A stretch of DNA of 64,000 nucleotides from assembly GCF_011745625.1 (NCBI RefSeq), contig NW_027191469.1, positions 62,001 to 126,000 on the forward strand, given 5' to 3'. Position 1 is the stretch's first letter. Every line of letters begins with the position of its first letter. Shown here piece by piece: positions 1 through 64,000 of this stretch. This stretch comes from Cladosporium halotolerans. Taxonomy: Eukaryota. The translations under genes and the position numbers were made by a program. The notes under the pieces are model-generated. The model was not told the origin of the DNA. It saw only the letters and a program-made list of their open reading frames with translations, and made no database searches.

Positions 1-1
1 G

Positions 2-1204
2 TTGTTTGAGGATCGCATCAAGCAGCTTCATCCTGCCGCACAGGTCTTGCGGACCGGCATCGAGCCTGAGCTTGAGGGTCAGTACCTTCAGATCTTTGCG
101 GTCAGCATCCACAAGGATCTTCATCACACAGTCTATCAGCGCACGAAGGTTGCTCAGACTGTCCGTGATTACTACTTGCTTTCGAGCCCGTACAGGTTCT
201 CTACGACGTCGCGGCAGCCCTTGAAGGATGTTCCGATCACCGATCAGCCTGTGGAGAAGATCGTCTACACCACTGTTGAGGCATTCCCAACAATCCTGCG
301 TCGTGCGGAGATTGTCAAGACGGATGTTTCAATGCTTTCTGCCGTTGAAGCCGCTGTCGAACGGACAGCAAGGAAGACGCAGGAGCTTACCGCCTTGGAG
401 AAGCGCATCTCAAGCGGCGACGAAGGGGCCAGAGATCAACTGTCCGAAGCTATCCTTCTTTCCGTCGATCCAAGCTCTGAGAGCAGCGTCGCCAGATACC
501 GCAGCCTTCTACCTGCGGTCGCCACGAAAGACGACGTGTCCGAAGAGGTCGATCCTAACAATGTCGATCTGACCGGCGCAGAGCAACCTCAAATGGACAC
601 TTTCCAGTCGGCGCTCCACACCGCGCTCCTTGACCACGCACTCGTTATCCGCAGGTGTCTGTTCTTCTACAACCGCTCCGCGCACGTCGCCACCCGTGCC
701 GAGCTCGTCCCCAGATTCGAAGCGACCTTCGAGCACGAACTCTCAATCTTATTCCCCGGGCAAGCGAACATCGTCGACTTCAGTGATATCCCGTCCCCCG
801 ACGCAGAACAGCCCCCCGCGAACGGCCAGCAAGCGACCGACGGCGCCGCCGCAGCCAACGAATCCGCGATCATCGACGACGGCCAGCCGGGCGAATCGGT
901 CTTCCGGCGTGGAAGGAGACGCTCGCTGTCCTTCCTTAAGCGCGGCTCGATCAGCTCGCTCCGCGGCAGATTGTCAGAACACAGCCAGCAGAATGGAGGC
1001 GCGGACGAAAACGGGCGGGTGTCGAGGAACGAGAGCCGGAACCGTAGCCAGAGCCGCGGCAGGCTGAGTCTATTCGACAGACGGCCGAGCGTGGACACCA
1101 GGCCTGGCAGCGCTGCGGGCGGCGGCGGCACGCTGAAGAAGCGGCTGAGTTTCCTGTCGAATGGTGGGAGCTGGGGACATGCGACTTACAATGACGGGTA
1201 TTAA
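2..1204 (+). CDS. C-terminal part of a DOCK-family Rho GEF (DHR-2/Docker domain plus low-complexity tail); 5' end lies outside the window
   Basis: The ORF is open from the window edge. It has DHR-2 lobe B/C-like segments (YLQIFAVS, F..SRP-like region, YTTVEAFPTILRRAEIV, LSAVEAAVE, SVD...VARYR) followed by an Arg/Ser-rich tail; stop TAA at 1202-1204. Confidence 0.8.
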   Translation: MFEDRIKQLHPAAQVLRTGIEPELEGQYLQIFAVSIHKDLHHTVYQRTKVAQTVRDYYLLSSPYRFSTTSRQPLKDVPITDQPVEKIVYTTVEAFPTILRRAEIVKTDVSMLSAVEAAVERTARKTQELTALEKRISSGDEGARDQLSEAILLSVDPSSESSVARYRSLLPAVATKDDVSEEVDPNNVDLTGAEQPQMDTFQSALHTALLDHALVIRRCLFFYNRSAHVATRAELVPRFEATFEHELSILFPGQANIVDFSDIPSPDAEQPPANGQQATDGAAAANESAIIDDGQPGESVFRRGRRRSLSFLKRGSISSLRGRLSEHSQQNGGADENGRVSRNESRNRSQSRGRLSLFDRRPSVDTRPGSAAGGGGTLKKRLSFLSNGGSWGHATYNDGY

Positions 1205-1739
1205 GATTGAGGAGACTGATGGTGTGATGACTTGGGTAAGCCTCTTTTTCTTTTCTGTTTCTTTTCTTCTTCTACTTCATGTTTGTGGATTGGTTAGGTT
1301 TGGTTTGGGGAGGCTTTGATACCCTGGGGCTCTCGAAAGTGTATCAGTATTGCGTTTATGGCATTGGGTGCACACTGCATACTTTGTGTAGGATATTTTA
1401 TAATCAGTACTTGTGTCAATTTCCCTCAATTGTTTGTAACTTTGACTCTCGAGTCCCTCCAGTCGGAGGTTGGCGATGCACTGTCTCAATGTCACACCAC
1501 GGTTATGATGTCGCCGCAGCGATCGCGCCCCACGTTGTCCCGCATTGTCAGCTCTCTGTCGGACTTCATCCAACGCTCCTTCCTTGATTAAGACCATATC
1601 TGTGTGCACCCGACTTCGAACAAGGACTCTAGTTTGCCCGTTCTTACATATTCCGGCTCAACCACAAGATATCAAAAGTCTGCATTACCCGTCCCAGAGC
1701 CGGTCTTTTCATCGCAAAGGAAGACACTTTCGTCCCGAC

Positions 1740-2816
1740 ATGTCACAACCCACCATCAAGACCAGAGTGCTCATCATCTCGGACACTCACAATGCGCCTC
1801 TCAGCGAGAAGGGCGACGGAAAACCCATCGCCCCCTTCAAATCACCGCTGCCGTCAGCAGACCTCCTCATCCACTGCGGGGACCTCACAATGACCGGCCA
1901 GCAAGACGAATACCACCGGACGCTCGACATGCTCTCCGAGATCTCCGCGCCCGTGAAACTCGTCATAGCCGGTAACCACGATCTCTCGCTGGACCGCGAC
2001 TTCGTCTCATCTCACCGCACGCACGACCCGCAACGCCGCCAACCGCCCTCTATGAGCGAAGAGGACGCTGACGCCCGCGTCAACGCCGCCAGGGATCTCT
2101 GGACCGCACCAGATGGCCGCGCAAAGCAAGAAGGCGTGACCTACCTGGACGAAGGCCTGCACACGATTCCCCTCCCCAACGGCGCAGTGGCGACGGTCTA
2201 CGCTTCGCCGTACACGCCTGAGTTCTGGGACTGGGCGTTCCCCTACGAGCGGCACGAAGACCGCTTCAATGGACCTGGAACCGCGCTCTCAGACGCCGTC
2301 AGCATAGCGCCGTACCCTATGCCAACGCGCTCGAAAGCCGTGCGGCCGGTCGATATCGTCATGACGCATGGTCCGCCTTGGAAACGGCTCGATCCTACGG
2401 CGCGTGTTGAGGCAGTGGGGTGTCCGCATTTGCTGAGGGCGCTGATGAGAGCTAGGCCGACGCTGTGTTGTTTCGGGCATATTCATGAGGGGTGGGGTGC
2501 AGAAAGGGTGATGTGGGCGGAAGGGGCGGAGGAGGTTCCTGGAAAGGCTTGCTCCATTGAGGAGTGGCAGAAGGGTGGATGGGAGGACGGAGTTAAGGCG
2601 AGGGGTGGAGGTGGTGGGCTTGATATCACACCGATAAAGTGCGATGCGGAGGCTGCGAGAGAGAAACGGGCGGAGTTTATTGACATTTCGAAGGAGGGTA
2701 GCAAAGCTATCACGCCAGGTGAGGAGACGTTGTTTGTCAATGCGGCAATCATGGATGTTGCATATCGTCCAGTAAATGCGCCCTGGGTGGTCGACCTGGA
2801 TCTTCCCGCAAGATAA
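1740..2816 (+). CDS. Calcineurin-like metallophosphoesterase (MPPED/239FB-like)
   Basis: ATG at 1740 (MSQPTIKTRVLIISDTH). All metal-binding motifs are present: DTH, HCGD, GNHD, THGPP, FGHIHE, plus C-terminal T.FVNAAI. No intron is needed. Confidence 0.88.
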   Translation: MSQPTIKTRVLIISDTHNAPLSEKGDGKPIAPFKSPLPSADLLIHCGDLTMTGQQDEYHRTLDMLSEISAPVKLVIAGNHDLSLDRDFVSSHRTHDPQRRQPPSMSEEDADARVNAARDLWTAPDGRAKQEGVTYLDEGLHTIPLPNGAVATVYASPYTPEFWDWAFPYERHEDRFNGPGTALSDAVSIAPYPMPTRSKAVRPVDIVMTHGPPWKRLDPTARVEAVGCPHLLRALMRARPTLCCFGHIHEGWGAERVMWAEGAEEVPGKACSIEEWQKGGWEDGVKARGGGGGLDITPIKCDAEAAREKRAEFIDISKEGSKAITPGEETLFVNAAIMDVAYRPVNAPWVVDLDLPAR

Positions 2817-3221
2817 GAGCTGAAGCTGTAGTTTTATGGATTGTGACTGTCAAGTACGGTTGACGGAACCGTGGTGCAGTATTCGCATGTCAGAACCAAT
2901 GAATAAGTATTGTAATGGTCAAGGGCCCACAATACTCAACTTCTCGCAGACACCGTCCTTTGTGCGCCACGTCCTCTTCATCGTACATTTAGCGGAAAGG
3001 GGGATGTTTTCACAGTTTCCCAACGCATCTCTGAACAGATTGTTTTCTATTGAGCATATGTGACAAATAAGTCTGCGCTTTTGACATTTTGCATGTGGAG
3101 TATCCGCCCCTGGCGAGTTGAGACGAGAGACGTACATCACCTCATCGACCCTCACATTTTGGGCATTGTCTATATAACAGCACAAAGAAAGCCAAAATCG
3201 AATAGGAACGTCAAAAACGTC

Positions 3222-3293
3222 GCCTCTTTGGCTTAGTGGTACAGCGTGTCACTCGTAATGACAAGATCCCTCGTTCGATTCGGGGAAGGGGCA
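3222..3293 (+). tRNA. tRNA-Thr (anticodon CGT), intronless
   Basis: Cloverleaf read by eye: acceptor stem GCCTCTT/AAGGGGC plus discriminator A; D arm with TAGTGGT; anticodon arm TGTCA-CTCGTAA-TGACA; T arm CCTCG-TTCGATT-CGGGG. A T-run (Pol III terminator) follows at about 3298-3301. Confidence 0.95.
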
Positions 3294-4113
3294 GTCCTTT
3301 TGCGGGCACTCCTTTTGACCAGGGGGTTCAATATCACCCCGCCCCTGCTTCGATACCCCGCTTGTGTGGGGATAATTAGTTTTTCGGCATGCTGTAGAAC
3401 CGTGTCACCTGTCTGGATATAATAATCAACGGAAACCCACCCTTGCGTGACATTTTTGGCCTGGGTGACACAGATGGTGAAACTTTCCGCTGCGATGGAC
3501 GACGCGTACCAGTCAACAGAATAATCAGTCAGCGATGAGACTTCGATCATCTCACATCCCGTAATCAGTATTGCGTCCGTTCTCCAAAAAGCTTGCACTC
3601 CCGTCAGTGGAAACTGCGAACGAGATGTGAGGCAGCGATTAATGAGAAGACCATCCCAACCCTGCGCCGTCAAAGAAACGCCACACACGCCCTGGGACCA
3701 CAAACGGGCGGTAACTGTGATTGAAGATAACAATCAACTGATTGAACATACATCACACAGGTGTTCCTTTGGTTTCGGAGAGCCAAAAGTCGATCATCTC
3801 TTTGCTCAAGTCCCGCAACAGCGCACATCCCGCAGCTGTTCACGTTGCTTCTATCGCTTACGGTTGTATTGTATGTTCCCGCACGAAAATGCAGCGTACT
3901 AGAAGGTCTTCTCCGACTTCAGACACATTTGACGGACCTTGACAACTGCTAAGAACTTCCTGCAAAAGCAACGTGAACACATCCATGAAACGCTAAACGT
4001 GAATTGCCGTCGCCCCGAGCGAAAGACTGTGCGGACATTTTGTTCGATTCTTCTATATGCAAACCCTACCAAGATGCAGAATCACCATCGCTACAGTATT
4101 CAACCTCATTCCC

Positions 4114-5828
4114 TCAACCCCTCCTCCTCCTCCTAACATATGCCCTGTACCCTAAAATTCCCACACAACTCAGCACACAAAACCCGACGGCAACCTTATA
4201 ACCATACATGTAGTTCGGCGCCTGCTTCGCCGGCCACAGCGCCAACGGCATGGCCGAGTTGCCCACAAACAGCAACGACACGGTCCAAGCAACCAGAATG
4301 GCGCGCTCCGTCGGCTGGCTCTTGAACGTGTCGCCCAGCCAGCTCATGATGAGCGGCTCGTTGATGACGGTGGTGAACGAGAGCAAGAACGCAGCCATCT
4401 TGAGACCATCGGACGCCGGCCACGCGGCGAGAATAGAGGCGCAGACGAGCTGGATGGCGTTGACGAAGATGGCGAGCTGCCAGCGCATCTGCAGGCGGTC
4501 GGAGAGGGAGGCGAAAAGGATGGCGGAGAAGATGCTGATGCCGTAGGCGCCGACGGGGATGTTGGAGACTTCGGTGACGGAGAAGCGCTTGGAGCCGTCG
4601 GTGTTGCGCAGGCTGTCGAGGAAGAGGTTGAAGTAGGCGTTTGTTTGCTGGGCCCAGCCCCAAGGTGCGTAGGCGAGGAAGATGAGGGCGAAGGCTGGGC
4701 TGAACATGGTTTTGGCGGCTTTGCGGAGGAGGGGCATGATGGGTTGTGGGCTGAGGGACTGCGTGCGCTTGCCGATGGTTTTGAGGCGGAGGATGGCGGC
4801 GGTGCGTTCGTCTTTACGGAGGTAGCGGGCGCGGGTGTTGGTTGGATAGTCAGGGATGGTAAAGTAGGCGATGGTGGCGCTGACTATTGTCATGATGCCG
4901 TTGATGATGAAGAGCCATCTCCAGCCTGGCAGTCCGGCTCGGGAGTCGAGAGTCTGGTGGATGGCTGATTGCATTGCGAAGGTGAACTAATTGGGACGTT
5001 AGTTCAGTCTTATGGTACTTTCCTCACGCATCAACTCGTTTTGCATGAGAGCTTCTGAGGACGACCGTCATCAGATGACTTACTGCAAGACCGTTAGCTT
5101 TCGTTCATTCATGGTAGTGATAAGCAGTTCTTACCCATGCTCCCAACGTATGATGCCGAAAGATAGATAGCCTGGCGTTTTGCCATCTCACGCGGCGTGT
5201 ACCAAGACAATAGCAGGACAGTGGTTCCTGGCCACGCACTGGCCTCACACATGCCTATCAGCCAACGGAGGACATACATAGGCTTCGGTGAGCTCGCGAT
5301 CGCCATGCAGCCAGTCAAAAGGCCCCAGACAATCTCCAAGGACGGAAGCCAGAGCGACGGCCGTACACGCATCATGATCAGGACAGAAGGAACCATAAAG
5401 ATAGCAAAAGCGATGGTGAAGTAGATGTCAAGCCAGTTGAGGACATTGGTTCCTTCGAGGCCTAGATCGTCGCGCATGCCAGCGGTATAGGCGGCTTTGT
5501 AGTTCGTCTGGTCGATTTTCTTCATAATGATCGAGATGCAGGCGTTCGGAAGGAATATGAAGTCGAGCTTGCGGACGAGTCGTTTTTCGGAGGCTGCCCG
5601 TACCGATGCATCTTCAGGGCTTTCGACGTCGTCCCAGGGTGCCGCGTCGTCGCTATCGCTCTCTGTATTTGAGGGTTGGCTTTGTGGACCAGAGTCTTTT
5701 TGCTGCAAGCCACTTCCATTGCTTCTTTGCACTGGCGTAGTGCTTGAGATCTCCTGCACCTGAGTGATGGGGCCGTCGGCGTTCACATCAGCATGCTTCG
5801 CCGTGTCTTGCGCTTGCGAACGGCCCAT
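4114..5828 (-). CDS. MFS transporter, anion:cation symporter family (pantothenate/allantoate permease, Liz1/Fen2-like); exons 5828-5136 and 4986-4114, about 521 aa
   Basis: Motifs include EKRLVRKLD, IDQTNYKAAYTAGMRDDLGL, RPSLWLP, RWLIGMCEA..WPG....LSWYTPREMAKR, GLPGWRWLFIINGIMT and IPDYP. The in-frame junction GSM|FTFAMQSA requires removal of 5135-4987 (see stwintron finding). Confidence 0.9.
4987..5135 (-). other. [D1,2] stwintron: a 52-nt internal intron (5134-5083) nested inside the donor of a 97-nt external intron (G5135 plus 5082-4987)
   Basis: The minus strand reads ATG|G-GTAAGA...GCTAAC-ggtcttg-CAG-TAAGTC...ACTAAC-gtcccaat-TAG|TTC. There are two branch/acceptor sets. Removing the inner intron rebuilds GTAAGT, and only this route keeps the reading frame. 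Confidence 0.85.
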
Positions 5829-6322
5829 GATGGCCTCTCGGATGCTTCAACAAAAAGAGAAGTGAATAATGGAAAGATCATGCTAGGTTTGAAGGATGAT
5901 GCAGCTTTTGCTTAGTGTAGTTGGCCTTGAGCCAAGGTGGGCCGGGATGTCCAAGCGTGCATAAGGAAGTGCCCGGCGAATGTTGACATGTAGTATTCAT
6001 CATCGGATGCCAGGCTTTCAATGCCCGACCGAGGGAGCCATGTTGTGGATGTGAAACGACTTTAATCGATAGAGTATACAGATAGACTTTCCTCAGCACG
6101 TACGGTCCGCTAATTCCTCCCAATGACCACAACGACAGTCGAAATGCTCTCTCTTCACGCCCGACCATCATGGTTGCAGAAGAGAAACGGAGGGCGAGCC
6201 AGTCAAATTCGGCGGATTGTCACCTCGCCCCACCAGCACTTCGGCAAATCACCAAGCGACAGCCTGCAGCCGATCCAAAGTAAAACCCACGCCTGCATGC
6301 ATGGGACGGTGATAAACGAACG

Positions 6323-7696
6323 ATGGATACAACAGCCGCAGTCCTCATCCTCGACCTCCCGGCACCGGCCCTCGCCGGTATAGACCTGCTCTCCTTCACG
6401 ACAACGCCACGCTTCCGCGGCGTCAAAGACCTCCCACCGGGCCTGCATTTCGTCTTCACAGGCTCCAGCACCGCCTTCTCCGTCCGCCACGGCATCTGGT
6501 TCCGCGTGCACGATCGCCACCAACTCACCATCGCCCGTTGGCAGCAACCCGACGAGACCCTCGCCGTCGAAACCGACGAGACCGAAAAGTTGAGATGGCG
6601 CGCCAACATCGGCGAAGTCTGGGAGAAAGGCCTGACGCCCTATCGACAAACCTCATCGACCAAAGACAACGACGAAGAAGCCCACGATGAATCCGGCGAC
6701 TGGCTCCCACTGACCTCCTACATCACCGACTCCCTCCTCAGCCGCATAACCCAAGGCTCCTCAACGCCCTGGCACCTGACCTCCGCCTCCTCCGCGCCGC
6801 AAGACCTCGACGAAATCCCCGGCCTCGGCGCCTCCTCCAGCGCCACGCACCCAGAACCAGCCCTGCACTTCCTCCCCATCGACCTCAAACGCACCTGGCG
6901 CGCCGACGCCACGGGCCGCGAGCGCACCGACGCCGCGCAAGACCGCTCCTGGGCACTGAACGACCTGCTCACGCAACAGGACTCGCCAGACGGCACCGAG
7001 ATCCTCGGCGAGCTGCAGTTCTGCTTCCTGACGCTGCTGACGCTGAACAACTGGTCGTGTCTGGAGCAGTGGAAGCGGATCCTGACGCTGCTGTTCACGT
7101 GCAAGAGCGCCGTGGGCGCGAAGCCGGATTTGTTCGTGCGCGCGATCGCGACGCTGAGGCTGCACTTGATGCATTGCAAGGATGCCGAGGGCGGGTTGAT
7201 CGATTTGGCGGATGAGGGTGGGAATCTGCTGAAGTCGCTGCTGGCGCGGTTCCGCAAGGGTTTGGAGGGTATGGTGCCGCGCGCTGAGGAGGTGCAGGAT
7301 GTGCTGGATGAGCTGGACGATCTGGAGGCGTACCTCCGGGACGAGCACGGGTGGCAGTTCGGTGGATCGTTTGCGAAATCTGGCTTGCTGGAGCTGGAGG
7401 ACGGGGAGCAGGTGCGGATGGACACGACGGCTTACGATGAAGATGATGAGACGGGCGAGTATGCGCCGTTAGTGGTGGATTTGAGCCCGGAGCAGGCGAA
7501 GTTGTTGGGGCTGGGGGATGCGGTGGATTTGAGAGCCAAGTTGAAAGAGGCGAGTTTGCAGGCGAGGAACGAGGCCGAAGATGGCGATGAAGGAGCAAAA
7601 GCTCACGCTGCACAAGCCTCTAAGGACGATTCCGATGCTCAAGACGACGCGGACGAGGAAATGGACGATCTTGAAGACATGGACGCGCGGTATTGA
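6323..7696 (+). CDS. AAR2: AAR2-family U5 snRNP assembly factor (A1 cistron-splicing factor)
   Basis: 457-aa ORF with GIDLLSFTTTPRFRGVKDLPPGLHFVF, RHGIWF, LTPY, AQDRSWAL, ILGELQFCFL...NNWSCLEQWKRIL and EDDETGEYAPLVVDL. Confidence 0.9.
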   Translation: MDTTAAVLILDLPAPALAGIDLLSFTTTPRFRGVKDLPPGLHFVFTGSSTAFSVRHGIWFRVHDRHQLTIARWQQPDETLAVETDETEKLRWRANIGEVWEKGLTPYRQTSSTKDNDEEAHDESGDWLPLTSYITDSLLSRITQGSSTPWHLTSASSAPQDLDEIPGLGASSSATHPEPALHFLPIDLKRTWRADATGRERTDAAQDRSWALNDLLTQQDSPDGTEILGELQFCFLTLLTLNNWSCLEQWKRILTLLFTCKSAVGAKPDLFVRAIATLRLHLMHCKDAEGGLIDLADEGGNLLKSLLARFRKGLEGMVPRAEEVQDVLDELDDLEAYLRDEHGWQFGGSFAKSGLLELEDGEQVRMDTTAYDEDDETGEYAPLVVDLSPEQAKLLGLGDAVDLRAKLKEASLQARNEAEDGDEGAKAHAAQASKDDSDAQDDADEEMDDLEDMDARY

Positions 7697-8425
7697 ACGA
7701 TGCATCACCCCGCTTACGACTTGAATGACCATCAAAAGCGTTCTTTGATTCTTCCTGTACAACATATATCATCAATGCACTACCCACTTGACCTTCCGGG
7801 CATCCTCCTCACATTCCTTTCCTGTTTCCTTCCCTTCCATGGCGAATTGCGCGACTTCGAAATCACAGGAAAGAGACAATGATGGGAGCATATGTTCAAA
7901 TGTTCGTGGCGATTGTGGGCCCAGAATGCATGTATGCAGCCCAGTCCTGTTATGTACCAGTTTCCTCTCCGGTTCCTTCTCCTCTCTCGGCGACGGTTGA
8001 CGTCTACTCTTCCCTTCGTACCCTGTCTTACCTCATCTCGATCCTCTTCAAGAGCTCGCACTGTGAGCCTCTCTCCAAGGGAGATACGTTCCGTCTCTTC
8101 GTGCCCAAAAAGTAAGAAAATCCCAGAGACAAAAAGCAAAAACGCCATCGCCCGTCTAGAGCGTTCACAATCCAGATCCTCCCTACTCTTCTCTTCCTCT
8201 TACCTTCACTCAACCTTCCTTCTCACCCTATCTCACATCGTCTCATCACATCCCCTCCTCCATCCCCACATTCCGCCACCACGGCGTGCCAGAGCCCGTC
8301 GGATTAACCAATCCCTCCGCATCGCCCACCTGCCTCCTCTCACTAACCTCCCGACGAGCCGACAAGTCTCCCGCGCCCTTGCTCTTAAGCCGCATAGCCA
8401 TGCTGGAGAGCGTCAGGCTGGGGAC

Positions 8426-8450
8426 CTCCCTCTCCCTCTCCCTCTCCCTC
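8426..8450. repeat. Hexanucleotide microsatellite (CTCCCT)x4
   Basis: Directly visible. On the minus strand it encodes (RE)n within the open frame downstream of the PDK stop. Confidence 0.9.
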
Positions 8451-8566
8451 TGCAGTCTTCCGACGCGCGCCAATCCTTGGGTCGAACGCGAGGCGGGCCC
8501 ATTGTTCTTCGCAACACCGCCCGGGGCAGCGGCGATGGACCATTCGTCCCTCATGACTGGTCGTTG

Positions 8567-10119
8567 TCACTGCAGGGGCTCGGAGCTCGAGGACAGGCGA
8601 TTGAGGTGCAGGTAGACGTCGGTGCCGTAGCCCTCCATGGAGATGAGCTTGAGGTCGCCACCGAAGTAGCGCGCGTACAGGCGCGAGATGGGCAGGCCGT
8701 AGCCGAAGCCGGCCATGGGGGCCTTGAAGTCCGATTTGTTGAAGTCCGGGTCGAGGTTGGGGGTCTGGTCGACGGTCGTGTACATGTAGGTCCAGACGAG
8801 TGGGATGCTGGAGCGGGGAATTCCGCCGCCTTCGTCGCTGACTTTGATCGTGATGTCCTCGCGGCCTTCGCTGACGATCACCTGCGTGACGGGGAATTCC
8901 TCCTTGTCGGCGCCGTGGGTTTCGACGACGGCGCGCAGGCTGTTCTTGAGGGTTTCGAAGAGCATGTGCGACAAGTGGCCGGGCACGTACATGAAGTTGA
9001 GGTCGGGTGGGCAGACGAGGCGGACCTTGGGCGCGTCGAAGAGGCCGTAGTGGTCCTCGCAGACGAAGCGGGCGTTTTCGATTGCCTCCTGCGCCAGGTC
9101 GCGCACGTTGGTGTTGGTGCAGATGATGCCGACGTAGTTGGGATCCGAGTGCGTGCGTTGATCTGTCAGGGCGATGTGTTGGCCGATAAGCATGCGGATG
9201 CCTATACGGCTCATGTAGAAGCGGTCGAGGAAGGCCTGGATGTTGTGGTCTATCTGCATACGCTGCCGCTTGCGCTTGTATTCCAGAATTCCCTGTGCGA
9301 CGGTCGTCACGACCGGATCGTGTCTTCGTTTGATCTTCTCCAAAAGCCCGGCGAATTTGTTGTTGTAATCGGCCAGCTCTGGGGGCCAGCTCCCACTGTC
9401 TTCCGATATGCCGCTGTAGTATTTCCGCAAGCCGTTCACTCTTGAGTCACCGTTCCCGTTCCCGTTGCCGTTTCCATGCCCATTCTCTTTGTCGGCTGCC
9501 TTCGGCGGTTGTGATCTATACTGGCCTGGTTTGATACTGGGATTTGGGGATGTTTCACTTAGAGCTTTTGCGACTCTGGGGTTCTTGACAGGTCTTGAAA
9601 GGCGCTCCTTGACTTCTGTGGTAAGACTGGGTTTTTGTAAGGTTGTGATTTCCTGGTAAGAGAGATCAGCTTCTCCATCTGGGTGATTGCTCAGTCGTCT
9701 AGTCCTACCTCAAATGACTGCGCATACCAGTCCTGCACCCTCTTGATGCTGGGCATCTCGTTCAAGCCATCTGGAAGGTCTGCGAGCTCTTCCACACGAT
9801 GCGCCAGGCGGATAGGAAGCTCCTCTGAGAGGAATTGTGAGGCTCTGAATAAAGTGCCTGGGATAGTTGCGATTAGCCGAGAGCCTCAATGCACCGCAAT
9901 GGCTTGAATGAGCACTCACCCGTCGAAGGATTACTTCCAAATTGCACCCTGTATATCGAATTCTGTCAGCGCCAGTCCCTTCGAGAATGTTCATTCCACC
10001 CTTCCGCAGCCGATCCACCCAGCCAATGCGTACATTTGTCTCAGCGACACACCCGTGGCCGGGAAGTTCGCATAGTGCTTGATTGTGTTGGACAGCTCGG
10101 CCGTCGCTTTCCAGGCCAT
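8567..10119 (-). CDS. Mitochondrial pyruvate dehydrogenase kinase (PDK/BCKDK family); exons 10119-10034, 9948-9920, 9857-9709, 9652-8567
   Basis: The spliced product reads MAWKATAELSNTIKHYANFPATGVSLRQMVQFG...FLSEELPIRLAHRV...WYAQSFEE...FLDRFYMSRIGIRMLIGQH...FETLKNSLRA...SDEGGGIP...MAGFGYGLPISRLYARYFGGDL...SSSEPLQ*. It has three canonical GT-AG introns with branch sites. Confidence 0.95.
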
Positions 10120-11164
10120 ACTGCCGGGTTTGTGGGAGGCGAAAGGCCCGAAGGCCTATGCCGAGGTGGTGTATGGAGGTCGTGGGTGCGGTGCGTCACG
10201 GCGGCGGTGATGGGACGAGTCGCTGCGGTGGGCGATTGGGAAAGCAGTGGGAAGGAGAGAGGTGAAGAATGGACTAATAGTACAGGAGGGAGGGGTGCAT
10301 CGCGAGAGGGAAGACTGAGCAGACTCGCGTGAGTCGGAGAGTTGACATGCTCGGTGAGTCTTGCAGCACCGCTACCGCAGCGGCAGGCTAGGGCAGACGT
10401 CAGAGCTCTGGCCGCGGGGATTGGCGCGGGCGCCGTCGATGCTGTGCAGCCGGGCGGGCGGAGCCCACCAGAGGGCGAACCACATCCCACGCCCTGCCGA
10501 GGCCCGCCGTGTGAAGTGTATTTTGTTATTTTCACTGCTGCAAGAGGCTCTGAGTCAATGGGATGGCTTGATGGAGGATCAGTCGGCGACGCTCAGATCC
10601 ATCAACATCGACTTCACTTGACAAGGCCGCAACATCGCCGTCTTGATCGCATCGTGGCATCATCGTAGCACACATCATCCGCCATCTGTTGCCCACAAAA
10701 TTCCCCAGACTCCCTCCGAGCGAAGTGTGGGCACGCGAGCACGACCGCCCTGCCTCGGACAAACGCGGGTTCACCTATCTGCATCTTTGACCTGTTCGGG
10801 TCTCGATTTCCACCAAACATGTCGTTCGAGAGACACACTGCCATCTCCCCGTCCTCGTAAGCCGATACTACGCGGGCTCGATTTCGTGTTTTGGGCGGCC
10901 AATCGAGGGTTACAGCACGTGATCTTCAGCTTCTCGGCGAGAAACGGCTGTCACATGTCAGGTCATGTCATGAAATGTTGACCATGGCTCTCGTCTCACG
11001 TGTGGGAAATGGATCCCAAAAGACGAATCTTGTGGGAGCAAAAAAAATTCATTGATCATCAATCATCATAGCAGTCCTGGGGACGATCCATCAAGTCTCC
11101 AATGGCGACACAACTCAATCTCTTTCATCCTGTCAACAAGCACCAGATTAGGCATGCCCATCCG

Positions 11165-11720
11165 TCAACATCCAGCAGCGTTCGTACCCTCTTCAACCAG
11201 CAGACAACCAATAAACGTTCCGGCAATCACAGAGAGGAAGTATCCTACATTCATCGTCATCGCAGCCAGCATTCTGAAAATTAGAGCAATCAGCACTTGT
11301 CTTCCACACGCGACAGAACAAGCCACCAACTCACATCAAATAGCCAACGCCAACGGCCACAACATCCACTTCAGCTGCCAGTAAAGATCCCCTCAAACCC
11401 TTCGTCCTCGTTCTTCCACGCCCAAAATCCCTATTACCACTTTTGTTTTGCTTCTCTCCACCTTCCTCCGCATGACATCCCATGATCTCTTCCTCATCTT
11501 CGCCACTCTCCCCACGGTTGTTGAATAGAATCGCCAATTTTCTCTTCACTACCTGAAGACCGCGCGAGACTACGCAAAGCAGTACGATGAACAGACAAGT
11601 CAGTGCGTACTGGGTCTGCGTTCTGGGCTGCCACGAGGCGATGTACAGAGGCGTTGAGGTTGAGGCGAAGAAGGTCATTGGCATCTCTTCCGAAGACACA
11701 AGAGGGCTGAGGTGAGCCAT
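11165..11720 (-). CDS. Ctr-family copper transporter, about 164 aa; exons 11720-11335 and 11273-11165
   Basis: Motifs MPMTFFASTSTPLY..SWQP....YALTCLFIVLL and, after a 61-nt intron (GTGAGT...GCTGAT...CAG), GVGYLIMLAAMTMNVGYFLSVIAGTFIG, which contains the MxxxM and GxxxG Ctr signatures. Confidence 0.88.
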
Positions 11721-12656
11721 TGCTGTCCCTCTTTTTCCGCCGGTTTGGGGTGGCGCTGGCGAGAGAATGGAAATCGTCTCTCTGGGTAGCGATTGATTGT
11801 AGCAGAGGACTGTCAAGTCCAGGCCGGTGTCGATTGACAGCCTTCGAAGCATCCAGGTCCAGAACTTCCGGCCCATCGACAGGGAAAGAAAGATCCTCCG
11901 CTCGAAAACATCGAGATAGATCAAGCCAAAAGCAGCACAGCCAAACATCACCCCAACGACAAATTCCCGCACCTACACCAGCCCATGGCACCGCTCAAAC
12001 CCACGCACACGCATGCACGCCCAAACCATTAATAATAAAAAAATCACTCGATCAACAAAACTACTGCAGGCTTCCCAAATCCATCAACCGCCAACGGCGC
12101 TCGCTCGCATCTAGCACAGCAACCTACCTCGCAAACTTGCTCATATGTTCTTGGCAAGACCAACGCAAGGCACCTCGCCTACCTACCTACAACTTGCACA
12201 CGCAACAGCCAACCTTGATGACCATCAATGGCTCTTCTCTCGACCTCTGCTCTGTGAGATGTAGTTGATCGCCGCTCCCTCGCCGTTGAAAGAGATTAGA
12301 GAAAGTTGCTCGATACGTCCATCCGTCAACAGCCTAAAGACTCGCAATGTCTGTATCTATGCTCTGTAAATCTATGTCTATGATGAATTAATAATCGTAG
12401 TGCAAGCGATCGGTCTATCAAGGGTATCAATCGCTCAGCGACGTCAAACAGTGAAAATGAAAACGAAAATGAAAATGCGACATGAAAAGCAAACCCACCG
12501 CGCGCCAACGCTATGCCCAACCTGAACCAACATGCAAATGAAACCAAACCAAACGCTAACCCATCTCTTTTCGCGAAACCCGACTGAAATTCAAGCACCA
12601 AAAGCCCCCCCAAAAAAAAAATGACAATAGTAATAATAACAATGGAAACCCATCTC

Positions 12657-15617
12657 TTAAAAACTGAACAACCCACTCCTCTTCTTCCCAAACGGATAAA
12701 CCACAATAGCGCTCAAGAACAACCCCACCGTAATGCCAATCGCGACCTGAATCACGCTGTAACCGACATTAAACGCAATGCTGTTCAGGCCGCCGCCCGC
12801 CGCGATGGCCGCCGCGTCCAGCGTGCTGCTGCCGTTGGTCGCGTTGCCCGTGATCTGGTCCGCGGACGTGATGCCCGAGACCAGGGAGCCGGAGACGGCG
12901 AGGCCGGAGGGCACCTGCACGAAGATGGCGGGCAGCATGGCGGCGGCCGCGAGGCCGTAGCCGACGCGGCGCGTCTGGCGGACGAAGGTGGACTCGGCGT
13001 CGGAGTTGGCGTGCGAGTGGCCGTGGGATTCGAGCTTGGTGGGCGGGTCGAGGTGCTTGTCCTTGCGGGGTTTGATGTGGAGGACGGAGCGCTTGAAGGA
13101 TTTCCAGCGCGGGCGGAGCCGGTCTTCCCAGAGGTCGAGGGCGCGGTTTTCGATGCGCGAGCCGATGCGGGAGTAGAGGTTTGCGATGACGCCGATGGCG
13201 AAGGCGCCGAGGGTGTTGGAGACTTGGGAGTTGCCGGAGAAGCGCTCTGACGAGAAGAAGTTGACGATGTAGCCGACGAAGGCGATGAACATCATCATCG
13301 GGGCTTGCTTCCATTTGGCCTGGTTGATGATGATCAGGCACATGGTGAAGCCTGGGACGAAGAAGAAGAACCAGTGGCCGGAGATTTGGTTCTTGCAGGT
13401 TGTGGAGGACACGGCGTTGCGGTCGATGATTCCGTAGATAGCAGTGCCTATCGTGATACCGAAGCCAAGGAAGAGCGAATAGATGATGGCGTAGACCATA
13501 CGCACGCTACCGGCGACGATGCTGCGGCTTTGCAGTTCGAGCGAGGCGCACAGCACGATGTAACCCGGAAGGATGAGCGCGATGGAAGACTGAGCCAGGG
13601 CAGAGAAGCAGAAGAGGTCACCTCCGCGGATGCTACCGAAAGCACGAGCGAGGAAAGAAGTGATGACAGCGGCGCCGATTTCGAAGACGTTGGCGTAGAG
13701 GTCTGAGCGAGGAGCGACGACGAGTTGAAGGATGCCCACAAGGCAACCCAGAATGAAAGCGATAGGCAGGTCGATCAATCGTGCACCGAAAGCGAAGGGT
13801 CCAACGCACACAGATGCCAGGCCGTAGATTGGAATGCGAACCCAGGTGCTGTGCTTTGGCTTACGCGAAGTCACCTCCTTCAGCCTGGCCGTGGCGTCCT
13901 CAACCCCAATTCTGTCGTGAACCACCTCCTTGTACACTTCGTGAACATCTCTGAGCTTACCAAGATCCAAGCCTTGCGCAACCTTCACCAGCTTGACTTC
14001 AGTCGTATGCGTAGTCGGGTCGTCAAAAGACATGATCATAGATCCGGGAATATAAAGAAATTGAGCCTCAATCTCCAGAACGCGTGAAGACATGGACATG
14101 TACTCCTCCAGACGATGAGTAGGCGCACCGTACTGCATCAGGGCACGGCAAAGCTTCATGAGGTATTTTTGCCTGGCAATGGTTTCGGCAATGTGGACTG
14201 TGATCCTGATCTCGTCCGCAATCTTGGGCCGGCTCTTCTTGTAAAGGGCGTTAATGGCGCTTCCGCTGCGCGACTTCTTGCCAAGAGCCTTTCGCTTCTC
14301 AGCTTCTTTCTGCTGCTCCTTCAGGCGCTGCTGCACCTGCTCTCCAAGACCAGTGACACTGGGAGAGCCGAGAGCGGAGGACGATCCGATGAGCTGCGCA
14401 AGAGACGATGACGACGGGCTTCTGTGCTTGGGAGAATACCAATGGCGCGACGACCCAGACCTGCGATGATCCGGCGTAGAAGCACCCGACCTAGGCGGGG
14501 AGTTGTTCGGGGTGGGCTCGGCACTGTAGATAGCAGTGTCGCCGCTGTACGATCTCATATGAGCCTTTGGGAGGTTGCTCGACGAGCGACGATGTCCCTC
14601 ATGCTCGTGCGGGTGCTGGTAAAGCTTAAGCAGGTTTCCTAGGATTCCGCCTCGGTACTGCTCAGGACGCGGGTGGTAGTCTTCGATGAATCCGGATTCC
14701 TCGGTGGGTGTCACCGCGCCAGAGCGAGAACCCGAACCAGTCTCGGCGTGGAAAACATGCTGGTTGTGGAGCGTGTGCCTTCGCACGAGCTTCTGTGCTT
14801 CCGACGCCTCCATTCCTTCAGGGCGAGCGGACGTTGGAGGCGTAGGGAAGTACTCATCGTCATCGTCATCCATAATGGCACTCTCATTCCTGTGGCGTTT
14901 GAGCTCCCTGAGCGGGATGTTGTCCATGCGAAGCTCTGGCACACTCGATCTTCCAAACTTCTTACGTTCTGGAGACACCTCTCTGGAGTTGGGGTCGGAG
15001 TGGAAACGCTCCGATTGCTCCAAGCGCTTTCCTCGTTCAAAGGCTTCCTGGGCCTTCTTCTTCCGCCACTTGCCCTGCTCATCCCCACTCTCGATTTCCT
15101 CCTCAATGGTGGCAGTCGGTGTGCCGTTATCCGACGGTGACCTTCGAATAGCAGGCCGAGGTCGAGGGAGCGTTCCATCGAAGGCCCTGTAGATCTGGGC
15201 TGTTTGTTGCGGTGAAAGGTCGGGGATGAGAGATTTGTTGCTTTCGTCACGAGGCGTCAACAGGGCATCACCGCTGCTAGGCGGCTGCCAGAGACCACCA
15301 CCAACGGGCGTTACTTTCCCGCTGGCTTCCGGCGAGTCTTGCTTGCCGGGCGGAGGCGGCGACAGGGCTCTACCCCGATTCGGCATGTCAATGAAGCTGT
15401 TGCGTGCACTGCGTCCTCGAGGGTCTTCGCCGAAGCCGACTCGCTTCTTCTTGTTGTCCTTGGGCTTGTCGCCACTGCGGCTTTCCGGCCGGCTGCCCTC
15501 GGCGCTCGACATGTTGGTGCTGATCAGCTTTGGCGAGTTGTGCGCAGGCGAGGCTGTCACGTTCACGGCAGCATAGTCGGCGAACGGATCGGACAATTCC
15601 TCGACCGGGGTAGACAT
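12657..15617 (-). CDS. PRM10: Prm10-like / DUF1212 (ThrE threonine/serine exporter family) membrane protein
   Basis: 986-aa ORF with a long disordered N-terminus, then ITVHIAETIARQKYLMKLCRALMQYGAPTHRLEEY, multiple TM helices, LPAIFVQVPSGLA and C-terminal VVYPFGKKRSGLFSF. Confidence 0.88.
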   Translation of the reverse strand: MSTPVEELSDPFADYAAVNVTASPAHNSPKLISTNMSSAEGSRPESRSGDKPKDNKKKRVGFGEDPRGRSARNSFIDMPNRGRALSPPPPGKQDSPEASGKVTPVGGGLWQPPSSGDALLTPRDESNKSLIPDLSPQQTAQIYRAFDGTLPRPRPAIRRSPSDNGTPTATIEEEIESGDEQGKWRKKKAQEAFERGKRLEQSERFHSDPNSREVSPERKKFGRSSVPELRMDNIPLRELKRHRNESAIMDDDDDEYFPTPPTSARPEGMEASEAQKLVRRHTLHNQHVFHAETGSGSRSGAVTPTEESGFIEDYHPRPEQYRGGILGNLLKLYQHPHEHEGHRRSSSNLPKAHMRSYSGDTAIYSAEPTPNNSPPRSGASTPDHRRSGSSRHWYSPKHRSPSSSSLAQLIGSSSALGSPSVTGLGEQVQQRLKEQQKEAEKRKALGKKSRSGSAINALYKKSRPKIADEIRITVHIAETIARQKYLMKLCRALMQYGAPTHRLEEYMSMSSRVLEIEAQFLYIPGSMIMSFDDPTTHTTEVKLVKVAQGLDLGKLRDVHEVYKEVVHDRIGVEDATARLKEVTSRKPKHSTWVRIPIYGLASVCVGPFAFGARLIDLPIAFILGCLVGILQLVVAPRSDLYANVFEIGAAVITSFLARAFGSIRGGDLFCFSALAQSSIALILPGYIVLCASLELQSRSIVAGSVRMVYAIIYSLFLGFGITIGTAIYGIIDRNAVSSTTCKNQISGHWFFFFVPGFTMCLIIINQAKWKQAPMMMFIAFVGYIVNFFSSERFSGNSQVSNTLGAFAIGVIANLYSRIGSRIENRALDLWEDRLRPRWKSFKRSVLHIKPRKDKHLDPPTKLESHGHSHANSDAESTFVRQTRRVGYGLAAAAMLPAIFVQVPSGLAVSGSLVSGITSADQITGNATNGSSTLDAAAIAAGGGLNSIAFNVGYSVIQVAIGITVGLFLSAIVVYPFGKKRSGLFSF

Positions 15618-17767
15618 GTTGGTAACGACAGGCCCGGGTCGACGGACCTGGGGTTAGGGGGAACAAAGAAATCCAGTAGTCGTCCAGATGAAATTATCGA
15701 TGCTTTCAGTCGACTCAGAGATTATACGTCCAGTTTGGCCGGGTCGAACAAAGAAACTCGTGGCGAGCGTGCGGGCTAGGAAAATCAGACGAACGATGGC
15801 AAGCGTGAGGAATCAGTTATTGGGCTGTAATCAGAATGAAAACGAAATTGCAGGTCGTCAATGCGTCGAGTCTGAAAGTGTCGCTCAAAATTGGTTCGCC
15901 GCAGAAGAGAAGTGTCAAGTGGTATATCCAGAAGAGATGCAAGGGCGGCGACGACAGATGCAGGCGGGTGAAGGAGGACGTCGGAGCAACGCGTCGGAGT
16001 CGAGCGTCAGAGACAAGCCACACTTTCTCACAAGATGATTAGGGATCAGCGGGTTGGAGGAGGAGACAGCGATCGGAGCGGTTGGGCAGAGCGCTGACTG
16101 TGCTCAGCGAGACGTGGTGCGCGCCCTGCTGCGTAATAAGGGGAGACACAGGCGCGCGGTGCCCAGGGCGATAAGAGGGTGGAAAAATAGCAAAAGCATG
16201 GCAGTGGAGAGTCAGGGCCTGCGTGGCGACATATCAAGCTTTGAGCCACAGTGCATGGCGTGCCAGACATACCCACATCGCCCTGGCCGGCAGGGTGCGG
16301 TCTGGGAGGGCGGACAGCGCACGCGGCTCGCTCGTCGGCGCTCCAAGGGCCTCGCGCGCGATGATAGCGAGCAGAAAATTGGCGGCGTGGGCGGTTTGGC
16401 AGCGGAGATGGAGCGGGCGGAGCGCTTGGGGGGAGGGAGCAGGTTCAGACTAGGTTAGCAGGGCCGCCAGCGCCCTCGACCCACCGCGCTTGCGTGTGAG
16501 CCGCGGTGGCTTGGACGAATAACGGGTTGCCGTCGCGGACGCGAGGTGTCTGTCTCGACCTTTCGATGCTCGAGGCACCTCTCGGCAGGCGGGGACGGCC
16601 GTCGTCTCGCAGCGAGTCGTGGGCGTCGGGACGGGCCCCATTGGGTCCATCCTGGCATCTTGGGGCGCAGATGGAGCTGGCGAGCGCATGCGCCGGTGGT
16701 GTGGGCCTGCGATGGAGGAGTCCCTTCTCGCAGGATGCTGGCGGCTCGCGTATACGCATGCACAGTGGATGCACGAGCTCAGGGCAGGCGATCTGCGGCA
16801 GCTCGACAGGCGCCATCCCGTTCCGGCAGCCGCATCGACACGAATGTCGGTATCGCATGGTATGGATGTACCTTAGGATGTACGGTACGTGGCGCGAGTC
16901 GTCACGCAAGCCGCATTGTGCGGTACGGCCGTTGAGGGAGATGGCGACATGCAGAGACAGGTTGCGGGCGCAGCCGTGCAGTCACGGTGCCAGTCGTGCT
17001 GAACGCTGGGCTTCCCAACGAGCCACAGCAGCCGTCAGCATGGAAAAGTTGTGCAGCCAGCCAGTCATCCAGCCAGCCATCCAGCCAGCCATCAATCCGC
17101 CTCGCAGACGGAAGCGGAAAGCCGAAACTCGGCTCCCGGCAGCTTCCACCACGGCAGGGCGAATTTTGACTTTGGACAGAAAATAGCAACACCAGAGACC
17201 CTGACCCTGAGGCGTTTCCCATAATCAACACAACGTACGTTCCCACTGTAATCAACACAACATACGTACGCACAACGACACACCATCACGACGTCCGCCG
17301 CACCGACATTATTTCCACAATCCGAGACAGCAACACGCACCCTATGACGTCGCAGCGCAAGCCCGCCCCTGCAACACTGACGACTCTCGCTCCGCGCACG
17401 ACCGCCCACACAGCCGCATGCACCCCCTGTCCATCCCATGCGTGAACCGTCTCGACATGTGAACGATTTGGAAACGCCGCCTCCTCGTCATCCCGTCCTG
17501 CGAATCCATCAGGCACGGGCCGATAAGGCATTGTTTGATTGATGAAACAGCACCGGTGCCGATCGAGGGATCCTCCTCGCTGCAGCCGGTGGCTTGCATA
17601 AGGTAATCTAGGTACCTACCGCTAAGGCATGCACGCTGCTTATCAGACGCGAGGTTGCTGAGGCACAAGTACTGCTATCAAGGTACTGTATCGATAAAAC
17701 GTGCCGCGAAATCCAAAAATCACTCCGAAGCGTCTAGAACTCCCTCCAGGCAGCCCAACTGACCCAC

Positions 17768-17804
17768 CAAACCAAACCAAACCAAACCAAACCAAACCAA
17801 ACCA
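17768..17804. repeat. Pentanucleotide microsatellite (ACCAA)n, about 7 copies
   Basis: Directly visible: ccaaaccaaaccaaaccaaaccaaaccaaaccaaacc. Confidence 0.9.
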
Positions 17805-18410
17805 TCTCGCACGGCTCAGCGTAAGCGAAGCACGCACGCACGCCCGCACCGGCACAGCCGCTCCCACCTGCGACCGCGTTCGAGTCTGCGACTTCCTTCC
17901 CAAGCGAACGGTTCCAAGTGCAACGGGCGCGTCGACGCCGCGGCGTTCATAGCGCGAGATCCTAGCGCCAGCGTCTAGTGGCTTGGAGCCGCACGCTCGC
18001 GAGCACGTGTGTGCTTAGGTCATGATGGATGTGAAGGTGCTATGTAGCGCAGTGGAGTGAGGTTTGGTTTGAAGTCGGTGTGTGCGCTGTGCTATGGGGC
18101 ACGAATAGTGTATGCATGTAGTGTATATGTCGAGGCCTTCGCTTGTTGCGGAGGGATGGCCTCGCCCCGCCGGCAGACGGGCAGGTGCTCCACTCTGTCT
18201 GTCACCGCTCTGTGCGAATGTCATTCGCGACAATCGTATAGCTCCAGGTCCATAGATCGGCCCTTGGTCTCAACGGCACCATCGGCAAGCCGACTTCTTC
18301 GCTTGCAAATATCGCCTCACGAGGCTCGCTGTCCACGCCGTGTCTATCGTCGGCATACCGCCTTGCCATCCTTGAATGGCCTAGTAATTCCACCCAAACC
18401 ACCACCACCA

Positions 18411-20174
18411 TCACCGATAAACCAGCTTCCCACCCACCCCACCCCCACCCCCAACACCATTCACAAACCCGCTACCCTCGCTCCCATTTCCCCCATACCC
18501 ACTATCCCGCGCACTAATCGCCTCCTCGTCCTCCTCAAAATCAATATCGAACCCCTCGACCTGCTCCTCCTCCCTCTCCTCGCCCCTCTCCCACCCCTTC
18601 TGCTCCGCCGCCCGCGTGTTCCACCGCAGCGTGCGGCTGATACTATCGAACCACTCGAGCGGCTGGCCCATGACGGTCGGGAAAGGGTACTGCGAGGCGC
18701 GCACGACGACCTCGTCGCCCCTGCCGAGCTCCACGCGCCCCTTGCCGTCGAAGCTGACGAACGCGCCGCCGCGCCCCGTCACGGGCAGGGCCACTTTCAG
18801 CGCCATGTCGTCGTTCAGCAGCATGGGGCGGAAGCTCAGCGTGTGCGGGCAGATGGGCGTGAGCAGGATGGCGGGGATGTCCGGGTGGACGAGGCTGCCG
18901 CCGGCGGAGAGCGAGTAGGCGGTGCTGCCGGTCGGGGTGCTGAGGATGATGCCGTCGGCGCTGATGCGCGTGAGGAGGGAGTCGTTGGCGTGCAGGTCGA
19001 GGCTGGAGATGTAGCTGCTGGGGCCGCGGTCGATGACGAGCTCGTTGAGCACTTCGTGGGTTTCGCCTTCGATCTTGTCGGTTTGCGCGGGCGGTTGTGC
19101 GGGCAGGCTGGTGGGGGTTGTGGAGAGGGAGGTTGTGGATGTCGAAGTCGAGGGGGTGGTGGAGGGTGCTGTGGAGCTTGTCGAGGCGGCGGAGCGGTAG
19201 ACGGTGCAGGTGAAGCGCATGCGCATGTTGACGCGCATGCCAGCCTCGCCCATGATGCGGTTGAGTTGCTCTTTGTAGTTGTCGAATTGGAAATTCGTCA
19301 GAAACCCCAGCGAGCCCAGCGAGAAAGATAGCACGGGTGGGACGACGCGCTGGAAAAGCCAGGAAGTGAATAGTACCGTACCGTCGCCTCCGAGCGTAAT
19401 GACCAAGTCGAAAATCTCCGGCCGCTCCAAACACAAGGGTGGTGACCAAAATCGCAGCATGTCCTTGAATCTCTCGTCCTCGTCCACAATGCTCTCCATA
19501 TCAAATCTCTTGCTCTTCCTCAGCTTCGAGTCAACGTACACATTGACGCCGACATCCTTCCCATACCGCGGCGTCCTCAGCAACCAAATCGCCAACTCCC
19601 GCGTCAAGCTGACCAAATTATTGTCCCTCGCCTTCGTGATAATCATAACATTCCGCACCGCCCGCCTCAGCGGCTTCTTCTGCAACTGCCTCGACACCTC
19701 CCTCACGCCCGCCGCCGTCTGCATAAGCCTGCTATGCGACAGCTGATCATCACCCTGGATCTCCTCCAGCACCTTCGCGATGTCCACCGCGTCCCCGAAC
19801 CTCTTGTGGAAATAGCACGGCGTCGTCAGCGCCGCGAGCCGCGCGATCGACGGCGTCGAAGCGCACGCGTCGAACCGCGCCGCCGCAGCGTTGGCCGCCG
19901 CCGTGCGCGATCCTCCCTGCTCCCGCGGCGTGCACGACCCGGAGCCCTTGGTGCCGGCTTCCCACTCGGCGGCGTCGTGCAGCGGCGTGCTGGCCTGCAG
20001 CGAGCTGGGCATGGGCATCAGCTCGGCGCCGGTGGAGAAGCGGCGCGGCGTGGAGTCGAAGAGGCCCGTCTCGCGATCGAAGGAGGAGCGGCGCATGGGG
20101 GCGCGCGAGAGGGCGTCGCCGAGGATCGAGCGGCCGCCGCGCGAGGGCGTCGAAGTGCCGCTGCGGCCGTCCAT
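18411..20174 (-). CDS. ATP-dependent NAD(H) kinase (Utr1/Yef1-like)
   Basis: 587-aa ORF with TTPCYFHKRF, LSHSRL..TA.GVREVSRQL, LVITLGGDGTVL, SFSLGSLGFLTNF, EVLNELVIDRGPS, ADGIILSTPTGSTAYSLSAGGSLVHP and TPICPHTLSFRP. Confidence 0.95.
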   Translation of the reverse strand: MDGRSGTSTPSRGGRSILGDALSRAPMRRSSFDRETGLFDSTPRRFSTGAELMPMPSSLQASTPLHDAAEWEAGTKGSGSCTPREQGGSRTAAANAAAARFDACASTPSIARLAALTTPCYFHKRFGDAVDIAKVLEEIQGDDQLSHSRLMQTAAGVREVSRQLQKKPLRRAVRNVMIITKARDNNLVSLTRELAIWLLRTPRYGKDVGVNVYVDSKLRKSKRFDMESIVDEDERFKDMLRFWSPPLCLERPEIFDLVITLGGDGTVLFTSWLFQRVVPPVLSFSLGSLGFLTNFQFDNYKEQLNRIMGEAGMRVNMRMRFTCTVYRSAASTSSTAPSTTPSTSTSTTSLSTTPTSLPAQPPAQTDKIEGETHEVLNELVIDRGPSSYISSLDLHANDSLLTRISADGIILSTPTGSTAYSLSAGGSLVHPDIPAILLTPICPHTLSFRPMLLNDDMALKVALPVTGRGGAFVSFDGKGRVELGRGDEVVVRASQYPFPTVMGQPLEWFDSISRTLRWNTRAAEQKGWERGEEREEEQVEGFDIDFEEDEEAISARDSGYGGNGSEGSGFVNGVGGGGGVGGKLVYR

Positions 20175-21029
20175 GGCGGGATGGGGGTGTTGCTGCGATG
20201 TGGTGGGGAGGGGGAGGGGGAGGGCGGTGGATGCGGGAAGATAGGTGTTTGATTATGCGATCGAGCAGGCCGGCGTTGGTAAGCGGAGTTTGCGAGATGA
20301 GGTCCGGCGGTGTGGTTGGATCGTGATCGCTGGCTACGGCCGGAGATAGCGGGATATGGCGTAGGTACTGCTGCTGCTGTAGCTGCTAGGGGGCGACATT
20401 GTCGGAGAGGACGGGCAGAGGTTCCATGGACGGCGGATCGTTCGGTGCATGCGCGCTCGCACGCTCCGTCACCGGCTGTTGACGAGGAAGTGGAACGGCG
20501 TTTGGGCGTGGGTGCGGAGCCCACTTCTTCTCCACGGCTTGGGCCAAGCCGGCGGCATTTCAGCCATTTGGGGAGGCGGAACAATTCTTTGTTCGTCTTG
20601 CTGAATTGTTCCTCGCGCCTCGGATAAAAGCAGGGGGTTGGCTTGGGCGTATCAATGCCTGCTCGCCACGCTTCGCTTTGCTGCACCGCTGCGTCGGATG
20701 TCTGCAGATCGCTGGCGACGCCGCACGGCTGCATGAAGATGGCCGGCGTGGACGTGCATGCTTCGGTGGCTCAATCGCCGAATCCTTTCAGGCAAGGTGC
20801 ATGATATGCAAATATACGTTGAATATCGATGCTTTGCAGGGAAGTCACGGTGTCTAAGTACACACCTAGCGAAAAATAATGGTTGAAGTCGTAATGCATC
20901 AATTCGTGGGCCGGATCAAGTGACCGACCTTACTCTGACTACCTAAGCGGTAATGCAATCTCCCTGGTATTGGTATTCCCGTCAAGTCCTCCCATTACAA
21001 CAGTAACATCGTCCCTGCACCAGCCTCAC

Positions 21030-21664
21030 TTAGGCCTGCTTCTGCACCTCGCTCTCAACGCCCCTCTGCAGGGTCTTGCCCTGATCGTGCTGCAGCTCCC
21101 TCTTCTTCTTCTCGGCCTCATCGCCCGTCAGACCCGCAACAGCGCCGCCAACGGTACCGCCAACACGGTCGCTAATGCCCTTGCCCAGATCGCTCAGCTG
21201 GCCCTGAGCCTGCTGGCCCTTGCCCTCAGCATTCTGCTGCTCGCCCTCCTTGCGCAGACCCTCGAAGCCCAGCGCGCCGCCGATGGCCTCCTTGCCGGCG
21301 CCGACGGTCTGGTTCCACGAGCCGGCGTTGCGGTTGGGGTCGTTGGCCGCGACGCCCTGCGCGCTGACAGAGAAGCCACCGATGTTGGCACCAGCGTGAG
21401 AGACGTCGTCGCGCGCGGAGGCTTCGGCCTTCTTCTGCTCGGCTTGGTTCTGTGGGATGGGTTTTAGGTTGGTTGGGTTAGGTAGGGTTAGGGAGAGAGT
21501 GAGCGTACCTTGTCGGCCTGGCTGCCGGTCACGGAACCGAGGGCAGACTGAACCGCTCCGGTGGCCTAGCGGTCGGTCAGTATTGCAGTTTCTTGAAGGG
21601 GCCAGTGAGGATCGCTTACCGAATCGACGTAGCTCTGAAGAGTGGAGGTCTGCTTGTCGGACAT
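21030..21664 (-). CDS. Small hydrophilic CsbD-like / LEA-like stress protein; exons 21664-21620, 21565-21509, 21449-21030
   Basis: The spliced product reads MSDKQTSTLQSYVDSATGAVQSALGSVTGSQADKNQAEQKKAEA...GSWNQTVGAGKEAIGGALGFEGLRKEGEQQNAEGKGQQAQGQLSDLGKGISDRVGGTVGGAV...HDQGKTLQRGVESEVQKQA*. It has two canonical introns and biased codon use. The ORF track misses it. Confidence 0.85.
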
Positions 21665-21874
21665 CTTGTTTCTTTGAAGGGGTGCTCGGTTTGGTTTGGT
21701 TGGTGGAGAGTCTCGAGTTGTGTGTTCACAAATGTGTGTGTGTCTTCTGTCAAATTTAAGGGAATCTTTGGTGCATGTGAAGAAAGCAAGGCAACATTTA
21801 AATACCAGACCGAAGATCTGTTTACGATCGATCCCTGGCGTGCCTGGAAGCACCAGACCCCACCAACGTCCCAG

Positions 21875-21886
21875 CCCCTGACGTCA
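21875..21886. promoter_or_regulatory. Overlapping STRE (CCCCT) and palindromic CRE (TGACGTCA) about 210 bp upstream of the CsbD-like gene
   Basis: Sequence CCCCTGACGTCA, with a second near-CRE TGACGTCT at 21951-21958. Function is inferred only. Confidence 0.45.
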
Positions 21887-22477
21887 GATTACCGGAAGCG
21901 GAAAGAGCGAAGCGCGAAGCGTGAAGCGAAACCAGTCTCGCCCAGTCAAGTGACGTCTCCCTGGTGGCTGCGCGTCGTCTAGACCTGCGCACCAACCAGC
22001 AGACTATGAGTCGACAACGTGCTTGCCGACGCCATATCATGATTGGAAGGGGATTGAAGGACTGAGAAATGCATATGTGGTTGCGAGTCGACGCGCGCGC
22101 GTGACATTGATGAGACGATCCCCGAAAAAGCAGATCACAGTTTCCGCTCCTCAGGCATTCCTCCTCTGCCATGTCCATGTAATGGTTTTAAAGCTAGTCA
22201 TGCTGGTATGAAACATATGCAGGGCATTCTGGCACGAGTCTCCTGTAAGCGCAGGGCACCATACCTGTAGCCAAAGTTCTCAACGGCGATCCTCAGATCT
22301 GTGAGCAACAGCCACAGCGCACTGTAGACGAGGAAGAAATCACGTGTTGCGGCCTCCATATTGCAAGCAATGTGTCAATCTCCGAGAAAGACCATGCAGG
22401 ACAGCCCAAGACAAGAGGTGATTTCAAGCAAAGCTCATGTTGAAGTCCCTACCCTAGGCCGAAGCATGAATCCGATC

Positions 22478-22499
22478 TTAGGGTTAGGGTTAGGTTAAG
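22478..22499 (+). repeat. Short interstitial telomere-like repeat TTAGGG-TTAGGG-TTAGG-TTAAG
   Basis: Directly visible in an ORF-poor intergenic stretch. Confidence 0.8.
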
Positions 22500-23610
22500 C
22501 AGACTGCTCTGGTCCGTTCCGTGGGCGTGTTCGATACAGGAGCCATTCACGACACTTAAGTCGTAGCTGATTATCCTTGCATAGCTCAGAAATGTAGTGG
22601 ATGTTGCATAGCTAATATGTCAAAGATACTTGGGATTCAGAAAGGTACCTTCACAACATGCTTTTCCAACCTTCAAGCTCAAGATGCCGCATGTAACATT
22701 GGATACGCGTTGTTAAAACATCAGCTACTCTGCAGGCGCCGATCCACCTCAGTGGAGGATATGTTGACTTAATGCACATAGCATTGTCTACAGCACGTCT
22801 AGATCATGAGGAAGAAAGACGGTGAATCTTGAATATGCTTACTCCGGGTGAGATCGTGCATTCATGTTATCTACAACCTGCAATGTTGCAATGATAGCTG
22901 TTCATCCTTTTGAAGCTCCACCAAAGAAGTGACCGCTATGACCCGAATTGAGGGGCTTTTGGATGAATGAACTAAAAATTAAGAACGATCCGATCCAATT
23001 ACGGCGTGACATTGTAGCGATGCCGGAGTTGCCGGTGCAGAGGCAGCCGAGTGCGAGATGGGAGCTGCTGTCGGTAGCTGTGATCAAAACCCATGTGCTA
23101 CAAACTGCCCCAAATCACCAAATGTATCATCTGAGAATGGCAAATGGAAAGCTTGTGCCCGGTCGTTTAGGCCCTGACCTTCTCCATTGGAGGTGTGAGT
23201 GACATGTAGATCTTTGTGCACATGAACAACCAAATCCCAATTATGGCGTGATGGCCAAAGGAACGATGAAGTGATCAACCATTATCTTCAAGCAGGCCAT
23301 AGACCGGACCATGCTTGCGTTGCATTTTTGATGTTGTACAAGTATGAATGTCTCGCACCACGTGGAGTCGTTGTGGCGGGAAGCTGGCTGCTTGGCGCTT
23401 GACGTCGGCTGGAGTTGGAGCTTCACGTCTCCGAGCGCCCAGCTCGCCCTGGCAGCGACATTCCCACCCGCGAAACACTACCCAAGCGCCTCATCCAGGC
23501 ATCTCCATTCCCGCGAGTCTCACCCGGCGATAGTATAGCAGCACTACGCCTCATTGCTCAGTCCATTCGCCCGCCACCCGGATCACGCAGGCAGAAGCTA
23601 TACGACCACC

Positions 23611-25395
23611 ATGGCCGAGACGGTCGACCCGCGGATGATGTCCGTGAAGCCGCGCCTGCGGTACAACACCATCGGTGGTGTCAACGGACCTCTAGTTATC
23701 TTGGAGAATGTACGCATGCTGCGGATGGACAATGGGGACAAGAGGGCGGATCGCTAAAGCATGGATGCAGGTCAAATTCCCCCGATTCAACGAGATCGTG
23801 TCGCTCACCCTCCCCGATGGCTCGGAGAGGAGTGGTCAGGTTCTGGAGGCTAGAGGTATGCGTCGCGCAAAAGAGAGATACTTGGAATGGGTGTTGATGT
23901 CAGGTTAGGAAACCGCGCCGTCGTGCAGGTCTTCGAAGGCACTTCCGGTGTCGATGTTAAGAAGGTCAGGATACCCAAAGAGCTATGAACATGGAGGCAC
24001 TCTCTAACAACGGGATTAGACCAAAGTCGAGTTCACCGGCCACAACCTGAAGCTCGGAGTCAGCGAGGACATGCTTGGTCGTGTCTTCGACGGTTCCGGC
24101 CGCGCCATTGACAAGGGCCCCAAGGTCCTGGCAGAGGACTACCTGGACATCAACGGCTCGCCCATTAACCCGTACTCGCGTGTTTACCCCGAAGAGATGA
24201 TTTCCACTGGTATCAGCGCCATTGACACCATGAACTCGATCGCTCGTGGTCAGAAGGTTCCCATTTTCTCGGCCTCTGGTCTTCCTCACAACGAGATTGC
24301 CGCGCAGATCTGTCGCCAGGCTGGTCTCGTTCAGCACAAGGGCAAGGGTACTCAGGATATGCACGACGACAACTTCTCCATCGTCTTCGGTGCCATGGGT
24401 GTGAACTTGGAAACTTCGCGTTTCTTCACCAAAGATTTCGAGGAGAACGGCTCCATGGAGCGCGTCACCATGTTCACTAACCTGGCCAACGACCCTACGT
24501 GAGTTTCCGAATTCGCTCGACTATCAAATCATTTGCTGACCCAAGTACTAGCATCGAGCGTATCATCACTCCTCGTCTTGCTCTTACCACGGCCGAGTAC
24601 TACGCCTACCAGCTCGAGAAGCACGTTCTCGTCATTCTCACTGACTTGTCGTCCTACTGCGATGCCCTTCGTGAGGTCTCCGCTGCCCGTGAAGAGGTGC
24701 CCGGTCGTCGTGGTTACCCCGGTTACATGTACACTGATTTGGCGACCATGTACGAGCGCGCCGGTCGTGTCGAGGGCCGCAACGGTTCCATTACCCAGGT
24801 TCCTATTCTGACCATGCCTAACGATGGTGAGTTTCTAGCAAATTCCTCATGCTCAAAGCAGGATCTCTAACCATCAATAGATATCACTCACCCCATTCCC
24901 GATCTGACTGGTTACATTACCGAGGGCCAGATCTTCATCGACCGTCAGCTCCACAACAAGGGTATCTACCCGCCCATCAACGTCCTGCCCTCTCTCTCCC
25001 GTCTCATGAAGTCCGCCATCGGCGAGGGCCACACGCGCAAGGACCACGGCGACGTGTCCAACCAGCTGTACGCCAAGTACGCCATCGGCCGCGACGCCGC
25101 GTCGATGAAGGCGGTCGTCGGCGAGGAGGCGCTGTCCAACGAGGACAAGCTGTCGCTCGAGTTCCTGGAGAAGTTCGAGAAGACGTACATCAACCAGGGC
25201 GCGTACGAGAAGCGCACGATCTTCGACGGCCTCGACCAGGCCTGGGAGCTGCTGCGCATCTACCCCAAGGAGCTCCTCAACCGCATCCCCAAGAAGGTCC
25301 TCGACGAGTTCTACCAGCGCAAGGGCAAGGCGAACAAGGGCACCAACGACACCGATGGCGAGCAGAACGGCGAGCAGCAGGAGAGCTTGATCTAG
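23611..25395 (+). CDS. VMA2: Vacuolar H+-ATPase subunit B; 6 exons (introns about 23710-23770, 23856-23908, 23965-24019, 24499-24550, 24827-24880)
   Basis: The spliced product has [90 protein letters not shown] and [16 protein letters not shown]. Splice sites are canonical. Confidence 0.97.
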
Positions 25396-27361
25396 AGTGT
25401 GGGTTGGTTGGTGGAGCGAGCTGAGAGCGGGGGCGGAGGGAGATTTTGTGTTTTCAACGGGTGTTACTAGGTCTTGTAGATATCATTTGCAATCACAGCG
25501 TGCTTGTTCTAGAAGCTAGATGTACGGTATCATGGCGGTCGTGGCAAGCGGGTGTGACTGTAAGTAGTATGTGCCATTTTCTGCTCAACAATGTGTTCGT
25601 ATCGAGAACTGGGCTAGCGACTTGGTCCACGAGGCAGCAGTGTACAAAGCATGTTACGAGAAGAAATGTCCACCTGCGATGGGTATTTCCTATGGGGCCT
25701 ATGCTAAATTTTCCTTCAATGTTGCCCAATGCGCACGCCAGGTAAGCTCGGTCCTGCGATAAATCTCTTCTCCCATCCTTTGCGCTCACGAGCGAAAGGA
25801 ACAGATGAAAAGGCACAGATATTCTCGGAAATGGAGGCGGCAGCGAAGCTGCCCTTGATTTGCAAGCGCGCAAGTGATCTTAGCCTGATGATACAGTCAG
25901 CACAAAATGCCCCATCGTAGCAGTTGATTGATGGAGACAAGGTGAAATGATGCTGGTGTGTCAGACATCCAAGGAAGATTGAACGCTCATCGGCCGTCTA
26001 AATTAGGTTCTTGGCGACGGCTCGCGTGGAAACTGCGAATGTGGAAAAGGTTTTCATCATCCAGCGGGATGATGCCTCCCGCGGGGGAGGCAGGGTTGTG
26101 GTTGTGCGCGTACCTTTTATGTTGCGAGCCTCCATCTCGATTAGGTGTGAGAGGAAGGCCGACTGATTTCCACCTTTTGTTCCGCTAGCCAGACGAGGAC
26201 ATGCAGAATCGAGTCGTGAATGCCTAGTCAAGGCACGGAAGAGGTAGGTGTGCAAGGGCTATGCTGAAAAAAAGAATCTAAGCTTCACAGCTGTCAGCGC
26301 GTGTTTTCGGCCGGCGAATTTTGAGCAGCGATGTGCAAGTGTTGTTGTCAGACAAAAGTTACTGGCAAGTATACATCCGCCCTGCGAGAGGCAGACGAAA
26401 AGACTAGCTTCTTCATGGTCGATTCAGTTGGGAAAAGAAGACATGATTTATGGTTGTCATCTTTCGGGAGGGCGAGGGCGGAGAGAAGAAAATGCTGCCG
26501 ACGTACCTGATAAACCCGTGCGCACCTCACCCGCAAAAGCAGAGTGCAGCATATAAAGCTGCACTGCAGGCGAGGTGCGCAGTCGCAGTAGTAAGGAAGA
26601 GAATGAGGTGGTGAAGAAGTTGTCTGCAGCACTGTCAAGAAGAGAGTTTTTGTAGCATGCGCGGCGGGAGGATCATCCCGCACGGAGAGCGCCAAGGCGC
26701 GCTTGTTGGATTGGGGGGCAGTCCTCGGGCAGGAGCAGGCAGGGTTGAGGGCAGGCGATCGACAGGACGCCCGACTGCACCGCCAGCACGGCGCGCCCAC
26801 CACCGACACCACCACCACCACCGCCCGCCCGCCCCGTGACCGTCCTCCGCTCCGCCCACACCACCCTCGGCGCCGCTCCACGCCCTCCATCTCGTCCTGA
26901 GCCTTGCGCGCGCCGCTCACACGCCCCGTCGTACGCGCGCATCCCGCCGCCGTGCCGACTCACGCCGCCGGCATCTCCTCCGCACCCAGCTGCGCGTCTC
27001 CCGCCGCGCATCCCGTCTGGCGACCGTCTCGTCCAGCTCATTGACACCTCGCGCCAGACAGACTCGACCCTACGCCCGGCGCGCTGTCCGCGAGGCGTGT
27101 GCTCCTATCCCATCCGCGCAGTGGACCGACCTCGCCCGTCGCCCGTCGCCGCCCACCGCGCCCACGTGTCCGGCAGCCACTTATGCTGCCGCCCTAACTC
27201 TGGTTGCTGCGCCTTCACCTTATGCATCGCACGCACCGCATCCTTACATTCGCGCACTCACCGACGAGCCCGTGGCCGGGGCCGACTAGCTAGACCGACC
27301 GGCCTCGCATACGCGTCCAAGTCCGCATCACCGATCTACCTACGCATCGCGCGACTGCAAA

Positions 27362-29816
27362 ATGATGGCAGCATATCCGCCCGGTAACAACATGCATCCG
27401 GGTCTTCCTCACGGCCACCCCGGCATGGCGCCTACTCCCAACCAGCACATGGGCCAGCAGATGCAAATGCACGCCGGCGTGTCGGGGCCGCCTCATGTTA
27501 GCCAGCCTGGTGCCATGATGGGCATGCAGCCCGGCGCTGTCGGAGGCATGCAACCGGGTGCGAACGGCATGGGAGGACAGCATCCTGGCGCCGGGATGGG
27601 AATGCCTGGCCAAGGCATGGGCGCACAAAACATGCCCGGCGCACAAGGTGGCATGCATCCCATGAGCCATATGACTCCACAGCAGGCACAGCAACTCATG
27701 CAACAGCAGCAGCTTCAGGCCAACAGCAACCCGGCCTTGATGGCGCAACTCCAGCAGCAGCAACAGCACATGATTCGCCAGAGAATGATGCAGCAGGCTC
27801 AGACTCTGGGAATACCCGTTCAGCAGCTGCAGGGTATGAATCAGCAGCAATTGCAGCAGTTGTTCCAGCAGCAGCAAAATCAGCAAGCCTTCGGGAACAA
27901 CCAGCAGCAGGTTGGACCGGTTCAGCTGCCGGCGCATCTCGCGCAACAGCAGATGCAAGTCCGACAGCAACAGAGCCAGCAGCAAGCCATGATGCAGCAG
28001 CAACAGCAGGCGCAACAGCAACAGGCGCAGCAACAGCAGCATCAGGCTCAGCAGCAACAAATGGCGATGCAGCACGCGAACTCCCAGCAGAGCAATCAAG
28101 GACAGCCGGGCCCACCTCCGCAGTCCGTTCCGCCGGGCCATCCGGGCCAAATGAGGCCTGCATCCAGAATGCAAAACCCGAATGAGCAGAACCAAGCCGG
28201 ACAGCAACCTCCGCACCCGCAGTCAACTCCCCAGCAGAATCAGCCTCCTCAGGCTCCTCAGTTGCAGCAGCAACAGTCGCAGCAAGGCTCCCAGCCCACA
28301 CCTCAAGCAACTCCTCAGCAAGGCGGTCAGCAGCAAAACACGCCGTCACAACCGCCAGCTGCGCAAAACCAGCCACAAGCGCAGCCCCAACAAGGCGGCC
28401 AACAACAAGCGCAACAGGGCCAACAGCCTCAGTCACAGCAACAGCAACAGCAACAGCAGATGATGGCTCAACGTCAGCAGCAGATTGCGATGATGCAGCG
28501 AAATCAGCAAATGGCAGCCCAGCGCATGGCACAACAGGCCGCACAGCAGAATCAACAATTAAGTGGACAGTACATTCTCAGGTTGCTGCTGTTCTCTGAT
28601 AAGCTGAGTAGCTTTTGCCACGATGAGGGCGAAAAGGACGGGCGTAATTTGGCCAACTGGCAGGACTTCATCGATCGGCAATTCATGCCCGACGGCCGCT
28701 TGACTTTGGCGCCCTACGAGCTTGGGAAGAAGGTCGAAATGCCCAGGGCAACGCTGGCACGCTTCTTCTGGATGTACTTCGAGACTGGCGCGAGCGCTCT
28801 GCGCCTCCACACCGAACACGGCAGTGAAACAATGCTTCCTGACGGACGCTGTCGCCTGAGCTGTTCAAACGCCACACTCACTGTGTCTTACCCCAATGGT
28901 GCACGTGTCGAGATGAGCGGTCCTCTCTCCGTTCTATTCGGCAGCGTGGGAAGTCTCATCGAGGGAATGGAGTTCCAGATGACCAAGTGCGAAGAGCATT
29001 TGTCGCGATCGGAAGTTGAGAAGGTGCTAGCTAACATGAGTCCGACCTTGTCGAACAAGCAAAGTCCGAAGATGACGAAGGGGAAGATTCCCAAGGCACA
29101 GCAAAAACTGCAACAGCAACAAGAAAATGCAACAATAGAGCAACTCCCGAAAGCTCCTAAGGGCCAGGGCGGAATGACCATGCGTATGCTACAATTCCTC
29201 GAGGTATGCGGTGCCAAACATTCCGACGTGAATTAGACGAACGAATGCTGACGCCATGCACCAGATCTCAGAGACCATGGGCTTGATGCAGGACCTCATG
29301 CTCTTTGCGCAGGAGAAGAATCTCCGACCCACAAATGCCCTTGACCAGCTCGCTTCTGAATACGAGAGGACCGGCGCCAGCAATCCTCAGATCAACCTCC
29401 CGCCCGGCCAAGGTGGAACCCCGAACGGCATGCCTCCAGGCGCGCAGGGAACCCCGAGAATGGGCAACATGCCGATGCCAGGCCAGCCAGGATTCCAAGG
29501 CTCTCCGTCGGTCCCTAACATGAACCTCCCCATGCAGCCCAACGGCATCCACAGCAGCCCACACCTCCAACACGGCCTCGCACCCGGCCAAGGACCCGGC
29601 GGGATGGGTACACCCTCTCCCGCGCAGACTCATATGGCCGCTCCGCCCATGATGCCGCAGCACAGCCAGCAAGGCACGAGCAGCAGCGCATCGGCCAACA
29701 CCAGCCCGCAGGTGAACAACAAGCGCCGGCGCAGCACGGTCAAAGTCGAGGGCGACGACGGCGAGCACAAGATCAAGCCCAGCCCGCGCATGCCCAAGAA
29801 GCCCAAGCCGAATTAA
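27362..29816 (+). CDS. LIM-domain-binding (LDB) transcriptional co-regulator, PtaB/Mfg1/Adn1-like; intron 29204-29264
   Basis: Q/P/G/M-rich N-terminus, then ILRLLLFSDKLS...W..FIDRQF...LARFFWMYFETG...M.FLE|ISETMGLMQDLM.F, and C-terminal SSSASANTSPQVNNKRRRSTVKVE (NLS-like). Confidence 0.82.
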
Positions 29817-31159
29817 GGGCTGCGTGTTCCTGACGAAAAAAAGCGAAGCGACTCTGGATCCGATCTGGGCGTTGTCTTTGCGAACGATAATGCATCAATC
29901 TTTATTCTACCTTCTGGGATGGCGTTCCTTGGTTGTTAGTTCATTTTGCGCAGCGCGGCGTTTTTGTCCCATTCGTGATTCCGCTATGCAAAGCTGTTTC
30001 TACGCAATCTGGACCGGCAGAGCGGAATACTGATAAAAGTGGAGGTCATCGAAAGGAAATCTACCGAGGCAGGCAACGATGAAGAAAGAGCCGATTGGAA
30101 AGATCAAGAGCAGAAAAAGAAGAAGAAAAAGATTCCACGCGAGACTGTCTTCGGTCATGCGTTCCGCTACCACACGCTTTATAGATGCGAACGGTCACGA
30201 GAAAAGGGAGAGAGAGAGAGAGAGGAGGCGGAGAAGAAGAGAAAGAGAGATTGCCTCCCACTTCCCCACCAGGGCCGTGGCAGGGACTCTCATCCCGCAA
30301 CGGGCGGCAAATTGATCTCTGCGCGCGTCTTTCGATCTTTCGGAGGACAAAAGTGGCTGTTTGGAGGGAAGCGTCTTTTGCCTTTTCCGGGGAGTCTTCC
30401 ATTGTCATCGACCTTGCGATTTTTGATACCTTCTCCCTTTCGAGCAGGAGCGCTTTTTACTGGGGGATGAGAGAGGCGGGGGTGAAGACTGGGTTGCCTT
30501 GGATTGTTCATTGTGGAGTTCGATAGTTTTTCATCCTTATTATATAACGGTATAGCGATGTGTACGATATCCCTTATTCATGTATGTGCATCCTCATTGG
30601 CTGAGTGATAGGCTTGTGGTGGACTGCATTCGATCGACGTCAGTCGACTGGCCCTGGCAGAGGCGGAGTATGAGGACTACGGCTATTTCATCACTGGGAT
30701 CCAGAATATCTTGGGGAGCACAACATGGCCTTGGAACGAATTTTGACAAGAACAAGCCACAGACAAAGAGCAAAGGTAGGTAGAGGCAACGACATTTTCA
30801 TTCGAGGAGGTATCTGAGAAGAGCAAGTATGTACCAGACCCGCAAAACCAGCATCCCGCCGCCCATTCATCGAAGATGATCCTCCAGCAAATTCCTTCGA
30901 CAAAGGGGCCCCGCGAAGAGCCCGTCAGACAGCTGTTTGGTGCGAGGCGGGCGGGGGCGAAAGCGAGGGCTTTACGGTATATTTTCTCTGGCGAAGGTGC
31001 CGCACGCTGCTCCGTGGCGCCGGAAGCGAGGCAAAACGCCAGGCCGTGGCTTGGAGCGTGGTGCGTGGGCGGAGGTTCGTTCTTCGCAACTTGACACATT
31101 GGCACGCCATTGGGGCAGAGGGCGTGGCAACTTAAGTGGTTTGCGTGGTGTGAGGAGGG

Positions 31160-31183
31160 AGGTAGGTAGGTAGGTAGGTAGGT
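31160..31183. repeat. (GGTA)n microsatellite; a similar tract lies at about 36655-36676
   Basis: Directly visible in the 3' regions of two minus-strand genes. Confidence 0.85.
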
Positions 31184-31248
31184 GGGAGGTGGTGAGATGC
31201 TGATTTGTTTGTCGTCACTTCGTACGTGGTTAGTTTCGTGAATTTCCT

Positions 31249-32199
31249 TTACTCGTCATCGTCGTCTTCGCCGCCTGGCACGTCCATTACTCGCTCGCCA
31301 GCCTTTTCGAGGGTGCGCCGCGACCAAGCGCGCACGCCTTTCCAGACAGCGTACAGGAACGTCGTCACGCCTATGAGGACGGCCACCCACGAGAGATCGC
31401 GCATCCTATTGCGTCCGTTACCGCCTACGCTGCTCCGAGCCATCATGCTCGGGCTGCGGTTCAGCCAATGCCACGGGCTCAATCCGAGTAAGAATTTGGC
31501 AAACCCGAGCAGACCGAGAGAAGCAAGGCCTTTAGCGAAGTGCTCTGCCCAGCCAGCATCTTCATCTTCGAATATGAGGCTGCCAGTCGGCCCGCCGGCG
31601 GTCACGACGGTCGTCACCGGGTCAAGGTAGAGATTGATGATGGGGTCTGCAACGAAGCCCAACACGAACATCGCCAGGACGAAGATGGCCAGCGTCAAGC
31701 CCACCTGCGCAGACGTACTGCTGATCCAGCTGCTCCACGTCAGGCGCTGCAACTGGTAGCGGTACCGGCATGTCGGACACTCGTAGTAATTCCGCTTTTG
31801 CAAGGGATCCGCCATCCTCCAGGCACCGAGGCAATCCTCGTGCACATACTTCTGGCTGCCTTTGCATTTGCAGGGGCGCAGCAGGCGACCGCCGTCCTCC
31901 GACTCGTAGGTCACACGCGGCTCGGGCTGGAAGGCGGCCGGGAGGCTGGCGCTGGTGTCCTGGTGGAAGGTTGGCTCGACGACCTCTAGGCAGATGCGGC
32001 AGGTTCTCGGAGGGTAATGGTGACGGCGGCGTGGACGGTCGCCTTGCAACGGAGGCGTCTCTTCCTGCTTTGGTTGGTTGGTATCCTGTCTGTGGACGTC
32101 CTCGTCGGACTCCGTAGGTGAGTTTTGCTCCTCTTGCTTCCAGCCGCCAGGCAGGTCTTCGGGAAAGGACCAGCTGGCACCGGTGGAGTAAGCAGCCAT
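31249..32199 (-). CDS. RING-CH (RINGv) membrane-associated E3 ubiquitin ligase-like protein
   Basis: C4HC3 pattern CRICLE...LLRPCKCKGSQKYVHEDCLGAW...ECPTCRY followed by three hydrophobic helices. The first ATG is at 32199; the ORF track start at 32229 is TTG. Confidence 0.85.
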   Translation of the reverse strand: MAAYSTGASWSFPEDLPGGWKQEEQNSPTESDEDVHRQDTNQPKQEETPPLQGDRPRRRHHYPPRTCRICLEVVEPTFHQDTSASLPAAFQPEPRVTYESEDGGRLLRPCKCKGSQKYVHEDCLGAWRMADPLQKRNYYECPTCRYRYQLQRLTWSSWISSTSAQVGLTLAIFVLAMFVLGFVADPIINLYLDPVTTVVTAGGPTGSLIFEDEDAGWAEHFAKGLASLGLLGFAKFLLGLSPWHWLNRSPSMMARSSVGGNGRNRMRDLSWVAVLIGVTTFLYAVWKGVRAWSRRTLEKAGERVMDVPGGEDDDDE

Positions 32200-32560
32200 G
32201 GCGGGTGGGAGGTGGTGTGTGGTATTCAATGAATAGGTGGGAGGGGCATGTACCCTTCTCTTGCCTCAGGTAATGTCATACGTGTCGCTGGAGAGCATCA
32301 GCGACATGGCCGCAGCAGAAGCTTCTGGGCGGGCAGGTGAATGAGTGTCCAAGGCTCGCTCCGAGGCAGCGTGAAGAAAGCTCGGCTGAGAGCCTGAGGG
32401 GCCAAAGCGGACTTGGCACGGCGAAGGGCAGGAAGGCGAAAGAGAAGAGGGACCTCACAGCGCGCGGCTTTGTTCCGCGCTGCTGGTCGACTTTCAAAAA
32501 AATATACCGGCCGAGGCGGTACGAGACGAGCAGCGCTCTCACGCACGGCACCTCCGAACA

Positions 32561-35500
32561 ATGGCTGCCGACGCCGAAATGTCTCTCCACGAGAGGCTGG
32601 ACAAGATCCGCTCGTCGCCGAAGCTGCAGAGCCAGCAGCAAACAGCCGTCGTCTTGAATGCGATCGAAGATACTCTGCGAAGCCAAAAGAGCGAGCCGAC
32701 ACCGACTTCTTATTTCGCCGCGCTATTGAGCCTCCTGCCGCAGTACATTTCCGCCGAGAAGGGAATTGTCAACAAGGAGGTTGCGAACGCCGTTGTCTAT
32801 CTCCTGGATCTCGTCACCAGCCACGTCCCGGCACCGCTTTTGCGATCGAAGTTCCCTCAGATTCTGTCCAGCCTTGCGCCTGCTCTCACACACCCGGAGG
32901 CAGAGGCGCCTTTGCTTCGTGCAAGCATAGGATGTCTCGAGTCACTCCTGGTTGCGCAAGATTCGCAGGCATGGGCCCAGCCGCAGTCGCCGAACAGCCC
33001 TCGTGGAGCTGTTGGCGGGCTGCTGGCTCTCGCCATGGATCACAGGCCCAAAGTGAGGAAGGGGGCGCAAGAAGTCTTGCTGAACGTCTTGAAACAACCT
33101 CCCCCAAGCCCATCTCTGGATCACCCGGCTGCGGACATGTGCGCAGAGGTTGCTCTACGGAGCTTGAGCTCTCAGGCCGAGGAGGCTGGCAACAAGAAGA
33201 GGAAACAGAAGAAGCAGGAACAGCAGAATGAGCCTGGACTTATGCATGCGCTCCAACTGGTCAAGACTGTGGCCACGGCACAAAATGGATGGCCGAGCAA
33301 GAAGATCGACACCCTTTGCGAGGTTCTCCTCAATATCTCAAAGGGCAGCAATGAGTTCCTTACAATGTCTGCGTTCGAGGTCTTCGAGCTCATCTTCGCT
33401 GGATTGGCCGACGAAGTTTCGTCCGCGAAGCTGCCTCGCCTGTTGAATGCGATCAAGGAGCTCCAGCCTTCACAAAACGACACCCAGCTTCTGCCGCCCT
33501 GGATTGCTGTTCTCAGCAGAGGATATGATGTCTCCGCCCAGATCGAGCCCGAGGAGACTTTTCAGAAGCTCCCTGAGCTTTTCACCAAGATTTCTGGATT
33601 CCTTTCCTCCTCATCTCACAACATTCGCATCTCCGCCTCGGAGTGCATGATCTCACTACTGAACACCTGCATTCCGGATCAGGTCATCCTTGAGCCTTCG
33701 ATGATGGACGACAAGGTCTGCGAGAAGATTGCGAAGACTCTTCAAGAGCTTCTCACCGTCAAATATCAAACGGCCTGGATGGAGGTTTTCAACGTTCTCA
33801 CTTCGGCCTTCGAGGTCCTGCGCTGGCGCTCCTCTCCTCTGCTGAACAACATCGTGAAAGCTGTGGGCGATCTGCGCAACAACGACTCTTTCACCGGCAA
33901 GAAGGAGGCTGATGCTGTCTTGTCCGCGGCCATTCACGCCATGGGCCCAGACAATGTCCTGGCTATTCTCCCTCTCAACCTTGTCAAGCCTATCCCTGGA
34001 CAGCCTGGACGTGTTTGGCTCCTTCCTCTGATCCGTGACTCTGTCAGCAACACTGCACTGAGTCACTTCCGATCCGAACTTGTACCGCTGAGTGAGGCGA
34101 TGTTCCAGCGTGTACTCAACCACGGCGCTGCGGAGAAGACGATGGACATCAAGATTTTTGAGACAGTCGTCAGCCAGGTCTGGGGTTGCCTGCCCGGCTA
34201 TTGCGAGCTTCCTATCGACTTGAAGGAGGCTTTTGACCAGAGCTTTGCTGAGCTTCTCAGTAACCTGCTGTACCAACAGCCCCAGATCCGAACAGACGTT
34301 TGCAAGGCGTTGCAGAACCTTGTGGACACCAACCGAGCAATCGCTGAGCTCGAGCAAGACGAAAACTTGATCGAGCAAGGCCGTCTCACGAAGGCGGATG
34401 CTCAGAGCAACCTGAAGCATCTCGCTGGATTTGCTGGAAACATGCTCGCAGTGCTGTTCAACGTCTACAGCCAGACTCTACCGCAGAACCGCGGCAACCT
34501 GCTCCAGTGCATCAATGCTTTCCTCAGCGTCACACCAGAGGCAGAGCTTATGGAGACTTTCACCCGCGTTGCGACCATGCTGGAATCATCGCTCGCTGAG
34601 CAGGAAGCCCAGACACAAGCCGACAAGCAGAAACGTCAACCCTCTGGCAAGGACGCCAAGGACAAGATGCCTCCTGTTTCGCACACGTTGATGGATCTCG
34701 TGATCACGATGTCGATCTATCTTCCTCGCGAAAGCTTTGCTGGCCTCTTTACCATGGCTGCTACAATCGTCAACAAGCAGGACGACCCTCAACTGCAGAA
34801 GAAGGCATACAAGCTTATTCCCCGCTTGGCAGAGTCTGAATCTGGACAACAAGCGCTCGTTGAGAGAAGTGCAGAGTTGCAGCAGCTTTTGCTTGGATCT
34901 GCTGAGCAGGCCTCAGCTCCTGCGAGGAGAGACAGATTGGCCTCCATTGCTCAGATTGTTCCGTTCTTGCCGAAGTCCGATCTCCACTTCATCCCCTCGA
35001 TCTTGTCTGAGGTCGTTATCAGCGCCAAGGAGGTCAACGAGAAGGCCAGGACACAAGCCTTTGACCTGCTCGTTCTCATTGGTGAGAAGTTGAAGGAGGG
35101 AGGTACTATCGTAAACTCCAAGGTACCCCACATGCCCGCCGACGCCCCTTCGGCAGAGGCGAGCCTGGAAGAATACTTCACGATGGTGTCCGCTGGTCTG
35201 GCTGGCTCCACACCACACATGATTTCCGCATCGATCACAGCACTCACTCGCCTCTTGTATGAGTTCCGTACACAACTGCAGCAGGCTACTGTCGCCGACC
35301 TCGTTCAGACCATGGACCTCTTCCTGACCTCCAACAACCGCGAGATCGTCAGGTCCGTCCTCGGCTTCGTCAAGGTCTGCGTCATCTCTCTTCCCTCCGA
35401 GCTCATGCTCCCCCGCCTCGAGACTCTGGTCCCCAATCTGGTCGTCTGGAGCCACGAGCACAAGCAACACTTCAAGGCCAAGGTCAAGCACATCGTCGAG

Positions 35501-36352
35501 CGCATGATCCGCCGCTTCGGCGCCGACGTTGTGGAGCGCTACTGCCCCGAGTCCGACCGCAAGCTCATCGCCAACATCCGCAAGACCCGCGAGCGCCGCA
35601 AGAAGCGCCGCGACGCCGGCGAGGACGACGAAGAGCAGCCCGCGCACGAGAAGCCCAAGAGCAAGTTCGAGAGCGAGTACGACGAGGCCGTCTACGGCTC
35701 CGAGTCCGAGTCCGGCTCTGACATCTCTGACGACGACGTCCTCGGCCGCGCCGCCGCCAAGGGCCAGAAGGCGAAGCAGGCCGGCGGCAAGCAGTACATC
35801 GTCGAGGACGACGACGAGCCGCTCGACCTTCTCGACAAGCGCGCGCTCGCGCACGTCTCTTCCACCAAACCGACGGCCAAGCGCGCCGCGCCCGACGCGC
35901 AGCAGCAGAAGAAGAAGGCTAAGACGGACCTTGACGGCCGCCTGGTGTTCAACGACGACTCTGACGGCGACGACGTCATGGACTTCGACGAGCAGGGGCT
36001 TGTCGGCGGCCGTGAGCCCGGCGACGGCTCGCTCGAGGGCGGCATCAATGCTTACATTGAGGCGCTCAAGGGCAAGGACGCTGGATTCCGTGGCCAAAAG
36101 GGTAAGCTCAAGTTCAAGCAGAAGGGGCGTGATGGCGACGACGATGACGGAGACGAGATGGAGGTAGATGCTGGAGAGGTCAAGGCCGCCATGTCTGCTT
36201 CGAGGAGCCCGCGCGGAGGCCAGCAGTCGCGTGGCGGCAGAAGGGGTCTGGGCATGGAGAAGGTGCAAGGCAGAGGCGGTGGAGCGAGCGGAATCAACAA
36301 ACCTCGGAACAGAGGCGGCGGAAACAGGGGTGGAAGGGTTAAGAGGCGTTAA
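32561..36352 (+). CDS. RRP12: Ribosomal RNA-processing protein 12 (HEAT repeats, NUC173 domain)
   Basis: 1263-aa intronless ORF with LDKIRSSPKLQSQQ, YFAALL, DHRPKVRK, GRVWLLPLIRD, QKKAYK, EYFTMVSAGLAG..PHM, NREIVRSVLGFVKV, EPLDLLD and an RGG-rich tail. Confidence 0.95.
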   Translation: MAADAEMSLHERLDKIRSSPKLQSQQQTAVVLNAIEDTLRSQKSEPTPTSYFAALLSLLPQYISAEKGIVNKEVANAVVYLLDLVTSHVPAPLLRSKFPQILSSLAPALTHPEAEAPLLRASIGCLESLLVAQDSQAWAQPQSPNSPRGAVGGLLALAMDHRPKVRKGAQEVLLNVLKQPPPSPSLDHPAADMCAEVALRSLSSQAEEAGNKKRKQKKQEQQNEPGLMHALQLVKTVATAQNGWPSKKIDTLCEVLLNISKGSNEFLTMSAFEVFELIFAGLADEVSSAKLPRLLNAIKELQPSQNDTQLLPPWIAVLSRGYDVSAQIEPEETFQKLPELFTKISGFLSSSSHNIRISASECMISLLNTCIPDQVILEPSMMDDKVCEKIAKTLQELLTVKYQTAWMEVFNVLTSAFEVLRWRSSPLLNNIVKAVGDLRNNDSFTGKKEADAVLSAAIHAMGPDNVLAILPLNLVKPIPGQPGRVWLLPLIRDSVSNTALSHFRSELVPLSEAMFQRVLNHGAAEKTMDIKIFETVVSQVWGCLPGYCELPIDLKEAFDQSFAELLSNLLYQQPQIRTDVCKALQNLVDTNRAIAELEQDENLIEQGRLTKADAQSNLKHLAGFAGNMLAVLFNVYSQTLPQNRGNLLQCINAFLSVTPEAELMETFTRVATMLESSLAEQEAQTQADKQKRQPSGKDAKDKMPPVSHTLMDLVITMSIYLPRESFAGLFTMAATIVNKQDDPQLQKKAYKLIPRLAESESGQQALVERSAELQQLLLGSAEQASAPARRDRLASIAQIVPFLPKSDLHFIPSILSEVVISAKEVNEKARTQAFDLLVLIGEKLKEGGTIVNSKVPHMPADAPSAEASLEEYFTMVSAGLAGSTPHMISASITALTRLLYEFRTQLQQATVADLVQTMDLFLTSNNREIVRSVLGFVKVCVISLPSELMLPRLETLVPNLVVWSHEHKQHFKAKVKHIVERMIRRFGADVVERYCPESDRKLIANIRKTRERRKKRRDAGEDDEEQPAHEKPKSKFESEYDEAVYGSESESGSDISDDDVLGRAAAKGQKAKQAGGKQYIVEDDDEPLDLLDKRALAHVSSTKPTAKRAAPDAQQQKKKAKTDLDGRLVFNDDSDGDDVMDFDEQGLVGGREPGDGSLEGGINAYIEALKGKDAGFRGQKGKLKFKQKGRDGDDDDGDEMEVDAGEVKAAMSASRSPRGGQQSRGGRRGLGMEKVQGRGGGASGINKPRNRGGGNRGGRVKRR

Positions 36353-36799
36353 GAGAGAGCATCAAAAATGATTCCTGGTAGTTTGTCTTTTTTCTTAGAT
36401 TCCCCTTGATATCGTAAGCAGGAATGACTATTGAACCAAAATATCTCTTTCCCAATAATCTTGCGTCGAGTCTTTCAACAAGCGCTTGCAACGTGCCTTG
36501 GATTACGATTCGGCGAAATCAACAATGACAACGGACGGCTTAACAAATTTGGTAGATCTTCTCGTTTCATTTCACATCGTCTCTAGTCTAATTACAATTA
36601 ACAGAACAAAAGCCCCTCGACAAAAGGAAGTAGGCAGGTGGGTGGGTGAGTAGCTAGGTAGGTAGGTAGGTAGGTAAGTTTGCGCGCCGGAGCCGCTAAT
36701 GATACCCAAGCAGAAAGAATCAATAAGGAGAGAGATATACACTAGAAGGAAAGAGGAAGCTCATCCCGTTACTCTCCCTCACCACCGCCCGCTCTCGCA

Positions 36800-39276
36800 T
36801 CAGTTCAAATACCCATAATACTCCAACAACTCGTCCTCCCCGATCTCGCTAAACGTACTGCTGTACGTGCTGCTTGCGACGCGCGAGGACTTCGTCATCG
36901 TCCGCGTCGGCATGCCCAGCCCCATCGCCTCGCCCTCCGGGAAGTAGACGTGCACGGTCTGCATGCTGGGGCTTTTGGCGTCGTCGAAGGCCGCGGACTG
37001 GTGTGGCGGGGGGAAGTCCTGGGGCGTTTCGGCGCCGCGGTCTTCGGCGGGGGAGGAGGCGCGCGAGGAGGACGTACCGATGGAGTTTTGGGCGGCGTGG
37101 GCGGGGTTGGGAGGTGTTGTGTTGGTGGTGATGATGGTGGTGGTGGTGTTGTTGTTGTTCTTGTTGCTGTCCATCGAGGTGTCTAGAGGAGTTGGGGATG
37201 GCTTGCGTTGGCGAAGGGAGGGCCGAGCTGGGAGAGGGCGTTCGGGCGCGGGGCTTGGGTTACGTGTGAAGAGGTCGCGGTCGAGGCTGGTGGTGCTGAG
37301 GTTCGCTTTGGAGGAGAGCTGCGTAGGGCGCTGGGCGAACGGGTCGGAGGGTTTGGCCGGGTCGTTGGGAGGAGTGTCGATTTCGAGACCGAGGATTTTG
37401 GCGGCTTTGGCGCCTTTCACGTTGAGCCTGCGCGGGGTGTCGCTGTCGGAGGTGTCATATTCGCGGTCGAAGCGCTTCGTGTGCTGAGTGGGAGCGGACA
37501 TGGGGGTCTGGCGGCTGAGGGCTTCGGTGCTGCGGTGGGTGCGGAGGGGTGGAACGTAGACTGTGTTCTGAAGGATGGTCGTGTCCGGTGGTGGGGTGGA
37601 AGCGGGCGGCTTTGTCGAAGATGGTATTGGTGCAGGTTTGGCCTCATCAATACTTGATAATGAAGCCTTTGCTTGAGATTGTCCGGAAGTGAGCAGTGAG
37701 TCCTTTCTGCGATTGAGAGCCTTGATCTTCGCAAGACAAATGTCCATTGAAGAGCAGATTGTTGACAGAGACATGTGCTGGTCCAGTAGTGTGTTGACGT
37801 ACTCCGGTCCAGGCTTCTGCTCGCGAAGTCCCTGAGTGATAGCGGCGGAGAGATCCTGGCGTGCTTCGCGCAGACTTGCATACCGTGTACAAAGAGCGTC
37901 CATCTCTTCTGTCAGATCCAGAACTGATGCAATGACGGCCGCCATTGGATCCACTTTTGGCGTTGGTTTCTGTACCAACGGCTTGATCTTTTGTACCTCC
38001 CTGGCTATGTGTGTCCTGGCTTGATGCGTTCTCCTATCCAGGCTCGAGCTCACGCTGACACTTCTCTTGGGTCCGCCAATTTTGAGAGCTGCTGGCTTCA
38101 GGCTCTTGCTTGCCTGCGAAAATGTAGGAGATGGCGGTGTAAGGTTCTTATCATTTGCTGCGACAGGCGCCTCCGCTTTCAAATCCTTTGGTGCGGCAAC
38201 AGGCTTAGGAAATTCTGCCTGCTTCCGAGCAGGAGGGGCACTATCCTTTTTTTCCGGAATGACCAGGGCCGGCAGGGCCTTCTGGTATCTTGAAGCCGGT
38301 AATGTCAGAGGCGGGACTGGATTCTGAGCGATTACAGCCTTCTGCCGGGCTTTAAAAGCTGCGAAATCGTTCTCCACGTCTTCGATTGGTGACATTCCCA
38401 TGAGCCTCCGCATCTGGGCGTCCTTGCTCAGAGGAAAGTAGGACTTCCTATTGGGATCCAACGAAGAAGGCGTGACGAGGGGCACAAGGTCCGTGACAGA
38501 GTCAGACCTGAGTCCAGCGGGAAACGCACTTCCTGGAGTCGGCGAAAGAGGAGTGCTTTGCGATCGACCATGAGAAACGTCGAGATATGCGCGTCCATCG
38601 GAGCTTTGAGGCGGAGGAGGTAGCGGTTTGTCATCGAGGGCGCTGCTGCGGAGCCTGTGTCTACGCTCGTGTTTCGATTCTACCACGCTGTCGCGACTCT
38701 TGTCGTCGTACCAGGTTTCTCCGGGTCCATGTAAAGGTTTGGGCGCTTTTAGGAGAGCGGCGTTTGCAACAGGTGCACGACCGTTGGGATGCCTTTCGCT
38801 TGAGCCCTCTCGAACGATGTCTCCTGGAGCGCTTGATGATCTTCCATGTCCGCCATCGTCTGAGACCCTCGGTTTGTATGGCAGAATATGAGGAGGGCGA
38901 TCTTATCAGCAGTCAGTAATTGCAAGAATACCAGTGGACTCTCGACAGACTCACTGGACGTGTTATTCCCGTAAGCTTTCGTGATCTTCGAGCGGTTAGG
39001 AGGGACGGCCTGAATGCGAGGCACAGGATTGTTGCCAGTCCGCGCGAAAGGGGTTCTTGTCAGCACATCACGGCGTGAGGCATCATCAAGAGACACAGAA
39101 CGTCGCTTGCTGATGGATCCAGCTCGGCCGAGCGTTTGTTTCTGAAGCGTCTTAGGAGACACCTGCTGGCGCTGGTCGGCCACTGGAAACAGACGATAGC
39201 CAGATTTGTCGGCGGCCTGTCCAACCTGGGGCGGGTGGAGCTGCTGGCGTTGGGTTCCTGTTCCAGTTTGGTCCAT
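36800..39276 (-). CDS. Hypothetical Pro/Ser-rich protein with a central predicted coiled coil; exons about 39276-38954 and 38900-36800
   Basis: ORF 38749-39276 joins in frame to ORF 36800-38686 through an intron (GTGAGT...ACTGAC...AAG). It contains YRLFP, KPLPPPP and KAAKILGL short motifs and a helical segment LTEEMDALCTRYASLREARQDL. Confidence 0.7.
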
Positions 39277-41718
39277 ATTCTCCAGTCTGCTGGCGCGCTC
39301 TCAGCGCGTTCTTCGTTGTCAGAGTCAAAGCAACCGCTCCGGGTTTCAATATGTCGCCCACTGTAAGAACCGGCAGTGTGTTTTAGGGCTTAGCCATGTG
39401 GCCAGGTAGAAGAGCTTGTCGGACTGATGGAAGAAAAGGAGTGGTCAGGAAGGCTTCGTTTGAGATGCAGAGACCGGGCCAGTACATGACATAGAGCACG
39501 GGATCCGATAGTCGACGACTCGAAACACGCTTCCGTTCAGGCCGGGGTATCAGAGAGGCGGGTACACCTGGCGAAGGCCAAGAACGCTGCTTTGCGATAG
39601 CATCAAGCCAGTGGCTTTGGCGAGGCGGAAACCATGTCGTTATCGCTGTTCAACATCACATAGCCCTCGAAGACTATAGATCCGCTCGCAGGCGGTTCGC
39701 AGACGGCACGTCGATCATGGCCGGGCACTCTTGCTTGCGGGCGAGGGTGGCACGCTCCTGTGATCGCCTCCCGCGTGGTCGTGCGTAGTGGCCGTGGCGT
39801 CGAGTAGCTTCCTCACGGCCCATGCCCAGGTCTCGTTAGGCCACGATTAGGCCACTGAAGAGAGCAAATGCGGCCGCGTTAGGCGGGAAGTGCGCCATAG
39901 CCTGTTTCAAGTTGTTCGGCAGGCCCGGACCCTGTGCCGACCCGAGCAAGGGCTTGCGCCAGCGATCTGTCGGTGCTCGACGTACAGATATATATATTAA
40001 TGTGCGTAGTGCCGTTTCAACCTGTCACCCGAGGCCATGGCGCAGCTGTATAGTATGGGCAGACGTCGGCTCCAGTGGGGGACATCGTGGCGTTATTGCG
40101 GGACGAGAGCAGGTGACGTGCGAGGAGGAGTTGCAAGGCCTGATGAAGCCAGCCACCCTGAACGACTCCGAGCTCGCACAAGTCCCATGCCCTCCCTCTT
40201 CGTAGCCTTCGCACCGGGCCCAGACTTGCGGGAGCGAAGAGGGAGACAAGTCGCTAGTGCATCGCGCCTTTTAGCACTGAGTCTGTTGGCAGCACATCAA
40301 GCCTCTCCTCCAGCTGCATCAATAGTGAAGCAGGCGTTTGTGCCTGACTGGGCTGCCATGGGCGATCTAGCGCCAACGTTTCGTCAACGTAGAAGATCTG
40401 CACTCGTCTTCGATTCAACATTTGCGATTCGAAACACCAGCTCCCGCGATCTCTGGCTCACTTCAAATCACCACGCGGACAAAAATGGTATACTGTGCAC
40501 CGGCCCCGCGAAGTCGGCACGAGCAATTTCGTTCAACGTGGCCGTTGCCAAATGCAAAAATGTACCACGACTCGCACACCACAACCGACCTCCTGCCCTC
40601 GGCATTACTGATCAGCCAAGCGAGTTGTCAGAAGAAAAGCCATATTAACAGAAAGCCCTAGCAGGCCAGCCTCCACGCGAAGCAATCGCATCCTACTCAT
40701 GCACACCGAACCCTGTCGCTTACACCCAAACCCCAATGCTATCAACCCTACCTGCAGAAAAAGTGACACCTTCTTCTCCATCCCCTGCAGTAGTCTCTTC
40801 CCACGTGGTTCGCACACCTTCTGCCTCCGGCCTAAGCCACGGCAGAGCAGATAGCGCGAGCGTAGTGAAACGCCACCCGCAGGCTAGGAGGAACGGCTGC
40901 CAGCCAAGCCTTGCTCGCTTTTCGTATACAGAAGTCTGTTCTGCCCGGAAGAGGATCCTGCCCGGCGTTTCTCGCTGTCCTGCTCGAGTCTTTCGGATCG
41001 CTGCAGGAGCACGATCCCGACCGTCACTGCCGGCATGGCGATGTCTGGGTGGCCTTGCGCTTTTTATCCGCCTGGAGTCCGTTTCGGCCAAACACAATCT
41101 CTCTGGTGCTCCTGCAGCGGACTCCAGTCGTTCATGCAGCCCCGATCCGTGACCATCGGCAGCCACTTACTATAATGGCTCTCCATGCCTTCGCGTCTCA
41201 ATAGTCCAGTCACTCGTCCACTCCTGCTTGACTCTTTCCAGCCTCTAGCACGTCCACGATCAAAGACTATCGGCACGCCGCCGCATCGCGCTGATCCCTC
41301 AATCTGGCCCCGGCGGCGAGACAGAGCACATCGGCTCGCGCTCGCGAGAGCGAGCGACGGCAACGGGAAGCGAGAGGCCGCCTTCCTGCACGGCAGGACG
41401 AGGCGGCCACCGACTTCCGGGCCCGACCGTCTGTTACACGACGGGAGGGATAGCCCGTCGGCGTGGAAAGATCAACAGGACGTTTGGGCAGGCTGTCGTA
41501 TTTCGAAACAAATCCACATTCGCATTGAGGCTTTTTCTCTAACAAGCTAAAAATCACAGGCTTTCTATTTGTAAACTCTGCTTGCTATGTTCACGGCTTG
41601 TACGTGGGAAGAGTAAAAGGTAAAAGAAGCGTCATCGCTCATCGTCGTCATCGTCACATCACTCTCGTCTCGTCTCGTCACCTATCGGCCGCGTCCAACC
41701 AAAAGAAGACGTACTAGC

Positions 41719-42977
41719 TTAAGCACGCTTGCCGAACTGCGCGTCGAAGTTGGTGAGCACCAAGCGGTACCTGACGTCCTTGTTGTTGTAGACGCGCTCG
41801 ACGACCTCCTTGCAGCCCTCCGCGGAGATATCGACCTTGTCGATCCAGGAGTGGATCTCCTGCTTGCTGGCGAGGTCGAGCATGGCGAGCATCTCGGGGC
41901 GGTTGCCGATGTGCGAGGCGCCGATGTAGCAGCCGTTGGGCGCGAAGGCCTGGGCGGGGATGCGGGGCAGGGGCTCGTCGCCGAAGCCGACGTTGTGGAA
42001 CTTGCCCATGACCTTGAGGGTGCTGAAGTAGGCGGGCAGGTCGAACTTGTGGGTGGCGTCGGCGCAGTTGAGGATGAAGTCGAAGGCGAAGGGGTACTTC
42101 TTGTGCCAGTCCTTGTCGTTTGTGACGACGAACTCCTTCGCGCCCATCTTCAGGGCGTCGTCCTTCTTGTTCGGGCTGTGGGAGAGAACGGTGACTTCGG
42201 CGCCGAGGGCAACAGCCCACAGCACGGCGTAGTGGCCGAGACCACCCATGCCAACAATCGCGACCTTCTTGCCGGGTCCAGCGCCGAGCCTGACCAGCGG
42301 GCTGTAGGTGGTGAGACCGGCGCACATCATGGGAGCGGCGTCCTCGTTGGTCATGTTGTCAGGGATCTTGAAGGTGAAGTACTCGTGGGCACGCATGTGA
42401 GAGGAGTAGCCACCCTGAGAAAGGATGCCGTCCTCGTACTTGGCGCCGTAGGTGTCGACAGCTTCGGAAGAGTCAGAAAATGAGCACAATGCCTTCGGGA
42501 AAACATAGCTTACCGTTGGGGCAGTAGTTCTCCTGGTCCGCCTTGCAGTTGTCGCAGGTCAGGTCGGCCTGGATCTGCGCGCCAACACCGACTCTGTCGC
42601 CAACCTTGACGGTCTTGACGTCCTTGCCGACCTTGATAGCGCGGCCAATGACCTCGTGGCCGACGCAAAGAGGCATGGGAGCATCGCCCCAGCCGCCTGG
42701 AAGACTGTCAATATCATGCTCTTAAACACATTCTTGTTCCATCTTGTGGAGACTGACCGGAGATGGTGTGGACATCAGAGCCGCAAACACCGCAGGCGTC
42801 AATGGCAATGTCAATGTCGCGGTCACCGAAGGTCTTGAGAGGGAACTAAAGGAGATGTGTTAGTTGGATAATGCTTGAGGCTTTGGCGACAAGATAACAT
42901 ACCTCCTTCTTCTCAAACTTGGTCCACTCCTTCTGGCTGTTGACCATGAAGCCAGTGGCAGTCTCCGGGTAACCCAT
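41719..42977 (-). CDS. NADP-dependent zinc alcohol dehydrogenase (cinnamyl alcohol dehydrogenase / Adh6-like); 4 exons
   Basis: The spliced product reads MGYPETATGF...ACGVCGSDVHT...GGWG..PLCVGHEVIG...GDRVGVGAQ...CDNC....ENYC...GGYSSH...AAPMMCAGLTTYSPL...VGMGGLGH...VRYRLVL. It has three canonical introns. Confidence 0.95.
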
Positions 42978-44043
42978 GATGATGATCTCGTGTAGGATAA
43001 GTTAAAAGATATGGTTTGGGTATCACAAGTAAGAGTACAGTATGGTGGGAAAAAAGCTGAGACAGGAAGGAGGAAGAGGACAAATAAAAGTAGTCTTCAC
43101 CCAACGCAGGTCAGCTCCACGCGCAGCTGCAGCCGCCGCTGTGACCTCATGAAGGGTAAATGCTCTGATTGACGCATTATCTTGGGCCGAGCAACCGGCC
43201 AGATCTCTCCACCTGGCTTTCGCCCAGCCAACCTGACCCCACTACAGCACGCCTCGTGAAGTCTTGGTGAAGATATCGGGCTTGCAGACACCGACGAGGC
43301 ATCCGCGACGCTTTCAACCATCGAACGGCTCCTCGAAATGAAGTAGCAGCGCTCAATCTTCTGGACCCGTGTCACCAGCCGCAGTGTCGTCATGAATATG
43401 ACAGATGTATTCTGTTGTTGACGGTCCATATCCCGCGTCCGCGGGGCAGGTTGAGGTGGGGCAGATCTCGATTGCCGACGTCGGCAACTCAAGATATGGT
43501 CGTCACGTGGCGACATTGGATGAAATACCACCAACATAATGCCATCAGCACTGAGAGCGAGAGTAACCTGTAGGTATTGGATCAAAGACTTTGCAGGACC
43601 TCGACATCGATTTCGTCGTCTTTGCGGCAAACAGTGAAGCCTCCTGGCGACGTAATCGATGAATCCACACGGTCTCACTTTTCTCCGATTCATCCAGAAC
43701 TGCGTGGGGGGATGGCATGCACGCTGCGATACTCCAATATTGATGATCCTGGGGACCCTTCATTTTCTTGCTGGAGAGCAGCATGTATATCTCGCAGCGT
43801 ACAAGACTTGGGAGGTTCTGTCGCGAAAATGCCTCGATGACTTGCGACTAGGACGTCGCTGACAGCCTGCGGATTGTGACCTCGCCAGGCGTCTGTCAAA
43901 GCCCCAGATCCTTGAGAAATATAGGAAGCGTGTCGGGCATTAGACATACCCGAGGTGCGTGTGCTTTACTCTCCTAGGCTCTCATGGATGGATCGATGCG
44001 GTCGATGAGGCGCTGGCTTAGATGCAATACATTGTAACGCATC

Positions 44044-46994
44044 CTACAATGGGTCAGTCGTCTCGATCGGGTTCTTCGCATACCATTCTTTCAGCGTAAC
44101 GAGCGCCTGAGCTCCGCTGTATCGAATCCTCAGCAGGTGGAGGGCCTTCCGGTCATGATCCTCGTAAGCAGTTGGGATATCGATAGCCGCAACAATGCTG
44201 GTGTGTCGATTCTTCAGCAGCAGGTCGGGTGTCTCATCATACGAGTGCTCAAGTGCAGGGACATCAAAAGGAATGCGCTTGGTGCACTGCATGCAAGAAA
44301 TTGAGAAGGCTTCGCAAACGATACACCAAGCCACAAGACCCCCAACTCCAATGTGAGAGGGGCACCGATTGCATTTGTCTAGTGGCGAAATATCTTCGAG
44401 TATGTTCATCAGGCCTCTCAGAAAATCCTCGTTGTCCCTAGACCACCAGGACAATGCACCATATTGGCTGTCCGGAGAAATTTCAGAATTGCGTACTTTG
44501 GTCATGAAGTTATGCTCGGACGTTATAAACGACCTCATAGCTCTCTTACGCTGGTTGCGTCGCAGCTCGTTCGAATACGAGCCTTGAAAGCTTCGCAGGG
44601 GTAGAGCATAGTCGCCCGGAAGAATTTGATCTAGAAGTGTGCTCAAAGCAACATGGCGGCAACTCTGGTCGCCTCTTGACTGTCTCGAATGGTCGGTAAT
44701 GCACGGCGTGCAATCTAGGTTGGCGCCATACCTCAAAAGCAGTTTCGTGATAGCAGCCCATCTGGTCTCTCCCTGATGAGCAGCTCGGACTTTGGTATCA
44801 TGCCCCTCGGTGGGCGTGTTTGTCACCGGCCTTCTCCGCTGCTGGAGAATGTGTACCGCGCTGATCCAGGCTTCGAAGTATGTATGCATGCACCATTTGG
44901 CGTCATCTATGCTCTCGGTATCGAATCGAAAGTACCCAGGCCAGGCATAGATCCCAGTGTTGATGTGAACGCCACTTTCCAGAATTTGATGCAGCAGCGC
45001 CATGCCAGAGTCTCCCATATCGACCAAAATTGCGGCTTGGAGAACTTCTCCCAGCGTGTTCAGACCTTTTGTATAGATTGGCTCTGTGAAAAGTTCATGA
45101 GGCATAGCGGCAATATGAGCACCCAGAAACTGGAACATGCCTGCTTCCACACACCGCTTTCTGCAAAGCGGCTTATGTCGTGTACCAAAGCACTCGCACG
45201 TTGTACGCATTCGCGTGATCGCCAGTGACTCGCAGGCTGAGAGCCAATCTGAAAAATCCACGAGCTGAGATCCTCTCCAGCTGGAGTCTGTTTTCATCAA
45301 GATTCTTTCAAGTAAAGCTCTCGAAGTCTCACAATTTTCATTCTCACCAGACAGGAAACGGATACAGCGTAACTCGGAGAGCCTGTAGAGAAAGTCCGGA
45401 TCAGAGAAATGAGCTGGCGCGTTCTGCTCCAGATCAAGCCTTGCATCTCGATCGCACAAAAATTCGAACACTGTGCGATGAAAAAATGTAACATGAGCTC
45501 TTCCTCTTTCATGTTTGTGCAGCACAAGCAGATCTTTACACGTCTCGTCCAGGAATCCTGCTGTCTGGTGTATCATGTCTTGGCTATTGGGCAGATTGAT
45601 GTCCAATAGATCTCTCCATGAGAAGCCAGGCTTCAGGAAGCCATTGCGCAACAACCAGAAATTACAGAAAGATTCTGCGCAAGGGAAGATTTCATCAGTG
45701 CCATCGAAGGGATCAAGTGTACGCTGATCTTCTGCCATGGCAATTTCCACAGCAAGTTTTAAAGCAGCCGCGGTATCCAATACGTTCTGGCGGGTCTTCC
45801 CGATGCGATCGAAGATCAGATCATGATAATACTCGTTGAGATCCTTTGGAATACCGGCGATGGTCTGGTGTAATTCCTCCAATGTCCCGCCTTTTCGTAA
45901 TTCTGTGCAGACCTCTTCTGTGATGAACCTAAGCCAGAGAAAGACACCGTCTGCAGAAGCTGTAATATGTCGTACGAGGTTTTTAGCGGCGACATCCCCA
46001 TCGCGAAATTGGGAGATTGAGCAAAGTGCTGCTTCTGCATGGACTAATTGGGCCTCAACGTAGAGCTCCATGTCGTGGTAGGTGAGTTGGTCCAAGTGAA
46101 GGGTAGGGGCGTTCTCGAATTTCCCGGTAAAAGCCCTCCATGGTCGGCAAGAGACGCAAATCTTGATGTTGGGCAAACGTGAAATCCAGAGGATTTCTTC
46201 AGCAAAGGAGTCTAGTTGACCTTGCGGCCCGCACTCGTCTAAAGCATCCACAGAAAAGAAGAACTTCGTCTCCGGCACTGTGGGAAGCCGAGCCAGTGTG
46301 TCCCTCAACTCTTTGCGGTTCCACGTTCTGCGTTTGTTGCTTGATGTCCACCGAGGTCCACAGATTCGCTTGATCGCCCCCATATCTGCCGTTTCGCCTG
46401 ATTGCGAAAGTGTGAGCAAAATGGAGTACAATAAGCTGCGTAGCAATCCCTCAAATGTCTTCTGCATGGCAGTGCCTAGGATCCAGAAAAAGTGGTCGGC
46501 TCGCACGAGGGTGTCTCTCCCTGCCCAGGCCTGCAGCACACTATCCGTCTCGCTGTTCGAGGCGAAAGATTTCCTACTCGCCTGTCAGCCATCTTCAGGC
46601 AAAATAGAGATTATGCTTCGTATGACGATACATGAATGTTGACTTCCCTGACCCTGGCTTACCCAGAACACAAAAAAATCCCCGGTCTTCCTGCTGCAAC
46701 CAGGCTTTGAAGTTCAAGTCGACGGTCTGTTTTTCGACATATTCGTCGTCGGGCTCAGACGAATAGGTGTAACGACTTGTAACAAAGTCTGTTTTGCCTT
46801 CTAAGAACGTCTAATCGAACGTCCCCTCCTGACACTCATCCAATGTATCCCTGCGATCGTTCATGCCGGCGTAGCCGAGGCTCTCGAGTATTGCGCGAAT
46901 AGCTCTTTGATCGCTCGGTTCACAAAAGTTGTAGACATTGCCTAAGTGGCTCTGTCCACCTTCATATGTTTCCGGCTTGCGGGGAGGAGTCCAT
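44044..46994 (-). pseudogene. NACHT-type STAND NTPase (fungal NLR-like) with a disrupted 5' end
   Basis: Walker A GKPGSGKSTFM (intron 46631-46574), HFFW..GT.MQKTFEGLLRSLL, Walker B FFFSVDALDEC, KICVSCRPW and ADGVFLWL. An in-frame TAG at 46813-46811 occupies the GTF.W Trp position. The ATG at 46994 is out of frame with the rest, implying a frameshift near 46965. Confidence 0.75.
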
Positions 46995-47372
46995 CTCGGC
47001 GTCTGTAGGAAGGACCTAGAGTCAATATTGCCTAGAGACTGGGCTGGGTGATTCTTGCTTTCGACGTAGTGCTTTGCTGAGTATGGAACGCGAAGCCTGT
47101 TACAAGCTGGCGCAGCCGAATGATGATGAGCTTGTGTGCCATCAGGCTGAAGGTACCCAACGTCTGAGCAGGTCAGCCTGCATGATGATACCAGCCCAAC
47201 TTTGTACTATCTCAGCCACGTGCATATTCAAACCTGTGCCGGCGCGACCTCAGTTTAGCTGCGCGGCTGGCAGGACCAATCCGATACGGCGAGGCTGAAG
47301 ATTCACCGCATGCTCTCTCACTCGAAGATCAACTAACCATAGACAAAAGACACCCACCAACGACGTTCTTCC

Positions 47373-48778
47373 CTACTCTTGAACAACCTCCCCCGACTCA
47401 ATCAGATCAGCCAGTAACCACTCGTCCATGAAGACCGTGCGGATATCTTGCCTGTCTTCCGGCTTCCACTGTAGAATCTTTCTCAAGAAGTCTAGAAACA
47501 GCTTTTTCTCGTCGCCAGCCAACCGCTTTTCCGCACTTTCCAGTGTAATATCGGGAATGGGCACTTCTCCTTTCCAGGCGCCTTGGTCGTCCCAAAAGAG
47601 CATGCTCTTATCCGAGCGTCGCAGGAAGTCAAGCGGAGGAGGTCCCATGATCGCTACCATTTGCGCCAGATGGCGATGCTCCGAATAGCGCCCATCTTCG
47701 TTATGAGGAGTGAAGAGCCTTTCTGGCTCGAAGAGGTCCCACAGCTAAATGGAAGTTTAGTCCTGATATCCACATCGTTCGAACACAGAGAGCAAACGTA
47801 CAGTCATCGCAAACCCCCACAAGTCGATAGAGTAGCTCCAGGGCATTTCCAGCACGGCCTCAGGCGCCCGGTAGAGATCTGGCATCACGAGGCCGATGTT
47901 ACCGGGATGATAGAACCGTGCCTCGCCTAGATCACACAGCGAAGGTGGCCCCTTTGCGAGCGGCATCGGCCTTGAGACGTACACCGTGCGGTCAGGCAAT
48001 TTCTTCCGCGGCATTGGTCTCTCAAGCTCATCGCGCTCGAATCTGACGAACGCAGAATTGTCCAAGACGCCCAGCAGGATGTTCTTGGGCTGTATGTCTG
48101 AATGAATTTACAATTAGCCAGTATCGAAGTCAGTAAGATCCATCGCTAACCTGTATGAATGACACCAGCTTCCTCGTGCAAGAAATGCAAGCCGCGCAGC
48201 ACCTCGCGGAGAGTCTGCCGAATGAGGTCCGCGGCGAACATACGCCCTGGGACCAGCTCTCGAAGTTCTTCGAGGTTCATTCCCAAGGCCTCGTGGACGA
48301 GACATGCGTGCGTTCCGTGAGGACCGTTGATTTCGAAAGATTCCAGTAGTCGTCGCACGCGATCCCGCCCGGCGTGCTCTGAGGACACGCTGTCGATGTG
48401 GTTGTAGATTGCGAGTTCGCAGGGCAATTGGGAGCAATTGGTGCAGACCTTGAGAGCAACGTAGGTCTTCTCTTTCGGATTTTGTAGGTCGTGACACAGC
48501 CAGACAGTGGAAGACGTCCCGTACCCGAGTTTGCCAATGATGCTGTAACGGTCTTGGAAGACGTCGCCGATCCTGACCGGATAGTAGTGCCCCGCTCTAT
48601 AGCCACGTAGTCTCTCCTCTTCTATCAGGGAATCAGAATCCAGAAGCTCGCAACTGGTGGTGCTGATCATTCGATGCTGAGCTGGAAAGCTCACGCGCGT
48701 GTTCCATGATGTTCGGCACGTTACGGCTGATGAGGACGCCCTCGCCGCAACGCGTACACATGGCAGAAGTCGGCGCAT
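47373..48778 (-). CDS. SRPK-like CMGC protein kinase of the fungal expanded family; introns 48150-48098 and 47801-47745
   Basis: Motifs LIEEE....Y....YYPVRIGDVF..RY.IIGKLGYG..STVWLC.D, YVALKV, GPHGTHACLVHE.LG, HTDIQPKN, LCDLGEAR, YRAPE and HLAQMVAIMGPPP. Confidence 0.88.
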
Positions 48779-49137
48779 GCGAAGAGATGCAACAAGCAGC
48801 AGCCTGATCGTAAAGCAGACATCCTCCGAGACTGCCCTTGAAGCATGTGTCTAAAACCACCAAGGTGTCGGTGAGTGCACGGAGCAGCGCGTCATGGCGC
48901 GATGAAACAGCCAGCGGCGAAAGGAAGGGACGTGGGATCGTCTCCTCGTGCGCGACATGTGGTATGCGAGAAGAGGTGAGAGCAGAGTATAGTAAGATAC
49001 GCTGACATAAACCCGGATCTTTACTAGATCACAAAAATAATGTTGTACTAACAGAGTCGTAGACTTGTAACTTGATCATACCATCATAACAACATAATCC
49101 ATCAAACACCCTCAGCTCCACCACCCAAAAACCCCAC

Positions 49138-52100
49138 CTAAATACTCATAAACCAACTCTTCTCCCCCTCCTCCGCCACAACCTCCGCCCTCTTCACAAT
49201 CGGATCCGCACAACTGACCCTAATCCTCTCGACCGTCGCGGGACTCCTCAAACTCAACAAGCCCGTCTCGCCCCACTGCCTCCTCGCCGCCTTCAGCGCA
49301 TCCCTAATCGCGAAGAAAACACTGCTGCCCAGGAACAAAGGCGGCTCGCCCACGCCCCTCGAGCGCTGGATCGTGCGCAGATTCTCCCAGTTGACGTCCT
49401 TGAGCAGACTCACGTTGAACTCCTGCGGGATGTCCCTGAAGCCCGGGATCTTGTACGCGCCCGGGCCGCGCGTGAAGATCTGGCCCGAGGAGCGCTGCCA
49501 CAGCGACTCCTCCATCGTGAAGAGGCCGAGTCCTTGCACGAAGGCGCCCTCGATCTGCCCGTAGTCGATGGCCGGGTTGATGGAGCGGCCGACGTCCATT
49601 TTGAGGTCGGCGCGGCGCGTCGTCCAGTCGCCCGTCAGGCAGTCGATCTCGACTTCGGCGGCCGCGACGCCCTGCGTGAAGTAGAAGAACATCTGGCCCG
49701 TGTTGGGGCCCCAGACGTAGCCGATGTCGGGGGTCTTGTAGAAGCCGTTGGCGGAGAGGTTGACGCGGTCGAAATAGGCGGCGTGGGCGAGGGCCTTCAT
49801 GGAGGCGTCGGGGCCGAGCTTCTCGCGGTAGGGCGCGAGGCGGGCGTTGATCTGCTCGCAGGCGTTGAAGATCGCGTAGCCGTTGAGGTCGGAGCTGGCG
49901 CTGGCGGCGGTCGAAGAGGTGTTGGCGACGGTGTTGGTGGCTGTTTCGGAGATGTAGACGTTTTCTTGCGGCACGCCGAGCGCTTCGGCCGCAATCATGG
50001 TCATCTTTGTGTGCAAGCCTTGACCCATTTCTGTTCCGCCGTGAGCGACGAGGACGCTGCCGTCGTGATAGATGTGTACCAGTGCGCCGGCCTGGTTGAG
50101 GAATAGTGCTGTGAAGGAAATGCCGAACTTTGTGGGGATGATGGAAAGGCCTCGCTTCTTCCACTTGTGCTCTGCGTTGAACTTCGCAATCTCTTCCTTC
50201 CGCTGTTCGTAGGCAGATTCCTCGCGAAGCTGCTTCCACATGAGAGGCACGTACCAATCCTTCAGCGGCTGGCGGAAGTGTGTGGGCTCATTGGCCTTGT
50301 ACATGTTGATCTCGCGAACCTTGTCGACCGGCATGCCGAGCTGATCAGCGATCTCCTCCATGTACGTCTCCGCGATGAACATTCCCTGGGGTCCGCCAAA
50401 TCCTCGGAAAGCAGTATTAGAGACGGTGTTCGTCTTGCAAACGCGTCCACGCACATACGTATTGGGAATTCTGTACGTGTTGTCGATATGGCTGAGCGCT
50501 CGATCGACGACGGCAGCGCTGAGATCCTGCGACCAGCCGCCGTTGTTGAAGACGTCCGCATCGAGAGCTTGAAGCTTGCCGTCCTTGTTGACCGCCACCT
50601 TCCATCGAGCCAGGAACGGATGCCTCTGTCCGGAAGTCAAAATGTCGTCGTCTCGGTTGAGCATACACCGCACAGGTCGCTTCGTCTTCTTGGCCGCAAC
50701 AGCACAAATACCAGCCAGCTGAATACTCCTCGTCTCTTTGCCGCCAAATCCACCACCCAGCCTCTTCACCTTCGCGACAATCTTATTCGCCGCGACGCCA
50801 GTCACCTGCGCGACGTACGACTGCGTCTCAGCCGGATTCTGCGTCGACGTCCACACCTCCATCTCGCCATCCTCGGGCTTCGGCACAGCCACGCAAGCGT
50901 TCGTCTCGAGGTAAAAGTGCTCCTGGCCGCCCATGCGCGCCACACCCTCGAAGACGTGGTCCGCCTTCTTGAACGCCTTCTCCACGTCGCCGTCTTGGAT
51001 GTAGTGGAAGTGCGGGAAGTAAGAGTCCTTCTCGATCGCCTCCTCGATGGTGAAAATCGCCGGCAGCTCCTCGTACTCCACTCTCACCGCCCTGGCGCCG
51101 GCCTCGGCGATTTTCGCGGTCTTGCCTAGGATCAAACCGATCGGCTGGCCGGCGGTGAAGACCTCGTCGACGGCGAAGAAGACCTCGTCGCAGTTGGGCG
51201 CGCCCCACCAGTTCGCCTTCTCGTTGGGCAAGTCTTTATGGTCGATGTACGCCGTGACGCCGGGCAGCTCGAGCGCGGGCCCGGCGTCGACGGAGACGAG
51301 TTTCGCGTGCGCCTTGGTCGACAGAACGAGGTGGCCGTACAGCTCGTTCTGCTGCACAGGGATGTCATCGGTGTACTGTGCCTCGCCGGTCGACTGCTTC
51401 AGGGCGGCGACGTGAGGAGCCTCCTTGCCGAGGATCTTCTGCTCGTAGGCGGCGCCGGCGGTGTGGTCTTTGCGGCCCTTGCTGATCTCGCGCTCGATCT
51501 CGGCGATGCAGTCTTCGTCGACGTCCTGCTTCGTCGCGGAGGGCAGAGCGGAGAGGACCTCGGCATAGAATCTGTAGAAGAAGCCGAGCGCGAGTGACTT
51601 GCGATACGTAGCCATGCCGCCGGGCACGCCGAAGCGGAGGTTGAAGTCGTGCTCGAGTTCGCTCATGACGCCTTCGAGAGTCTTGGGGTCTGTGAAGGTC
51701 TTGCCGTTCAGGAAGGCCATGGCTTGCTTGGCGGCGATGGTGATAGGCGCCATGCCGCCGTAGACGAGCGAGCAGTCTTCGACTACGTTCGAATCGGACA
51801 GGCGCACGCGGAGGGCTGCGTTGACAATGGCGATGTCGTCGTCTTTTCGCTTAGCCTGCTTGTAAGCACGCATGTACTCTCCCTTCTGGAAGACTGGGAT
51901 ACGAATGCTCGCGATGATTGCGTCGGGCGGAAGAGCAGTGACGCGGTAAGCTTTAAAGAACTCGCTCATGGGGATCTCGATCGTTTCTTCGAGGCTCTTC
52001 GCGACTAGTGTTGCGTTGGTGGCGACAAAAACCGGGTTCAGATCTGAGATGGGCGAAGCAGTAGCCAGATTGCCTGCCGGTGTGCCCACGTTCCTGATCT

Positions 52101-53232
52101 GTCGGCCTGCAAAGTACCGGAGCTGTCTGTATATCGCCTCGAACGGCTGGCCCTTCTCCGCTCCATAATGCTTCAATGCCTCCTTCGCCAGATCCTCAAG
52201 ATCCGTGAGTGTAATGTTGCCGCCGATTTCAAGATGATCATCCTCGAACTTGTACTGCCGCAGCTCGGCAATATCGCCCACAAACACCGAATGCGTGTAG
52301 GACATGGCCTTGAACTTGACCTCGATCTGCGTCTCCGTGCTGCCACCGATCATCTTCGCGCTGGGATTCGCAGCCTTGATCTCCAGCAGCTCCCGCAGCG
52401 TCGTAGGCCTAAACCACTTCTTCCGCTTGTTCCCAAACGCCAGCGGCTTGTACTCATGCCTCTTCAGCGCCGGCGGGAAAATGAGCTCCGTCTCCGGATT
52501 GTACTCAATGAACCCCGGCGGCGTGTACTTCTTCGCGGGCTCTCCATTCTCCCCATCAACCCCATTCGCACCGCTCTTACAGCAACCACCACCACCACCT
52601 TTCTCCATACAACACCCACCCCCGCCATTCGCCGTACTCATCCCACACCCCGCCCCAGCCCCAGCCCCAGCACTAAACGACTGCGCCGCGTCCAAAATCG
52701 GCCTGTACCCCGTACACCTGCACAGATTGCCATCGAACGCCTCCTCGACCTCATGCTCCGTCGGCGCACTCTTATTCCTCAGCAGCGCATACGCGCTCAT
52801 GACGATGCCCGGCGTGCAGAACCCGCACTGGCTTCCATTCCCGCGCGCGATCCGCTCCTGAACCGCGTGCGGCCTGCCCACGCTCCCGATCCCCTCGACG
52901 GTGACGACGTGCTTGCCGTCGACGCTGACGAGCGGCGCGAGGCAGGCGTTGACGCTGGCGTGGTAGATTCTGCGCGTGGTGGGGTTGAACTGGGAGACGA
53001 CGACGGTGCAGGCGCCGCAGCCGCCTTCGGCGCAGCCGAGCTTGGTGCCGGTCAGGCCGACGCCGCGCAGGTATTCGAGGAGGGTGGCTTCGGGGTCGGC
53101 GTCGTCGAGGGAGACGCGCGTGCCGTTGAGGTAGAAGGTGAGGGTGTCGGACCAGGATTCTGTGAGGGAGGCGAGGGAGCGGAGGGAGGTGGTCGGGGCT
53201 GCGGGCTCGGGGACGATGAGGCCGGGCGCCAT
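49138..53232 (-). CDS. hxA: Xanthine dehydrogenase (molybdo-flavoenzyme)
   Basis: 1364-aa intronless ORF. 2Fe-2S motifs GTKLGCAEGGCGAC, SQCGFCTPG and GNLCRCTGYRPI; FAD domain FAGRQIRN..ASPISD; Moco domain GGQEHFYLE, KRLGGGFGGKE, AFRGFGGPQG, HGGTEMGQGLHTK and SRGVGEPPLFL. Confidence 0.97.
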   Translation of the reverse strand: MAPGLIVPEPAAPTTSLRSLASLTESWSDTLTFYLNGTRVSLDDADPEATLLEYLRGVGLTGTKLGCAEGGCGACTVVVSQFNPTTRRIYHASVNACLAPLVSVDGKHVVTVEGIGSVGRPHAVQERIARGNGSQCGFCTPGIVMSAYALLRNKSAPTEHEVEEAFDGNLCRCTGYRPILDAAQSFSAGAGAGAGCGMSTANGGGGCCMEKGGGGGCCKSGANGVDGENGEPAKKYTPPGFIEYNPETELIFPPALKRHEYKPLAFGNKRKKWFRPTTLRELLEIKAANPSAKMIGGSTETQIEVKFKAMSYTHSVFVGDIAELRQYKFEDDHLEIGGNITLTDLEDLAKEALKHYGAEKGQPFEAIYRQLRYFAGRQIRNVGTPAGNLATASPISDLNPVFVATNATLVAKSLEETIEIPMSEFFKAYRVTALPPDAIIASIRIPVFQKGEYMRAYKQAKRKDDDIAIVNAALRVRLSDSNVVEDCSLVYGGMAPITIAAKQAMAFLNGKTFTDPKTLEGVMSELEHDFNLRFGVPGGMATYRKSLALGFFYRFYAEVLSALPSATKQDVDEDCIAEIEREISKGRKDHTAGAAYEQKILGKEAPHVAALKQSTGEAQYTDDIPVQQNELYGHLVLSTKAHAKLVSVDAGPALELPGVTAYIDHKDLPNEKANWWGAPNCDEVFFAVDEVFTAGQPIGLILGKTAKIAEAGARAVRVEYEELPAIFTIEEAIEKDSYFPHFHYIQDGDVEKAFKKADHVFEGVARMGGQEHFYLETNACVAVPKPEDGEMEVWTSTQNPAETQSYVAQVTGVAANKIVAKVKRLGGGFGGKETRSIQLAGICAVAAKKTKRPVRCMLNRDDDILTSGQRHPFLARWKVAVNKDGKLQALDADVFNNGGWSQDLSAAVVDRALSHIDNTYRIPNTYVRGRVCKTNTVSNTAFRGFGGPQGMFIAETYMEEIADQLGMPVDKVREINMYKANEPTHFRQPLKDWYVPLMWKQLREESAYEQRKEEIAKFNAEHKWKKRGLSIIPTKFGISFTALFLNQAGALVHIYHDGSVLVAHGGTEMGQGLHTKMTMIAAEALGVPQENVYISETATNTVANTSSTAASASSDLNGYAIFNACEQINARLAPYREKLGPDASMKALAHAAYFDRVNLSANGFYKTPDIGYVWGPNTGQMFFYFTQGVAAAEVEIDCLTGDWTTRRADLKMDVGRSINPAIDYGQIEGAFVQGLGLFTMEESLWQRSSGQIFTRGPGAYKIPGFRDIPQEFNVSLLKDVNWENLRTIQRSRGVGEPPLFLGSSVFFAIRDALKAARRQWGETGLLSLRSPATVERIRVSCADPIVKRAEVVAEEGEKSWFMSI

Positions 53233-55669
53233 GGTTGGGGATGCTGAGGTTGGTTGGTTCTGTGGAGGGTTCTATTGCGGTTGGGTATACATCTGTTCGT
53301 TTGGGGTTGAGAGGGCCCTGGTTGTTGCTGAGGGATCAATGAGAGGGCTATGAACGCGGACGCCGGAGAACAGGGGATGGTAGAATTGAAGGTGTGAATT
53401 GGAAGAATCAGATCTAGAAGAAATGCTAGTTGCTCGAATACTTAGCGATATACTGATAGCGGCAGGTGTGGTTGCTCTCCAAGACTCGCTTGTCCTTATC
53501 TTCGAGAGCGTCGCAGATGGCCGATGGGCCAGATCAGAGTTGCGGGGAGGGGTCTGGCTTGGTGGGCTGGCGGCTCCGCGTGGAGGGCCTGAGGCTTGGG
53601 AGAAGGCACGCGTTGCACGTGGGAAGCACGCAGAGAGCGTCGAAGGTCAGGAGCCATGCGAGCCATGCGAGCCATGGAATTCTCGAGCCTCGTGTCTCTC
53701 ATGCACTCCGCAGTAAAGCAGCCCTGTTTCAACAATCCTGGTTTCCGGGACTGCATCTGGGGTGATGGCATGCTTACCTTACTCGCCATGAGTCTGATTT
53801 CTTCACGCGTGTTTGGGAGATGGATTGCTCTGAGCTGGAGGCGGCGGGCTCCACGTCCACTACTCAAGTCGAGACGATTAGTCAAGCAATTGCCGAGACG
53901 ACGATCCTGGGCCAGATCGGCAGAGAGAAAGGCCAATCTCTTGACGCGCAATTGCTACAGTATGTCATCCAATTTAATGGAGCCGCTTGCATAATAATTG
54001 TGGCCTCCCGCCAGACGACCACAACTCTGTCTTCAGCTGTCAAGTGCCTCTCTGAAACGGCTCGCTCTCCGCGCACCCCGAGTCAAGAATTGCAGGATTT
54101 AGGCTATGTAACATCGCATCCAGGTGGCAGTAGTCACCGCGGAAATTCCACGGACAAATATACAGTCGCGACACCGCATGACAACCATTGCAGGACAAGA
54201 CAAACCCCGCAATCCTTCGCATCCATCGCGTTGCGAAGCGAGCAGAGCGAGGCTGTGCCGCCTGCGGTATGACGGATGCCACCTCCACTGAGGCTGAAGA
54301 AACAATAAAGCAAGATCGCGGGGAATATTATGAATCGGACGGTAGCGAGATGCAGTGCAGTGCGGTACGGCTGCGCTCGTAGCCTGGTGATCGGGCCGCC
54401 GTCGCCTGCGAGGTCAGCCAGGCGCGCGCTGGTGCTGTCGGTCGACACGCGGGGAGAGATGTCGCCACTGTCGCCTCGCAGGCGCCGACGGCTTGCAAAG
54501 CGGCGTTTTCTGGACTGTTCGGGCTTTATGCCGGAATGCGCAATGGGCGTTGGCGATTAGGCGCAGGCAGAGGATGCGGCGGGGCTTGGTGGAAAAGCAG
54601 AAAGGATGAGTGTCCCTGTGTATACTGTATATAGTCTAGGTTTGCATTAGGAGGCGGTAGTGCACGAGCGCGAGCGCGCCCAGTCGGATGCCAGCCGGGT
54701 GGTGCCCGGGCGAAACGGAGTTTTTCCAGCTGATGACGACCTGGAGAGAAGGTGTGACGGCGCACAGAGAAGCGCGCGTCCTTCTGCGCTATCCCGCCAG
54801 TCAGGAGATGTGGCAATTTCAGCAGCGGCTAAGCGTGGTGCAGGCGGCCGACTCGTGCAAGACGCCGCAGCTGGTGCCGCAGAGCAGAAGGCGTAGAGGA
54901 GACAATAGTCAGGCAATAATAGGAAGAATGCAGGCGGCGGCGGCGCAGGGCATGCACTCCGGTGTGCCTTACTTTCGAGGTGCATAAGCACGCATAACAG
55001 GCCACGTACAAGCTCGAGACGCCAGCCTATCAGCGGCGCCGGCGAAGGGAGACACGCGAGTCGCTGCCTGATCCGGGTAGACAGCCTTGGCAGGGTCCGC
55101 ATTTGACCGCGGCTGTTTCAGCTAGCGTCAGGGCCAGCGACGCCGCCGGGCGGTGTCGCGTGAGCGTTTCCGCCGTGTCTGGCTGAATATTGCGATCCTA
55201 CGCCGTCGAGTCCCAGCCCTAGAGGCGCCATTGGAGGAGCTGGTGCTCATCTGCGACACATGCCAGAGGACGGACGCAGGACTGTCGCTTCGGTTGGCAG
55301 TCTGGCGTGATGTGGTGGCGCGGAGGGCGGAAGAGTCGTGCAGAGCCGGCAGAGCGTCTCAGGGCCACGATCAGATCGGCTACGTGGAGGAGGGCGAAAT
55401 TATTAGTGCAAGGTAGATACACAGCACGAGCTGGCGGCGGCCGGCAGCACTCGCACACATGACCGCCGCCGCACAGCGCATTATTCACCGCAGACCCGCG
55501 GGCGAGGCAGCCTTGTGATCGCGGCCGCGCCCATTCACTCGCTCTAAAAATACGGGCATTTTCCGGGGTGGAGTGGAAGGATGGAGGCGTAGCAGGCCTT
55601 CGCACCGCAGGCGAAGCAGCGCCCGTAAATCTGCAGGCTAGCCCCAGTCCGTGCCGCAGGGCCCCTTTA

Positions 55670-55670
<1 letters not shown>

Positions 55671-55698
<28 letters not shown>
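55671..55698. repeat. (GTCGCC)n hexanucleotide microsatellite upstream of the sulfatase-like gene
   Basis: Directly visible, about 4.5 copies. Confidence 0.85.
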
Positions 55699-55701
<3 letters not shown>

Positions 55702-55850
55702 GCCGCGCGCTCGCCTCCCAAGGTTCGCTGCAGGCGCGCGAGAGAGAACATTCCGGGAAGATTCTTTCCTGCGACCGCCCAAAAGACTGGTATACACACT
55801 CCCCTAGCGGACCCCATCGACTCCCCTCTCTGCCTGCGGGCGCCTGCAGC

Positions 55851-58376
55851 ATGGAGTCGAGACTGCCTTCGTCCCTCGTCGCCCTAGCGCAAACCCTCCT
55901 GGGCGTGGCGTCTCGACTTCTCACCCGCCAGTTCATCTTCGCCGTCGCCTGCGTCGCGATACTGAGCGCGAAACTGCTACACATCTACGCCCACCTGGAC
56001 GCATTACAACTGCACACCGTATTCGGCTGGGGCTGGTCTTTCTTTTTCCAGGATACCGTTGTTCTGCTGCTTTTGCGATTGCTCCTGGACCAGGGAATCT
56101 TTGCGACATGCATTGCCTTCTGCATCTCCGCCCTGCTGCTGCTCATGGGCTCCGGCAGCACGGCCTTCTACATCACAGCCGGCACGGAACTGCGCTGGAA
56201 GAACATGAAAGCCATTCATGACCCCTCGGCTTTTAAAATGTTGGCCACCGGAATTTTCATGCTGCTCGTGGTCATGGCGGTCCTTTTCGTGGTGTCGATG
56301 GTGTTGCAATCGGTTTGCTTCGTCGTCGCCGACACTTGCATTGACGTGTTGCGAGTTCCTGTAAACGCGCTGTACAGACTTGCACGCAAAGGTTTCGCCA
56401 AGTGGCGAGGCAAGGAACTGCCGGAGGAGGAAGAACCCAAGTCTTACCTTTTACTATCGCAAGACCACGACGACGACTCTGATGACTTCGCATACGACCT
56501 CGAGACAAATTCTGCCGGTTCCAGTCAGCAGACTCCTCCGTCAGCTTCGGCACTCATGATTTGCTTACGCTTACTCGTTGGATTCGGCATGGCCCTGCAG
56601 GTACTCTGCACAATGTTCCGTCCGCCTGACAGCTCGTTGGTTTTCCTGTCCTGGACGTTGCCTTTGATGCCGATTGTTCATTTGATGGTAGGAGCGACTC
56701 TGTCCACTGTTGTGGCGCTTCCGGTCACCTTCCAGCACATCACCGCACTGGCTCCGCCGATCGCTTTCTCCTGGTTGCCAGACAAACCTCACGCAGGCTT
56801 CGAGGACTGGTACAACAACAAACCTCATTACAGCGCGGAGAAAGATCCGCTGGAGCTGAGCAACCTCGACCAGGAGCTTCTGCCGGAGCTTCAGAAAATC
56901 GACCTTGGAGATGTTCCCATTAAGCACGTGATGCTGATGAAGCTGGAGAGCACAAGGAAGGACGTTTTCCCGTTGAAGAAGAATGCTGGAGTCTGGGACC
57001 GACTTGCGAGCACGTTTAAAAACAACACGATCCCCCCTAAGATCGAGCAGCAAATCGCATCTCTGACGCCGATGGCTCGCTATCTGACTGGTGACCTTGA
57101 GAACGGATTTGCCAACGGCAGCCACAACCTCGAGCGCAACGGCCGTACATTCCGCGGCGGAATCAGTGCACAGAACGCGCACACGACCGCCACATACACA
57201 TTAAAGAGCTTGCTCGGCACGCATTGCGGTATCGTACCACTTGTTGCCGACTTCAACATTGAGTACACGCAGCACATCTATCAGCCGTGCTTGCCGCACA
57301 TTTTTGATGCATTCAACGATCTCAAATGTGGCAACGAGAGCAATCAGGGAGCCAGCAACTGGACTTCCAAATACATGCAATCGACCACACTCGGATACGA
57401 CAACCAGGACTTGCTGATGCCCAAGCTCGGCTTCAGCGAAGACAACATCATCGGTGGCGAATACCTGAAGGAAGAAGGCCACAAGTTCCCGCCCAAAAAC
57501 ATCAGCGACGTCAACTACTACGGCATGCCCGAGATCGCAATCGAGGACTACCTCCGCGACGCCTTCGCCACGGCCAAGAAGACCGGCGACCGTCTCTTCC
57601 TCTCCCACCTGACCAGCACCTCGCACCACGACTTCTCCCTCCCCGAAGACGAGAAAATGGTCGACCTCGCCGGCAACAAAGACTGGGACATGCTGTCGCG
57701 CTACCTCAACTCGATCGGCTACGTGGACCGCTGGCTGGGCAAAATCCTCGACATCCTCGACGAGCAGGGCGTCGCGGACGAAACGCTCATCATCTTCGTC
57801 GGCGACCACGGCCTCAGCATCGCCGAAGACAACTCCTTCACGCCCTACCACAACCCCAAGATCTCCAACTTCCACGTGCCCCTCGTCGTCTCCCACCCGA
57901 GCCTCCCGCGCATCAACCTCACCGAGCCCGTCACCTCGCTGCAAATCCTGCCCACCGTCCTCGACCTCCTCCTCGAAACGCAAACCCTCACCCCCTGCGA
58001 AGCGACCGCCGCCCGCGAGCTCCTCCGCAACTACGAGGGCCAGTCCCTCCTGCGCTCGCAGAAGACCATCTCGGACGACAACAAGCACCTCGGCTGGCAG
58101 TTCACGATCATGAACCCGGGCGGGTCCTCGCTCGCCGTGCGCGACGCCAACCACCCCGAGCTCCGCCTGATCGTGCCGCTGATGGCCGGCAGCGAGTGGC
58201 GCTTCACGGACCTGGCGGAGGACTCGTACGAGAAGGAGGCGGTGCTGTCGTTCGATTTCAACACGCTCGTGCGCCGCCTCGACAACCAGGTGCAGCAGGC
58301 GTGGGTCAAGAAGGCGGTGCAGATGGCCGAGTGGTGGGTGGAGGAGAATCGGAAGAGGTATCGGTTTAAGCCTTGA
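55851..58376 (+). CDS. Membrane-anchored alkaline-phosphatase-superfamily protein (sulfatase-domain / LtaS-like)
   Basis: 841-aa ORF with several N-terminal TM helices, then IKHVMLMKLESTRKDVFP, TTATYTLKSL.GTHCG, LSHLTSTSHH, YLNSIGYVD.WLGKIL and ETLIIFVGDHG. Confidence 0.82.
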   Translation: MESRLPSSLVALAQTLLGVASRLLTRQFIFAVACVAILSAKLLHIYAHLDALQLHTVFGWGWSFFFQDTVVLLLLRLLLDQGIFATCIAFCISALLLLMGSGSTAFYITAGTELRWKNMKAIHDPSAFKMLATGIFMLLVVMAVLFVVSMVLQSVCFVVADTCIDVLRVPVNALYRLARKGFAKWRGKELPEEEEPKSYLLLSQDHDDDSDDFAYDLETNSAGSSQQTPPSASALMICLRLLVGFGMALQVLCTMFRPPDSSLVFLSWTLPLMPIVHLMVGATLSTVVALPVTFQHITALAPPIAFSWLPDKPHAGFEDWYNNKPHYSAEKDPLELSNLDQELLPELQKIDLGDVPIKHVMLMKLESTRKDVFPLKKNAGVWDRLASTFKNNTIPPKIEQQIASLTPMARYLTGDLENGFANGSHNLERNGRTFRGGISAQNAHTTATYTLKSLLGTHCGIVPLVADFNIEYTQHIYQPCLPHIFDAFNDLKCGNESNQGASNWTSKYMQSTTLGYDNQDLLMPKLGFSEDNIIGGEYLKEEGHKFPPKNISDVNYYGMPEIAIEDYLRDAFATAKKTGDRLFLSHLTSTSHHDFSLPEDEKMVDLAGNKDWDMLSRYLNSIGYVDRWLGKILDILDEQGVADETLIIFVGDHGLSIAEDNSFTPYHNPKISNFHVPLVVSHPSLPRINLTEPVTSLQILPTVLDLLLETQTLTPCEATAARELLRNYEGQSLLRSQKTISDDNKHLGWQFTIMNPGGSSLAVRDANHPELRLIVPLMAGSEWRFTDLAEDSYEKEAVLSFDFNTLVRRLDNQVQQAWVKKAVQMAEWWVEENRKRYRFKP

Positions 58377-58858
58377 TGGTCCTTGTTTGGGATTTGCTTG
58401 GCTTTTTGATGTTTTGGGTTTGGGTTTGGGTTTGGTTTGCGTTAATGCATTGCGTGCGTGCGTGGGTTGTTTTTGCTTTTTTATCATCATCACCATGGGG
58501 TGGCGGCGCGATCGCTACGGAGTGGAATTGTTCTTTCTAAATCATTAGACGCGGGTTTTCCCCTCCCCCCTATCCTTAGCCGGGGGAGCGAGGATGCCTC
58601 GGTCAGCATATGCATGTGTGAGATTAGAGCGGCGAATAGGGAAGGGCAAAGATAACAAGGAAACCAAAAGAAACGTCTCCATTCTAGCCCCCTCCCATGC
58701 CACGGTCTTACAAGGGTCGCTTCGCGTCGGATGCCATGATTGTGACCATCGTGACCGACGGTTCCGATAACACTCCACGTAATAGCAGGCCATGAACCTC
58801 TGCTATAGCTCCTCTGAGGGCGTCCATAGTGACGCTTCCGCCCCTGCTGGAATACTTC

Positions 58859-60754
58859 TTAACGGGGTCTGCGAGTGTGCAGATTTGATGAGCTTTGCGA
58901 GACGACCCTCACGGCTCCGAGCTTGGCCACCCATTGGCGGAACGTGTTCGCGAGGCTTTCTTCGTCTTCGCCTGCCATGGGGTTGATAACCCCAGCGTCA
59001 GTGGACAAGCTGTCCTTCGTTTGCGTTTGGCCAGTTGTCAGCTGCATGACTGTCTGATCTTTCGCAGTTGATGCAATTTTGAAGAAGGCAAGACACAATG
59101 TGCATGCAGTTAGCAGGATGGAGCTCAAAGCGAAAGTCCAAAGTCTCCAGTGCGACTCAGCATTCTCGGCTACGTTCATGCCAAAAATGGTCTGCACGAT
59201 GTCAAAGAATGTAGGTTAGGGATTGAGCTTTTTGCTTACCGCTATGAAAGTCGCGGGAAGATAGACCATGTTGAGAATTGTCAAGCGCCGCACACTCTCT
59301 CCTTGGTTGAATGTGGTAATGGCATCTTCACGTTGCAGCGTTGCAATCTCTCGTGCGAACCGAGCCTGCTTCACCGTACTTAGGCTGAGTACCTGGCAAG
59401 GTCGTTAGTAGATCACTGAGTCTGGTATATCTAGCCTCACCGTGTCTAGCATATCCGTAGTACGCGAACGTAGGTTCACAAGCCTTTTGTTCATGATGTG
59501 CAAGGCATCGCTCTCCTGCGTGAGGTCTTTGGTGAATATTCCTGGAGCAAGGAAGAGCCCTTCTTGAATCGGCGCATCCGTCAGGTAGGTAATGTAGCGC
59601 TGGTGGTACAGTAATTGTCGCTGGCAGTAGTCGAGGTTGGAGATAAATTGACGGTGTAGCCAGGTCGCTGCGTTGATCAACTCTTCGTCGTTGTAGTCTT
59701 CATTCTATGGCAGGTGTTAGCATACATCCGCATTGCTCGCATGATGGAGGCGACTACCATGTCTTCCAGGAAAGCCTCCATGTCGTTAAGAAGCAGCTTC
59801 CACGTTGATTTGATCTCACGCAACACTCGCTGTACGAAGCCAAAACCATCTTCTTGCAGGTCAGCAACGAGTTCATCGGGTGAGTTGACGTTCAGAAATT
59901 CAGTGATCCAGGAGGATAGATGAGGCTGAGTATTACCAGGGATTTCTGTGTCGAGATGAGCGTCGCTGATGTCTGTATACGAATAGCACATGTAGATAAA
60001 CGTCCAAAGGCCCTTGTCTCGGCGTATGTATCCAGAAATCTGCCTCACGACGTAAACACGAGAGCCCAAAGATAGCTGATGAGGATTGATCTGTCGGGAG
60101 TGCGAGGATCGAACATCGAGAAGACGCATCAAACGCATCGTGTGACTGAGCTTTTGATTGAACTGATAAGCCTGTGGAGTTTTGGGCGTGGTCTTTCTGA
60201 AGTCAACACATGAGAGGTTGAAGTACGAGAAACGACGTGCTCCTAAACAACCCCGAATCAGCTGGAGCAAGTGGTGATGGGGTTGTCTATAGCGCACCTT
60301 GGTCGACTAGTGGGCAAGCAAACCATTCTCGGTCGCTTAACTGAAAGTGGGCCGTCCAAAGCTCGTAGTCCATCTCGTACTTGGAGCCCAAGAGTCTCAT
60401 CAGGGGCCCTGACATACGAGCAATGCTCCTTACATCAATGATTAGCAAATGAATTCGTCAGCCCACTCATGCTTGGGTCACACCTACAGGACTCTGATGG
60501 TCTGGTGCTTGGGTGCCTGTGAGGTCTCAAGATGAGCTCCTGTGTTTGTAATACCGCATCCATTTGGAAGGAAGACAGACCTTCTTACATAAATACTTCT
60601 TCAAAAGCTTGCAATCGGAGTATGGTTCGTTCACGACAGTAGGTGTCCCCTTGGTGTTCTTGAAGACTTCGATGAGCTCAACCGAGATTGAACTGTCACC
60701 AAAACTTCGCATGTAATTGCGGAGACCTTCATGGTCTTCCCCGTATGCTTCCAT
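58859..60754 (-). CDS. Multi-exon protein with a C-terminal CorA-like (GMN) two-TM module; start codon uncertain
   Basis: About 7 exons can be joined in frame through canonical introns. The C-terminus reads VRRLTILNMVYLPATFIA|TIFGMNV...WTFALSSILLTACTL. Confidence 0.65.
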
Positions 60755-61274
60755 CAATGCGCTGTAAGTGTCCGTCAGATACTCGAGGGGGACATAAATC
60801 TCGAGTGAAAGACAGTATCCCAAGCTTCGTGCAGGCGATTTATCATCCGTCCGTAGCAGGGATTTAAAGATGTGGCAGTGTCGGCGAGGTGCGCATAGCA
60901 GCACATTGCTTTGGGCAGCAATAACAATCCAGTATCAGGCTCGCATGTCAAGTTGAGGCTGAGCAACTAGGGAATCGTTAGTGGCGCTTGCACAGCCCAT
61001 GCTGTACCGCGCAACTAAGACTACAAAGAGTCACACAGGCAAGCAGGTCTTTTCTGTTGTCTGCACATCCTTTTGTTGGATGCTGTGTAAGTTGTTACTC
61101 CTTTCCTCAGTCCTCCCATATGCGATACTGAAAGCTTTAGGCTTTCCATACTACAGTCAAGCCGGTGCCCAATGCAACCACCAACGGAGTATAGCCTCGA
61201 TCTAGGGGCGCAGAGGTGCATTAGTTTCACTTAGCCGTACTCAAAACTTTCGTGGCAACCTCGAAGTCCTGCTT

Positions 61275-61318
61275 TCTGACCACATCGTTGGAAGAATCTG
61301 ACCACATCGTTGGAAGAA
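61275..61318. repeat. Perfect 22-bp direct tandem duplication (TCTGACCACATCGTTGGAAGAA)x2
   Basis: Directly visible. Confidence 0.95.
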
Positions 61319-63037
61319 AAGAGCAAATTGAATCCGCTGAGCTACATTGCAAGGTCTGCCTTCGTTGTGAGTAGAAATCAGCAGGCACACTGGAGTAAAT
61401 TAATACTCGATTTCGAGCCGGGATTCGTAGCGCCTTGGCATAAGGTATTCATTCGATCGAATGTGGCTACCGACACACCGGTCATGCAGCTGCCGCTACT
61501 CCGACTCGCTGCGCACGTCAGCTATTAGATTCAACCATGCCGGCCAAGCTCAGGATAATCCAATGCTTCCCACTGCTTCCCTTCCTTGCCTCGACTGATC
61601 GTCCTCGGATAACAGTCCCTCAATGCGAATCCTTGAGCATTAGTCACTGTACCATGCCTCCACCCACCTCTCGGAGACCTTATCGGCGTACCCCGACGGT
61701 CGAGCAAAGCGTTTTGATGGGCTTGGAAGAGGATTTCGACGACCCGCAGACACGGATGGAATATCAGCAATTGCGAGATCGTGATGGTTGTCGTGGCCGC
61801 ACCGGTTCTACTGAGTAAGGGGCCGACGCTGGTGGCTCAACGACGCTTCAAGCTGAGCGTATCTGAAGCTATTTTGACCACCCATAGAAGAGATGCCGGT
61901 CGTAGTTCCTACCTCTGCATACACATTGCGAATGTATGCCATTGTCTCATGGTCGTCAATTAGCTACTTGGAATTCCTAAAGAGCAGGTGCTCATCAGCA
62001 GCCGCACTGAAGACATGCCAGTCTACTGTGTGGAAGGAGATTTGCCAGCCATGAATAGGAGATCGCGAAACAAAGAGAAAACGTACAATAGGCGGGCAGG
62101 CAGGATTCCCACATGGTCTACTCCTCTGTTCTTAGTCGCTCGAATCAGTGCTGTGCATGGCAGAGCGGACGGAGTGCCTCCTTTTCGCCGCACTGGGAAC
62201 GCCGTACTAAGCCCGATTCACGAAGCATGGACCGCAGAAGGGATCGTGCTCTCAAGGTCGGGACTGGCTCTTATAGAGATAGACGATAGGGTTAGGGTAC
62301 ATTCTAGGTATCGGCGCACGAGGCTAGTTCGTTATCGAAGTTCAAAAAGAGCCAGGGTATGCATTCCGAGGAGCGAGTCAGGTCCACGCTTCGTGAAAGG
62401 GTAGTGACCCACCCACGCACGTGATGCGGGAAAGTGGGTTTCCGGAAATTGGCTTTTGATCTGTCCGCCTGCTCTACAAAAGCGAAGTCTGAAGTCTGGA
62501 CTAACACCGCGATCGATGCCACGACCGATGCCAGACCAATCGTGCCAGGTTCTTAGTATGTCTATCAGATCATGTCGCCTAAGGTAGTATACGATTAGCG
62601 AAGCACATGAAAGTCGAAGCGAAGAGCCTCGGAGATTAGACATTCACGAACATCCTTGCCATTCTTCCAAATCTCGAGCAAAGCCGACAGACGAGCATGG
62701 GTGGTAAATGAGAACAGGCTCTGCACGGCCAGAGTGTGAACCACGGCCATAACACCTATAATCGACTGTTCGACGTGATCTGCAACTAGTAGTTCTCGTC
62801 CGAGGAGCAGTTATGCAATCCAGAGACGTTCATGTGAAGCCTCGGCCGTGGAAAAGGAGAGCTTGAGCATGTATAAGGTACGTCCGTCGCCCTGCAAGTC
62901 TACGATGACTTTCTCAAGTAGGCCTTCAAGTAGCCTCTGTTCATTCCCATCCGTTTAGGATAACTCCTCGTAAGCAACTCTTCACGCCGTGCTCTCGCCT
63001 GGATGCTAATGGCCTAAATCAGCATTCCTTTGCAACA

Positions 63038-64000
63038 ATGCGGTTCCAACAGTTCATCGGCTCGCTGGCAGCCTTAACCTCCCTCGCTACTGCTGTTGAT
63101 CTTCCTGGCTATGAATATATCGTTGTCGGATCTGGTGCTGGCGGAGGGTACGGGAGCCACATGCATCCACTCATGTCATGTCTAATAATCTCACAGTCCC
63201 CTTGCCGCTCGTCTTGCCCTCGCTGGCCACAAGACTCTGCTCATTGAAGCCGGAGACGACCAGGGTGACAATGTCAACTACACCGTTCCTGCCTACAACG
63301 CCAAGGTCTCAGAGGACCCCAATCTGGCATGGAACTTTTTTGTCAAGCACTATGCTGATGAGGAGCGTCAAGCTCGCGACTTCAAGACTACTTACGAGAC
63401 CCCTGATGGCGGTATTTACACTGGTCTCGACCCACCGACCGGGTCCGAGATGAAGGGCACCTTGTATCCTCGAACCGGCACCCTGGGAGGTTGCACAGCC
63501 CACAATGCTCTGATTGCGGTTTACCCCCATCGCTCGGGTACGTAGCTTGTTGAGTCAAGTGAGGAAATTTCACTGATTGATTTTAGATTTTGACAACATT
63601 GCCGCCCTTACCGGTGATGAATCATGGTCCGCCGATAATATGCGCAAGTACTTTACTAAGCTCGAGAGCAACCACTACTTGCTCCCTGGCCAGGAGGGTC
63701 ACGGATACGATGGCTGGCTCGGAACATCCTACCAACCCATCGACATTGTCCTCTCTGACCCTCAGCTGCTCAGCTTGGTAACCGGCGCCACCTTTGCGCT
63801 CGGTAACCAGACCAATGCTGTTGTCAACCTCGCCTCCCTTGTCGCTGGCGATGCCAACTCGGCCTCTGCCGATCGTGACAGCCAGCCCGCCATCTTTCAA
63901 ATTCCCTTGTCAACCGCCGATGGCAAGCGCACTGGCTCCAGAGAATTTGTTGTTGCTGTCCGTGATGCTAAAACCGCCAATGGCACAAAGGCTTTCCCTC
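63038..64000 (+). CDS. Secreted GMC oxidoreductase (AA3 / choline dehydrogenase-like), 5' part only; introns about 63148-63196 and 63538-63586
   Basis: Signal peptide, then YEYIVVGSGAGGGPLAARLA..GHKTLLIEAGDD, W.FFV.HY, YPRTGTLGGCTAHNA and GHGYDGWL. The gene runs off the window end. Confidence 0.9.

Follow-up and report, generated by a model that had tools for sequence, protein, structure and literature searches.

A probable [D1,2] spliceosomal twin intron in a predicted pantothenate-transporter-like MFS gene

Fungal spliceosomal twin introns (stwintrons) of the [D1,2] type are described as being removed by two consecutive canonical reactions, with intermediates detected for most of those tested; an occasional one-step missplicing is also described, which leaves a single G behind and puts the message out of frame (PMC12403724; PMC9024468). 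The same body of work counts over 100 [D1,2] stwintrons in a single Hypoxylon genome and close to 300 across the Xylariales. Dothideomycetes are described as having stwintrons of other types, such as the [D2,3] stwintron in bioDA of Botryosphaeriales, and a [D5,6] reticulon-like stwintron is reported across almost all Pezizomycotina classes. Dothideomycetes are also known for introner-like elements (PMC4457414). No mention of the MFS transporter gene described here was found in the surveyed portions of the stwintron literature. We propose that positions 5135-4987 (minus strand) of this gene constitute a [D1,2] stwintron that is removed in two steps, a reading to which we assign a probability of roughly 0.85. 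The order of the two steps is deduced from the anatomy of the site and from analogy with experimentally studied stwintrons in other fungi.

The gene lies on the minus strand of the window, by which we mean the whole 64,000-nt stretch of DNA that was analysed. It is predicted to be a two-exon MFS transporter of the pantothenate-transporter-like (ACS) group, a membership that rests on MFS_1 matches across both halves and on close homologues so named by their sources. Exon 1 (5136..5828), an open reading frame (ORF) that starts with the ATG at 5828-5826, encodes 231 aa ending in ...ASYVGSM; it is colinear with its homologues in alignment and matches Pfam MFS_1 with E=1e-12 over profile positions 10-135. 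Exon 2 (4114..4986), likewise an ORF, encodes 290 aa that begin with FTFAMQSAIHQ and end at a stop codon at 4116-4114, and it matches MFS_1 with E=5.6e-12 over profile positions 147-342. Both matches exceed the Pfam curated cut-off, and the joined product is 521 aa long.

Between the last base of exon 1 (...TAC GTT GGG AGC ATG, ending at 5136) and the first base of exon 2 (TTC ACC TTC GCA ATG, starting at 4986) lies an intervening sequence of 149 nt, 5135-4987. It opens with a single extra G at 5135, the putative first base of a split external donor, which stands ungapped in two contigs from other sequencing runs (X2 and X15). The G is followed by a putative internal intron of 52 nt (5083..5134) with the donor GTAAGA at 5134-5129, the branch site GCTAAC at 5098-5093, whose branch A lies 11 nt before the intron end, and the acceptor CAG at 5085-5083. 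The remaining 96 nt (4987..5082) would belong to an external intron; they start with TAAGTC (5082-5077) and carry their own branch site, ACTAAC (5003-4998), and acceptor, TAG (4989-4987). With the internal intron removed the external intron would measure 97 nt, and G5135 together with TAAGTC would form a GTAAGT donor. The letters and coordinates that an earlier, sequence-only reading had given for 4987..5135 are all present in the sequence.

Comparison with homologous proteins showed how the two exons have to be joined. The closest proteins are 55-77% identical and are named pantothenate transporter-like or ACS-family MFS by their sources; the named close homologues come from Cladosporium, Elsinoe, Hortaea and Ramularia, and the farther ones from Violaceomyces and Rhizoctonia. 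This points to a Dothideomycete-like ascomycete as the source of the window. In a representative library the orthologue group forms a single 50% cluster, with the next relatives at no more than 38% identity. Alignment revealed an ungapped G(S/Q)M-FT(F/W)A-(M/L)Q across the junction in 27 of 28 close homologues, and 34 of 35 further proteins are also ungapped there; the 35th (P0204) starts at MQSA, just past the junction, and comes from a near-identical relative, in which it is the ORF of exon 2 and is found on 28 contigs. The sole exception among the 28, an Elsinoe fawcettii gene model (P0016), deviates for 11 residues directly after ...ASYIGSM, reading VCLAFIPIIHS where the other 27 read FTFAMQSA, and its deviation begins exactly at the stwintron site. 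This looks like a mis-modelled junction, and the locus, which belongs to another order of Dothideomycetes, may hold an unmodelled intron at the same position. The in-frame product GSM-FTFAMQSA, which had been predicted from the DNA alone, is exactly the sequence that the homologues call for.

The same junction was found in assembled contigs. Among the 23 runs listed for the locus, four (X5, X6, X2 and X15), all of them consisting of assembled contigs, were aligned to 4500-5600. The X5 contig (1893 nt) and the X6 contig (1810 nt) each align as 4500-4986 plus 5136-5600, omitting exactly 149 nt (4987-5135) whose ends read GG..AG on the gene strand, with a 1-nt placement ambiguity. A mature junction 5136/4986, appearing as a 149-nt GG..AG intron, was what the sequence-only reading had proposed to look for. 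X5 and X6 share an organism label and a study, come from two samples and have no recorded library kind. We infer that their contigs are cDNA from their transcript-like lengths, from the 149-nt skip, from the shares of sampled gene words present (0.89 in X5 and 0.86 in X6), which fit a loss of intron words, and from the completeness of X1 (1.00), which derives from the same sample as X6. The missing library record would also allow X5 and X6 to be DNA of strains that had precisely lost the intron, in which case there would be no transcript evidence of splicing. We regard this as very improbable: contigs of 1.8-1.9 kb in runs whose longest records are 6.7-7.5 kb, within 20-22 Mb of contigs, resemble transcriptomes, and X1 contains all words, including those of the intron. 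Even if the strains had lost the intron, the interrupted allele would still need the same excision to encode the conserved protein. The RNA-labelled runs X16-X20 contained only 0.05-0.07 of the sampled words. The X6 contig also omits 1 + 2 letters (net 3) at window positions 4646 and 4652, though X1, from the same sample, is complete; this omission may reflect allelic variation, a slip in assembly or the presence of a second copy.

The two contigs that bear the joint also speak to a canonical alternative, GT5134...AG4965, which an ordinary gene predictor would probably pick, being in frame and giving a protein of 514 aa with no internal stop that loses FTFAMQS and gains one Ala. Both X5 and X6 connect 5136 to 4986, all but one of the 28 close homologues retain FTFAMQS, and use of this acceptor requires skipping the first AG after the branch site (4987). 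Homology at the junction thus demands the join 5136/4986 and rejects the acceptor at 4965, and we consider it extremely unlikely that GT5134...AG4965 gives the main product; it could occur as a minor isoform. This in-frame alternative was absent from the sequence-only reading.

Contigs that retain the intervening sequence were informative about its letters. The X2 contig (8455 nt, guessed to be DNA) covers the whole stretch with 1 substitution and 0 gaps, and X2 may be connected with the source of the window itself. X15 shows 31 differences in 1101 nt and 0 gaps, and clearly represents a different genome, that of a 97%-identical relative; within the stwintron it differs at four positions (5032, 5040, 5056 and 5108), none of which falls in either donor, branch site or acceptor. 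This X15 contig (depth 27.5, 1857 nt) is guessed to be RNA and keeps the entire 149 nt. If X15 really is RNA, the stwintron would be largely retained in that relative, hinting at inefficient removal there.

These contigs bear on whether the extra G is genuine. If assembly had wrongly added it to the GGG run, the actual gene would hold a simple 148-nt phase-0 intron (ATG/GTAAGA...TAG/TTC) and would give the same mRNA, and a three-base homopolymer can in principle be miscounted. However, X2 and X15 show 0 gaps across the site, and ORFs of a 97% and an 85% relative, taken from other assemblies, read Gly-Lys, not Val, after GSM. The exon-1 ORF of the first (P0216, 97% identical) ends in GSM-GKNCLSLP followed by a stop, and that of the second (P0217, 85% identical over exon 1) in GSM-GKNCCSGV followed by a stop; after GSM both read GGN AAR AAY TGY, as G+GTAAGAACTG encodes (Gly-Lys-Asn-Cys). 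According to the P0217 reading, a relative well outside the 97% group has the doubled G too, along with 12 or more nt from the beginning of the structure. A miscounted G, a possibility that the sequence-only reading had itself raised, is therefore highly unlikely, and the base at 5135 is taken to be real.

Next, we enumerated all excisions around the site. The net removal of 149 nt is exact, and no single GT..AG excision can produce it or yield the observed mRNA. One-step splicing from GT5134 to AG4987 keeps one G and leads to a frameshift with a stop about 50 codons on. Nested two-step paths to the observed mRNA number four, all of which use donor 5134. Only the path that removes 5134-5083 regenerates GTAAGT with a branch A at normal distance (11 nt); the three others regenerate GTCATC, GTTGAT or GTACCA. 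Three arguments of the sequence-only reading were upheld: translation agrees that one-step splicing between 5134 and 4987 leaves an extra G and shifts the frame, the sequence agrees that prior excision of the inner intron gives a consensus GTAAGT donor, and the [A2,3] route is closed, exon 2 beginning with T and the enumeration giving donor-side paths only. On paper there is also a dead-end route, in which GTAAGT at 5083 is spliced to TAG 4987 first and the inner intron is left without an acceptor. A 14-nt AG-bounded micro-exon inside the inner intron was considered as well and rejected; it presupposes a 37-nt intron that lacks a branch site, and it inserts 5 residues that are present in no homologue, and the transcripts also oppose it.

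The published [D1,2] search formula (model A, five motifs; PMC9024468) was run on both strands of the 64-kb window. Model A stipulates an internal intron of at least 42 nt with a DYTRAY branch site 4-20 nt before an HAG acceptor, and a 3' hybrid motif in which the internal acceptor is followed by URWGY. It returned one match in the window, exactly 5135-4987, and it matched 4 of 100 first-order Markov random windows (mean 0.04 hits). The 5' hybrid motif is fitted by G5135 plus GTAAGA (5134-5129), one of the model's 24 donors; the internal intron is complete by the same formula (52 nt, GCTAAC with branch A 11 nt from the end, CAG); and the 3' hybrid motif is fitted by CAG/TAAGT, where G plus TAAGT equals GTAAGT. 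A looser [D1,2] pattern produced one extra weak match at 1498-1370 (minus strand). This match has poor donors and is missed by model A, and we took it as chance.

From the mature mRNA by itself, one step and two are indistinguishable, and a single reaction might take out the 149 nt as a non-canonical GG-AG intron whose inner signals are coincidental. Neither the intermediate (lacking 5134-5083 only) nor the one-G missplice occurs in any of the assembled X5, X6, X2 and X15 contigs, a kind of record from which rare forms drop out. The inner donor, the branch site at 11 nt, the acceptor and TAAGT nevertheless fit a five-motif model that few random windows match (4/100), and the inner signals are intact in the 97% relative represented by X15. 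U2-type donors, moreover, almost always have U at intron position 2, which counts against a GG-AG intron. We therefore judge removal in a single reaction improbable and favour the [D1,2] stwintron.

For the [D1,2] stwintron we envisage the following course. The spliceosome would pair the nearest signals by intron definition and remove the 52-nt internal intron (5134-5083). G5135 would thereby be joined to TAAGTC, forming a canonical 97-nt external intron, GTAAGT...ACTAAC...TAG. A second reaction would excise this external intron, join ...AGC ATG to TTC ACC... and restore the GSM-FTFAMQ frame. In all likelihood the stwintron serves no function in itself, and it looks like a by-product of lineage-specific intron gain; the site is empty in more distant orthologues and filled in relatives to about 85% protein identity. 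No support emerged for the further suggestion of the sequence-only reading that a fixed splicing order could act as a control point for transporter expression.

A metagenome scan yielded 39 loci, among them the close orthologues L001-L014. An intron at the site is absent from 14 of these 14 loci, which read AGCATG/TTCACC or a synonymous sequence with the codons adjacent. Five of the 14 are on contigs of 45-97 kb, and L008, L009 and L010 are taken to be genomic DNA, not cDNA, because they carry extra sequence elsewhere in the gene; some of the short contigs in this set could be transcripts, and L003 and L006 resemble one sequence. L008:1408-3105 exceeds the coding sequence by about 150 nt, and the extra in-frame stretches seen with tblastn flank the uninterrupted junction; L008 is probably an intron-richer orthologue. 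The 12 paralogue-level loci (L015-L026) are likewise uninterrupted at the site. Two distant loci (L027:3225-3280 and L028:3435-3490) are instead interrupted about 20 codons upstream by an intron of about 50 nt, which falls between ...TLFS/LLS and VYWYTP. The partial ORFs P0218 and P0220 stop elsewhere, after TPKEM and TPK, respectively, which suggests other lineage-specific introns nearby. In this part of the gene the set of intron positions seems to change from lineage to lineage.

In the comparison of orthologues for which the sequence-only reading had called, the site is interrupted in the 85% relative, as a stwintron would read, and empty in all 14 metagenome orthologues. No relative examined carries a plain intron at the site. 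Judged from these sequences, the stwintron position is lineage-specific, being apparently occupied in relatives with about 85% identity or more and vacant in those with about 77% or less.

A bolder reading of this distribution, which we regard as doubtful, is that a Dothideomycete lineage acquired the complete twin intron in a single event, at a site that had held no intron. If it were true, the copying mechanism proposed for Xylariales [D1,2] stwintrons, itself unexplained, would also operate in a distant class, and sister copies would be expected elsewhere in the genome. Searches by blastn with the stwintron and with its inner and outer introns found no sister copies in the 64-kb window and the 39 related loci, only chance matches of 8-14 nt. 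Compared with shuffles, the 149-nt RNA has no unusual folding (z = -0.68; 46 of 200 shuffles fold as well), and its first 40 and last 45 nt contain no near-terminal inverted repeats of at least 6 nt. Descent of the inner intron from the outer by duplication was likewise rejected, local alignment being no better than for shuffles (132/2000 for the whole introns and 836/2000 for their interiors).

Ordinary predictors cannot model this junction and would return a frameshifted, truncated or 7-residue-deleted protein; the correct protein needs 5136/4986. If our reading holds, transcripts support a [D1,2] stwintron in a fungus that does not belong to the Xylariales, and more distant orthologues have no intron at its position. 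The case would add a data point to two questions: why the [D1,2] type accounts for nearly all stwintrons, and whether stwintrons arise by gain of the whole unit. The known splicing mechanism of such introns is left unaltered by this case.

Two neighbouring genes were noted in the window. The divergent neighbour at 6284-7696 (plus strand) encodes an AAR2-family protein (Pfam AAR2_1st E=6e-35, AAR2 E=4e-47). AAR2 is a U5 snRNP assembly factor, and that a splicing-factor gene adjoins a twin-intron gene is most likely coincidence. An ORF at 1509-2816 (plus strand) carries a calcineurin-like metallophosphoesterase domain (Pfam Metallophos E=7e-14).

Compared with the described systems, the locus is most readily set beside the [D1,2] stwintrons of Hypoxylaceae and Xylariaceae. 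It has the same order of a G, a full internal intron, URWGY..., an external branch site and an acceptor (PMC9024468; PMC12403724). As in those families, the net excision is confirmed by correctly joined exons in expression data, a one-G frameshift missplice route exists, here on paper only, and the intron position is missing from most orthologues. Unlike the sister stwintrons of Xylaria (NTIRE-10), this one shows no near-terminal inverted repeats, unusual folding or copies in the window and the 39 loci. The bioDA [D1,2] and [D2,3] cases, in which an intron arose in the donor of an older intron (PMC5639578), have the same end product, and such a path could have produced this stwintron; relatives in the bioDA cases carry a standard intron at the same position, whereas the site here is either empty or begins GGN AAR. 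With the introner-like elements of Dothideomycetes the locus shares the fungal class and a lineage-specific gain at a new position, but those elements are defined by many similar copies per genome, and here the window holds no copy (PMC4457414). In its host, too, the locus departs from the Hypoxylaceae and Xylariaceae stwintrons, the nearest named homologues being Dothideomycetes (Cladosporium, Elsinoe and Hortaea), not Xylariales. In animals, recursive splicing at ratchet points also regenerates a 5' splice site after the first reaction, so that a long intron is removed stepwise; the regenerated donor follows the upstream exon, and the introns concerned are very long. Here, in contrast, a 52-nt intron would lie inside the donor itself, and the exon boundary would move back by one base.
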